DNA of 42,703 nt, from assembly GCA_004524445.1 (NCBI GenBank), contig SDNP01000026.1:1-42703 (forward strand), written 5' to 3'. The notes under the pieces are model-generated. The model saw nothing but the letters and a program-made list of their open reading frames with translations, had not been told where the DNA came from and did not search any database. The position numbers were made by a program, and so were the translations under genes. Positions 1 through 42,703 of this stretch are shown piece by piece; the stretch's first letter is position 1; each line of letters begins with the position of its first letter. The stretch comes from Candidatus Thorarchaeota archaeon. GTDB taxonomy: Archaea; Asgardarchaeota; Thorarchaeia; Thorarchaeales; Thorarchaeaceae.

Positions 1-647
1 AGAGCGGTTCCAGAATCTTGGATAATTTCCTGAACGACTTCTCCTGATTTTTCTCGTACTGTATATTTTAGTTTTAACTCAAGAATTTGCGTGACAGGAT
101 TTGCCTTCATAACACCAGACCGATTAACGGTTCTCCCATCTGGCAATTCTTTTGGGGGCTCAGAAAATGTTGAGTATTCCGGTTGCAGACCCCCTGGGAA
201 GAGGTCCAGAATGAAAAATCCATTGTTCTGCAGACATGAATGGACATTCCTTAGAATTGCTAGTTGCTCATTGGTTGTCATAGCATGCCCGAAGGAAGCA
301 GGAATGACAGCAAGTGAGAACTCGTCTTCTGAAGCAAAACCCGTCATATCAGCTTCTACTAGCGTGATTCTGTCAGATATTTCCGATTCAAGAGATACCA
401 GATTCTTCCTAAATTCATTAATCATTGCGATGGATTTCTCGACGGCCGTAACTCGATATCCATGCTTTGCCAACTCAATAGAAACACGGCCAGCACCTGC
501 AGCCAAGTCGAGAATCGGAGAGCCCTTCCTTTCTGCATAGTCTAAGTAGAATGGCAAATCATCGTTACTTGCAAAGAGGTTATAGAATTCTGCAGCTTTC
601 TCATAGCCTTCACGAAGCTTATCGAGTCGACGACTATCATAAACCAT
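1..647 (-). CDS. Class I SAM-dependent methyltransferase (3' end truncated by window edge)
   Basis: Not in the ORF track. Manual translation from ATG 647 gives MVYDSRRLDKLREGYEKAAEFYNLF...SPILDLAAGAGRVSIELAKHGYRVTAVEKS...ITLVEADM...LQNNGFFILDL, with motif I (ILDLAAGAG). GAGGT SD upstream; frame open to position 1. Confidence 0.85.
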   Translation of the reverse strand, partial: MVYDSRRLDKLREGYEKAAEFYNLFASNDDLPFYLDYAERKGSPILDLAAGAGRVSIELAKHGYRVTAVEKSIAMINEFRKNLVSLESEISDRITLVEADMTGFASEDEFSLAVIPASFGHAMTTNEQLAILRNVHSCLQNNGFFILDLFPGGLQPEYSTFSEPPKELPDGRTVNRSGVMKANPVTQILELKLKYTVREKSGEVVQEIIQDSGTA

Positions 648-745
648 GAATGCGACCTCATTCACTAATCAAGCAGGGAGTTTTTAGAGTTGACTACCTC
701 CATAGGCTGTTAGGAAACCGAAGAGCTAGCGTCCATCTCAAACGC

Positions 746-766
746 ATGCTGGCAATGCGCCAGCAT
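746..766. terminator. 8-bp hairpin downstream of the P-type ATPase stop codon
   Basis: ATGCTGGC-aatgc-GCCAGCAT perfect inverted repeat about 20 nt past the stop. Confidence 0.4.
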
Positions 767-784
767 CTTATGTCGCCCCCTATA

Positions 785-3619
785 TCAGTCAGAGTCATGG
801 TCGCTATTCCCTAACAGGCGATAGACCGGTGTTAGGAAACCAATGAGCGAAACAGCAAATATCAAAACCCAATGCATCAAACTAAGAGGAACCGTTCCAA
901 AGGCAACAGAGAGGGGAGTGTAAATCACTGTAAGAGTGAGCAAGAATGATATTACAACTGCTATGAACAGACCTTTGGATTCACGCATATTTGTACGCCA
1001 AATTGGATTTCTTTCATCCCTGCAGTTCCAAACCCATAAGAGTTGGAATAGCACCATTGTTGCGAATGTAGCAGTTCGAGCTCGAACAAGTATGTCTGCG
1101 TTTTCAGCTAATGACCAATCTATTGCTGCACCTGTAATCTGAGGAATATATCCAAGAGCCTCCCAGAGAACAAATAGGTAGACGAAACTAGCAGTAAAGG
1201 TCACAAGAACACCTCCAGCAATAATCATCCTGACCATGCTGTTATCTAATAACCGGCTACTTGGTTCACGAGGCGGACGCTCCATAATACCTTCTGGCGG
1301 CGGGTCGAAGCCAAGTGCAAGCGCTGGAGGACCGTCAGTAACAAGATTAATCCACAGAATGTATATCGGCGTCAAAGGAATGGGTAGTCCAATCATCGCC
1401 ATAATGAATACCAGCAACACCTCACCTGCATTAGCTGATAGAAGAAATCGAACAAATTTACGAATGTTGGCGTAAATTTCTCTACCCACTTCAATGGCAG
1501 AAACTATGGTACTGAAATCGTCATCTGTAAGAATAAGATCTGAAGATTCCTTTGTTACGCCAGCGCCTCTAATCCCCATAGATATACCAATATCAGCCTT
1601 CTTGATAGCAGGAGCATCATTAACTCCATCCCCCGTCATGGCCACAACATGATTCTGATTCTTCAATGCGCGAACAATCCGAAGCTTGTGCTCAGGTGCC
1701 ACACGAGCAAATACATCTCGTTCTAGAACCAATCTTTCCAATTCTTCATCGCTGGTTTCAGCCAGATCTGAACCTGTCACAGCAGGCTGATCTGATTGCG
1801 TTAGACCAACACTCCGTGCAATTGAAACCGCAGTAAGTGCGTGGTCCCCAGTAATCATAATTGGACGTACACCCGCTTCTCGTGATTTGGCAATCGCCTC
1901 CATGACACCTTCACGAGGTGAGTCAATCATTCCCACAAGACCAAGGAAGACTAAATCATTCTCTACTTCAGATTCATTCCAGTCCCCCACCGTGTTGTCA
2001 AGCGGTCTATAGGCCAGGGCAATCACCCTCATTGCACGAGCAGCCATAGCCATATTTACTTCGAGAATGTCGTTTCTTTTTGTATGATCGAGTGTCTTCT
2101 TTTCATCATTCACGAGAACCTGAGTTGACCTTTCAAGAATCACTTCAGGTGCACCTTTTGTGAATGCCCAGACCTGACCTTCATCATCTCTGTAGATGCT
2201 AGTCATACGTTTTCTCTTTGAATCAAAGGAGAACTCGGTTATCTCTTCATACTGTAATTCAAGCTTGTCAGCTGTAATTCCAGCCTTTTCAGCGGCAACC
2301 AATAAGGCGCCTTCAGTGGGGTCGCCCACAACTCTCCAACTTGACTCATCATCTGGATTTCTTGCTAACGAGGCAGAGGAACACAGTTGGCCTGCCTTCA
2401 ATAGCATATTCATTTCATTGCTATTTGAAACGTCGAACGGCTCACCTGTAGAGCTAAAATCATCCCAATTCTCACGGGATGGAGCATAGTAGTATTGTCC
2501 CTCCTTACTGTAACCTGTTCCTGATACTTTGGCATTAGCCGAGGGGAGAGAAATGTAGCGCACCGTCATCTCGTTTTTCGTGATCGTTCCGGTCTTGTCT
2601 GAACAGATTACTGTCGTGGAACCAAGTGTTTCCACGCTAGATAATCGACGAACAATAGCATTCTTCTTCACCATGCGACTAACGCCTATGGATAGAGTCA
2701 CTGTAACGACAGCAGAGAGGCCCTCAGGTATAGCCGCAACAGCAACCGCTATCGATGTAAATAGAGCCTCATTCCAGTCATTGGTCGAACCTGCAAACAC
2801 AAGCGCTATAAACACTAAGACGGAAAGAACAAGAACAAGAACCCCTAACCGTTTTCCAAGGCTTTCCAAATCTACTTGTAAAGGTGTTAATTCTTCTTCG
2901 CTTTCTTGCACCATTTGTGCGATTTTACCAAACTCGGTCTTCATACCAGTGGCTGTCACAACTGCTGTGCCCTTTCCTGCAGTTACGACGGAGCCCTGAA
3001 ACACAAGATTAATCATATCTCCAATAGGGGGTTTCTCTGCTTCTATTGGCTTGATGTTCTTCTGTACAGCTAAGGACTCGCCTGTTAGAGCTGATTCATC
3101 TACTGCTAGGCTAACTGCATTCACTAGACGTGCGTCAGCGGGAACAATGTCACCGGACCCTAATGATATGATATCCCCTGGAACAATATCTCTTGCTTCG
3201 ATTTCAACCCATTCTCCATTACGGTGTACAATCGCAGTAGGGGCCGAAAGGTCTTTTAGAGCTTCCAATGCCTTTTCAGATTTGAATTCTTGGATGAATC
3301 CAAACACGGCGTTTGCGATAACAATGGCAGAGATTACTATAGCATCAATAAAGCCTTCATCTTCATGACCACCGTGGAGCAATACTGTTGCGATTGAAAT
3401 GATAATGGCAAAAATCAGAATCATGACCATGGGATCTGCAAACTGCTGCAGAAACATTCTGAGCGGACCGGCCCTGTCAACCTCCTCCAGTTCATTAGGT
3501 CCATACTCAACCAGCCTATCTTTTGCTTCTTCACTACTTAGACCTTCCTTTGAAGTGTCCAAATACTTCAAGGTATCTTCAGCAGTCTTTCTATGCCAAT
3601 CCTGCATCTCGCTCTGCAT
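785..3619 (-). CDS. P2A-type cation (Ca2+)-transporting ATPase
   Basis: TGES, IPEGL, DKTGT phosphorylation site, KGAPE, TGDGVND, TM6 WINLVTDG; ~10 TM segments. Confidence 0.95.
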   Translation of the reverse strand: MQSEMQDWHRKTAEDTLKYLDTSKEGLSSEEAKDRLVEYGPNELEEVDRAGPLRMFLQQFADPMVMILIFAIIISIATVLLHGGHEDEGFIDAIVISAIVIANAVFGFIQEFKSEKALEALKDLSAPTAIVHRNGEWVEIEARDIVPGDIISLGSGDIVPADARLVNAVSLAVDESALTGESLAVQKNIKPIEAEKPPIGDMINLVFQGSVVTAGKGTAVVTATGMKTEFGKIAQMVQESEEELTPLQVDLESLGKRLGVLVLVLSVLVFIALVFAGSTNDWNEALFTSIAVAVAAIPEGLSAVVTVTLSIGVSRMVKKNAIVRRLSSVETLGSTTVICSDKTGTITKNEMTVRYISLPSANAKVSGTGYSKEGQYYYAPSRENWDDFSSTGEPFDVSNSNEMNMLLKAGQLCSSASLARNPDDESSWRVVGDPTEGALLVAAEKAGITADKLELQYEEITEFSFDSKRKRMTSIYRDDEGQVWAFTKGAPEVILERSTQVLVNDEKKTLDHTKRNDILEVNMAMAARAMRVIALAYRPLDNTVGDWNESEVENDLVFLGLVGMIDSPREGVMEAIAKSREAGVRPIMITGDHALTAVSIARSVGLTQSDQPAVTGSDLAETSDEELERLVLERDVFARVAPEHKLRIVRALKNQNHVVAMTGDGVNDAPAIKKADIGISMGIRGAGVTKESSDLILTDDDFSTIVSAIEVGREIYANIRKFVRFLLSANAGEVLLVFIMAMIGLPIPLTPIYILWINLVTDGPPALALGFDPPPEGIMERPPREPSSRLLDNSMVRMIIAGGVLVTFTASFVYLFVLWEALGYIPQITGAAIDWSLAENADILVRARTATFATMVLFQLLWVWNCRDERNPIWRTNMRESKGLFIAVVISFLLTLTVIYTPLSVAFGTVPLSLMHWVLIFAVSLIGFLTPVYRLLGNSDHDSD

Positions 3620-3856
3620 TTTTTTGCTTCAATCCTATAGCGAAAATGCCCGACTTAGTAATATATGATTGTTCCCTTACGGCAAATTTCAGTAGACCTG
3701 CTCGGAATGTCATCGTCAGTTAACAATAAGATGGACTTCATTTGAGTGCGGTCATAGGATATCGCTCGAAGTGGTGCATTGTCAGTACGAAGGGTTTATC
3801 AGTTTCAGAAAATGCTCCCGCTCGTAGAGCGCAAATATAGTAGGCGGAGAATCGCA

Positions 3857-4825
3857 ATGGCAGTCAGTAAGGACACCCTCAAAGAGCTTTATGAGAAAAC
3901 GCTCAAGGTAAGATTGTTTGAAGAGAAAGTATGGGATATCTTTGGTGAAAACCTGATTCCGGGCACGCTCCATCTGTACCTTGGTCAAGAGGCCGTAGCA
4001 GCAGGAGTCACTTCGGCATTAGAAAAGACAGACTGGATACAAAGCACTCACCGGGGGCATGGACATGTAATAGCTAAGGGTGCAGATCCAAAGAAAGCAT
4101 TTGCAGAGCTACTAGGTAAGAAGACAGGCTCGTGCAAAGGGAAGGGTGGGTCAATGCATATTACTGAGTTCGATGCAGGTGTTCTAGGAGCAACAGGCGT
4201 AGTAGCTTCAGGCCTTCCAATCGCTGTAGGTGCCGCACTCTCATGCAAAATGCGCGGTACTAAGGATGTCGTTGCCTGTTTCTTTGGGGACGGAGCCTCG
4301 AACAATGGGACTTTTGGTGAGTCATTGAATATGTCTGCTATCTGGCAATTGCCCGTTATTTGGGTGGTAGAGAACAATTTCTACGCGATGGGCACCCCCA
4401 TCAAAACAACCTGCCCGACTCAGAATATAGCAAAGCGGGGAGAAGCCTATTGCATTCCCAGTAAAGTCGTAGACGGAAACAATGCGTTAGAAGTCTACGA
4501 GGCTGCTGCTGAGGCGGTCGAGAGAGCACGAAATAGCGGAGGACCATCACTAATTGAATGTAGGACCTACAGGATGAAGGGACATTCAAGATTTGACCCC
4601 GCCAAGTATCGTCCGAAGGAAGAAGAAGAAGAATGGCTCTCAAGAGACCCTGTTGAGATAATCAAGAATATTGCAATAGAACAAGGAGCTCTTGATGAAA
4701 AAACCTCAATCAAAATCAGGGAGAGATTGCAGACGGAAGCAGATGAGGCGGCCAGATTCGCAATAGAATCGGAGCATCCCAGGCCCGAGGAAGCACTTGA
4801 AGATGTATTCGCGGAGGTGGCCTAG
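3857..4825 (+). CDS. pdhA: Pyruvate/acetoin dehydrogenase E1 alpha (TPP-binding)
   Basis: GTLHLYLGQEA, STHRGHGH, GKGGSMH, GDGA...ENN TPP motif, TYRMKGHS. Start moved to ATG 3857 after a GGAG SD. Confidence 0.9.
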   Translation: MAVSKDTLKELYEKTLKVRLFEEKVWDIFGENLIPGTLHLYLGQEAVAAGVTSALEKTDWIQSTHRGHGHVIAKGADPKKAFAELLGKKTGSCKGKGGSMHITEFDAGVLGATGVVASGLPIAVGAALSCKMRGTKDVVACFFGDGASNNGTFGESLNMSAIWQLPVIWVVENNFYAMGTPIKTTCPTQNIAKRGEAYCIPSKVVDGNNALEVYEAAAEAVERARNSGGPSLIECRTYRMKGHSRFDPAKYRPKEEEEEWLSRDPVEIIKNIAIEQGALDEKTSIKIRERLQTEADEAARFAIESEHPRPEEALEDVFAEVA

Positions 4826-5803
4826 TTGGCGGAAAAAAGCTATAGAGAGGCGCTGAAGGAAGGACTCCGTGAAGAAATGCAACGTGATGATCGGGTATTC
4901 CTTATGGGCGAGGACATCGGCCTTAATTGGGGTGGAGCATTCAAGGTCACCAAAGGGCTTGCAGAGGAGTTTGGAGAGGAACGTGTCCGAGATACACCCA
5001 TTTCGGAGAACACAATTGCAGGAGCAGCTGTAGGAGCGGCGATTACCGGAATGCGACCCGTTGCCGAGATTATGTTTGGCGACCTGATCACTCTCGCCAT
5101 GGATCAAGTTTGCAATCAGGCTGCCAAGATGCGCTACATGTTTGGCGGGCAGACCTCTGTTCCAATGGTCTTGCGAACGGTTTTTGGCGGTGGTAAAAAC
5201 ATAGCCTCGCATCACTCTCAGAGCCTTGAGGCATGGTTCATGCACACACCAGGCCTGAAGATCGCAGTGCCTGCCTTTGCATACGATGTGAAGGGCCTCA
5301 TTAAGACTGCGATTAGAGACCCCGACCCTGTGATGTTCTTCGAGCACAAGCTTGTGTACGATAAGAAAGAAGAAGTTCCAGAGGAAGAGTATCTGATTCC
5401 CCTTGGTGAAGCGAAAATACGACGTGAGGGTGCCGACGTTACGCTATGGGCTACCTTTCTAATGGTTCACAAGGCCCTCGAAGTTGCAGATGAATTAGCA
5501 AGAGAAGGAATCAGCGCCGAGGTTATAGATCCTAGAACACTAGTTCCTCTTGACAAGGAAACTCTCATCAAATCTGTTAAGAAAACTGGAAGACTGGTGC
5601 TTGTAACCGAAGAAACCAGAACTGGCGCAACTACAGCAGAGATTGCTGCAATAGTTCAGGAAGAGGCATTTGACTGGTTGGATGCACCCATTAGGCGGGT
5701 TAATGCACCTGATACCCCAATTCCATTCAGTCCAACACTAGAGGACTTCTTCATTCCTGACAATAATAGAATTGCACAGGCAGTCAGGTCTATTGTGCAG
5801 TAG
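4826..5803 (+). CDS. pdhB: Pyruvate/acetoin dehydrogenase E1 beta
   Basis: GEDIG, RVRDTPISE, GMRPVAEIMF, HHSQS, DPDPVMFFEHK, IDPRTLVPLD. TTG start preceded by a GGAGGTG SD. Confidence 0.9.
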   Translation: MAEKSYREALKEGLREEMQRDDRVFLMGEDIGLNWGGAFKVTKGLAEEFGEERVRDTPISENTIAGAAVGAAITGMRPVAEIMFGDLITLAMDQVCNQAAKMRYMFGGQTSVPMVLRTVFGGGKNIASHHSQSLEAWFMHTPGLKIAVPAFAYDVKGLIKTAIRDPDPVMFFEHKLVYDKKEEVPEEEYLIPLGEAKIRREGADVTLWATFLMVHKALEVADELAREGISAEVIDPRTLVPLDKETLIKSVKKTGRLVLVTEETRTGATTAEIAAIVQEEAFDWLDAPIRRVNAPDTPIPFSPTLEDFFIPDNNRIAQAVRSIVQ

Positions 5804-5885
5804 CCGGATCCTAATGCTTCTTGGAATTCGTTGATTTCATCATGATTCCTTACAGGCATTAAAATAAAACCCCGAAATCTCATAC

Positions 5886-7727
5886 CTATTGCTGGAGTTG
5901 ATTCTCATCAGCAATCAGCAAATTGGGCCTATATTTCTGTATTGCCAGCAGCAGGAAATATGTAATTGGAGATGCTAAGACCAGAATCACCCCATAGGAG
6001 ATGGATGCGAACACAATTCCGGGCTGCAGAAGTACGAAGAGAATATTCGTCATTGGAATCACTATTGCAATGCTATCAATGTATCTTGAGCCCAAGTCGC
6101 GCTTCCATATGCTTCTGATTGCAAGATACATCCAGGGAACCCAGAATAATAGGAATGAGATTGATAGATTTCTAACAGCATAATATGATTCTGAATGTGC
6201 AACCATGGTAAGAGCGCTAAGATCCGGCATGAACACCGCTGCAGACCCATCCGCCCACACTAAATAGCTGGCAAGCGGCACATTGCGTACATAATAGTAC
6301 ACAAATTGCGTCCCCTGGAAATGGCTGCTGATATCTAAATAAGTAGCCCAAGGCAGTACAATGCTTAGTGAAAGAAACAGAAAGGGGATGAATGTGGGCT
6401 GCGACATTAATATCTCTGTATCTGATTTCTTCAAAAATTCATAGAAAGCGGGAGTAATCAATAAGATTAATCCAATGCTGGAAATTACGATAAATATCTC
6501 AAGGGGAGTAATCAAAATACCCATGAAGGAAGCTTCTGATAGTGTGATTTTTACTCTACAATCAGTGCTGAGATTAAGTTCACCAGAAATATCGGGAATG
6601 GGCGGAAGATACCGAAAAAGTGGATGATGATCATGGGAAACCCAAATTCGGAATTCTGTAGTATTTGGATAGGTGGGTATGAAGAATAGGGCATCCACAG
6701 GGATGGGCTTCTTTTGAATCTGATATATTTCATCCCACTCACGGTTCAAGAAATAGGAATAGATACGGACTCTAATGGTTGGAATATTGGGTGTTATGCT
6801 AACATACAGTTTGCTACAGGGTAGCCTGATTAGGCAATTAACTTCCTCATGTGGGGATATCTCTGTAATATGCGAAATGAGAAGTTCTTCGAGGGTATGT
6901 TCATGAAAATCTGATCTAAACACGCTCTTCCATGCTGCTGCTATGGAGTAATTGCCGGGACTGAGAAACACCTTGCCAGTTCCATAATAGAGCATAAAGC
7001 GACGGCTCTCATTGGTCATTAGTGACGTAAGGTTCACGACGGGGTAATCGTACATGTACTTAGTATAGCCACTCTCCGATAGCGGCATTCCGTCAGGAGA
7101 CCGAATATCAAATACTAATGACGATAGATTCTGTGCTGTAGATGCATGTACGTTCACATTCCAAATTGAAAACTGTGCATCTGAAGAGGTTTCTATGCGA
7201 AGCGATACCCATGTTTGGAAAAACGATGCTTCGACTTGATTCTGGAAATCGGCGAGGGCGTCATCAATAACGATTCTGCCACAATCTCCAGCAGCAAGAG
7301 TAAGATTCTCAGAGAGAATGTGATTGAGATTTGGATATCCTGCCGATGATACCTTTAATGTTGCTTCAATTACGCCATGCTCAACACTAATCATACTATA
7401 ATAGATAAGCGTGGAATAGCTGTCAATAGCAAGATTGACTAGAGTTCCGCATTCTATGTAGCCTCCGAGAATAGGAGACACTTGCATGCTGAGTTCTAGT
7501 TTGTTTTCTGATTCTTTGACAATGTATGGTGTGTTCGCCCGAAAAGTCCAGAGAGGAGAATGCGGAGAAGGTACTGAATCCAACAATGAAACATTCCGTG
7601 TTGACTCGTGCCCAGTTCTCTCTATTTCAAAGCCTAGAGCACCATTATTTGAAGACAGCTTCTCGATATCAACTGATGCATCGGAATATAGCACCGAATT
7701 CGATGCAATCATAGTCCCCAACACCAT
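5886..7727 (-). CDS. Uncharacterised membrane protein (large beta-rich extracytoplasmic region plus multi-TM C-terminus)
   Basis: 613-aa ORF with a hydrophobic N-terminus and ~6 hydrophobic C-terminal segments; no recognisable motif. Confidence 0.7.
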   Translation of the reverse strand: MVLGTMIASNSVLYSDASVDIEKLSSNNGALGFEIERTGHESTRNVSLLDSVPSPHSPLWTFRANTPYIVKESENKLELSMQVSPILGGYIECGTLVNLAIDSYSTLIYYSMISVEHGVIEATLKVSSAGYPNLNHILSENLTLAAGDCGRIVIDDALADFQNQVEASFFQTWVSLRIETSSDAQFSIWNVNVHASTAQNLSSLVFDIRSPDGMPLSESGYTKYMYDYPVVNLTSLMTNESRRFMLYYGTGKVFLSPGNYSIAAAWKSVFRSDFHEHTLEELLISHITEISPHEEVNCLIRLPCSKLYVSITPNIPTIRVRIYSYFLNREWDEIYQIQKKPIPVDALFFIPTYPNTTEFRIWVSHDHHPLFRYLPPIPDISGELNLSTDCRVKITLSEASFMGILITPLEIFIVISSIGLILLITPAFYEFLKKSDTEILMSQPTFIPFLFLSLSIVLPWATYLDISSHFQGTQFVYYYVRNVPLASYLVWADGSAAVFMPDLSALTMVAHSESYYAVRNLSISFLLFWVPWMYLAIRSIWKRDLGSRYIDSIAIVIPMTNILFVLLQPGIVFASISYGVILVLASPITYFLLLAIQKYRPNLLIADENQLQQ

Positions 7728-8031
7728 GAAGATAAGAAAGATACAGACTACCGCGTATCGTTTCTGGTCTTGAATATCCGACAGGATCCACCACCAACTT
7801 CACCTCATTGAGTGTATTTTTTCCCTTATGAAATTTATTTGATATTGTTGTATCTCGTCAAGTCCCCGTGAAATAAAACCCATCGCGACCAAAGCGTCCC
7901 AATTCCAAGTGGAGCAATAATAGCCATCAGTACCATTATATACACAATACCTCATTGGCGGGAAAAAGGGAATCAAACTCCGTCTGCTAGACAAACTGAA
8001 TCCTAACGAAGAGATCCAAAAGGTATCAAAA

Positions 8032-9264
8032 ATGGTAACCACAATGATAATGCAGCGCATGAGCGTTGCGATGGAATATGGTGTCATCCTGAAATGGCTT
8101 AAGAAAGAGGGTGACAAAGTAAGGAAGGGCGAACCAGTAGTCGAGATTTTTGGCGAGAAGAATGAGTTCGAATTGATGGCTCCAGCAGATGGCGTGCTTC
8201 TCAAAATCCTCTGTGAAAAAGACGATGAGATTCCAATAAGTGAACCGATTGCCGTAATTGGCGAAGAGGGTGAGGAGATTCCCGAAGTCAAACCAAGAAA
8301 ACTCAATGAACAGAAACACCAGGCACCAAGCGCAACGAAAAAACCTGAAGAACTGGCTAATACATCACCGGCAGCTCAAACACCTGAGTCAGCCCCCTCT
8401 ATATTGGAAGGAGGTAGAATCAAGGCGTCTCCGAGGGCTAAAATGCGTGCCAAAGAGAAGGGAATAGACTTACGGCGATTGATAGGCACCGGACCAGGCG
8501 GCAGAATAATAGAGGAAGACGTCCTGAATGCAGAGAAACAAGTCGCTCCTACTATGACTGCCGAGGATGATAGAGAGATTTCTGAAGTTGAAACCCTTAC
8601 ACCATTGAGGCGGACCATTGCACGAAGAATGAGTGGTAGCTGGGAACATCCCCATATCACCATGATAACAGAGATTGATATGACTGAAACTGTTGAACTG
8701 AGAAAAGAATTGAATAAACAGTTCGAGAAGACAGAGGGTCTAAGAATCTCATTCAACGATATCATTCTCAAGGCAGTAGCAGACACGTTAGAGAAATTTC
8801 CGAAATTCAATGCCAGACTCGAAGGAAATGACCTCCAGATATTTGAGGACATTAACTTGGGGGTTGCCATGGCAACAGATGACGGGCTCATCGTGCCAGT
8901 TGTGAAACATGCAAATCGCAAGTCAATTAGTGAAATAACTCAGATCACAAAGGACCTTGGAAGGAGAGCAAAGGAGAATGCACTAGAGCCCCATGAGCTT
9001 ACGGGAAGTACGTTCACAGTGTCTAATCTTGGTCCATTTGGAGTGGATTTGTTTATTCCTGTAATCAATCCTCCAGAAACAGCCATTCTTGCGCTTGGTC
9101 AAATAAAGAAGAAACCTGTTGTCATCGGTGACATGATTGCTGTGAGGAATATGATGATGGCAAGTTGTGCTGTTGATCATCGTGTCTTGGATGGTGCTCC
9201 TGCAGGGCAATTTCTACAGGTTCTGAAAGAAACCCTTGAGAACCCCTACATGATGAAGTACTGA
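8032..9264 (+). CDS. pdhC: Dihydrolipoamide acyltransferase E2
   Basis: N-terminal lipoyl domain, PSBD (ASPRAK...GTGPGGRI...DV), GSTFTVSNLG, catalytic DHRVLDG. Confidence 0.93.
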   Translation: MVTTMIMQRMSVAMEYGVILKWLKKEGDKVRKGEPVVEIFGEKNEFELMAPADGVLLKILCEKDDEIPISEPIAVIGEEGEEIPEVKPRKLNEQKHQAPSATKKPEELANTSPAAQTPESAPSILEGGRIKASPRAKMRAKEKGIDLRRLIGTGPGGRIIEEDVLNAEKQVAPTMTAEDDREISEVETLTPLRRTIARRMSGSWEHPHITMITEIDMTETVELRKELNKQFEKTEGLRISFNDIILKAVADTLEKFPKFNARLEGNDLQIFEDINLGVAMATDDGLIVPVVKHANRKSISEITQITKDLGRRAKENALEPHELTGSTFTVSNLGPFGVDLFIPVINPPETAILALGQIKKKPVVIGDMIAVRNMMMASCAVDHRVLDGAPAGQFLQVLKETLENPYMMKY

Positions 9265-9316
9265 TTGACATTCAACCTATATTACAAGGCTCAAGCAAAC
9301 CGAATTAGATGATATG

Positions 9317-10858
9317 CTATATCTTGCCTTCCGCGATATCCTCTTGGATTAGACTGCTTGTTATATCAGCACTCATCATTACGCTAGGCACTCCGGCACC
9401 CGGATGAGTTCCAGCTCCGACAAGATACAATCCCTTGATGTCACGTGATCTGTTATGAGGGCGGAAGTAACCGGACTGAAGTAACAATGGCTGCAATGAG
9501 AAGGCGGACCCTTTGTACGCATTGAGTTCTGCCTTGAAATCAGCTGGTGTGAATACTTCTACCACATCTAGATTATCAAGAAGCCCAGGCAGTACACGTT
9601 CATCAAGAGTAGCTAGTATATGATCTTTGAAAGGCTCCTTCTTTTCCTCCCAATCTACATCTGCCTCAAGATGCGAAACAGGAGTGCATGCATACATTGC
9701 CTCGCATCCTTCTGGGGCCAATTCAGGATTATTGCGTGTGGGGATATGAAGATAGGTTGAGAAGTCATCAGGGACCTCATGATTCTTGAAGATATCATTT
9801 ATGAGGCCCTTGTATCTTGGTCCAAATACAATGCTATGTTGTTCCATATCAGGATACTTCTTCTTCACACCAAAATAGACCATGAATAGGCTCATACTAT
9901 ATTTTGCCTTCTTGTAACGTTTGTCACTATTCTTCTTTCTGTATTTCTCATCAATTAGATCCATGTAGGTTCTGGCAACATCCGCATTACTAATCACGAT
10001 GTCTGCAGGATAATAGTTGCCATCTCCAGTTTCAACACCTTCTATTTCCTTATCGCCAGTGACAGAAACGTGCGTAACCTCCGAATTGAGTTTGATATTG
10101 CCTCCAATCTCAGTGAAAACATCAGCCATGGCTTCAATCATCCTATGAGTACCGCCCTTAACCCACCAGACTCCATGCTTTTCCTCGATGTAGGTAATAA
10201 GGCAATAGATGGCCGTCGCTGTAAATGGATTACCACCAATAAAGAGTGGATTGAAAGAGAGACCCATACGCATACGCTCATCTTTCAAGTAAGAGGAAAC
10301 CATCCCGTAGACGCTCTTGTACGCCTTGTATCGAATTCCAGCGGGTCCCATTTTAGCCATGCTCCACAGGCTCGGGAAAGTCGTGGAGCCAAACTTCTCA
10401 AAGCCCAGCTCATATATTGGCTTTATTTGCTTGATGAACTTCTTGTAGCCCTCTACGTCTTCTTCGTTGAATCTCTTTATTTCCTCAAGATTATGCTCGT
10501 ATCCAGCATAATCCATATGCGTTCCGTCGTTGAAATACAAGCGGTATTTGGGGGATATTTGAACTAGGTCGATGTAGTCTTGCCTCTTGCGTCCCGCGGC
10601 TTCAAATACCTCATCAACTAAATACGGTGGAGTTAGTATGGTAGGTCCTGTATCGAAAGTATATCCGTTCTTGGTGAGAACACCTGCTCTACCCCCAAGT
10701 TGATTTCGCTTCTCTAGGAGCGTGACATTATGTCCTGCAGCTTGCAATCGAATGGATGCAGACAGTCCACCGATACCCCCGCCAATTATTACGATTTCTC
10801 GACTATTACCAGAATTACTGCTATTCATTGTACCAGGATCCCCCTTTCTTGGAATCAT
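9317..10858 (-). CDS. crtI: Phytoene desaturase (CrtI family)
   Basis: GGGIGG FAD motif, GYTFDTGPT, C-terminal YLVGAGTHPGAGVP. Directly downstream of crtB; true start may be ATG 10828. Confidence 0.9.
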   Translation of the reverse strand: MIPRKGDPGTMNSSNSGNSREIVIIGGGIGGLSASIRLQAAGHNVTLLEKRNQLGGRAGVLTKNGYTFDTGPTILTPPYLVDEVFEAAGRKRQDYIDLVQISPKYRLYFNDGTHMDYAGYEHNLEEIKRFNEEDVEGYKKFIKQIKPIYELGFEKFGSTTFPSLWSMAKMGPAGIRYKAYKSVYGMVSSYLKDERMRMGLSFNPLFIGGNPFTATAIYCLITYIEEKHGVWWVKGGTHRMIEAMADVFTEIGGNIKLNSEVTHVSVTGDKEIEGVETGDGNYYPADIVISNADVARTYMDLIDEKYRKKNSDKRYKKAKYSMSLFMVYFGVKKKYPDMEQHSIVFGPRYKGLINDIFKNHEVPDDFSTYLHIPTRNNPELAPEGCEAMYACTPVSHLEADVDWEEKKEPFKDHILATLDERVLPGLLDNLDVVEVFTPADFKAELNAYKGSAFSLQPLLLQSGYFRPHNRSRDIKGLYLVGAGTHPGAGVPSVMMSADITSSLIQEDIAEGKI

Positions 10859-10876
10859 TTTGAGGTCATTTCATCA

Positions 10877-11833
10877 TTATTCTTGTCTTTCAAGATACGC
10901 CTTCTTTTCGCGCTTGTATTCCCTTCGCAGCCCGTATGCTATCCAGAGCTTCTTCCACTTAGGAACGACCGCCCGCTTACTGAAGACTTCAAAATCCATC
11001 TTTTCGATTTCGTTCATTATTTCGCCATAGACCCGACTTGCTACCTTGACTGTGAACTGACCACCAGGCGGCAGATCAGGTATACCCACCTCAGCTGCAG
11101 CGTAGATTGAGCGTGCTCGTGCGATTTCTGATTTAATCATCCATTTGAAATTAGGACCAACCATCTTATTCTCGAAGTCGGAGATATCCACTCTAAATTT
11201 CTCTCGCGTCTCCCGTGGGATATAGATGCGTCCGTTTTCATAGTCTTCGGCAATATCACGCAAAATATTGGTTAGTTGCAGGGCATGACCTAAGTCTGCT
11301 GCTCGTTCAAGGGTTTCAGTATTAGTCACACCCCAAATATGACACATCATAATTCCAACAGTTGATGCAACATGGTAGCAATATTTTTCCAACTCTTCGA
11401 GAGTCTCAATCTCAGTCAAATTGATATCCATTCGAACACCATCGATGAGCTCCTGGAGATACTTTGGCGGAATGCTGTATTTCGTCATTGTATCTCCAAA
11501 AGCCCGGAAGAGTGGATCATCAAAAACCACACCCCGAGATAATTTCTCTACAATAGAATCTAGCAAGTCAAGTTCATTCTCAATTTGCCTTTTTGGCAAG
11601 TCAACCTCGTCAGCAAAATCATCAACAAGTCTACAAAAGGCGTAGAGGGCTGCAAAAGAGCGTCTCTCATCATCCTCCAAGTAGCGTGAAGCAAAGTAGA
11701 ATGACTTCGCATGGAGTTTGAACATCTCCATGCAATAGTCATACGCAACCTCAAGAGACCCAGCATCAGGATTTTCATCTATCTCAAGTGCAGAAGGAAT
11801 CGTACTGTGATGGGTCGTATAGTTTATGGTCAT
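10877..11833 (-). CDS. crtB: Phytoene synthase
   Basis: AKSFYFAS, YAFCRLVDDFAD, YCYHVASTVG, QLTNILRDIAED, GRIYIP. Confidence 0.92.
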   Translation of the reverse strand: MTINYTTHHSTIPSALEIDENPDAGSLEVAYDYCMEMFKLHAKSFYFASRYLEDDERRSFAALYAFCRLVDDFADEVDLPKRQIENELDLLDSIVEKLSRGVVFDDPLFRAFGDTMTKYSIPPKYLQELIDGVRMDINLTEIETLEELEKYCYHVASTVGIMMCHIWGVTNTETLERAADLGHALQLTNILRDIAEDYENGRIYIPRETREKFRVDISDFENKMVGPNFKWMIKSEIARARSIYAAAEVGIPDLPPGGQFTVKVASRVYGEIMNEIEKMDFEVFSKRAVVPKWKKLWIAYGLRREYKREKKAYLERQE

Positions 11834-12109
11834 CGATTCTCCCCAGCCTTTGTCATCGCAAAACCCACAGATACTCTATACCTCATCAATTGCCTTTTAA
11901 ATTATCAGGGGCGTATTTGTGTGGTAATGCAAGGTTATGGTTAATTTTACACGATAAATATTTTCAGATTATTAAATCATTGGATAGTTCCCCTATTGAA
12001 TAAACGAAAATTAATTCGTGTTTCAGCGAACTGATATGAGGTTTTCCGGAGGTCCGCCGAATCATTCATATGCCGCATAGTGTAAATGCCTTGGATAGGG
12101 AGAATTACC

Positions 12110-13573
12110 ATGGAATCGATTGTGATAGGTGCTGGAGTTGGTGGTCTTTCAGTTGCGGCACTACTAGGAAAGAATGGTCATGATGTGACTCTTCTTGAGA
12201 AAAATTTGGAAATTGGCGGCCGTGCAAGAGTCTGGAAAAAGGATGGGTTTGTATTTGATATGGGTCCCTCTTGGTACCTGATGCCAGAGGTCTTTGAGCA
12301 TTACTTCGAGCATTTCGAGAGGGGTGTCAAGGATTTCTACGAGCTGATTAGGCTTGACCCTTCTTATCGAATCTTCTTTCCGGAAAGCACTTTGGACATA
12401 TCCGCGAAATTGGAGGACAATCTCGAACTCTTTGACCGGCTTGAAGAGGATGGGGCAGAAAAGCTACAGAAATATCTCGATCAGGCTCAAGACAAATATG
12501 AGTACTTGCTCGATGGTTTGATGTATGAGGACCTCTCAGGAATACTGTCAATGTTCAATCCGAAGCTGATGGCCGCCGGTTGGAAACTCAGCATTCTATC
12601 CAACATTGACGGTCTGACAAAGAAGTACTTCGAGAGCGAGAGAGCAAGGAAGATTCTCCAGTATTCAATCGTATTCCTGGGTGGGAATCCAAAAAATACA
12701 CCAGCACTCTATTCAATGATTTCTCATATTGACTTCAATCTTGGAGTTTGGTATCCGTATGGTGGTTTGGGCAAGATTGTGGATGCTCTTGAATCACTCT
12801 GCAATGAGTATAATGTCCACATTGACACCGGAGTTGAAGTAACTGGTTTGAACGTCGAAGACAAGAAGATAGTGTCTGTAGATACGACAGATGGCAGCTA
12901 TGAGCCTCAGGTGGTTGTTAGCAATGCGGATTATCCTCATAGCGAGATGGACCTGCTGCCAGAGAAATATCAGCAATATGATCGAGACTACTGGGAGAGT
13001 AAGACTATTGCTCCATCAGCCTTCGTCTTGTACTTGGGTTTGAACAAGAAAATTGACGTTTTAACTCACCATAATGTCATATTAGACCATGATTGGGTTC
13101 AGCACTTCGAACAGATATTCGAAGAGCCTTCTTGGCCAGACAAGCCGGCATACTACCTTTGTTGCCCATCAAAAAAGGATGACACAGTTGCACCACCGGG
13201 TCACGAAAATATCTTTGTGACTGTTCCAATATCACCCGGCATAGAAGACACACCCGAAATCAGAGAAGAATACTACAACAAGATGATCAAACATATGGAG
13301 AAAGTCATTGGTGAACCTCTGACAGACTCTGTCGTTGTCAAGCGCATCTTTTCTCTGAATGACTTTGCAAACGATTACAATGCCTACAAGGGCACAGCTG
13401 TTGGTCTCACCCACTCATTCCGGCAATCTGCATTCTTCAGACCACGGCATACCAGCAAGAAAGTGGATAATCTCTATTATACCGGGCAATACACACATCC
13501 GGGAATTGGAGTTCCTATGGCTCTGATAGCCTCCGAAATCGTAGCTGACCTTGTAGAAGAAGATTACAAGTGA
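12110..13573 (+). CDS. crtD: CrtI-family desaturase, probable carotenoid 3,4-desaturase
   Basis: GAGVGG, FDMGPSWYLMP (characteristic of the haloarchaeal CrtD-type clade), YTGQYTHPGIGVP. Directly upstream of lyeJ; start ATG 12110 after a GGGAG SD. Confidence 0.75.
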   Translation: MESIVIGAGVGGLSVAALLGKNGHDVTLLEKNLEIGGRARVWKKDGFVFDMGPSWYLMPEVFEHYFEHFERGVKDFYELIRLDPSYRIFFPESTLDISAKLEDNLELFDRLEEDGAEKLQKYLDQAQDKYEYLLDGLMYEDLSGILSMFNPKLMAAGWKLSILSNIDGLTKKYFESERARKILQYSIVFLGGNPKNTPALYSMISHIDFNLGVWYPYGGLGKIVDALESLCNEYNVHIDTGVEVTGLNVEDKKIVSVDTTDGSYEPQVVVSNADYPHSEMDLLPEKYQQYDRDYWESKTIAPSAFVLYLGLNKKIDVLTHHNVILDHDWVQHFEQIFEEPSWPDKPAYYLCCPSKKDDTVAPPGHENIFVTVPISPGIEDTPEIREEYYNKMIKHMEKVIGEPLTDSVVVKRIFSLNDFANDYNAYKGTAVGLTHSFRQSAFFRPRHTSKKVDNLYYTGQYTHPGIGVPMALIASEIVADLVEEDYK

Positions 13574-13597
13574 CTATGATAGGGCGATGGACACACA

Positions 13598-14452
13598 ATG
13601 ACGAATATCTTACGTCTAGCATTCAAGGTCTCGCGGGTTCGTTTCTGGCTTTACCTTGGTGGTACGTACCTGATCGGTTACATAATTGCTATCTCAGCGA
13701 TTTCTGAATTGATTGACCTATTCTTCATTGTGCATCTATTTTTCTTCATGCTGCCGGCAAACATCATTCTTTATGGTATTAACGACATCTCTGACAAGGA
13801 CACTGATTTTTTCAACCCAAAGAAAGGCGACAAGGAATACAAAGTACTGGATTCAGATGCAACGAAGCTATACATACTTGTCGGAGTTTCTTTGGCTTTT
13901 TGCCTGTCCCTTGTAGTGTGGCAGGCAGATGTTATGGCATCTATTCTTTTTCTTTCATGGCTCGTGCTTTCAATCGCCTATAGTGTTGAACCTATCAGAT
14001 TCAAGGCGCGACCAGTCGTCGATTTCGCCTCCAATTTTCTGTATGTAATTCCAGCTATTCTCGCCTTCTATCAAGTAAGGCTTGCCTTCCCGCCACTTCT
14101 GCCTCTTTTCGCAGCATTTCTTTGGACTTCAGCCATGCAATTGTTTTCTGCCATCCCCGATATCGAGGCAGACAAAAAGGCCAATATCAAGACCACAGCA
14201 GTTGCCATTGGAGAAAAGGCATCACTTCTTCTTTGCTTTGTCTTCTGGTCTGGTTTCGCTGGAATTCTCATACTCGTAACCCAATGGAATAGCCCCTGGA
14301 ACCTGATGATGTTGATGTATCCAGCCATTCCCTTGTACATTCTCATACGCCCAAGTGCTGACATTGCACGACTGTATTGGTATTTTCCGTACTATACTGC
14401 GATTTTTGGTATCGTGTTGTTTTTCAGTGTGGGCCTGCCATTATTATGGTAG
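13598..14452 (+). CDS. lyeJ: Lycopene elongase / UbiA-family prenyltransferase (LyeJ/CrtEb)
   Basis: SRVRFWLYLGG, PANIILYGINDISDKDTDFFNPKK, YSVEPIRFKARP, SAIPDIEAD; multi-TM. Confidence 0.8.
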   Translation: MTNILRLAFKVSRVRFWLYLGGTYLIGYIIAISAISELIDLFFIVHLFFFMLPANIILYGINDISDKDTDFFNPKKGDKEYKVLDSDATKLYILVGVSLAFCLSLVVWQADVMASILFLSWLVLSIAYSVEPIRFKARPVVDFASNFLYVIPAILAFYQVRLAFPPLLPLFAAFLWTSAMQLFSAIPDIEADKKANIKTTAVAIGEKASLLLCFVFWSGFAGILILVTQWNSPWNLMMLMYPAIPLYILIRPSADIARLYWYFPYYTAIFGIVLFFSVGLPLLW

Positions 14453-14587
14453 CAGAACAGTTTCTGTGTATCTTCTGGCAGAAGTGCACGATATGTTTTT
14501 TCGAACATAACGATAATAATTATTTGAGCAAATGTATTAATAACGGGGATGTGTATTATAATTCAAATCAACAAGGAATGATAGAAG

Positions 14588-16375
14588 TTGAGCAAGATTC
14601 TGAGAGTCAATATGAGCGATATGAGTACTAAATGGGAGGACCTACCCAAAAAGTACGAAACCTTGGCGGGACGTGCCCTTACAACGGCAATTGTCCACGA
14701 CGAGGTAGAACCCACTTGTCATCCACTAAGGGAGAAAAACAAGTTTGTTATTTCACCCGGGCTACTGGCGGGAACACCTGCACCATCTTCGGGACGTCTG
14801 AGTGTAGGTGGCAAGTCACCACTCACAGGCGGCATAAAGGAAGCTAACGCTGGAGGTCTGACAGCTACCAGACTCGGCAAGATTGGCATAAGAGCAATTG
14901 TCATTGAAGGTATGCCTGACACTGATGATTGGTACAGCATAGTGGTCGGGAAGGAGAAAGCAGAAATTGTCAAGACCAATGATTATGCGGGGATGGGGCT
15001 TTATGACCTGATTGAAAAAATCGGGGAGGACTATGACCACAGGCCTGGCATCATTGGCTGTGGTATTGCAGGACAGCGTCTCTTGAAGAGCGCAGGGATA
15101 TTTGGAAACAACATTGAGAATACTGACCCCGGTCGTTATGCAGGCCGAGGAGGTCTTGGAGCTGTACTGGGCTCAAAGCGAATTGTTGCAATCATAAGCG
15201 ACGATCATGGCTGTGATACCCCAAAGCCAAAGGACGAAGACAAGTTCACAGAAGGACGAAAAGCACTTGCTAAAGCGCTGAACAATCACCCCGTCACGGG
15301 TCGTCTCGAAGACGAAGAAGGCAATCCGTACGGTGGACTGAAAAACTATGGTACAAATATCTTGATGAACATCATAAATGAAGCTGGGGGCCTTCCCACA
15401 AGAGGCTTCAAGAGCGGACGCTTTGACCACGCAGCAAAGGTCTCTGGCGAAGCTGTACACGAACTGGTAGATAAGACGAACAAGAAATTCGGTGACAAGG
15501 CTGAAGGTAAATACGGACATCCCTGTCACCCTGGGTGTGTAATGGCATGCTCCAATATAGTTCCATATGAAGACACTGGAAAGGCACATGTATCACCTCT
15601 AGAATACGAGTCAGCTTGGGCGTTAGGTACCAATTTGGAAATCAGTGACTTGCAGGATGTTGCTGAGCTGAATCGATTGTGCAATGATCTCGGCCTAGAT
15701 ACAATCGAAGCAGGAAACACCCTAGCTATGCTTATGGAAGGCGGAATGATTGATTATGGAGATGGCCCAGCTGCGATAAAGGCGCTCAAACAGGCCTATG
15801 ACGCAAGCTCTCCATTAGGGAGATTAGTCTGCAGTGGTGCTAAAGTAGTTGGTGAAACATTAGGAGTCAGCAGGATTCCAGTTGTCAAGGGGCAATCGCT
15901 TCCAGCCTATGATCCCAGAGCAATTCGCGGCATCGGCGTGACATACGCTACCTCGACCATGGGTGCCGACCATACATCTGGGTATACTATAGCAGCAGAG
16001 ATATTGGGCGTCAAAGGCAAAGTTTCCGACCCTCGCGAGATTGAGAAAGCAGAACTCTCTCGTAATTTCCAGGCCACAACAGCATACATCGATTCATCGG
16101 GCTATTGTGTCTTCATTGCATTCGCCATCCTTGATGATGATGACGGATTCAATGGAATGGTGGACACAGTGAATGGTTTCTTGGGTAAGGAGATAGATGT
16201 CGCTCAGTACGGACTTGATGTATTAGAAATGGAACGCAACTTCAACAAGGCTGCCGGATTTACAAACAAAGATGACAGGCTGCCAGAGTTCTTCCATACC
16301 GAGCAGCTTCCCCCACACAACGTCACCTTCGATGTGCCACCAGAGGAAATTGACAAGGTCTACGAAGACATGTAA
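14588..16375 (+). CDS. aor: Tungsten/molybdenum aldehyde:ferredoxin oxidoreductase family protein
   Basis: KSPLTGGIKEANAGG, GRGGLGAVLGSK, CHPGCVMAC Fe-S motif, LEYES, CNDLGLDTI, MGADHT, DRLP. Confidence 0.9.
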   Translation: MSKILRVNMSDMSTKWEDLPKKYETLAGRALTTAIVHDEVEPTCHPLREKNKFVISPGLLAGTPAPSSGRLSVGGKSPLTGGIKEANAGGLTATRLGKIGIRAIVIEGMPDTDDWYSIVVGKEKAEIVKTNDYAGMGLYDLIEKIGEDYDHRPGIIGCGIAGQRLLKSAGIFGNNIENTDPGRYAGRGGLGAVLGSKRIVAIISDDHGCDTPKPKDEDKFTEGRKALAKALNNHPVTGRLEDEEGNPYGGLKNYGTNILMNIINEAGGLPTRGFKSGRFDHAAKVSGEAVHELVDKTNKKFGDKAEGKYGHPCHPGCVMACSNIVPYEDTGKAHVSPLEYESAWALGTNLEISDLQDVAELNRLCNDLGLDTIEAGNTLAMLMEGGMIDYGDGPAAIKALKQAYDASSPLGRLVCSGAKVVGETLGVSRIPVVKGQSLPAYDPRAIRGIGVTYATSTMGADHTSGYTIAAEILGVKGKVSDPREIEKAELSRNFQATTAYIDSSGYCVFIAFAILDDDDGFNGMVDTVNGFLGKEIDVAQYGLDVLEMERNFNKAAGFTNKDDRLPEFFHTEQLPPHNVTFDVPPEEIDKVYEDM

Positions 16376-16388
16376 GTACAATACGCAA

Positions 16389-16421
16389 TGAGGGGGTAAG
16401 CCCCCTCAAGATTTCTTTTTC
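16389..16421 (+). terminator. GC-rich hairpin plus T-tract after aor
   Basis: TGAGGGGG-taag-CCCCCTCA followed by agatttcttttt; a second palindrome GACTAAGC-A-GCTTAGTC lies at 16424-16440. Confidence 0.6.
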
Positions 16422-16560
16422 TTGACTAAGCAGCTTAGTCCCAAAGAGAATAGACTGGCTTTAGGGTTCGAATGAAAAAGCGGCCCAACTGGTTTTAGAG
16501 ATGTACACATTTGGACGGATTATCAACTAGATGTATGGTGGGCTCTTCAGTATGCCATTT

Positions 16561-16908
16561 CTATCGATATGTTTCTTCCTTCTGCTTTGCTTTCAAACTT
16601 CCAATCACTAAATGCATTTCGTCGAGTGGATTCTTAGGCAAAGACTTGGAGATAGTCGCTTCTATCCCTTTCTCCCTCTGGTAAGCCTTTTGTCCATGCA
16701 GTGTCAGGGATGAGAGAATTCCTTTTCTCTCCATCTTCTTTAGATGAGACCGAAATACATCAATTGTTGTAAGAGAATGATTTGGAGAAAGCACTAAGTA
16801 TCTTTCATAGAGCGTTCTTTCAAGCTCAACCAATGCCCAGCCAAATGAACGAATAATATCTGAGTCAATCTTGCTTAGCTTCATCGGATGCGGGGATTCT
16901 CCTTCCAT
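16561..16908 (-). CDS. Hypothetical basic protein, possible winged helix
   Basis: 115-aa ORF; LSKIDSDII...FRSHLKKMERKGILSSLTLHGQKAYQ resembles a wHTH recognition helix and wing. Confidence 0.55.
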   Translation of the reverse strand: MEGESPHPMKLSKIDSDIIRSFGWALVELERTLYERYLVLSPNHSLTTIDVFRSHLKKMERKGILSSLTLHGQKAYQREKGIEATISKSLPKNPLDEMHLVIGSLKAKQKEETYR

Positions 16909-17085
16909 AGTATATTACATCAATTAGATAGTTAAATAATTCGATTTGAGAGGGGTAAACCGATTTTCCTCCCAAGATTCACCACATTTCGTGGAAGAAA
17001 CAAACCCAAGCTTCATGTTAATCAAAAACCTTAGCTATGCAGTAACGAAACAGACTAAAGGCTATAGGATAGATGGCCTGCAATC

Positions 17086-17394
17086 ATGATCCAAGTACAC
17101 CTCTATGGACAACTCAGACGGCTTGTAGAAAACAGTCATGCGTGCGAAGACACGGTTATTGAGATCCCATACAAAGAAGGAATGACATTCCGAGATATCG
17201 TTAGATATCTTGGTTTGGATGAAAAGGATCTCGGAGACTGTTTCATAGATGGCATGCTAGCCAAGATGGATGATACCGTTCAAGATGATGCTCGAATTGG
17301 GCTGTTCCCATATAATATGGTCTTGTTATGCGGGGGGCAACATCTCAAAGGGCATGGTTACACTCAAAGAGATCACGAAGTAGATTACTATTAG
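17086..17394 (+). CDS. MoaD/ThiS-like ubiquitin-fold protein with an internal CGG and an 18-aa tail
   Basis: MIQVHLYGQLR...FIDG...VQDDARIGLFP beta-grasp pattern. Confidence 0.75.
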   Translation: MIQVHLYGQLRRLVENSHACEDTVIEIPYKEGMTFRDIVRYLGLDEKDLGDCFIDGMLAKMDDTVQDDARIGLFPYNMVLLCGGQHLKGHGYTQRDHEVDYY

Positions 17395-17404
17395 AGATGA
17401 TTCT

Positions 17405-17665
17405 ATGAGGGTCGGTGTAAAACTCTATGCCACACTAAGGCAATATGCGCCAGAAGATACCGAGATTGGAGGTGTATTCCATGTGGATCTTGAGGGAGAA
17501 ACTTTGGGAGATTTGCTGTCTGAGCTAGGCATTGCGGAGGAAAAGGCCAGGATAATCATGCTTAACGGGGTTAGAGTAAGCAGTCTCAACCGGAATCTAG
17601 AAGAAGGGGATATGGTTGTAATTTTTCCACCTGTCGGTGGAGGAATGCAACATGAATCAAGGTAA
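17405..17665 (+). CDS. MoaD/ThiS/SAMP-family sulfur carrier with a 6-aa extension
   Basis: VKLYATLR...IIMLNG...LEEGDMVVIFPPVGGG-MQHESR. Confidence 0.85.
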   Translation: MRVGVKLYATLRQYAPEDTEIGGVFHVDLEGETLGDLLSELGIAEEKARIIMLNGVRVSSLNRNLEEGDMVVIFPPVGGGMQHESR

Positions 17666-18461
17666 CGCTGATAGTGATTCAGAGATTCCTGAAAGAAACC
17701 AAGAGAAGGTCAAAGAGAAGAGATTTGATACATTTCAGCTGTTCTTCACAATATTACCGGCTGTCTTCTTCTTCATCAGTTGGCTCGTTGCAAATGTGCC
17801 AATTGCAGAGAATGTTATCTGGGTTTCTGCTTTGTTCATCGTCATCCTCGCCATACCTTCCTACGTTTTCCTTTACAGATGGGTTGGTTTGAGGTTAGCA
17901 TTGTTAATTCTCGTTGTGTTTTCGATTCTCCCCATTGCAATAGAGGCGGTAGGGATAACGACAGGATTCCCATACGGCTGGTTCTACTATTCGGAAAACC
18001 TAGGCTACAAAGTATTAGGTCTAGTGCCATGGAGTGTAGCCTTTGCATTTGCACCTCTCGTTCTAGGAAGCCTCTCTTTGGCTAGTTATGTTACTGATGA
18101 CGCAAGACTGGCGATTCCTCTCAGTGCAATGATATTAGTCTGGACCGACCTGCTACTTGACCCTGCAGCTGTTCTCTTGGAGATATGGATTTGGGCTTAT
18201 CCAGGTCCTTACTACGGGATTCCTATCTCAAACTATGTAGGTTGGTTCCTTACAGCTACCTTGGCAAGCACCATTCTTCATGGAACTATCTCTGGCAAAT
18301 CAGTTCAGATTTCCCAACTAGATTCCAGACTAGCCTCAAGCCACCTTCTTATAGCGGCATTCTGGACAGGATACACTGTTTGGACTGGCCTAGTCATTCC
18401 AGCTGTTCTTGGCATGCTGCTATTCATTATTCTATACTACTTTGTTGTGATTAGGAGATGA
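17652..18461 (+). CDS. cruF: Carotenoid 1,2-hydratase (CruF / bisanhydrobacterioruberin hydratase family)
   Basis: IEAVGITTGFPYGWFYY, LGYKVLGLVPW, DLLLDPAAV, YYGIPISNYVGWF; multi-TM. ATG 17652 follows GGAGG. Confidence 0.8.
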   Translation: MNQGNADSDSEIPERNQEKVKEKRFDTFQLFFTILPAVFFFISWLVANVPIAENVIWVSALFIVILAIPSYVFLYRWVGLRLALLILVVFSILPIAIEAVGITTGFPYGWFYYSENLGYKVLGLVPWSVAFAFAPLVLGSLSLASYVTDDARLAIPLSAMILVWTDLLLDPAAVLLEIWIWAYPGPYYGIPISNYVGWFLTATLASTILHGTISGKSVQISQLDSRLASSHLLIAAFWTGYTVWTGLVIPAVLGMLLFIILYYFVVIRR

Positions 18462-18480
18462 TGAGTATTTCTCATTCATC
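18457..18480 (+). terminator. Hairpin overlapping the cruF stop codon
   Basis: GATGATGAG-tattt-CTCATTCATC (one bulge). Confidence 0.3.
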
Positions 18481-18653
18481 ATCCGCGACTCTGGTTGCAG
18501 GTACCGATCTGGTTGGTCCAATCTCATTCAGATTCATGCCTTAGACAAGTTTTTTCTTGCTTCTCACTTTCCATATTAAACTAAGAAATATCGACATATT
18601 ACCCATCCATAGCATTATATTATTTCATCTTATATGATATTCATGAATGTTCG

Positions 18654-19466
18654 GTGACCATCTTGACCTGGCGTTTACTTATGAGAAGTGAGCCAGATAT
18701 TTTCAGAAATCTGGCATTGGAAGAAGCATTAGCTAGAGTAAATGCCAAATCAGAGGAAAAGGTCAACACACTACGATTCTGGAAATCCAATGAAGCCGTG
18801 GTTATGGGGAGATTTCAATGCCCTCATCTGGAAGTGAACATGGAGTTTTGTCATGAACATGGTATTCCAATAGCTCGACGTTTCACAGGCGGGGGGACGG
18901 TCTATCATGATTCAGGTAACTTGAACTTCACACTCTGTCTTGATCAGAGCGAGCTCTGTGTGCCAAGAACGCTCAACGAGTTATACTGGAATTTCATAGG
19001 GGTTATCGCTTCCGGCCTAGGAGCAGTGGGAATACCAGCAAGGTTCGACCCAAATCGCAATTGCATTCGTGTTCATGGTAAGAAGATAACAGGTACGGCA
19101 GGCTGGATAAAGAGCGGGGTGTCTTTTGTTCATGGAACACTTCTCATCAATTCCGACCTCGAATTGCTCTCTGACTGCTTACATGTGCCCGAAAACCAAC
19201 CTGTCTACTTGAGGGACAATAGGCGAATTCGTTGCATCAAATCAAAGAGGGACAGAGTGACAAATGTAGTTAATGGAACAGAGAGCCCTCCCTCTGAAGA
19301 GAAAATCAAACAAGCGATAGTTGCGGGTCTTGAGGAATTCTGTGCAGATACAATCCATGCTGGAAGCGTAACAGATGAAGAAATGACAGCTTCAGAGTCT
19401 TTATATCAGACTCGTTACAGTCAGGAAAAATGGAACATGGGCATTCTTGCCCAAACTGAAACCTGA
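18654..19466 (+). CDS. lplA: Lipoate-protein ligase family (catalytic domain only)
   Basis: NLALEEAL, LRFW, RRFTGGGTVYHD, NLNFT, GKKITG, HGTLL. Start may be TTG 18663. Confidence 0.88.
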   Translation: MTILTWRLLMRSEPDIFRNLALEEALARVNAKSEEKVNTLRFWKSNEAVVMGRFQCPHLEVNMEFCHEHGIPIARRFTGGGTVYHDSGNLNFTLCLDQSELCVPRTLNELYWNFIGVIASGLGAVGIPARFDPNRNCIRVHGKKITGTAGWIKSGVSFVHGTLLINSDLELLSDCLHVPENQPVYLRDNRRIRCIKSKRDRVTNVVNGTESPPSEEKIKQAIVAGLEEFCADTIHAGSVTDEEMTASESLYQTRYSQEKWNMGILAQTET

Positions 19467-19484
19467 ATGTAGAGGATCCAGAAT

Positions 19485-19832
19485 ATGACAGGCGAAGACG
19501 TTGAGGAAATACGCAAGAATTTCATGAAACATTTTGGAGCTTTAAATCGGGACATTCCCGAAACCAGAAACGCATTTTCTGATTTGCAGAAGACAGTACA
19601 CAAGGATGGTGCATTGTCAGCTAAAGTCAAAGAGATGATGTGTATTGTAGTCTCGATTCTAAATCCATGTGAATCTTGCATGGTCTATCATACTAAGCAA
19701 GCAATATCGCTTGGCGCAACACGAGAAGAAATCATGGAGGCTTGTGGTGTTGCCATAGTCATGGGTGGAGGACCAGCAGCGGCCCATATTGCCACTGTAC
19801 AGGATGCCTTGGACAAATGGGCACCAAGATAG
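19485..19832 (+). CDS. AhpD/carboxymuconolactone decarboxylase family protein
   Basis: GALSAKVKEMM, CESC (CxxC), H, GATREEIMEA, MGGGPA. Confidence 0.88.
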   Translation: MTGEDVEEIRKNFMKHFGALNRDIPETRNAFSDLQKTVHKDGALSAKVKEMMCIVVSILNPCESCMVYHTKQAISLGATREEIMEACGVAIVMGGGPAAAHIATVQDALDKWAPR

Positions 19833-19883
19833 CAGATAGGGGAATAATCGAAGATTCTGAAGCATGTTTGCAGTTGAGAACAA

Positions 19884-20927
19884 TCACTCAAAACTGGTGA
19901 AGAGAACCTTAATTGCCTCTCTCTTCTCCATTAGCTCAAATCCCTTCTTCCACTCAGTCAGTGGCACACGATGTGTAATCAGAGGCTTCACATTGATCTG
20001 CCCAGATGACATCATTCGGAGAGTAAGGACCCAGCTTGAGGGAATGGTTCCCCAGCTACCAATCATTGAAAGTTCCTTCTCGACAACATGGTCAAGATAC
20101 AGGGTGGTATCTCCTCCCTGTGTTCCTAACAGAGAAACGTGTCCAGTTACTTTGACGAACTCAAGAGCTTGACCGCGTGCAGGACCCGCTCCCGAAGCTT
20201 CAATAACTACATCTGCACCGATACCGTCAGTTTTGCCGAATACAATTCCCACAGGGTCGCTTTCAGCCTGTACATCCAATGTCATATCAGCACCAAGTTT
20301 CTTAGCAATTTCGAAACGCCAATTGTCGGATGTTACACCAGTTACAATGACCTCAGCAGCACCCATCGCCTTGGCGATTTGTAGAGCAATCAATCCCATG
20401 GTCCCTGGTCCCTGCACTACCACAACATCCCCGGGTGAGATTGGTGTTTGCTCTGCAACGCAATGAACAACGCAGGCAGTAGGTTCGGCCAAAGCAGCCT
20501 CTTCAAGGGATAGAGATGGGGGAACTTTGTGTAGGATGAATTCAGGCACTACAACGTACTTCGCAAAACCGCCATTCGCAAGGGAAACGCCAAGAATCCT
20601 CTTATCTTCGCAAGTACAGCGATTAACATGGCCAGTTTTGCAATGATAACAATGCCCACAATATGCTGTTGCTGGTGAAACTACACGGTCTCCAACTGTT
20701 AAATCTGAAACAGCAGATCCAGCTTCAACAACCCGTCCTGAATATTCGTGACCGAGGACTACAGGCGGAGTATAGAATGAATGGTCTGATTTGATGTGCA
20801 AATCTGTGCCACAAATACCAGCCGCTTCTACTTCTACAAGCACTTCATTAGCTCCAGGCATCGGTTTTTCGATATCTACAAGTTCGATGTTTCCTACACC
20901 GCGTTTCTTTTTCATCAGTGCTTTCAA
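19884..20927 (-). CDS. Zn-dependent medium-chain alcohol/polyol dehydrogenase
   Basis: GICGTD, GHEYSG, structural Zn CGHCYHC...C, EPTAC, GPGTMG. Confidence 0.92.
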   Translation of the reverse strand: MKALMKKKRGVGNIELVDIEKPMPGANEVLVEVEAAGICGTDLHIKSDHSFYTPPVVLGHEYSGRVVEAGSAVSDLTVGDRVVSPATAYCGHCYHCKTGHVNRCTCEDKRILGVSLANGGFAKYVVVPEFILHKVPPSLSLEEAALAEPTACVVHCVAEQTPISPGDVVVVQGPGTMGLIALQIAKAMGAAEVIVTGVTSDNWRFEIAKKLGADMTLDVQAESDPVGIVFGKTDGIGADVVIEASGAGPARGQALEFVKVTGHVSLLGTQGGDTTLYLDHVVEKELSMIGSWGTIPSSWVLTLRMMSSGQINVKPLITHRVPLTEWKKGFELMEKREAIKVLFTSFE

Positions 20928-20978
20928 TCACAGACCTCTATGTCGTGGGAAAACACAGTGCTATAGAATCTTGCGATT

Positions 20979-21248
20979 TCAGTCGAAGGAATCCCAAAAA
21001 TCCGATGGCTCTTCACCTGCATCTATAGGATGAACTCTGTAGCCATTTCCATGCTGTGAACGAATTTGAGAGGCGGCTCGGGCACCAACAAACTTACTCC
21101 TGACATCAGCATTCCTACCCTTCCAGAGAAAAATGCTCTTTGAACTGTCATCTACGATACAATAAACTCCATCATCCGAAAGCCCACTTTTTTCAAATTT
21201 GACTTCCTCTGTGGTTCCGTCATCATGCATCTGGTATGCTGTAGCCAT
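20979..21248 (-). CDS. Single-domain gelsolin-like protein (eukaryotic signature protein)
   Basis: DDGVYCIVD...IFLWKG...long helix KFVGARAASQIR...IDAGEEPSDFWDSF matches the gelsolin repeat core. Confidence 0.8.
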   Translation of the reverse strand: MATAYQMHDDGTTEEVKFEKSGLSDDGVYCIVDDSSKSIFLWKGRNADVRSKFVGARAASQIRSQHGNGYRVHPIDAGEEPSDFWDSFD

Positions 21249-21401
21249 CGATTCGTCCTACCTATAATCGGTGCACCTATTGCTGGAGCTTTTTTGAATA
21301 TGAATTAATCTCGAATTAACTCGCAAGTCAGCTTCCATTGATTTATGCTTTAAACCTTTGATATATACCTGTATGATATATGCGTAATATACTGCACCTT
21401 T

Positions 21402-21749
21402 TCATATATCCTCAAACTTCGCATGTACTGTACCACCACAGTAATTGCACCGAGCCTCTAGTGGGCCGGTCCAGTCAATATCTTCATGAGTGAGCGAAGC
21501 ACCACACGAGGGGCACCTTTCGGGTAATCTAACCGTCCTCACTTTGCTACTATCAGACAGACCACCTTTTTGGTATCTTTCGGGAATAACAAATGAGGGA
21601 GGGGTGACAGTAAAGCCCTTCTGTAACTGACTGAAGCCCTGTATGATTCTGATACATACGAAAACGGAGATAACGATAATGAGTATGGGGATTATTACAA
21701 ATAGTATTCCGAATGTACTTATGAACTCAAAGGGATCAAAGAACTGCAA
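21402..21749 (-). CDS. Single-pass membrane protein with a C-terminal zinc ribbon
   Basis: N-terminal TM helix; CPSCG...CNYCG; TTG start after GGTGA. Confidence 0.75.
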   Translation of the reverse strand: MQFFDPFEFISTFGILFVIIPILIIVISVFVCIRIIQGFSQLQKGFTVTPPSFVIPERYQKGGLSDSSKVRTVRLPERCPSCGASLTHEDIDWTGPLEARCNYCGGTVHAKFEDI

Positions 21750-21957
21750 CTGATTTTCACCTTAAATTGAGTGGGACTTATGCAGAGCCAAGCATATCGC
21801 CTTATTATCTTTGTCAGTAATTCTGCAGCCATGAGGTATCTCATTCCGGAAATCAGAATGTATTGAAATAACTCGAGCTGTTGATGCTTCGGAACAAATA
21901 AAAACTCGAATATCTTTCATCAATAGAGAACAAACCATTTTGGAGGAGAAAAAGAAA

Positions 21958-22317
21958 ATGCAAATCCCAGCATTCCTGCTAAGAAAACTGTATGTCAAGG
22001 GGAGCCTTGAAAATGCAGATGACGGATTCATGTTTAAGATTAAGAACTCACTTTCACCGGGCACCGCTATCGGCATGGAGCCACTCAAAGTAGATGACAA
22101 TGAGTATCCGTTAGAGGACACCGTAGTCAAATCCGAAGATGTTGAAGTGGAGGCATCTGAAATTTCAGAGGATAATTCATTTCCAATCAAGGTAGGTGTA
22201 GAGGTAATTATCCATGTGAAAGGAGATCAGCTTGAAGAAGGCGAACACAAAATCGATATCTCACTTAAAACAAAAGAAGCAGGCAATCTCGCATTTGATG
22301 TCAAGGATGCGTTATAG
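21958..22317 (+). CDS. Conserved archaeal hypothetical protein (Ig-like beta sandwich)
   Basis: MQIPAFLLRKLYVKGSLEN...FKIKNSLSPGT; all-beta pattern; GGAGG SD upstream. Confidence 0.75.
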   Translation: MQIPAFLLRKLYVKGSLENADDGFMFKIKNSLSPGTAIGMEPLKVDDNEYPLEDTVVKSEDVEVEASEISEDNSFPIKVGVEVIIHVKGDQLEEGEHKIDISLKTKEAGNLAFDVKDAL

Positions 22318-22327
22318 AATAAACTAT

Positions 22328-22353
22328 TGCGAAGGGGAAGTTTCCCCCTCGCA
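22328..22353. terminator. Hairpin between convergent genes
   Basis: TGCGA-a-GGGGAA-gt-TTCCCC-c-TCGCA followed by a T-rich stretch. Confidence 0.55.
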
Positions 22354-22367
22354 TTAAGCTATTTTTA

Positions 22368-23951
22368 CTATATTTTCCCTCTTCTTCGTAACAAGAAGAC
22401 TATCACTACTGCAACAGCAGCTCCAGCTACAATGCTGGCAATTGCGATATTGGTTATCCATGACATGCCGCCATCAGCAGTGTCATCTGGTGGTAGGAAG
22501 CCTGTTGTGTCTCTGATGTAGGCTTCGAAGAGATATCTTACATGTCCCCATTGGCCCTCTTCGTTTTCTGCATATACATCAAGAGTATGATTTCCTTCCA
22601 CATCGGGCAAGCCTGTGAGTTCAGTCTGATTGTCATTACCGTCCCAAGAGAAGTACTTGGTTACTGGAACTTCACTGAAGTATATTTCAGGAATAGTGCC
22701 ATTTTCTTTTCGGCTTGTATTCGCAAATCCTCTGAGGAAGATTTCAATGGGTCCTTCTGAGGGAATCTTCTGGTGTTCACTTACAACCCCAGAGGGTTTG
22801 ATTACTGAGTAGTCAATCTCACTATAGCTGAAGTTGGAAGAGATATAGTGATTGTACGCTCCGCCCCATGGAGTGTTGTATAGAGGTGCCCCGGCGCCTC
22901 CAGTGATTATGTGGGTCACTCCATTCACGACAATTCTATTGTAGGAATGGTCATGTCCAGCGGTGAAAAATGTCACATTCTCATCTTCGAACAGATTCTG
23001 AAGGCGATCACGTTCAGTTATATTGACATCTAATGCACTTCCAATGTGACTAATTGAGTAAAGCGGCCTATGAGCAGACACTATTTTCAATGGGCTCTGA
23101 CTGGAGGAAAGAGCCTCTTCCAGCCATTCATATTGCTCTCCAGTAATTCTGCCCTCAAGTCCGAACTCCTCGGAATCCAATATGAAGAAGTCAGCACCGG
23201 CGTATGTAAATGTGAAGTATGTTGTAGAGTGCCCAAAGTTCAGGAAGGCATCAAAATAGTATTCTAGAAGGCGAGATCCTGTTGATGCTCCCGTGTCATG
23301 GTTTCCAATGACCCCAATGATCGGAGCATAATGATTAATTCTGTCTGTGATATTTGTGAACTTCTCCCAAGCAACAAGATTCTGACTATGCGATTCTGTT
23401 ACGCCATAAACGAAGTCTCCGGTCATTATAACCAAATGAGGATCCTCACCTATGGACAAATCAATGATTTCAGAGAATACCTCGGGCTGTTCAGGAGCTG
23501 TTGAGCTCGATGGGCGATTATCCCCGAGTATTACCATTCTGAATTTCCCACCATCGGCAGGAGCAGTGAAGAAGTAGTACATCTCACTCTGGGCATCACC
23601 AGATTCTACTTCATAGAAATACTTGGCATCTAGATCCAAGCCGGTTAGTTTCACAGAGTGAACAGTATCACTTGTGGAGTTGGTCATGACTTCAAGCATG
23701 CTTGTGTTTTTGCCATAGTTTACTGTTGAAGGAGCAGATTCAGTTGTTTCCCAGTATATCGTGGTAGATTCATTCGTCGTGCTTTCAATCAATGGTCCTC
23801 GGGTAATGGTATTGGTTGCAGCCAATTGCATTGTGTTTTCCACAGACTGTGATGCAATGTAAGGAGCTGCAAAAGACAGCATTAGAGGGGCGAAAAGCAA
23901 CATAGCAATGAAGGATATTTCCATCCGTTTTTTCACATAAATCACCAGCAA
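22368..23951 (-). CDS. Secreted, membrane-anchored purple acid phosphatase-like metallophosphoesterase
   Basis: Signal peptide, FN3-like N-domain, GD, TGDFV, GNHD, H, GHDH motifs; C-terminal TM plus RRRGK. Confidence 0.9.
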   Translation of the reverse strand: MLVIYVKKRMEISFIAMLLFAPLMLSFAAPYIASQSVENTMQLAATNTITRGPLIESTTNESTTIYWETTESAPSTVNYGKNTSMLEVMTNSTSDTVHSVKLTGLDLDAKYFYEVESGDAQSEMYYFFTAPADGGKFRMVILGDNRPSSSTAPEQPEVFSEIIDLSIGEDPHLVIMTGDFVYGVTESHSQNLVAWEKFTNITDRINHYAPIIGVIGNHDTGASTGSRLLEYYFDAFLNFGHSTTYFTFTYAGADFFILDSEEFGLEGRITGEQYEWLEEALSSSQSPLKIVSAHRPLYSISHIGSALDVNITERDRLQNLFEDENVTFFTAGHDHSYNRIVVNGVTHIITGGAGAPLYNTPWGGAYNHYISSNFSYSEIDYSVIKPSGVVSEHQKIPSEGPIEIFLRGFANTSRKENGTIPEIYFSEVPVTKYFSWDGNDNQTELTGLPDVEGNHTLDVYAENEEGQWGHVRYLFEAYIRDTTGFLPPDDTADGGMSWITNIAIASIVAGAAVAVVIVFLLRRRGKI

Positions 23952-24043
23952 GTATCCTGTACCTCATGACTACTTAAGAGCTAAGATTCAGCACCCACAA
24001 TAGTTTTCTTCATACTCCTCTCATCTACGAGTGGTGCTTTAAT

Positions 24044-24952
24044 GTGTATGTTAAGATAAGAGATGATGGCGCAGTCGGAATTGGAAGAGGAACAGAGGGG
24101 CCATATGAGATAGCAATTGGGTACGGAGAGGCGCATATGATTGCCGCTGCTCTAGAAAAACTGGCTCAAACCGCTAGAAGCTATAAGCAGACCTACAAGA
24201 AGACAACGGATGTAGGAAGAGGCAATAAGATAGAATTCGAGAGAAATGAAGAGGGTGATATCATTCTAAAGGGGGATGGAAATGAATACATGTGTACAGA
24301 GAAGGAGATGCGAGAGCTCTCTGAGGTGCTGAAGCACCTTCCGCCAGTTGATATTGCTCCCCCATCAGATTATGTTAAGAAGAGGAAGCCAAAAAACGGG
24401 TTCTGTCTAGAGCTGATGAATGGGGGTCAATCAATGCCATTGAAGCTGCCCGATGCTGCACTCATCAAGAAATCTATCGTTTCTAGCATTGATGGGAAGT
24501 ATTTCGAAGAGAAAGTCAAGATTGGAAGCCGCTCAATCACCGTGCAACGAACCAGCGACCTCAAATGGAGTATAACCGGGAGTAATGCTACAGTTAAGTT
24601 CACGGCCTATGAAGTTGAATCTCTCGTAGCAGGGTTGCACAATGGTGTTCTTGATGTCTTGATGGATGCCATAAAGAAGTACGGTGGAGACGATTTAGCA
24701 GATATTCGCGTAAAGAGCCATATTCAAAGAGTGGAACAGGAAGCAGAAAAGATTCTAGCTGATGCAAGGAAAGCAAAAAGCGTTGTAAAGCATCTAACCA
24801 AGACGACCAGCGATATCTTGGGAGCAGGAAAGGATGCCGACGAGAGAACAAACATCTTCGTTGAGTTAATCAACCATATTTACAGAGAGCTTGCCCCAGA
24901 ATTTCATGCTCCATTGTTCAATATTATGACCGAGATTCTTGTTCAGAAATAG
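24044..24952 (+). CDS. Hypothetical protein with internal beta-strand/helix repeats and a helical C-domain
   Basis: 302-aa ORF; repeat pattern described under findings. Confidence 0.8.
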   Translation: MYVKIRDDGAVGIGRGTEGPYEIAIGYGEAHMIAAALEKLAQTARSYKQTYKKTTDVGRGNKIEFERNEEGDIILKGDGNEYMCTEKEMRELSEVLKHLPPVDIAPPSDYVKKRKPKNGFCLELMNGGQSMPLKLPDAALIKKSIVSSIDGKYFEEKVKIGSRSITVQRTSDLKWSITGSNATVKFTAYEVESLVAGLHNGVLDVLMDAIKKYGGDDLADIRVKSHIQRVEQEAEKILADARKAKSVVKHLTKTTSDILGAGKDADERTNIFVELINHIYRELAPEFHAPLFNIMTEILVQK

Positions 24953-24965
24953 GTGCTGGCATGAA

Positions 24966-26384
24966 TCAGTTGCCGCACGAAGAGGTTGACCATGGATAAC
25001 GATCCATGATTCTCTGAATTAGCCTCTTCGCCTTCCTTTCTTCTGAAGTGTCTTTGTATGCCAAAAGAAGAACGACACCTCCACGCGTTCGTTTGAATTT
25101 CTGATACATGGTCTTCGTAGTATTGATGGTATCACAGATAAGCATAATATCAGCCTGAGGGATATCTAGGTCTCTCTCTCCAACAGGGGACATTATGAGG
25201 GCACGCAAATTCTCGTCGCTCTTGAATTCTCTGAGCACTTCACCCTTATTCTGTGTCTGTCCCGTGATGACTAGTGCCGACATTCCAGCATTCTTGAATA
25301 GATTTTCAATTTGTGAGACCATATCCAAGTATGAGGTTATGATGACGGATTTCTCATACCCTTTAGCTATTTCCACAGCCTTTGCCGCTTTTGATGAGAG
25401 TCTAGGAAGCGCACTACGTAGGTCATCCGGTTTGAAGAAACGACTCACGTGCTTATTGTAAAAGAACTTGATGAACTGCCGGGGTGGCATAGCGTACACA
25501 TATTTGCGCAACATCAGAAGGCTAGAATATCGGCCCTTAAGGTCGTCACTAACAGGAAGTCGTTCCAACATGAGATGAACTCTTCTGGGATCATTTTCCA
25601 CCATTTCCAGATTGTCATCTTCTGCAAGTTCTGTCATGATCTCAATTCGCGCATCTCTTATGAGTTCATCCAGCACGCGAGTGATACTCTGAATCTTTGT
25701 ATCCCTCACTAGTTCAATCCTGAGCATGGTGGGATCCAAGAACTCCTCGATGTCCGTTCCATAGAGATCTTCCATTGAGATGACGTGCGCATCTGGTATA
25801 TGTTGTTTCAGTGTTCGAAGTTCCTTTCTAATTTCTAGCTGCTCACGCGTGAAAACAGCATGTTCATCCCGCAATGTTCCACTCATGCCTATGACTCGCT
25901 TTTCATCAAAGAAGGGCAGGATGGTTGGCCAGGGAAATGTCAGGGCTCGACGTCTACCAGTTCTTTTTATCAGCGTATCGACCTCATTGATGAGTAGAAC
26001 ATCGAAGAGCCCCACAGTATCAGGTTCCTTCTTTATCATTCCAGCTAGCACTTGGGGAGTTGAGACAACAATCCGGTTGTTCTTCATTACATAAGGACGG
26101 ATAGGAGATCGAACTCTAGACGAGATTTCACCAAGCTCGTCTTCAAGACCACCATAATCGCCTCGCAAATATTCAACCGTTTCTGCAAGTGAGGAGGAAG
26201 AATGCACTACGATGAGGAATTTGAGTTCAGGATACCGCTCTACAACCAGTTGATGAGTTATGAATCTCTTGCCCAATCCACAGTCAAGCTCTAAGAGGAG
26301 ATTAGAACCTGGTAAATCCTCTATTCGGTCGAGAATGTAATTTTGATACCCTCGGGGAGTGTATTTTGGATTGGTCTTTGACAT
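24966..26384 (-). CDS. SF2 helicase-like protein (Hef/FANCM-type core) with degenerate motifs
   Basis: PRGYQ Q-motif, LDCGLGKR, STPQ, LINEVD, MSGT, ITGQ, GERDLDIP, YQKFKRTRG. Confidence 0.8.
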   Translation of the reverse strand: MSKTNPKYTPRGYQNYILDRIEDLPGSNLLLELDCGLGKRFITHQLVVERYPELKFLIVVHSSSSLAETVEYLRGDYGGLEDELGEISSRVRSPIRPYVMKNNRIVVSTPQVLAGMIKKEPDTVGLFDVLLINEVDTLIKRTGRRRALTFPWPTILPFFDEKRVIGMSGTLRDEHAVFTREQLEIRKELRTLKQHIPDAHVISMEDLYGTDIEEFLDPTMLRIELVRDTKIQSITRVLDELIRDARIEIMTELAEDDNLEMVENDPRRVHLMLERLPVSDDLKGRYSSLLMLRKYVYAMPPRQFIKFFYNKHVSRFFKPDDLRSALPRLSSKAAKAVEIAKGYEKSVIITSYLDMVSQIENLFKNAGMSALVITGQTQNKGEVLREFKSDENLRALIMSPVGERDLDIPQADIMLICDTINTTKTMYQKFKRTRGGVVLLLAYKDTSEERKAKRLIQRIMDRYPWSTSSCGN

Positions 26385-26422
26385 TTCTTCAGCTCGCGAT
26401 TATCTCAGGCAAGTAAACTCAT

Positions 26423-26818
26423 TCATATCTTTTTGAATACTTTTGCAAGCGATGGCCCCATTACGTGCATTTTGAATTCGTTGAATGTGCCGAATGGAAC
26501 AATATGAACCTTGAACTCGCTCTTATCAAAGCGTTCTGCAAGTTCACTTATCAACCCCTCAGCAAACTGCGAATCAGACTTCCTGTCGCCCAAGTGAGCA
26601 AAAGAATGTAGAACAATCGTGGAGAGGTTGTTTTTCTTTGCAAGCCACTTGATATTCTTATACATCTTTCTTGCAACCTTCAGTCGGTCGTCCCGGTCAT
26701 TCGGTTCAGATTGCATCCAAACCAAAAGGGATTCATCGAAGAAGACACCGGGTTCATCAGGACTTGCAGTGTGGGAGCGGTACCAGAAACTCTCCACGTG
26801 AAACATCAAGAGACGCAC
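26423..26818 (-). CDS. Stand-alone archaeal-type threonyl-tRNA synthetase editing domain
   Basis: MRLLMFH, VLHSFAHL, PFG, GPSLAK match the archaeal ThrRS N-terminal editing domain (DTD fold). Confidence 0.8.
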   Translation of the reverse strand: MRLLMFHVESFWYRSHTASPDEPGVFFDESLLVWMQSEPNDRDDRLKVARKMYKNIKWLAKKNNLSTIVLHSFAHLGDRKSDSQFAEGLISELAERFDKSEFKVHIVPFGTFNEFKMHVMGPSLAKVFKKI

Positions 26819-26886
26819 TCTAATTCAACTCATCAATTACTCACTAAGCTGGTGGAATTCAATGACCATCCTTGAAAATACTCTGG

Positions 26887-27765
26887 TCAGATATGCTCCC
26901 CCTCTTCCGGAATCTCTGCTGAGTGGTCCTCAGCTTCATCACTATCTAATTCTGCCTGTCCATTAATGATTTCATACTTCCTTGATACAGGGGACACAGC
27001 TTTCCGAGGAATTGCTTTTCCATGAATCCAAATCGTATTCGGCGGGATGACTTTATTCTTTGGCACAACAGTATTCGCACCAATAATCACATTATCTCCG
27101 ATTTCGGCTCCGGCTAAGATTACAGCATTGGCACCGACGGTTACATTATTGCCTATTTCGACAGTCTTCAGATATAACCGATCACCTTCATAGACATGCC
27201 CACTCATGATGGCGTCATAACCAAAGAAGCATTCATCACCTATTATGGTTCGCTCTGGATTAAAGAGACGTCCATTACCCACAACAGTTGCTTTTCCAAT
27301 TTTCGCTCCAAAAAGCATGTGACGTGGTTTTGTATCCAAAAAGATTGAGAAGAACCACGCGAAGTACGGAAAGAGATTATAGTAGACCACACGGTATTCA
27401 TAGAGCAACCAATCTTCTGATTCCATAGGGTAGTATCCATCTTCAAGGAAGGGGATGCCACGAGCAGATAGTTTGAAGAAGCCCAGCAGAACACCCAAGA
27501 AAAGACCATAACAGAATAGCGAGATGGGGACCAATAACGTGAAGAAGTAGAACTTCTCATATACAATGAGCGGCAGCATATCTCCCAGCAAAGCCTGTGC
27601 AAGAACAGGAGGACCGTCAAGTAGTCCGCCAAAGCCAGTGATAATCGAGTCTATGTTTTGATAAAAGAACCAGAAGAATAGGATAGCAGGTACGGAGGCA
27701 AAGGTCAGACTGAATAGGAGCGAGAGGACCATATATGCACTGTAGGCTAAGGTTTTCAATTTCAT
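26887..27765 (-). CDS. Membrane-associated hexapeptide-repeat (LbH) acyltransferase
   Basis: N-terminal TM helices; FGAKIGK, IGDECFFG, SGH, IGNNVTVGANAVILAGAEIGDNVIIGA. Confidence 0.85.
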   Translation of the reverse strand: MKLKTLAYSAYMVLSLLFSLTFASVPAILFFWFFYQNIDSIITGFGGLLDGPPVLAQALLGDMLPLIVYEKFYFFTLLVPISLFCYGLFLGVLLGFFKLSARGIPFLEDGYYPMESEDWLLYEYRVVYYNLFPYFAWFFSIFLDTKPRHMLFGAKIGKATVVGNGRLFNPERTIIGDECFFGYDAIMSGHVYEGDRLYLKTVEIGNNVTVGANAVILAGAEIGDNVIIGANTVVPKNKVIPPNTIWIHGKAIPRKAVSPVSRKYEIINGQAELDSDEAEDHSAEIPEEGEHI

Positions 27766-27917
27766 CTATGACACACACGAATGAAGAAACTACTTCTTCC
27801 TCGGGAGTTGGTACATTTGAAAGTATCGCCATTAACCTTCTTGACAGCAGAAACAGATATAGAGGGACTATAGGCAAGTCGCAACATACTCATTCAGACA
27901 TAATGGAAGCCAACCCA

Positions 27918-29153
27918 ATGACTCGAGAATTTGACACCGTGATTGCTGGAACAGGTCCTGCTGGACTTATGACTGCTGAACAATGTGCCGGGAGAGGACT
28001 TGACACATTAATCCTTGAGAAACGTAAGGATGTCACCAGTTCACTCATGGGTGAGCTTGTGACGGACAAGGCGCTCAGACTTCTCAGAGTCAAGCCCAAT
28101 TCTGAATACATCGGAAATAAGTTCACTCAGATAGTTGGAGAGAGTCTAGACACGGGGGCGAATATCGTTGTTGATCGTACGCTTCTTGGAAATTCGTACC
28201 TGCTGGATGAAGATAGATGTCAAGAACTAATGAGGGACCGTGCCCTGGCTCATGGCGCGGAGTTTCGCTACAACGCCAGAGTGAAATCGGTGGTTCAGAA
28301 GGACAATCAAGTGATCGGTGTCAAGTATAATCACGACGAGGAGGCGAGGGCAGGACTCACGGTAGGTGCTGATGGTTCATTCAGCAGAGTTTCAAAAACT
28401 GCAGGATTCACCCACCCCAAGTGGCTGCTTTCCTATGGATATCGATTCAAATTAGAAAACTGCAAGAATGTAGACCCGGATGTGGCGTACTTTTACGTTG
28501 GCGAAGATGTGGGCCTTGGATATCTCTGGCTATATCCCAGAAGTGAAACCGAGGTGAACCTTGGCATTGGACGTGTTCCCTCATCAAAGGACAAATGGGA
28601 GGAACTTAAGCCCATGAGAGATGTCCTCAAGAAATACATGAAGACACATCCGGAAACTAAGAACGCCAAAATAGCAAGTGTAAATGGCGGTGTTGTCCCA
28701 TGTGCAGGGCTCATACCACGCTTCACTGATGCAGGCGTATCCCTTTGTGGCAACGCTGCAGGGCAGGTCTCATCAATTGTTGGTGGTGGGGTGACGACAT
28801 GTTTCCATGCTGGCATCTTGCTGGCAAAGCATGCCAAACGAATGGCAGAACATGATGATTATTCAGAAAAGAGTGTCAGGAAGTACGAGAAGGAGTATAG
28901 AGGAACCAAGCTTGCAAACAACATAGTCAACACCGGCAAGGGGATGTGGGCGGTCTCCAAATTCAGCATGCATAATGATCCAATTTCTGCTGCAGAAATT
29001 GTATTGGACGAGCTAGATGCCAGAACGCTGAATGAACTCATTCAAGGAACTGCCGGAATCAATACCTACCTCACCCTAGTCTCTGAATTCCTCCCCATGG
29101 TCATGAATATAGGTTTAGGATATCTTAGAGCTATAGCGATAAGCGGCCTCTAA
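27918..29153 (+). CDS. Geranylgeranyl reductase-family FAD oxidoreductase
   Basis: FDTVIAGTGPAG, VGADG, GYLWLYP, VNLGIG, GNAAG...GGG. Start at ATG 27918 or 27903. Confidence 0.85.
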   Translation: MTREFDTVIAGTGPAGLMTAEQCAGRGLDTLILEKRKDVTSSLMGELVTDKALRLLRVKPNSEYIGNKFTQIVGESLDTGANIVVDRTLLGNSYLLDEDRCQELMRDRALAHGAEFRYNARVKSVVQKDNQVIGVKYNHDEEARAGLTVGADGSFSRVSKTAGFTHPKWLLSYGYRFKLENCKNVDPDVAYFYVGEDVGLGYLWLYPRSETEVNLGIGRVPSSKDKWEELKPMRDVLKKYMKTHPETKNAKIASVNGGVVPCAGLIPRFTDAGVSLCGNAAGQVSSIVGGGVTTCFHAGILLAKHAKRMAEHDDYSEKSVRKYEKEYRGTKLANNIVNTGKGMWAVSKFSMHNDPISAAEIVLDELDARTLNELIQGTAGINTYLTLVSEFLPMVMNIGLGYLRAIAISGL

Positions 29154-29175
29154 TCATAGAGTGATTGAATAGAAC

Positions 29176-29282
29176 AAAAAAGTGTTGAAGCAGGGTCCAC
29201 CCCGCGACCCTGCTTCTTTTTGCCTATTTGTAACAAGCCCCCGAAATCACGGATACCGTGAGATACTATTTGTAGGCAACCA
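29176..29282 (-). ncRNA. Candidate structured small RNA, copy 1
   Basis: Upstream TTTTATTA box; TTGCCTA/TAGGCAA closing stem; internal TCACGG/CCGTGA hairpin; 11-bp terminal hairpin then T6. Homologous to copy 2. Confidence 0.4.
29187..29221. terminator. Bidirectional hairpin terminator
   Basis: GAAGCAGGGTC-caccccgc-GACCCTGCTTC perfect 11-bp stem, with T5 downstream on + and A6 upstream (T6 on -). Confidence 0.65.
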
Positions 29283-29408
29283 CATATAGAGCGTGCCCCC
29301 TTAATAAAATTCCCTCATTCAATGTATATCAAGTTACTATCTGTAGCAATGTACATGAACTCGGAGTTTTTTATGTCGTCCTTCGTGTCTCCGCTACAGA
29401 TCAAAGAT

Positions 29409-29524
29409 GAGAAAGAAAGCAGAAGAATGAGAGGGTCCCCCCTCTCCTTCTCGCCTAGTTGTTCGAACGATGCCTTTTTGACTTAGGTCCACCTGCCTAA
29501 GAGATGTGGGGTTATTGACATCCA
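29409..29524 (-). ncRNA. Candidate structured small RNA, copy 2
   Basis: Upstream TTTTACAT; GATGTC/GGCATC stem (G-U pair only on the minus strand); CTTAGG/CCTAAG hairpin; ACAACTAGGC; terminal GAGAGGG/CCCTCTC hairpin then a pyrimidine tract. Confidence 0.4.
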
Positions 29525-29637
29525 AGATATCTTGTGCATAAGATGTAAAAGTACATATTCCTGTAAACCTTCATCAAGTTATCTAGTATTGATATTGAAA
29601 CGTGCGTTTAATCAATCTGCAAAGGACATGAAATGCA

Positions 29638-30666
29638 ATGAGCAAATTCGAGTATCATGATGCCCTCTCAAAATTGGGCCTGGAAATGGGAAATGAACGG
29701 GAAAGCAGAGGCATTACTGTTCTCCGTGCGATTTTGAATACATCCGACACATTGGGGGAACCGCACACCTTCGGGGAAATCTACGATCAAATTCTGAGTA
29801 TGGATGACAAATTTGAGCCATCAAAGGCATGGGTTCATCGCCTTCTAAAATCGCTGTTGGAAGATGGTTTGATTCGACTTGAGTCACCTGAAGCCCCTAG
29901 AAACAGGTACATTGCAGATGTGAATTCAATTGCAAATGGGCTGGAGAAAATAAAGGAGGCACAAGAGGAGAAGCTGGAAGAAGAACTGAAGAAGCTCAAG
30001 AAGGACTTGTCCTCATTCTCAGAATTGGATGTGGGCGTGATTGCTGAGCACCTGATAGAAGACCTCACTGGGAAAAAACAGACTCTGAGTTCGCGATTCA
30101 TCAAAGGTATTGAGGAGTTGCATCGGGTCTTGAAAAACAATATCCACGCCCAAGCAGAGGAAGGCGACATTATACGTTCAAATATGACTTGGCTTGGATC
30201 CCTTGCCAAAGACTCGCACCACCGGATCCGAAAGGACATCGAAGCAGCTAGCAGAGGAGTTGAAGTGCGATGGATGATTAGTAGCAGGATATTTCAAATG
30301 GAGCAAAAAATCAAAAGCGGATTACCATCGGAGGAACTTGCGCACTTGTTCCAGGATTTCTTTAAACTAAGAAGGAACAAGATGTCATTTGATCTAAGAA
30401 TACATAGGGGTGCTGAGGCTTATAACCACGTATCTCTTAATCGTGATGCTTTGGCGATGATAATAACTGATGAGCCCTTGACTGCAACATATGTTACTCG
30501 CGATTTCAATGCAGAGCTTATTGACAACACAGTTGATAATTTTGATGCCTTATGGAATAATTCCATTTCACTCTTTGAACTAAAAGGCGAAGACCTAGAG
30601 AAGCTAAGAATAGATCCGAATGGGGTCATTGGAAAAATACTTGCTGGGCTTGAGACCGAAGGATAA
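29638..30666 (+). CDS. TrmB-like regulator 1 (wHTH - coiled coil - PLD-like sensor domain)
   Basis: TFGEIY...SKAWVHRLLKSLLEDGLI wHTH; heptad EEKLEEELKKLKKDL; IKGIEE, RGVEVRWMI, FDALWNNS. Confidence 0.7.
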   Translation: MSKFEYHDALSKLGLEMGNERESRGITVLRAILNTSDTLGEPHTFGEIYDQILSMDDKFEPSKAWVHRLLKSLLEDGLIRLESPEAPRNRYIADVNSIANGLEKIKEAQEEKLEEELKKLKKDLSSFSELDVGVIAEHLIEDLTGKKQTLSSRFIKGIEELHRVLKNNIHAQAEEGDIIRSNMTWLGSLAKDSHHRIRKDIEAASRGVEVRWMISSRIFQMEQKIKSGLPSEELAHLFQDFFKLRRNKMSFDLRIHRGAEAYNHVSLNRDALAMIITDEPLTATYVTRDFNAELIDNTVDNFDALWNNSISLFELKGEDLEKLRIDPNGVIGKILAGLETEG

Positions 30667-30711
30667 AAATGAAGGCAAGTGACTAAATATATTTGAGAGG
30701 GATAAGGGCAT

Positions 30712-31629
30712 ATGCAAGACCCTAGTATTAATGAAGAATTCGACCTGCTTGGGCTTGATATAAATGAGGTTAGATTTCTTGTTCTCCAAGCTATAGCACT
30801 TGCCTCAAGAAAGAGTGGCTCAAGTGTTACTTTCACTCAATTGAACGAAGTCTTGACTGACCTGCGACAAGGAAAAAAGACCGCAAAACCACAGATTTAC
30901 CGCTATATTACAGAAATGGAAGAATTAGGGTTTATCGCGGTGGATAGAAGTGAATATCGTAATAGGTATGAAACCAATGTGCAGTATATTGGTAAGTCAT
31001 TGATTTCGCTTAAGGCGGCAACGCAAAAGGACATGGAAGAGAGGCTAAAAACAATCGGGCATGAGAGGAAGGAGTTGGATGAGATAGCAATAACTAGGTT
31101 ATCTCGAGAATTCTCACTTCTGCTCACAGGGAAAGAACTCCAACAACAGCCCAGAGTCATCGAAGGAATTGAGGCAATACATAATGTTATTGAATCCGTC
31201 TTTTATGAATTGGCAGAAACTGGAGACATCGTGAGGGCGACACTTGATTGGGTAGACATTCCCAAAAATATGGAATCTATTCGATGGGATGCAATCAGGA
31301 GAATTGTTGCCAGGGGTGCACAGTACAGAATTATGTATCGGCTGAATTCCATTCCTAGCCTCGATACATTGGAAAGCCGAAAGAATGCTTACCGGAGCAT
31401 TAGAAAAGAGTTCAACAACATCTCCCTAAGGGAGTCAAGAAAGGAGGCAAAGAGTTACGATGGATTATCACTCAATCGGGATAGCATACTCCTTATTGTG
31501 ACCGAGCGCCCCCTCACTGCAATATACGTCCCGAGGTCTGAAAATGCAGAACTTGTCGACAGCTTTGTACATAGTTATGATGCCGAATTTGAGAAAGCAG
31601 AGGATGTCATTGATTTGTTGGAGGCATAA
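30712..31629 (+). CDS. TrmB-like regulator 2
   Basis: TFTQL...AKPQIYRYITEMEELGFI; coiled coil; IEGIEA, RGAQYRIM, SLNRDSILLIVTERPLTA. Confidence 0.7.
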   Translation: MQDPSINEEFDLLGLDINEVRFLVLQAIALASRKSGSSVTFTQLNEVLTDLRQGKKTAKPQIYRYITEMEELGFIAVDRSEYRNRYETNVQYIGKSLISLKAATQKDMEERLKTIGHERKELDEIAITRLSREFSLLLTGKELQQQPRVIEGIEAIHNVIESVFYELAETGDIVRATLDWVDIPKNMESIRWDAIRRIVARGAQYRIMYRLNSIPSLDTLESRKNAYRSIRKEFNNISLRESRKEAKSYDGLSLNRDSILLIVTERPLTAIYVPRSENAELVDSFVHSYDAEFEKAEDVIDLLEA

Positions 31630-31631
31630 GG

Positions 31632-32594
31632 GTGGCTGGAGAACGAGTTAGAATGCTATTAGATAGCCTCGGAGTCGCGTTGTCAAAGAGTGAGGAAAAG
31701 GTTCTAGCAGCAATTCTTGATTCATGTAAGAATCAGAGCTCAGTCACATTTGGCGATATCCAAGACGTTCTTGCAAAAAAGGAGGGTTCGAAAATATCAA
31801 AGCAATGGATATACCAATGTCTGTCCAATTTGGAGGATGCAGGGTTGATTCAAGCAGCAAGAGGCTTCCCTCAGAACCCAACTGAATATGTAGCCAGTAT
31901 TGTTACGCTTCGAGCAGGTTTGCAGAAGGCACAGAGTGAGAAATCCGAACAGCTGGATGAAGAAGAAAGGAAACTGTCTGAAGATATTCAAAAGCTGAAA
32001 TCCTTAGAGCCCAATAGATTGGCCCATCGATTGGTTGAAACTTTCACAGAACAATCGCAAGGGAGTAATCCTATAGTTGTACAGGGGGTTACTAGTGTCA
32101 GAAATCTCTTTCAAACAGAGATACTTGATATTTGCAACCGAGGCGATATCATAAGACTTGGAGGCAGATTTAGCTTCATTGAATTGCAAGACCCAGAGAA
32201 GGCATCCATTGAATTAAAGATAATTGAAAAGACGATTGAAGGGGTAGTAATTCGAGGACTGATTCAAATTGTCGAAGATAGGATAGATGAAGCGCTAGAA
32301 GAAAATGTGGATTTCTTCATGCGTATGCGTGACATGATCATGGAGTCTATCAAGTCAGGATATCTAGAATTGAAAGCAATACCGATTCAGAAATCAACAT
32401 ACCAGTTTGTCAGCCTAAATTCGGAAAAAATGTTGCTTTTTCTTACTGGCACAAAACAACCAGACACAGTTGCATTGTTCACTCGTGAGAATCGATCGAT
32501 TCTACTAGATGATGCCATTGGCTCATTCGATAAGTTATGGACACAGGCAACAGATTTGAATGAGATGGTGTACGATTTTCTCGATAATACATGA
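31632..32594 (+). CDS. TrmB-like regulator 3
   Basis: TFGDI...SKQWIYQCLSNLEDAGLI; coiled coil; VQGVTS, EGVVIRGLI, SLNSEKML, FDKLWTQA. Confidence 0.7.
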   Translation: MAGERVRMLLDSLGVALSKSEEKVLAAILDSCKNQSSVTFGDIQDVLAKKEGSKISKQWIYQCLSNLEDAGLIQAARGFPQNPTEYVASIVTLRAGLQKAQSEKSEQLDEEERKLSEDIQKLKSLEPNRLAHRLVETFTEQSQGSNPIVVQGVTSVRNLFQTEILDICNRGDIIRLGGRFSFIELQDPEKASIELKIIEKTIEGVVIRGLIQIVEDRIDEALEENVDFFMRMRDMIMESIKSGYLELKAIPIQKSTYQFVSLNSEKMLLFLTGTKQPDTVALFTRENRSILLDDAIGSFDKLWTQATDLNEMVYDFLDNT

Positions 32595-32615
32595 TTGTCA
32601 TTAAATTGGCCCATA

Positions 32616-33689
32616 TCAGGATTGGTCCTGATTTATCCACTTAGTGTTTTTCGATAGTGTTAGGAAAATGTCATCGCATACAGCATCAAAATCACTGTAC
32701 ATTCCGTACTCTCCGCCAGCGGCATATGGATGACCACCGCCGTCGAATAGCTTTGCAGCTTCGTTACAGAGGACATGTTCGCTTCCGCGCCTGAACCCCA
32801 GCATTCCGCCTTGGCTTACAGTGATAAGCAGATCTGCTACAGGCATTCTTTGTCCCTCAAGTTCGAGATTGTCCTCAGCTGCAAGAAAGGTGCCCAAGTC
32901 AGTAGTAGTCACTCCAGAGGGAATCTCGACAATTCTCACCAATTGGCCCTGAATAGAATGGTCACAGTGCCCTACAAGAGCCTTTTTCATTTTCTTCAAT
33001 CGCTCTTTTTGATAGTAAGCGACCTGCTTCTGCAGCAGGGTATCTCTAAATCTACCGCGTTCGCTGTCCCAGACTCCTTCAATACCTTTTTTGGCAAGAG
33101 CCTCTACTACTGGCTTGAGAGATTCTGTAATGTCCTCTCTCTTGTCTAATGCAGAAAACCGAATCACAGATACAGCATCGGTAAGGGCAGATGCCGCCTC
33201 TATTTCTCTCAGGTTGAAGTCTGTATCATGTGCTATAGTGGCGAGTTCTTTGCTGGTTTCATCACGAGGCATTAACACTTTTTGAGTAATCTCCGCTGCA
33301 CAATACTCTGGATTGACTTTGAGAACGGGGTTATTCTCCAGAGATAATAGCGATTTGATTGCAGCTGGTGACCATAGGTGATGGTCCAACCACACAATCC
33401 TGCACCCTTGAGATGCTGCTTGAGAGAGCGAGGGCATGGCATGGTTCATCGCTGGTTCATCCATTCCCAAGTCAGTGATTACAATCAGGGTATTTCTCAT
33501 TGCCGCGACCTTGGCGAATGCCTGATCGAAACCACCATAGTCAGTGAGCAGAAGACTGTGTTCAAGATTCTTAGACCTCGCATATCTCCAAACGATGGCG
33601 GCTGAAGCAATTCCATCCACATCTTTGTCATGAGAAATCGAGAATAGTGACTCCATGCGCTTCTTCTTTTTTGACGTCTCTGTTGTCAT
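32616..33689 (-). CDS. DHH/DHHA1 phosphoesterase (NrnA/RecJ-like)
   Basis: SHDKDVDG, ITDL, WLDHH, GGGHPYAAG. Confidence 0.88.
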   Translation of the reverse strand: MTTETSKKKKRMESLFSISHDKDVDGIASAAIVWRYARSKNLEHSLLLTDYGGFDQAFAKVAAMRNTLIVITDLGMDEPAMNHAMPSLSQAASQGCRIVWLDHHLWSPAAIKSLLSLENNPVLKVNPEYCAAEITQKVLMPRDETSKELATIAHDTDFNLREIEAASALTDAVSVIRFSALDKREDITESLKPVVEALAKKGIEGVWDSERGRFRDTLLQKQVAYYQKERLKKMKKALVGHCDHSIQGQLVRIVEIPSGVTTTDLGTFLAAEDNLELEGQRMPVADLLITVSQGGMLGFRRGSEHVLCNEAAKLFDGGGHPYAAGGEYGMYSDFDAVCDDIFLTLSKNTKWINQDQS

Positions 33690-33802
33690 TGTGGTCTCTG
33701 TTGCCCATGTCAGTACCACTTTTCTTTCTTACTGCACGGTAATATCTGATATTACGAAATTGTTTTCAGCCAATGCACGTCTTGTTCCATGGCGGTCCGC
33801 AA

Positions 33803-35668
33803 ATGGATGAGTCTAAAGATAACATGATGTTAAGCGGAAATGAAGCGATAGCACGAGGTGCACTTGAGGCAGGGATTGGGTTCTGCGCATCATATCCTGG
33901 GACCCCATCCACAGAAATAACATCCACATTGATGAAAAGCAGCGCAGATGAGAATCTATATGTTGAGTGGAGTATTAACGAAAAAGTAGCATTAGAGGCC
34001 TGTGCCGGAGTAAGCTGGATGGGGGTGCCTGCAATATGCCCGATGAAATCATTGGGACTAAATGTGGCGGCCGATTTCTTACTGAATTTGAATCTGTCAG
34101 GCACAGGTGAAGGTGGACTTGTTGTTGTAGTTTGCGATGACCCACGAGGCCACAGCTCAAGCAACGAACAAGATTCTAGGTTTTACTCAAAGGCGAGCTA
34201 TCTGCCACTTCTGGAGCCAACAGGATTCCAGCAGGCAAAAGACGTCATTCCTTTTGCATTTGAATTATCAAGAAAATACGAAATTCCGGTTCTAGTAAGG
34301 AGTACCACTCGTCTCAGCCATTCAAGAGGAATAGTCAGATTGGGAGAGTTGCCCGATATTTCGTGGGAACTATCTGACGAGCTGCCTTCATCGCTGTATA
34401 ATGTTCCAAAGCCCCATCTTCGACACAGGGATCTGCTAAACAAGCTAGAGAGAATTTCTGACGACTTCACGAAATCAAAATGGAACATAATAGAGGATGT
34501 GAGAGATGCCGATGTGTCGATTATTGCATCCGGGATTTGTAGGAGCTATGCGAAGGAGGCCATTAGAATATCAGAAACGGATGCATCACTTCTGAGCTTA
34601 GTCACAACTCATCCTTTGCCCGCCTCGTTCATCAGAGAATATCTACTTGACTCTAACCAAGCTCTCGTTATAGAGGAAGTAGACCCCTTCATTGAGGATG
34701 CCATTTTGCGTCATAGCAAGAGCATGAAGAAGGTTGATATCCACGGAAAACGCAACGGCGTCTTACCGCTATATGGGGAAATGGATGCGGATAAAATCCT
34801 CCTTAGTATGTCAAAGATTGGTCTTATCGAGAGGGCGTCCGATAAGCGAGATCAGAAGGCAGTGAAGAAGGCTTTGAATGCTCTCATCCCCAGGCCCCTC
34901 ACATTTTGCCCTGGTTGTACACATCGAAATGTGTTCTGGGCAATTCGTCAGGTTCGAAAAAGATTCTCTGGCAAACTTGTTGTTGCAGGGGATATTGGCT
35001 GCTATAGCCTTGGTGTATTTTATGGTGATTCAATGAATACTATGCAGGCAATGGGCTCAGGAATAGGGACAGCAAATGGACTAGGACAACTCCACAGATT
35101 TGGCATCGATTCAAAGGTAATTGCAGTAGCAGGAGATTCAACATTTTTCCATGCATGCATACCTGCGCTCATCAATGCGCGTCATAAGGGTGCAGATGCA
35201 ACATTTCTGATTCTTGATAATAGCTCAACTGCGATGACGGGATTTCAGCCACATCCCGGAATTCTAACTAGAGATGAAGACCATCGAAGAGTCACGATTG
35301 CTTCTGTGGTTAACGGGATAGGGGTGGACCTTCTAGAGATCGTAGATTCCAACGATATTTCACTGCTTATTGATTCCATTCACAATGCTGTGCAAAAACC
35401 CGGGATAAAAGTCCTCATAACAAAGGGAGTATGTAGACTTGAGGAGGGTCGAACTCAGGGGATATATGACGACCTTCCAAAGGTAAGAATAAACAAAAAG
35501 AAATGTCGAGGCGATTCCTGCAGACTTTGTGTGAGTGGCTTTGGATGTGTCGCGCTCGCGTGGGACGATGAGAAAGGATATCCCAAAATACTGGATGACT
35601 TATGCATTCGGTGTGGGGCTTGCGTGTTTGTTTGTCCCCATGATGCGATAGAAGGAGGCCTTCAATAA
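33803..35668 (+). CDS. iorA: Indolepyruvate:ferredoxin oxidoreductase alpha subunit
   Basis: GNEAIARGA, YPGTPSTE, NEKVALE, SSSNEQDSR, FCPGCTH, GDIGCY, GDSTFFH, C-terminal 2x[4Fe-4S]. Confidence 0.93.
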   Translation: MDESKDNMMLSGNEAIARGALEAGIGFCASYPGTPSTEITSTLMKSSADENLYVEWSINEKVALEACAGVSWMGVPAICPMKSLGLNVAADFLLNLNLSGTGEGGLVVVVCDDPRGHSSSNEQDSRFYSKASYLPLLEPTGFQQAKDVIPFAFELSRKYEIPVLVRSTTRLSHSRGIVRLGELPDISWELSDELPSSLYNVPKPHLRHRDLLNKLERISDDFTKSKWNIIEDVRDADVSIIASGICRSYAKEAIRISETDASLLSLVTTHPLPASFIREYLLDSNQALVIEEVDPFIEDAILRHSKSMKKVDIHGKRNGVLPLYGEMDADKILLSMSKIGLIERASDKRDQKAVKKALNALIPRPLTFCPGCTHRNVFWAIRQVRKRFSGKLVVAGDIGCYSLGVFYGDSMNTMQAMGSGIGTANGLGQLHRFGIDSKVIAVAGDSTFFHACIPALINARHKGADATFLILDNSSTAMTGFQPHPGILTRDEDHRRVTIASVVNGIGVDLLEIVDSNDISLLIDSIHNAVQKPGIKVLITKGVCRLEEGRTQGIYDDLPKVRINKKKCRGDSCRLCVSGFGCVALAWDDEKGYPKILDDLCIRCGACVFVCPHDAIEGGLQ

Positions 35669-36270
35669 TGAGAGATTTCTTCGACTTACTGATTGCTGGA
35701 GTTGGCGGTCAGGGAAACCTTGTGTGTGGTGAAGTGATATCACATGCGGCAATCCAACAAGGATACTCTCCAGTCATTGGGCAAATTTTTGGCGCTTCTA
35801 GACGGGGAGGTACAGTCTTCACTCATGTCAGGATAGCTGATGGAAACGTAGGGCCCCTTATTCCCAAGGGAAGACCCGACTTGATCCTTGGCCTTGAAGC
35901 ACTTGAAACGCTACGAGCTTGTGTGGAGTATGGAGGAGAACAAACACGGGTAGTGTTTAGCCAAACTCGATTGGACACGTTGGCGTCACTTACCGGCGGT
36001 GCAAAGTATCCCAGCATGTCAGATATCATACAACTCATGAGTAGCATTTGTAAAGATGCAGTCGCAGTTGATGCGGAGAAGAGTCTTGAAGAAATCGGGT
36101 CGGTCCGAACTTTGAATTCATATATGATAGGCGTAATGATTGGTTTAGAAATCACACCTCTAAATAGAGATACAATAGAGAAAAGCATCGATTGTCTGCT
36201 CGGTTCACGATATCCCAATTTGGAGGCATTTCAGAGAGGTATCTCTGATACGATTAAAGAAAAAACATGA
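35668..36270 (+). CDS. iorB: Indolepyruvate:ferredoxin oxidoreductase beta subunit
   Basis: AGVGGQG, GASRRGGTVFTHVRI, LEALE; TAATG overlap with iorA. Confidence 0.9.
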   Translation: MRDFFDLLIAGVGGQGNLVCGEVISHAAIQQGYSPVIGQIFGASRRGGTVFTHVRIADGNVGPLIPKGRPDLILGLEALETLRACVEYGGEQTRVVFSQTRLDTLASLTGGAKYPSMSDIIQLMSSICKDAVAVDAEKSLEEIGSVRTLNSYMIGVMIGLEITPLNRDTIEKSIDCLLGSRYPNLEAFQRGISDTIKEKT

Positions 36271-36283
36271 TCTCGGACATCAC

Positions 36284-42703: not shown

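What the first reader, a model, noticed from the sequence alone, without database searches (positions are those of the whole stretch)
29170..29585. Tandem pair of homologous promoter + structured small RNA + terminator units in a 480-bp intergenic region
Seen on the minus strand: two units about 230-245 bp apart share this order: TAACTTGAT (29328-36; 29573-81), TTTTA box, GCAC, TGG(T/A)TG(C/T)C, (T/C)ATCT, a hairpin with a different sequence but kept pairing (CACGG/CCGTG vs CTTAGG/CCTAAG), GGC..GTT, ACAA(A/C)TAGGC, a strong terminal hairpin containing GGACCCT, and a pyrimidine tract. Short conserved motifs with fully exchanged stems are typical of structured RNA. A pair that works only as G-U on the minus strand supports that orientation. 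No conserved reading frame is shared. By eye I could not match it to tRNA, C/D, H/ACA, hammerhead, twister or a riboswitch. Inference: two paralogous ~110-nt ncRNAs of an undescribed family.
Basis: partly seen in the sequence, partly recalled or inferred. Interest (0 to 1): 0.8.

Follow-up and report, generated by a model that had tools for sequence, protein, structure and literature searches.

The report
Thorarchaeota G-loop small RNA pair
Two short stretches between genes of an Asgard archaeon are copies of an uncatalogued small RNA gene found across nearly the whole Thorarchaeota family; three neighbouring regulator genes probably switch it on, and it may act by soaking up other regulatory RNAs, but its expression and function are untested.

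Summary
Confirmed. The two minus-strand units are paralogous genes for a structured RNA of about 110-120 nt with no Rfam match. A covariance model finds it in 68 of 86 Thorarchaeaceae genomes, usually once, with no credible hit in 123 other Asgard genomes. The scan found this family before in another genome (e1-5584205).

The RNA tracks the divergent operon of three TrmB-like regulators, not the GGR gene. The box is gone in all three genomes that lost the regulators, so it is probably their operator.

Best mechanism (about 35%): the G-loop mimics a Shine-Dalgarno site and sponges C-rich-seed small RNAs, as Bacillus RosA does. Two family-wide RNAs with an invariant CCUCCC seed exist and pair with the loop (up to 12 bp), but the statistical support is modest. 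No expression data could be obtained; the strand rests mainly on promoter layout.

The parts
29563..29581 (-). Upstream box (putative operator of the TrmB-like trio) of RNA a
   Evidence: Top hit in the whole genome (21.6 bits) for a matrix trained without this genus; fixed 8-10 nt spacing to TATA in most homologues
29544..29551 (-). TATA-like box of RNA a
   Evidence: Position matches the TATA boxes of homologues
29408..29524 (-). RNA a (paralogue class a, next to the regulators), about 117 nt; both ends inferred
   Evidence: Model R1 match 29411-29481, 36 bits (this unit was in the training set); class-a orthologues in genera g1 and g7
29469..29474 (-). GGCAU core of RNA a; can pair with the 5' end in this lineage
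   Evidence: Most conserved columns of the family; fold
29421..29452 (-). 3' hairpin of RNA a with G6 run (29437-29442; partly self-paired as a GGGA tetraloop), followed by a pyrimidine tail
29318..29336 (-). Upstream box (putative operator) of RNA b
   Evidence: 14.5 bits; second-best site in the genome among those followed by a TATA box; kept although 300 nt from the regulator start codon
29301..29309 (-). TATA box of RNA b
29173..29283 (-). RNA b (paralogue class b, like the single-copy type), about 111 nt; both ends inferred
   Evidence: Model R1 match 29172-29246, 58 bits (this unit was in the training set); folding z -3.1
29234..29240 (-). Core motif of RNA b (variant of GGGCAUG)
29187..29216 (-). 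11-bp 3' hairpin of RNA b with an open 8-nt G-rich loop (29198-29205); on the plus strand it is followed by T5, a terminator-like layout
   Evidence: Covariation; unpaired probabilities; terminator scan
29638..30666 (+). TrmB-like regulator 1 (winged helix, coiled coil, PLD-fold domain), divergent from the RNAs
   Evidence: AlphaFold pLDDT 84.5; Foldseek best hits TrmBL2 E 9e-11 and TrmB
30712..31629 (+). TrmB-like regulator 2
   Evidence: Paralogue of regulator 1
31632..32594 (+). TrmB-like regulator 3
   Evidence: Paralogue; weak Pfam TrmB hit
27735..29153 (+). Geranylgeranyl-reductase-family gene; convergent neighbour, context only
   Evidence: separated from the RNA in several genomes

Best explanation
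Each unit is a stand-alone small RNA gene on the minus strand. Step 1 (well supported, about 0.88): a conserved structured non-coding RNA family of Thorarchaeota, duplicated in one clade into classes a and b. Step 2 (supported by a natural experiment, about 0.75): the divergent three-gene TrmB-like operon makes the factor that binds the asymmetric 19-bp box just upstream of BRE/TATA. The position suggests activation, presumably in response to a metabolite bound by the PLD-fold domain. Step 3 (inferred, about 0.35): the RNA presents a G4-7 loop that mimics a Shine-Dalgarno site and base-pairs with the invariant CCUCCC seed of other Thorarchaeota small RNAs. Titrating them would relieve their repression of SD-led mRNAs, as RosA and RsaI do in Firmicutes.
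For: Family in 68/86 genomes, mostly single copy at this locus. 3' helix 85.5% paired; 9 of 10 pairs with two-sided changes; 0/500 shuffles reach this, and slid controls reach only 43-53%. No conserved frame. The box sits at a fixed distance from TATA and is duplicated with the distal copies; 65 sites score 10.9 or more, but the three genomes without the trio score 0.4, 2.8 and -4.9, and two of them keep the RNA. The RNA stays beside the head regulator gene when GGR is pushed away (L130, L140, L143). RNA and trio share one range: the family only. A G run of 4 or more is present in 50 of 53 non-redundant units. Thorarchaeota use SD sites (GGAGG enriched 5.4-fold), and C-rich words are depleted near starts. 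The 9-mer seed occurs 9 times in intergenic DNA against 0.9 expected, one of them inside a tRNA. Two conserved RNA families carry it invariantly. In 7 of 16 lineage groups one of the two seeds ranks in the top 5% of CCUCCC-containing controls (an eighth at 5.6%), with 12 contiguous pairs in members of g2 and g4. Precedent: RosA (PMC8216469).
Against: Strand bias from G-U pairs is not significant. Averaged over lineages, the two seeds rank only at the 9th and 29th percentile of controls. The partners were picked from about ten candidates, and the lineages are not independent. No compensatory change between loop and seed was seen, since the seed is invariant. In RNA a most of the G run is predicted self-paired. 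The GGCAU core is unexplained by the sponge model. G014 keeps the trio but has lost the box and has no model match. The box could have been deleted with the trio simply by proximity.
Confidence: 0.35

Rival explanations
1. Same gene and same regulation, but the RNA works by binding a protein (a CsrB- or 6S-like decoy or scaffold). The GGCAU core and the G-loop would be protein sites, possibly for the TrmB-like trio itself as feedback.
For: The core is short, largely single-stranded and repeated twice in genus g5. The terminal stem is conserved in sequence as well as in pairing. G-run length varies freely from 4 to 12.
Against: No candidate RNA-binding protein lies beside it. The RNA survives loss of the trio in G030 and G102, so the trio is not its sole partner.
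Confidence: 0.25
2. A direct mRNA-targeting small RNA that pairs through the G-loop (GcvB-like G/U seed) or through the core, whose CAU is complementary to start codons.
For: Divergent regulator plus small RNA is the GcvA/GcvB and SgrR/SgrS layout (own knowledge). Core variants mostly stay compatible with AUG or GUG. Some start regions pair over 11-13 nt.
Against: C-rich words are about half as frequent as expected upstream of starts. The best duplex hits are unrelated genes, differ between a and b, and were not shown conserved.
Confidence: 0.14
3. The G-loop binds the anti-SD tail of 16S rRNA and parks or modulates 30S subunits.
For: The canonical anti-SD tail is present in three Thorarchaeota 16S genes. 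Class-b and g5 loops pair with it over 7-8 nt or more.
Against: Duplexes with the anti-SD are usually weaker than with the sRNA seeds. Loops keep G where a true SD has A. g2 and g4 loops pair over only 6 nt.
Confidence: 0.12
4. Not a separate transcript: a plus-strand cis element (GGR terminator or 3' UTR, regulator leader), an antisense RNA to GGR, or a DNA element.
For: Folding z-scores are equal on both strands. The b hairpin is followed by T5 on the plus strand. Ordinary terminator-like hairpins in this genome resemble hairpin a.
Against: The unit keeps box, TATA and tail in minus orientation when other genes separate it from GGR. It persists without the trio. It is duplicated as a whole promoter-to-tail cassette.
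Confidence: 0.09
5. A divergent H/ACA or C/D guide RNA, or a mini-ORF mRNA.
For: An ACA or AUA follows the core in 22 of 53 units. The core holds AUG or GUG in 46 of 59.
Against: No RUGAUGA in any of 53 units. The ACA lies mid-molecule and is not conserved. No Rfam match. Frames differ (19/14/26), and peptides range from 0 to over 35 aa with no shared sequence.
Confidence: 0.05

Closest known systems
RosA (Bacillus subtilis) and RsaI (Staphylococcus aureus) RNA sponges, PMC8216469
   Same: Stand-alone small RNA with exposed G-rich stretches complementary to C-rich seeds of other small RNAs; expression tied to a metabolic transcription factor (CcpA there; a TrmB-like trio inferred here).
   Different: No sequence or model similarity. 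Archaeal. One G-loop at the tip of the 3' hairpin instead of two or three G-rich regions. Binding is shown for RosA and only predicted here. CcpA represses, whereas the box position here suggests activation.
Regulator-adjacent small RNAs GcvA/GcvB and SgrR/SgrS (own knowledge)
   Same: A small RNA gene transcribed divergently from the ligand-sensing regulator that controls it.
   Different: Those target mRNAs with Hfq. Here three diverged paralogues are kept together and no mRNA target was found.
TFB-RF1-type archaeal activators (PMC5937170) and TrmB/TrmBL2 (PDB 3qph, 5bpd)
   Same: Binding site just upstream of BRE/TATA; winged helix, coiled coil and PLD-fold architecture.
   Different: The TFB-RF1 site is palindromic, whereas this box is asymmetric. 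Sequence identity to TrmBL2 is only 13-16%. The only well-placed sites in the genome are the two RNA promoters.

Membership tests
Any Rfam 15 family | Match at or above the gathering score | tested here: not met
   best E 0.74; all far below gathering scores, in the window and in 11 homologous loci
tRNA / tmRNA | Cloverleaf or tag found by ARAGORN | tested here: not met
SRP RNA / RNase P RNA | Being the genome's (possibly divergent) copy | tested here: not met
   Both are present elsewhere in this genome above cut-off
Box C/D sRNA | Conserved C (RUGAUGA) and D (CUGA) boxes | tested here: not met
   0 of 53 units have the C box; CUGA in 19 of 53 and not among the conserved columns
Box H/ACA sRNA | Conserved ACA 3 nt from the 3' end, 14-16 nt from a guide pocket, with a K-turn or K-loop | tested here: not met
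   ACA or AUA in only 22 of 53 units and mid-molecule; no shared lower stem seen on inspection
MITE / IS end | Dispersed copies with terminal inverted repeats | tested here: not met
   Only these two copies in the genome; fixed syntenic position
RosA/RsaI-type sponge | Exposed G-rich region | tested here: met
   G run of 4 or more in 50 of 53 units; open loop in RNA b, only 4 nt open in RNA a
RosA/RsaI-type sponge | C-rich-seed small RNAs in the same organism | tested here: met
   Two conserved candidate families with an invariant seed; their own expression is untested
RosA/RsaI-type sponge | Specific pairing beyond what a G run gives by chance | tested here: inconclusive
   Top 5% of controls in 7 of 16 groups; 9th and 29th percentile overall
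RosA/RsaI-type sponge | Binding and inactivation of the partner in vitro or in vivo | not testable with these tools
   Needs gel shifts or cross-linking
Stand-alone trans-encoded sRNA | Own transcript | not testable with these tools

The most novel reading that the evidence does not exclude
Thorarchaeota run a layered small-RNA circuit: a heteromeric three-subunit TrmB-like sensor whose only well-placed sites are these promoters switches on a Shine-Dalgarno-mimic sponge that neutralises several anti-SD small RNAs, with the duplicated copies a and b split between partners. I found no report of an RNA sponge in archaea in the library searched.
Probability: 0.25. Interest if true: 0.85.

Novelty: new variant of a known kind. 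Interest (0 to 1): 0.62.

Why it matters
Almost nothing is catalogued about regulatory RNAs in Asgard archaea, the closest prokaryotic relatives of eukaryotes. This is a family-wide RNA with a predicted operator, a predicted regulator and named candidate partners, so each link can be tested in vitro without a culture. If the sponge reading holds, it extends small-RNA-on-small-RNA control to archaea. A three-paralogue TrmB-like factor on an asymmetric site would also be unusual.

Tried and rejected
Rfam, ARAGORN, SRP, RNase P, C/D, H/ACA and mini-ORF readings: all negative.

Loop-tail pseudoknot: striking in a few genomes, but the own tail pairs no better than foreign tails overall (mean percentile 0.48, n=29), and it is absent in this window.

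A multi-copy element with a C-loop complementary to the G-loop in this genome: the loop is not conserved in other genera and the element is MITE-like, so it was rejected as partner.

Pairing of the GGCAU core with the leader of the C38 RNA: fits some genomes and fails in many g5 genomes.

Genome-wide duplex scan for mRNA targets: no convincing hit. Strand by folding energy: uninformative.

Four bacterial pattern hits among 596 Gb score 19-31 bits, three of them partial; treated as chance but not examined further.

No complex prediction was run: TrmB paralogues would tend to pass by likeness to solved dimers. Literature searches found no description of this RNA.

Full report
Setting. The window comes from a Thorarchaeota genome: the closest relatives of the flanking gene are in records so named. 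The 484-bp gap lies between the stop of a geranylgeranyl-reductase-family gene (27735-29153, plus) and the start of three co-oriented genes (29638-32594, plus). The first of these folds with good confidence into a winged helix, a long helix and a PLD-like domain, and its best structural matches are TrmBL2 and TrmB. The three are paralogues.

Observation. No further copy exists in the genome. Rfam and ARAGORN give nothing, and the genome's SRP and RNase P RNAs lie elsewhere.

Family. I fetched the same intergenic region from about 70 relatives. Nearly all hold one unit with this order: upstream box, 8-10 nt, TATA, about 25-30 nt, lineage-specific 5' hairpins, a GGGCAUG-like core, an optional hairpin, a terminal hairpin with a G-rich loop, and a pyrimidine tail. 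A covariance model of the 3' part finds it in 68 of 86 family genomes, and an unfiltered search recovers weaker copies in further genera. Outside the family there is one marginal hit (E 0.049) in 123 Asgard genomes. The regulator has the same range: 41 of 43 family genomes and 0 of 157 others with this query. The terminal helix covaries. On the plain MAFFT alignment, 79% of cells pair and 9 of 10 pairs change on both sides. On the model-fitted alignment it is 85.5%, against 43-53% for slid controls (this alignment leans towards the structure). There is no conserved reading frame.

Strand. G-U versus A-C counts lean to the minus strand but are not significant, and folding energies do not discriminate. 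The case for minus rests on the promoter-to-tail layout, which is kept in minus orientation wherever the unit moves.

Duplication. Two units occur in genera g1, g7 and g8, whose head regulators form one clade (98/93), and separately in g11. Across g1 and g7 the proximal copies resemble each other (class a) and the distal copies resemble each other and the single-copy type (class b). Both have therefore been kept since an old duplication.

Link to the regulators. (i) In G064, G007 and G079 another gene sits between GGR and the RNA, yet the RNA stays upstream of the head regulator; it is not a GGR terminator or antisense RNA. (ii) The asymmetric box is duplicated with the distal copies, up to 300 nt from the regulator start, at unchanged distance from their own TATA, so it belongs to the RNA promoter. 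(iii) A matrix trained without this genus ranks the box of RNA a first in the genome; the two boxes rank first and second among sites followed by a TATA box. (iv) G030 (97% complete), G013 (97%) and G102 (74%, but the next gene abuts the RNA on the contig) lack the trio. All three lack the box (0.4, -4.9 and 2.8 bits against 10.9 or more for 65 others). G030 and G102 keep the RNA. One counter-case: G014 keeps the trio but not the box, with only a G-rich hairpin remnant. A site directly upstream of BRE/TATA is where TFB-RF1 binds to activate (PMC5937170), so activation is the likelier sign; this is inference.

What the RNA may do. The invariant features are the core and a loop G run of 4-12. 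Thorarchaeota mRNAs use SD sites, and C-rich words are depleted near starts, which makes direct start-site targeting by a G loop unlikely. Earlier scan notes mentioned C-rich-loop RNAs in this family, so I scanned intergenic hairpins. A 9-nt C-rich seed is enriched about tenfold. It lies in the loop of two separate RNA families, one found in at least seven genera and one in about 50 genomes, with the seed essentially invariant. Its core is complementary to SD. The G-loop and its flanks pair with these seeds: 12 contiguous pairs in members of g2 and g4, 8-9 for class a with the first family, and 7-10 for g5 and g7 class b with the second. Against 500 other CCUCCC-containing 14-mers, one of the two seeds is in the top 5% for 7 of 16 lineage groups, but only at the 9th and 29th percentile on average. 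Kinship and post-hoc choice weaken this further. The layout matches RosA: a stand-alone RNA with G-rich regions that sponges C-rich RoxS and FsrA under control of a carbon regulator (PMC8216469). I take it as the leading mechanism at about 0.35. Protein decoy, direct mRNA targeting and anti-SD binding remain open, and the core is unexplained.

Verdict. A real, uncatalogued Thorarchaeota small RNA family, present here as two long-maintained paralogues and probably the output of the adjacent TrmB-like trio. It works like a regulator-linked trans-acting small RNA and possibly like a RosA-type sponge; it is not a member of any Rfam family. The scan noted the same family before in another genome (e1-5584205). 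What I tested here beyond that note: loss of the operator together with the trio, the a/b split, and named candidate partners.

Noticed in passing
G000 C29:49599-49759, C4:3565-3720, C33:34410, C7:15363, C7:87252, C41:4253, C53:28008, C49:42793 (L159-L166; relatives L168-L196): MITE-like element of about 250 bp with long terminal inverted repeats, an internal TATA box and a conserved internal hairpin; 8 copies here, 9 or more in several relatives.
   Followed up: partly
G000 C24:28274-28394 minus (L208); homologues L209-L232: Conserved hairpin small RNA candidate with an invariant C-rich (anti-SD-like) loop, upstream promoter and T tail, in at least seven genera.
   Followed up: partly
G000 C38:33734-33874 plus (L233); homologues L234-L257: Three-hairpin RNA directly after a conserved gene's stop codon, with an invariant C-rich loop, in about 50 genomes; probably the RNA of note e1-5564002.
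   Followed up: partly
G000 C19:40160 plus, C21:24628 plus, C20:18447 plus, C19:8486 plus, C40:26876 plus, C25:15646 minus: Further intergenic occurrences of the same 9-nt C-rich seed, several in predicted hairpin loops; conservation not checked.
   Followed up: no
L043 and L045 (genus g9), after the core motif: The 3' hairpin carries two G-run loops in tandem.
   Followed up: no
L017, L021, L023, L025, L028, L031, L036 (genus g5), just upstream of the regulator 1 start codon: A separate near-perfect palindrome of about 16 bp, possibly an autoregulatory site.
   Followed up: no
G007 C57, G064 C2, G008 C2, G022 C235, G024 C6, G067 C123, G010 C68: The regulator operon has a fourth paralogue; in G064 and G007 the extra copy lies between GGR and the RNA pair.
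   Followed up: partly
L003, L005, L006, L015, L051, L060, L136 tails: The 3' tail holds a close complement of the G-loop (possible self-masking); not general across the family and absent in this window.
   Followed up: yes
window 26423-26818 minus: Stand-alone archaeal threonyl-tRNA synthetase editing domain (PF08915) next to a hexapeptide acyltransferase gene.
   Followed up: no
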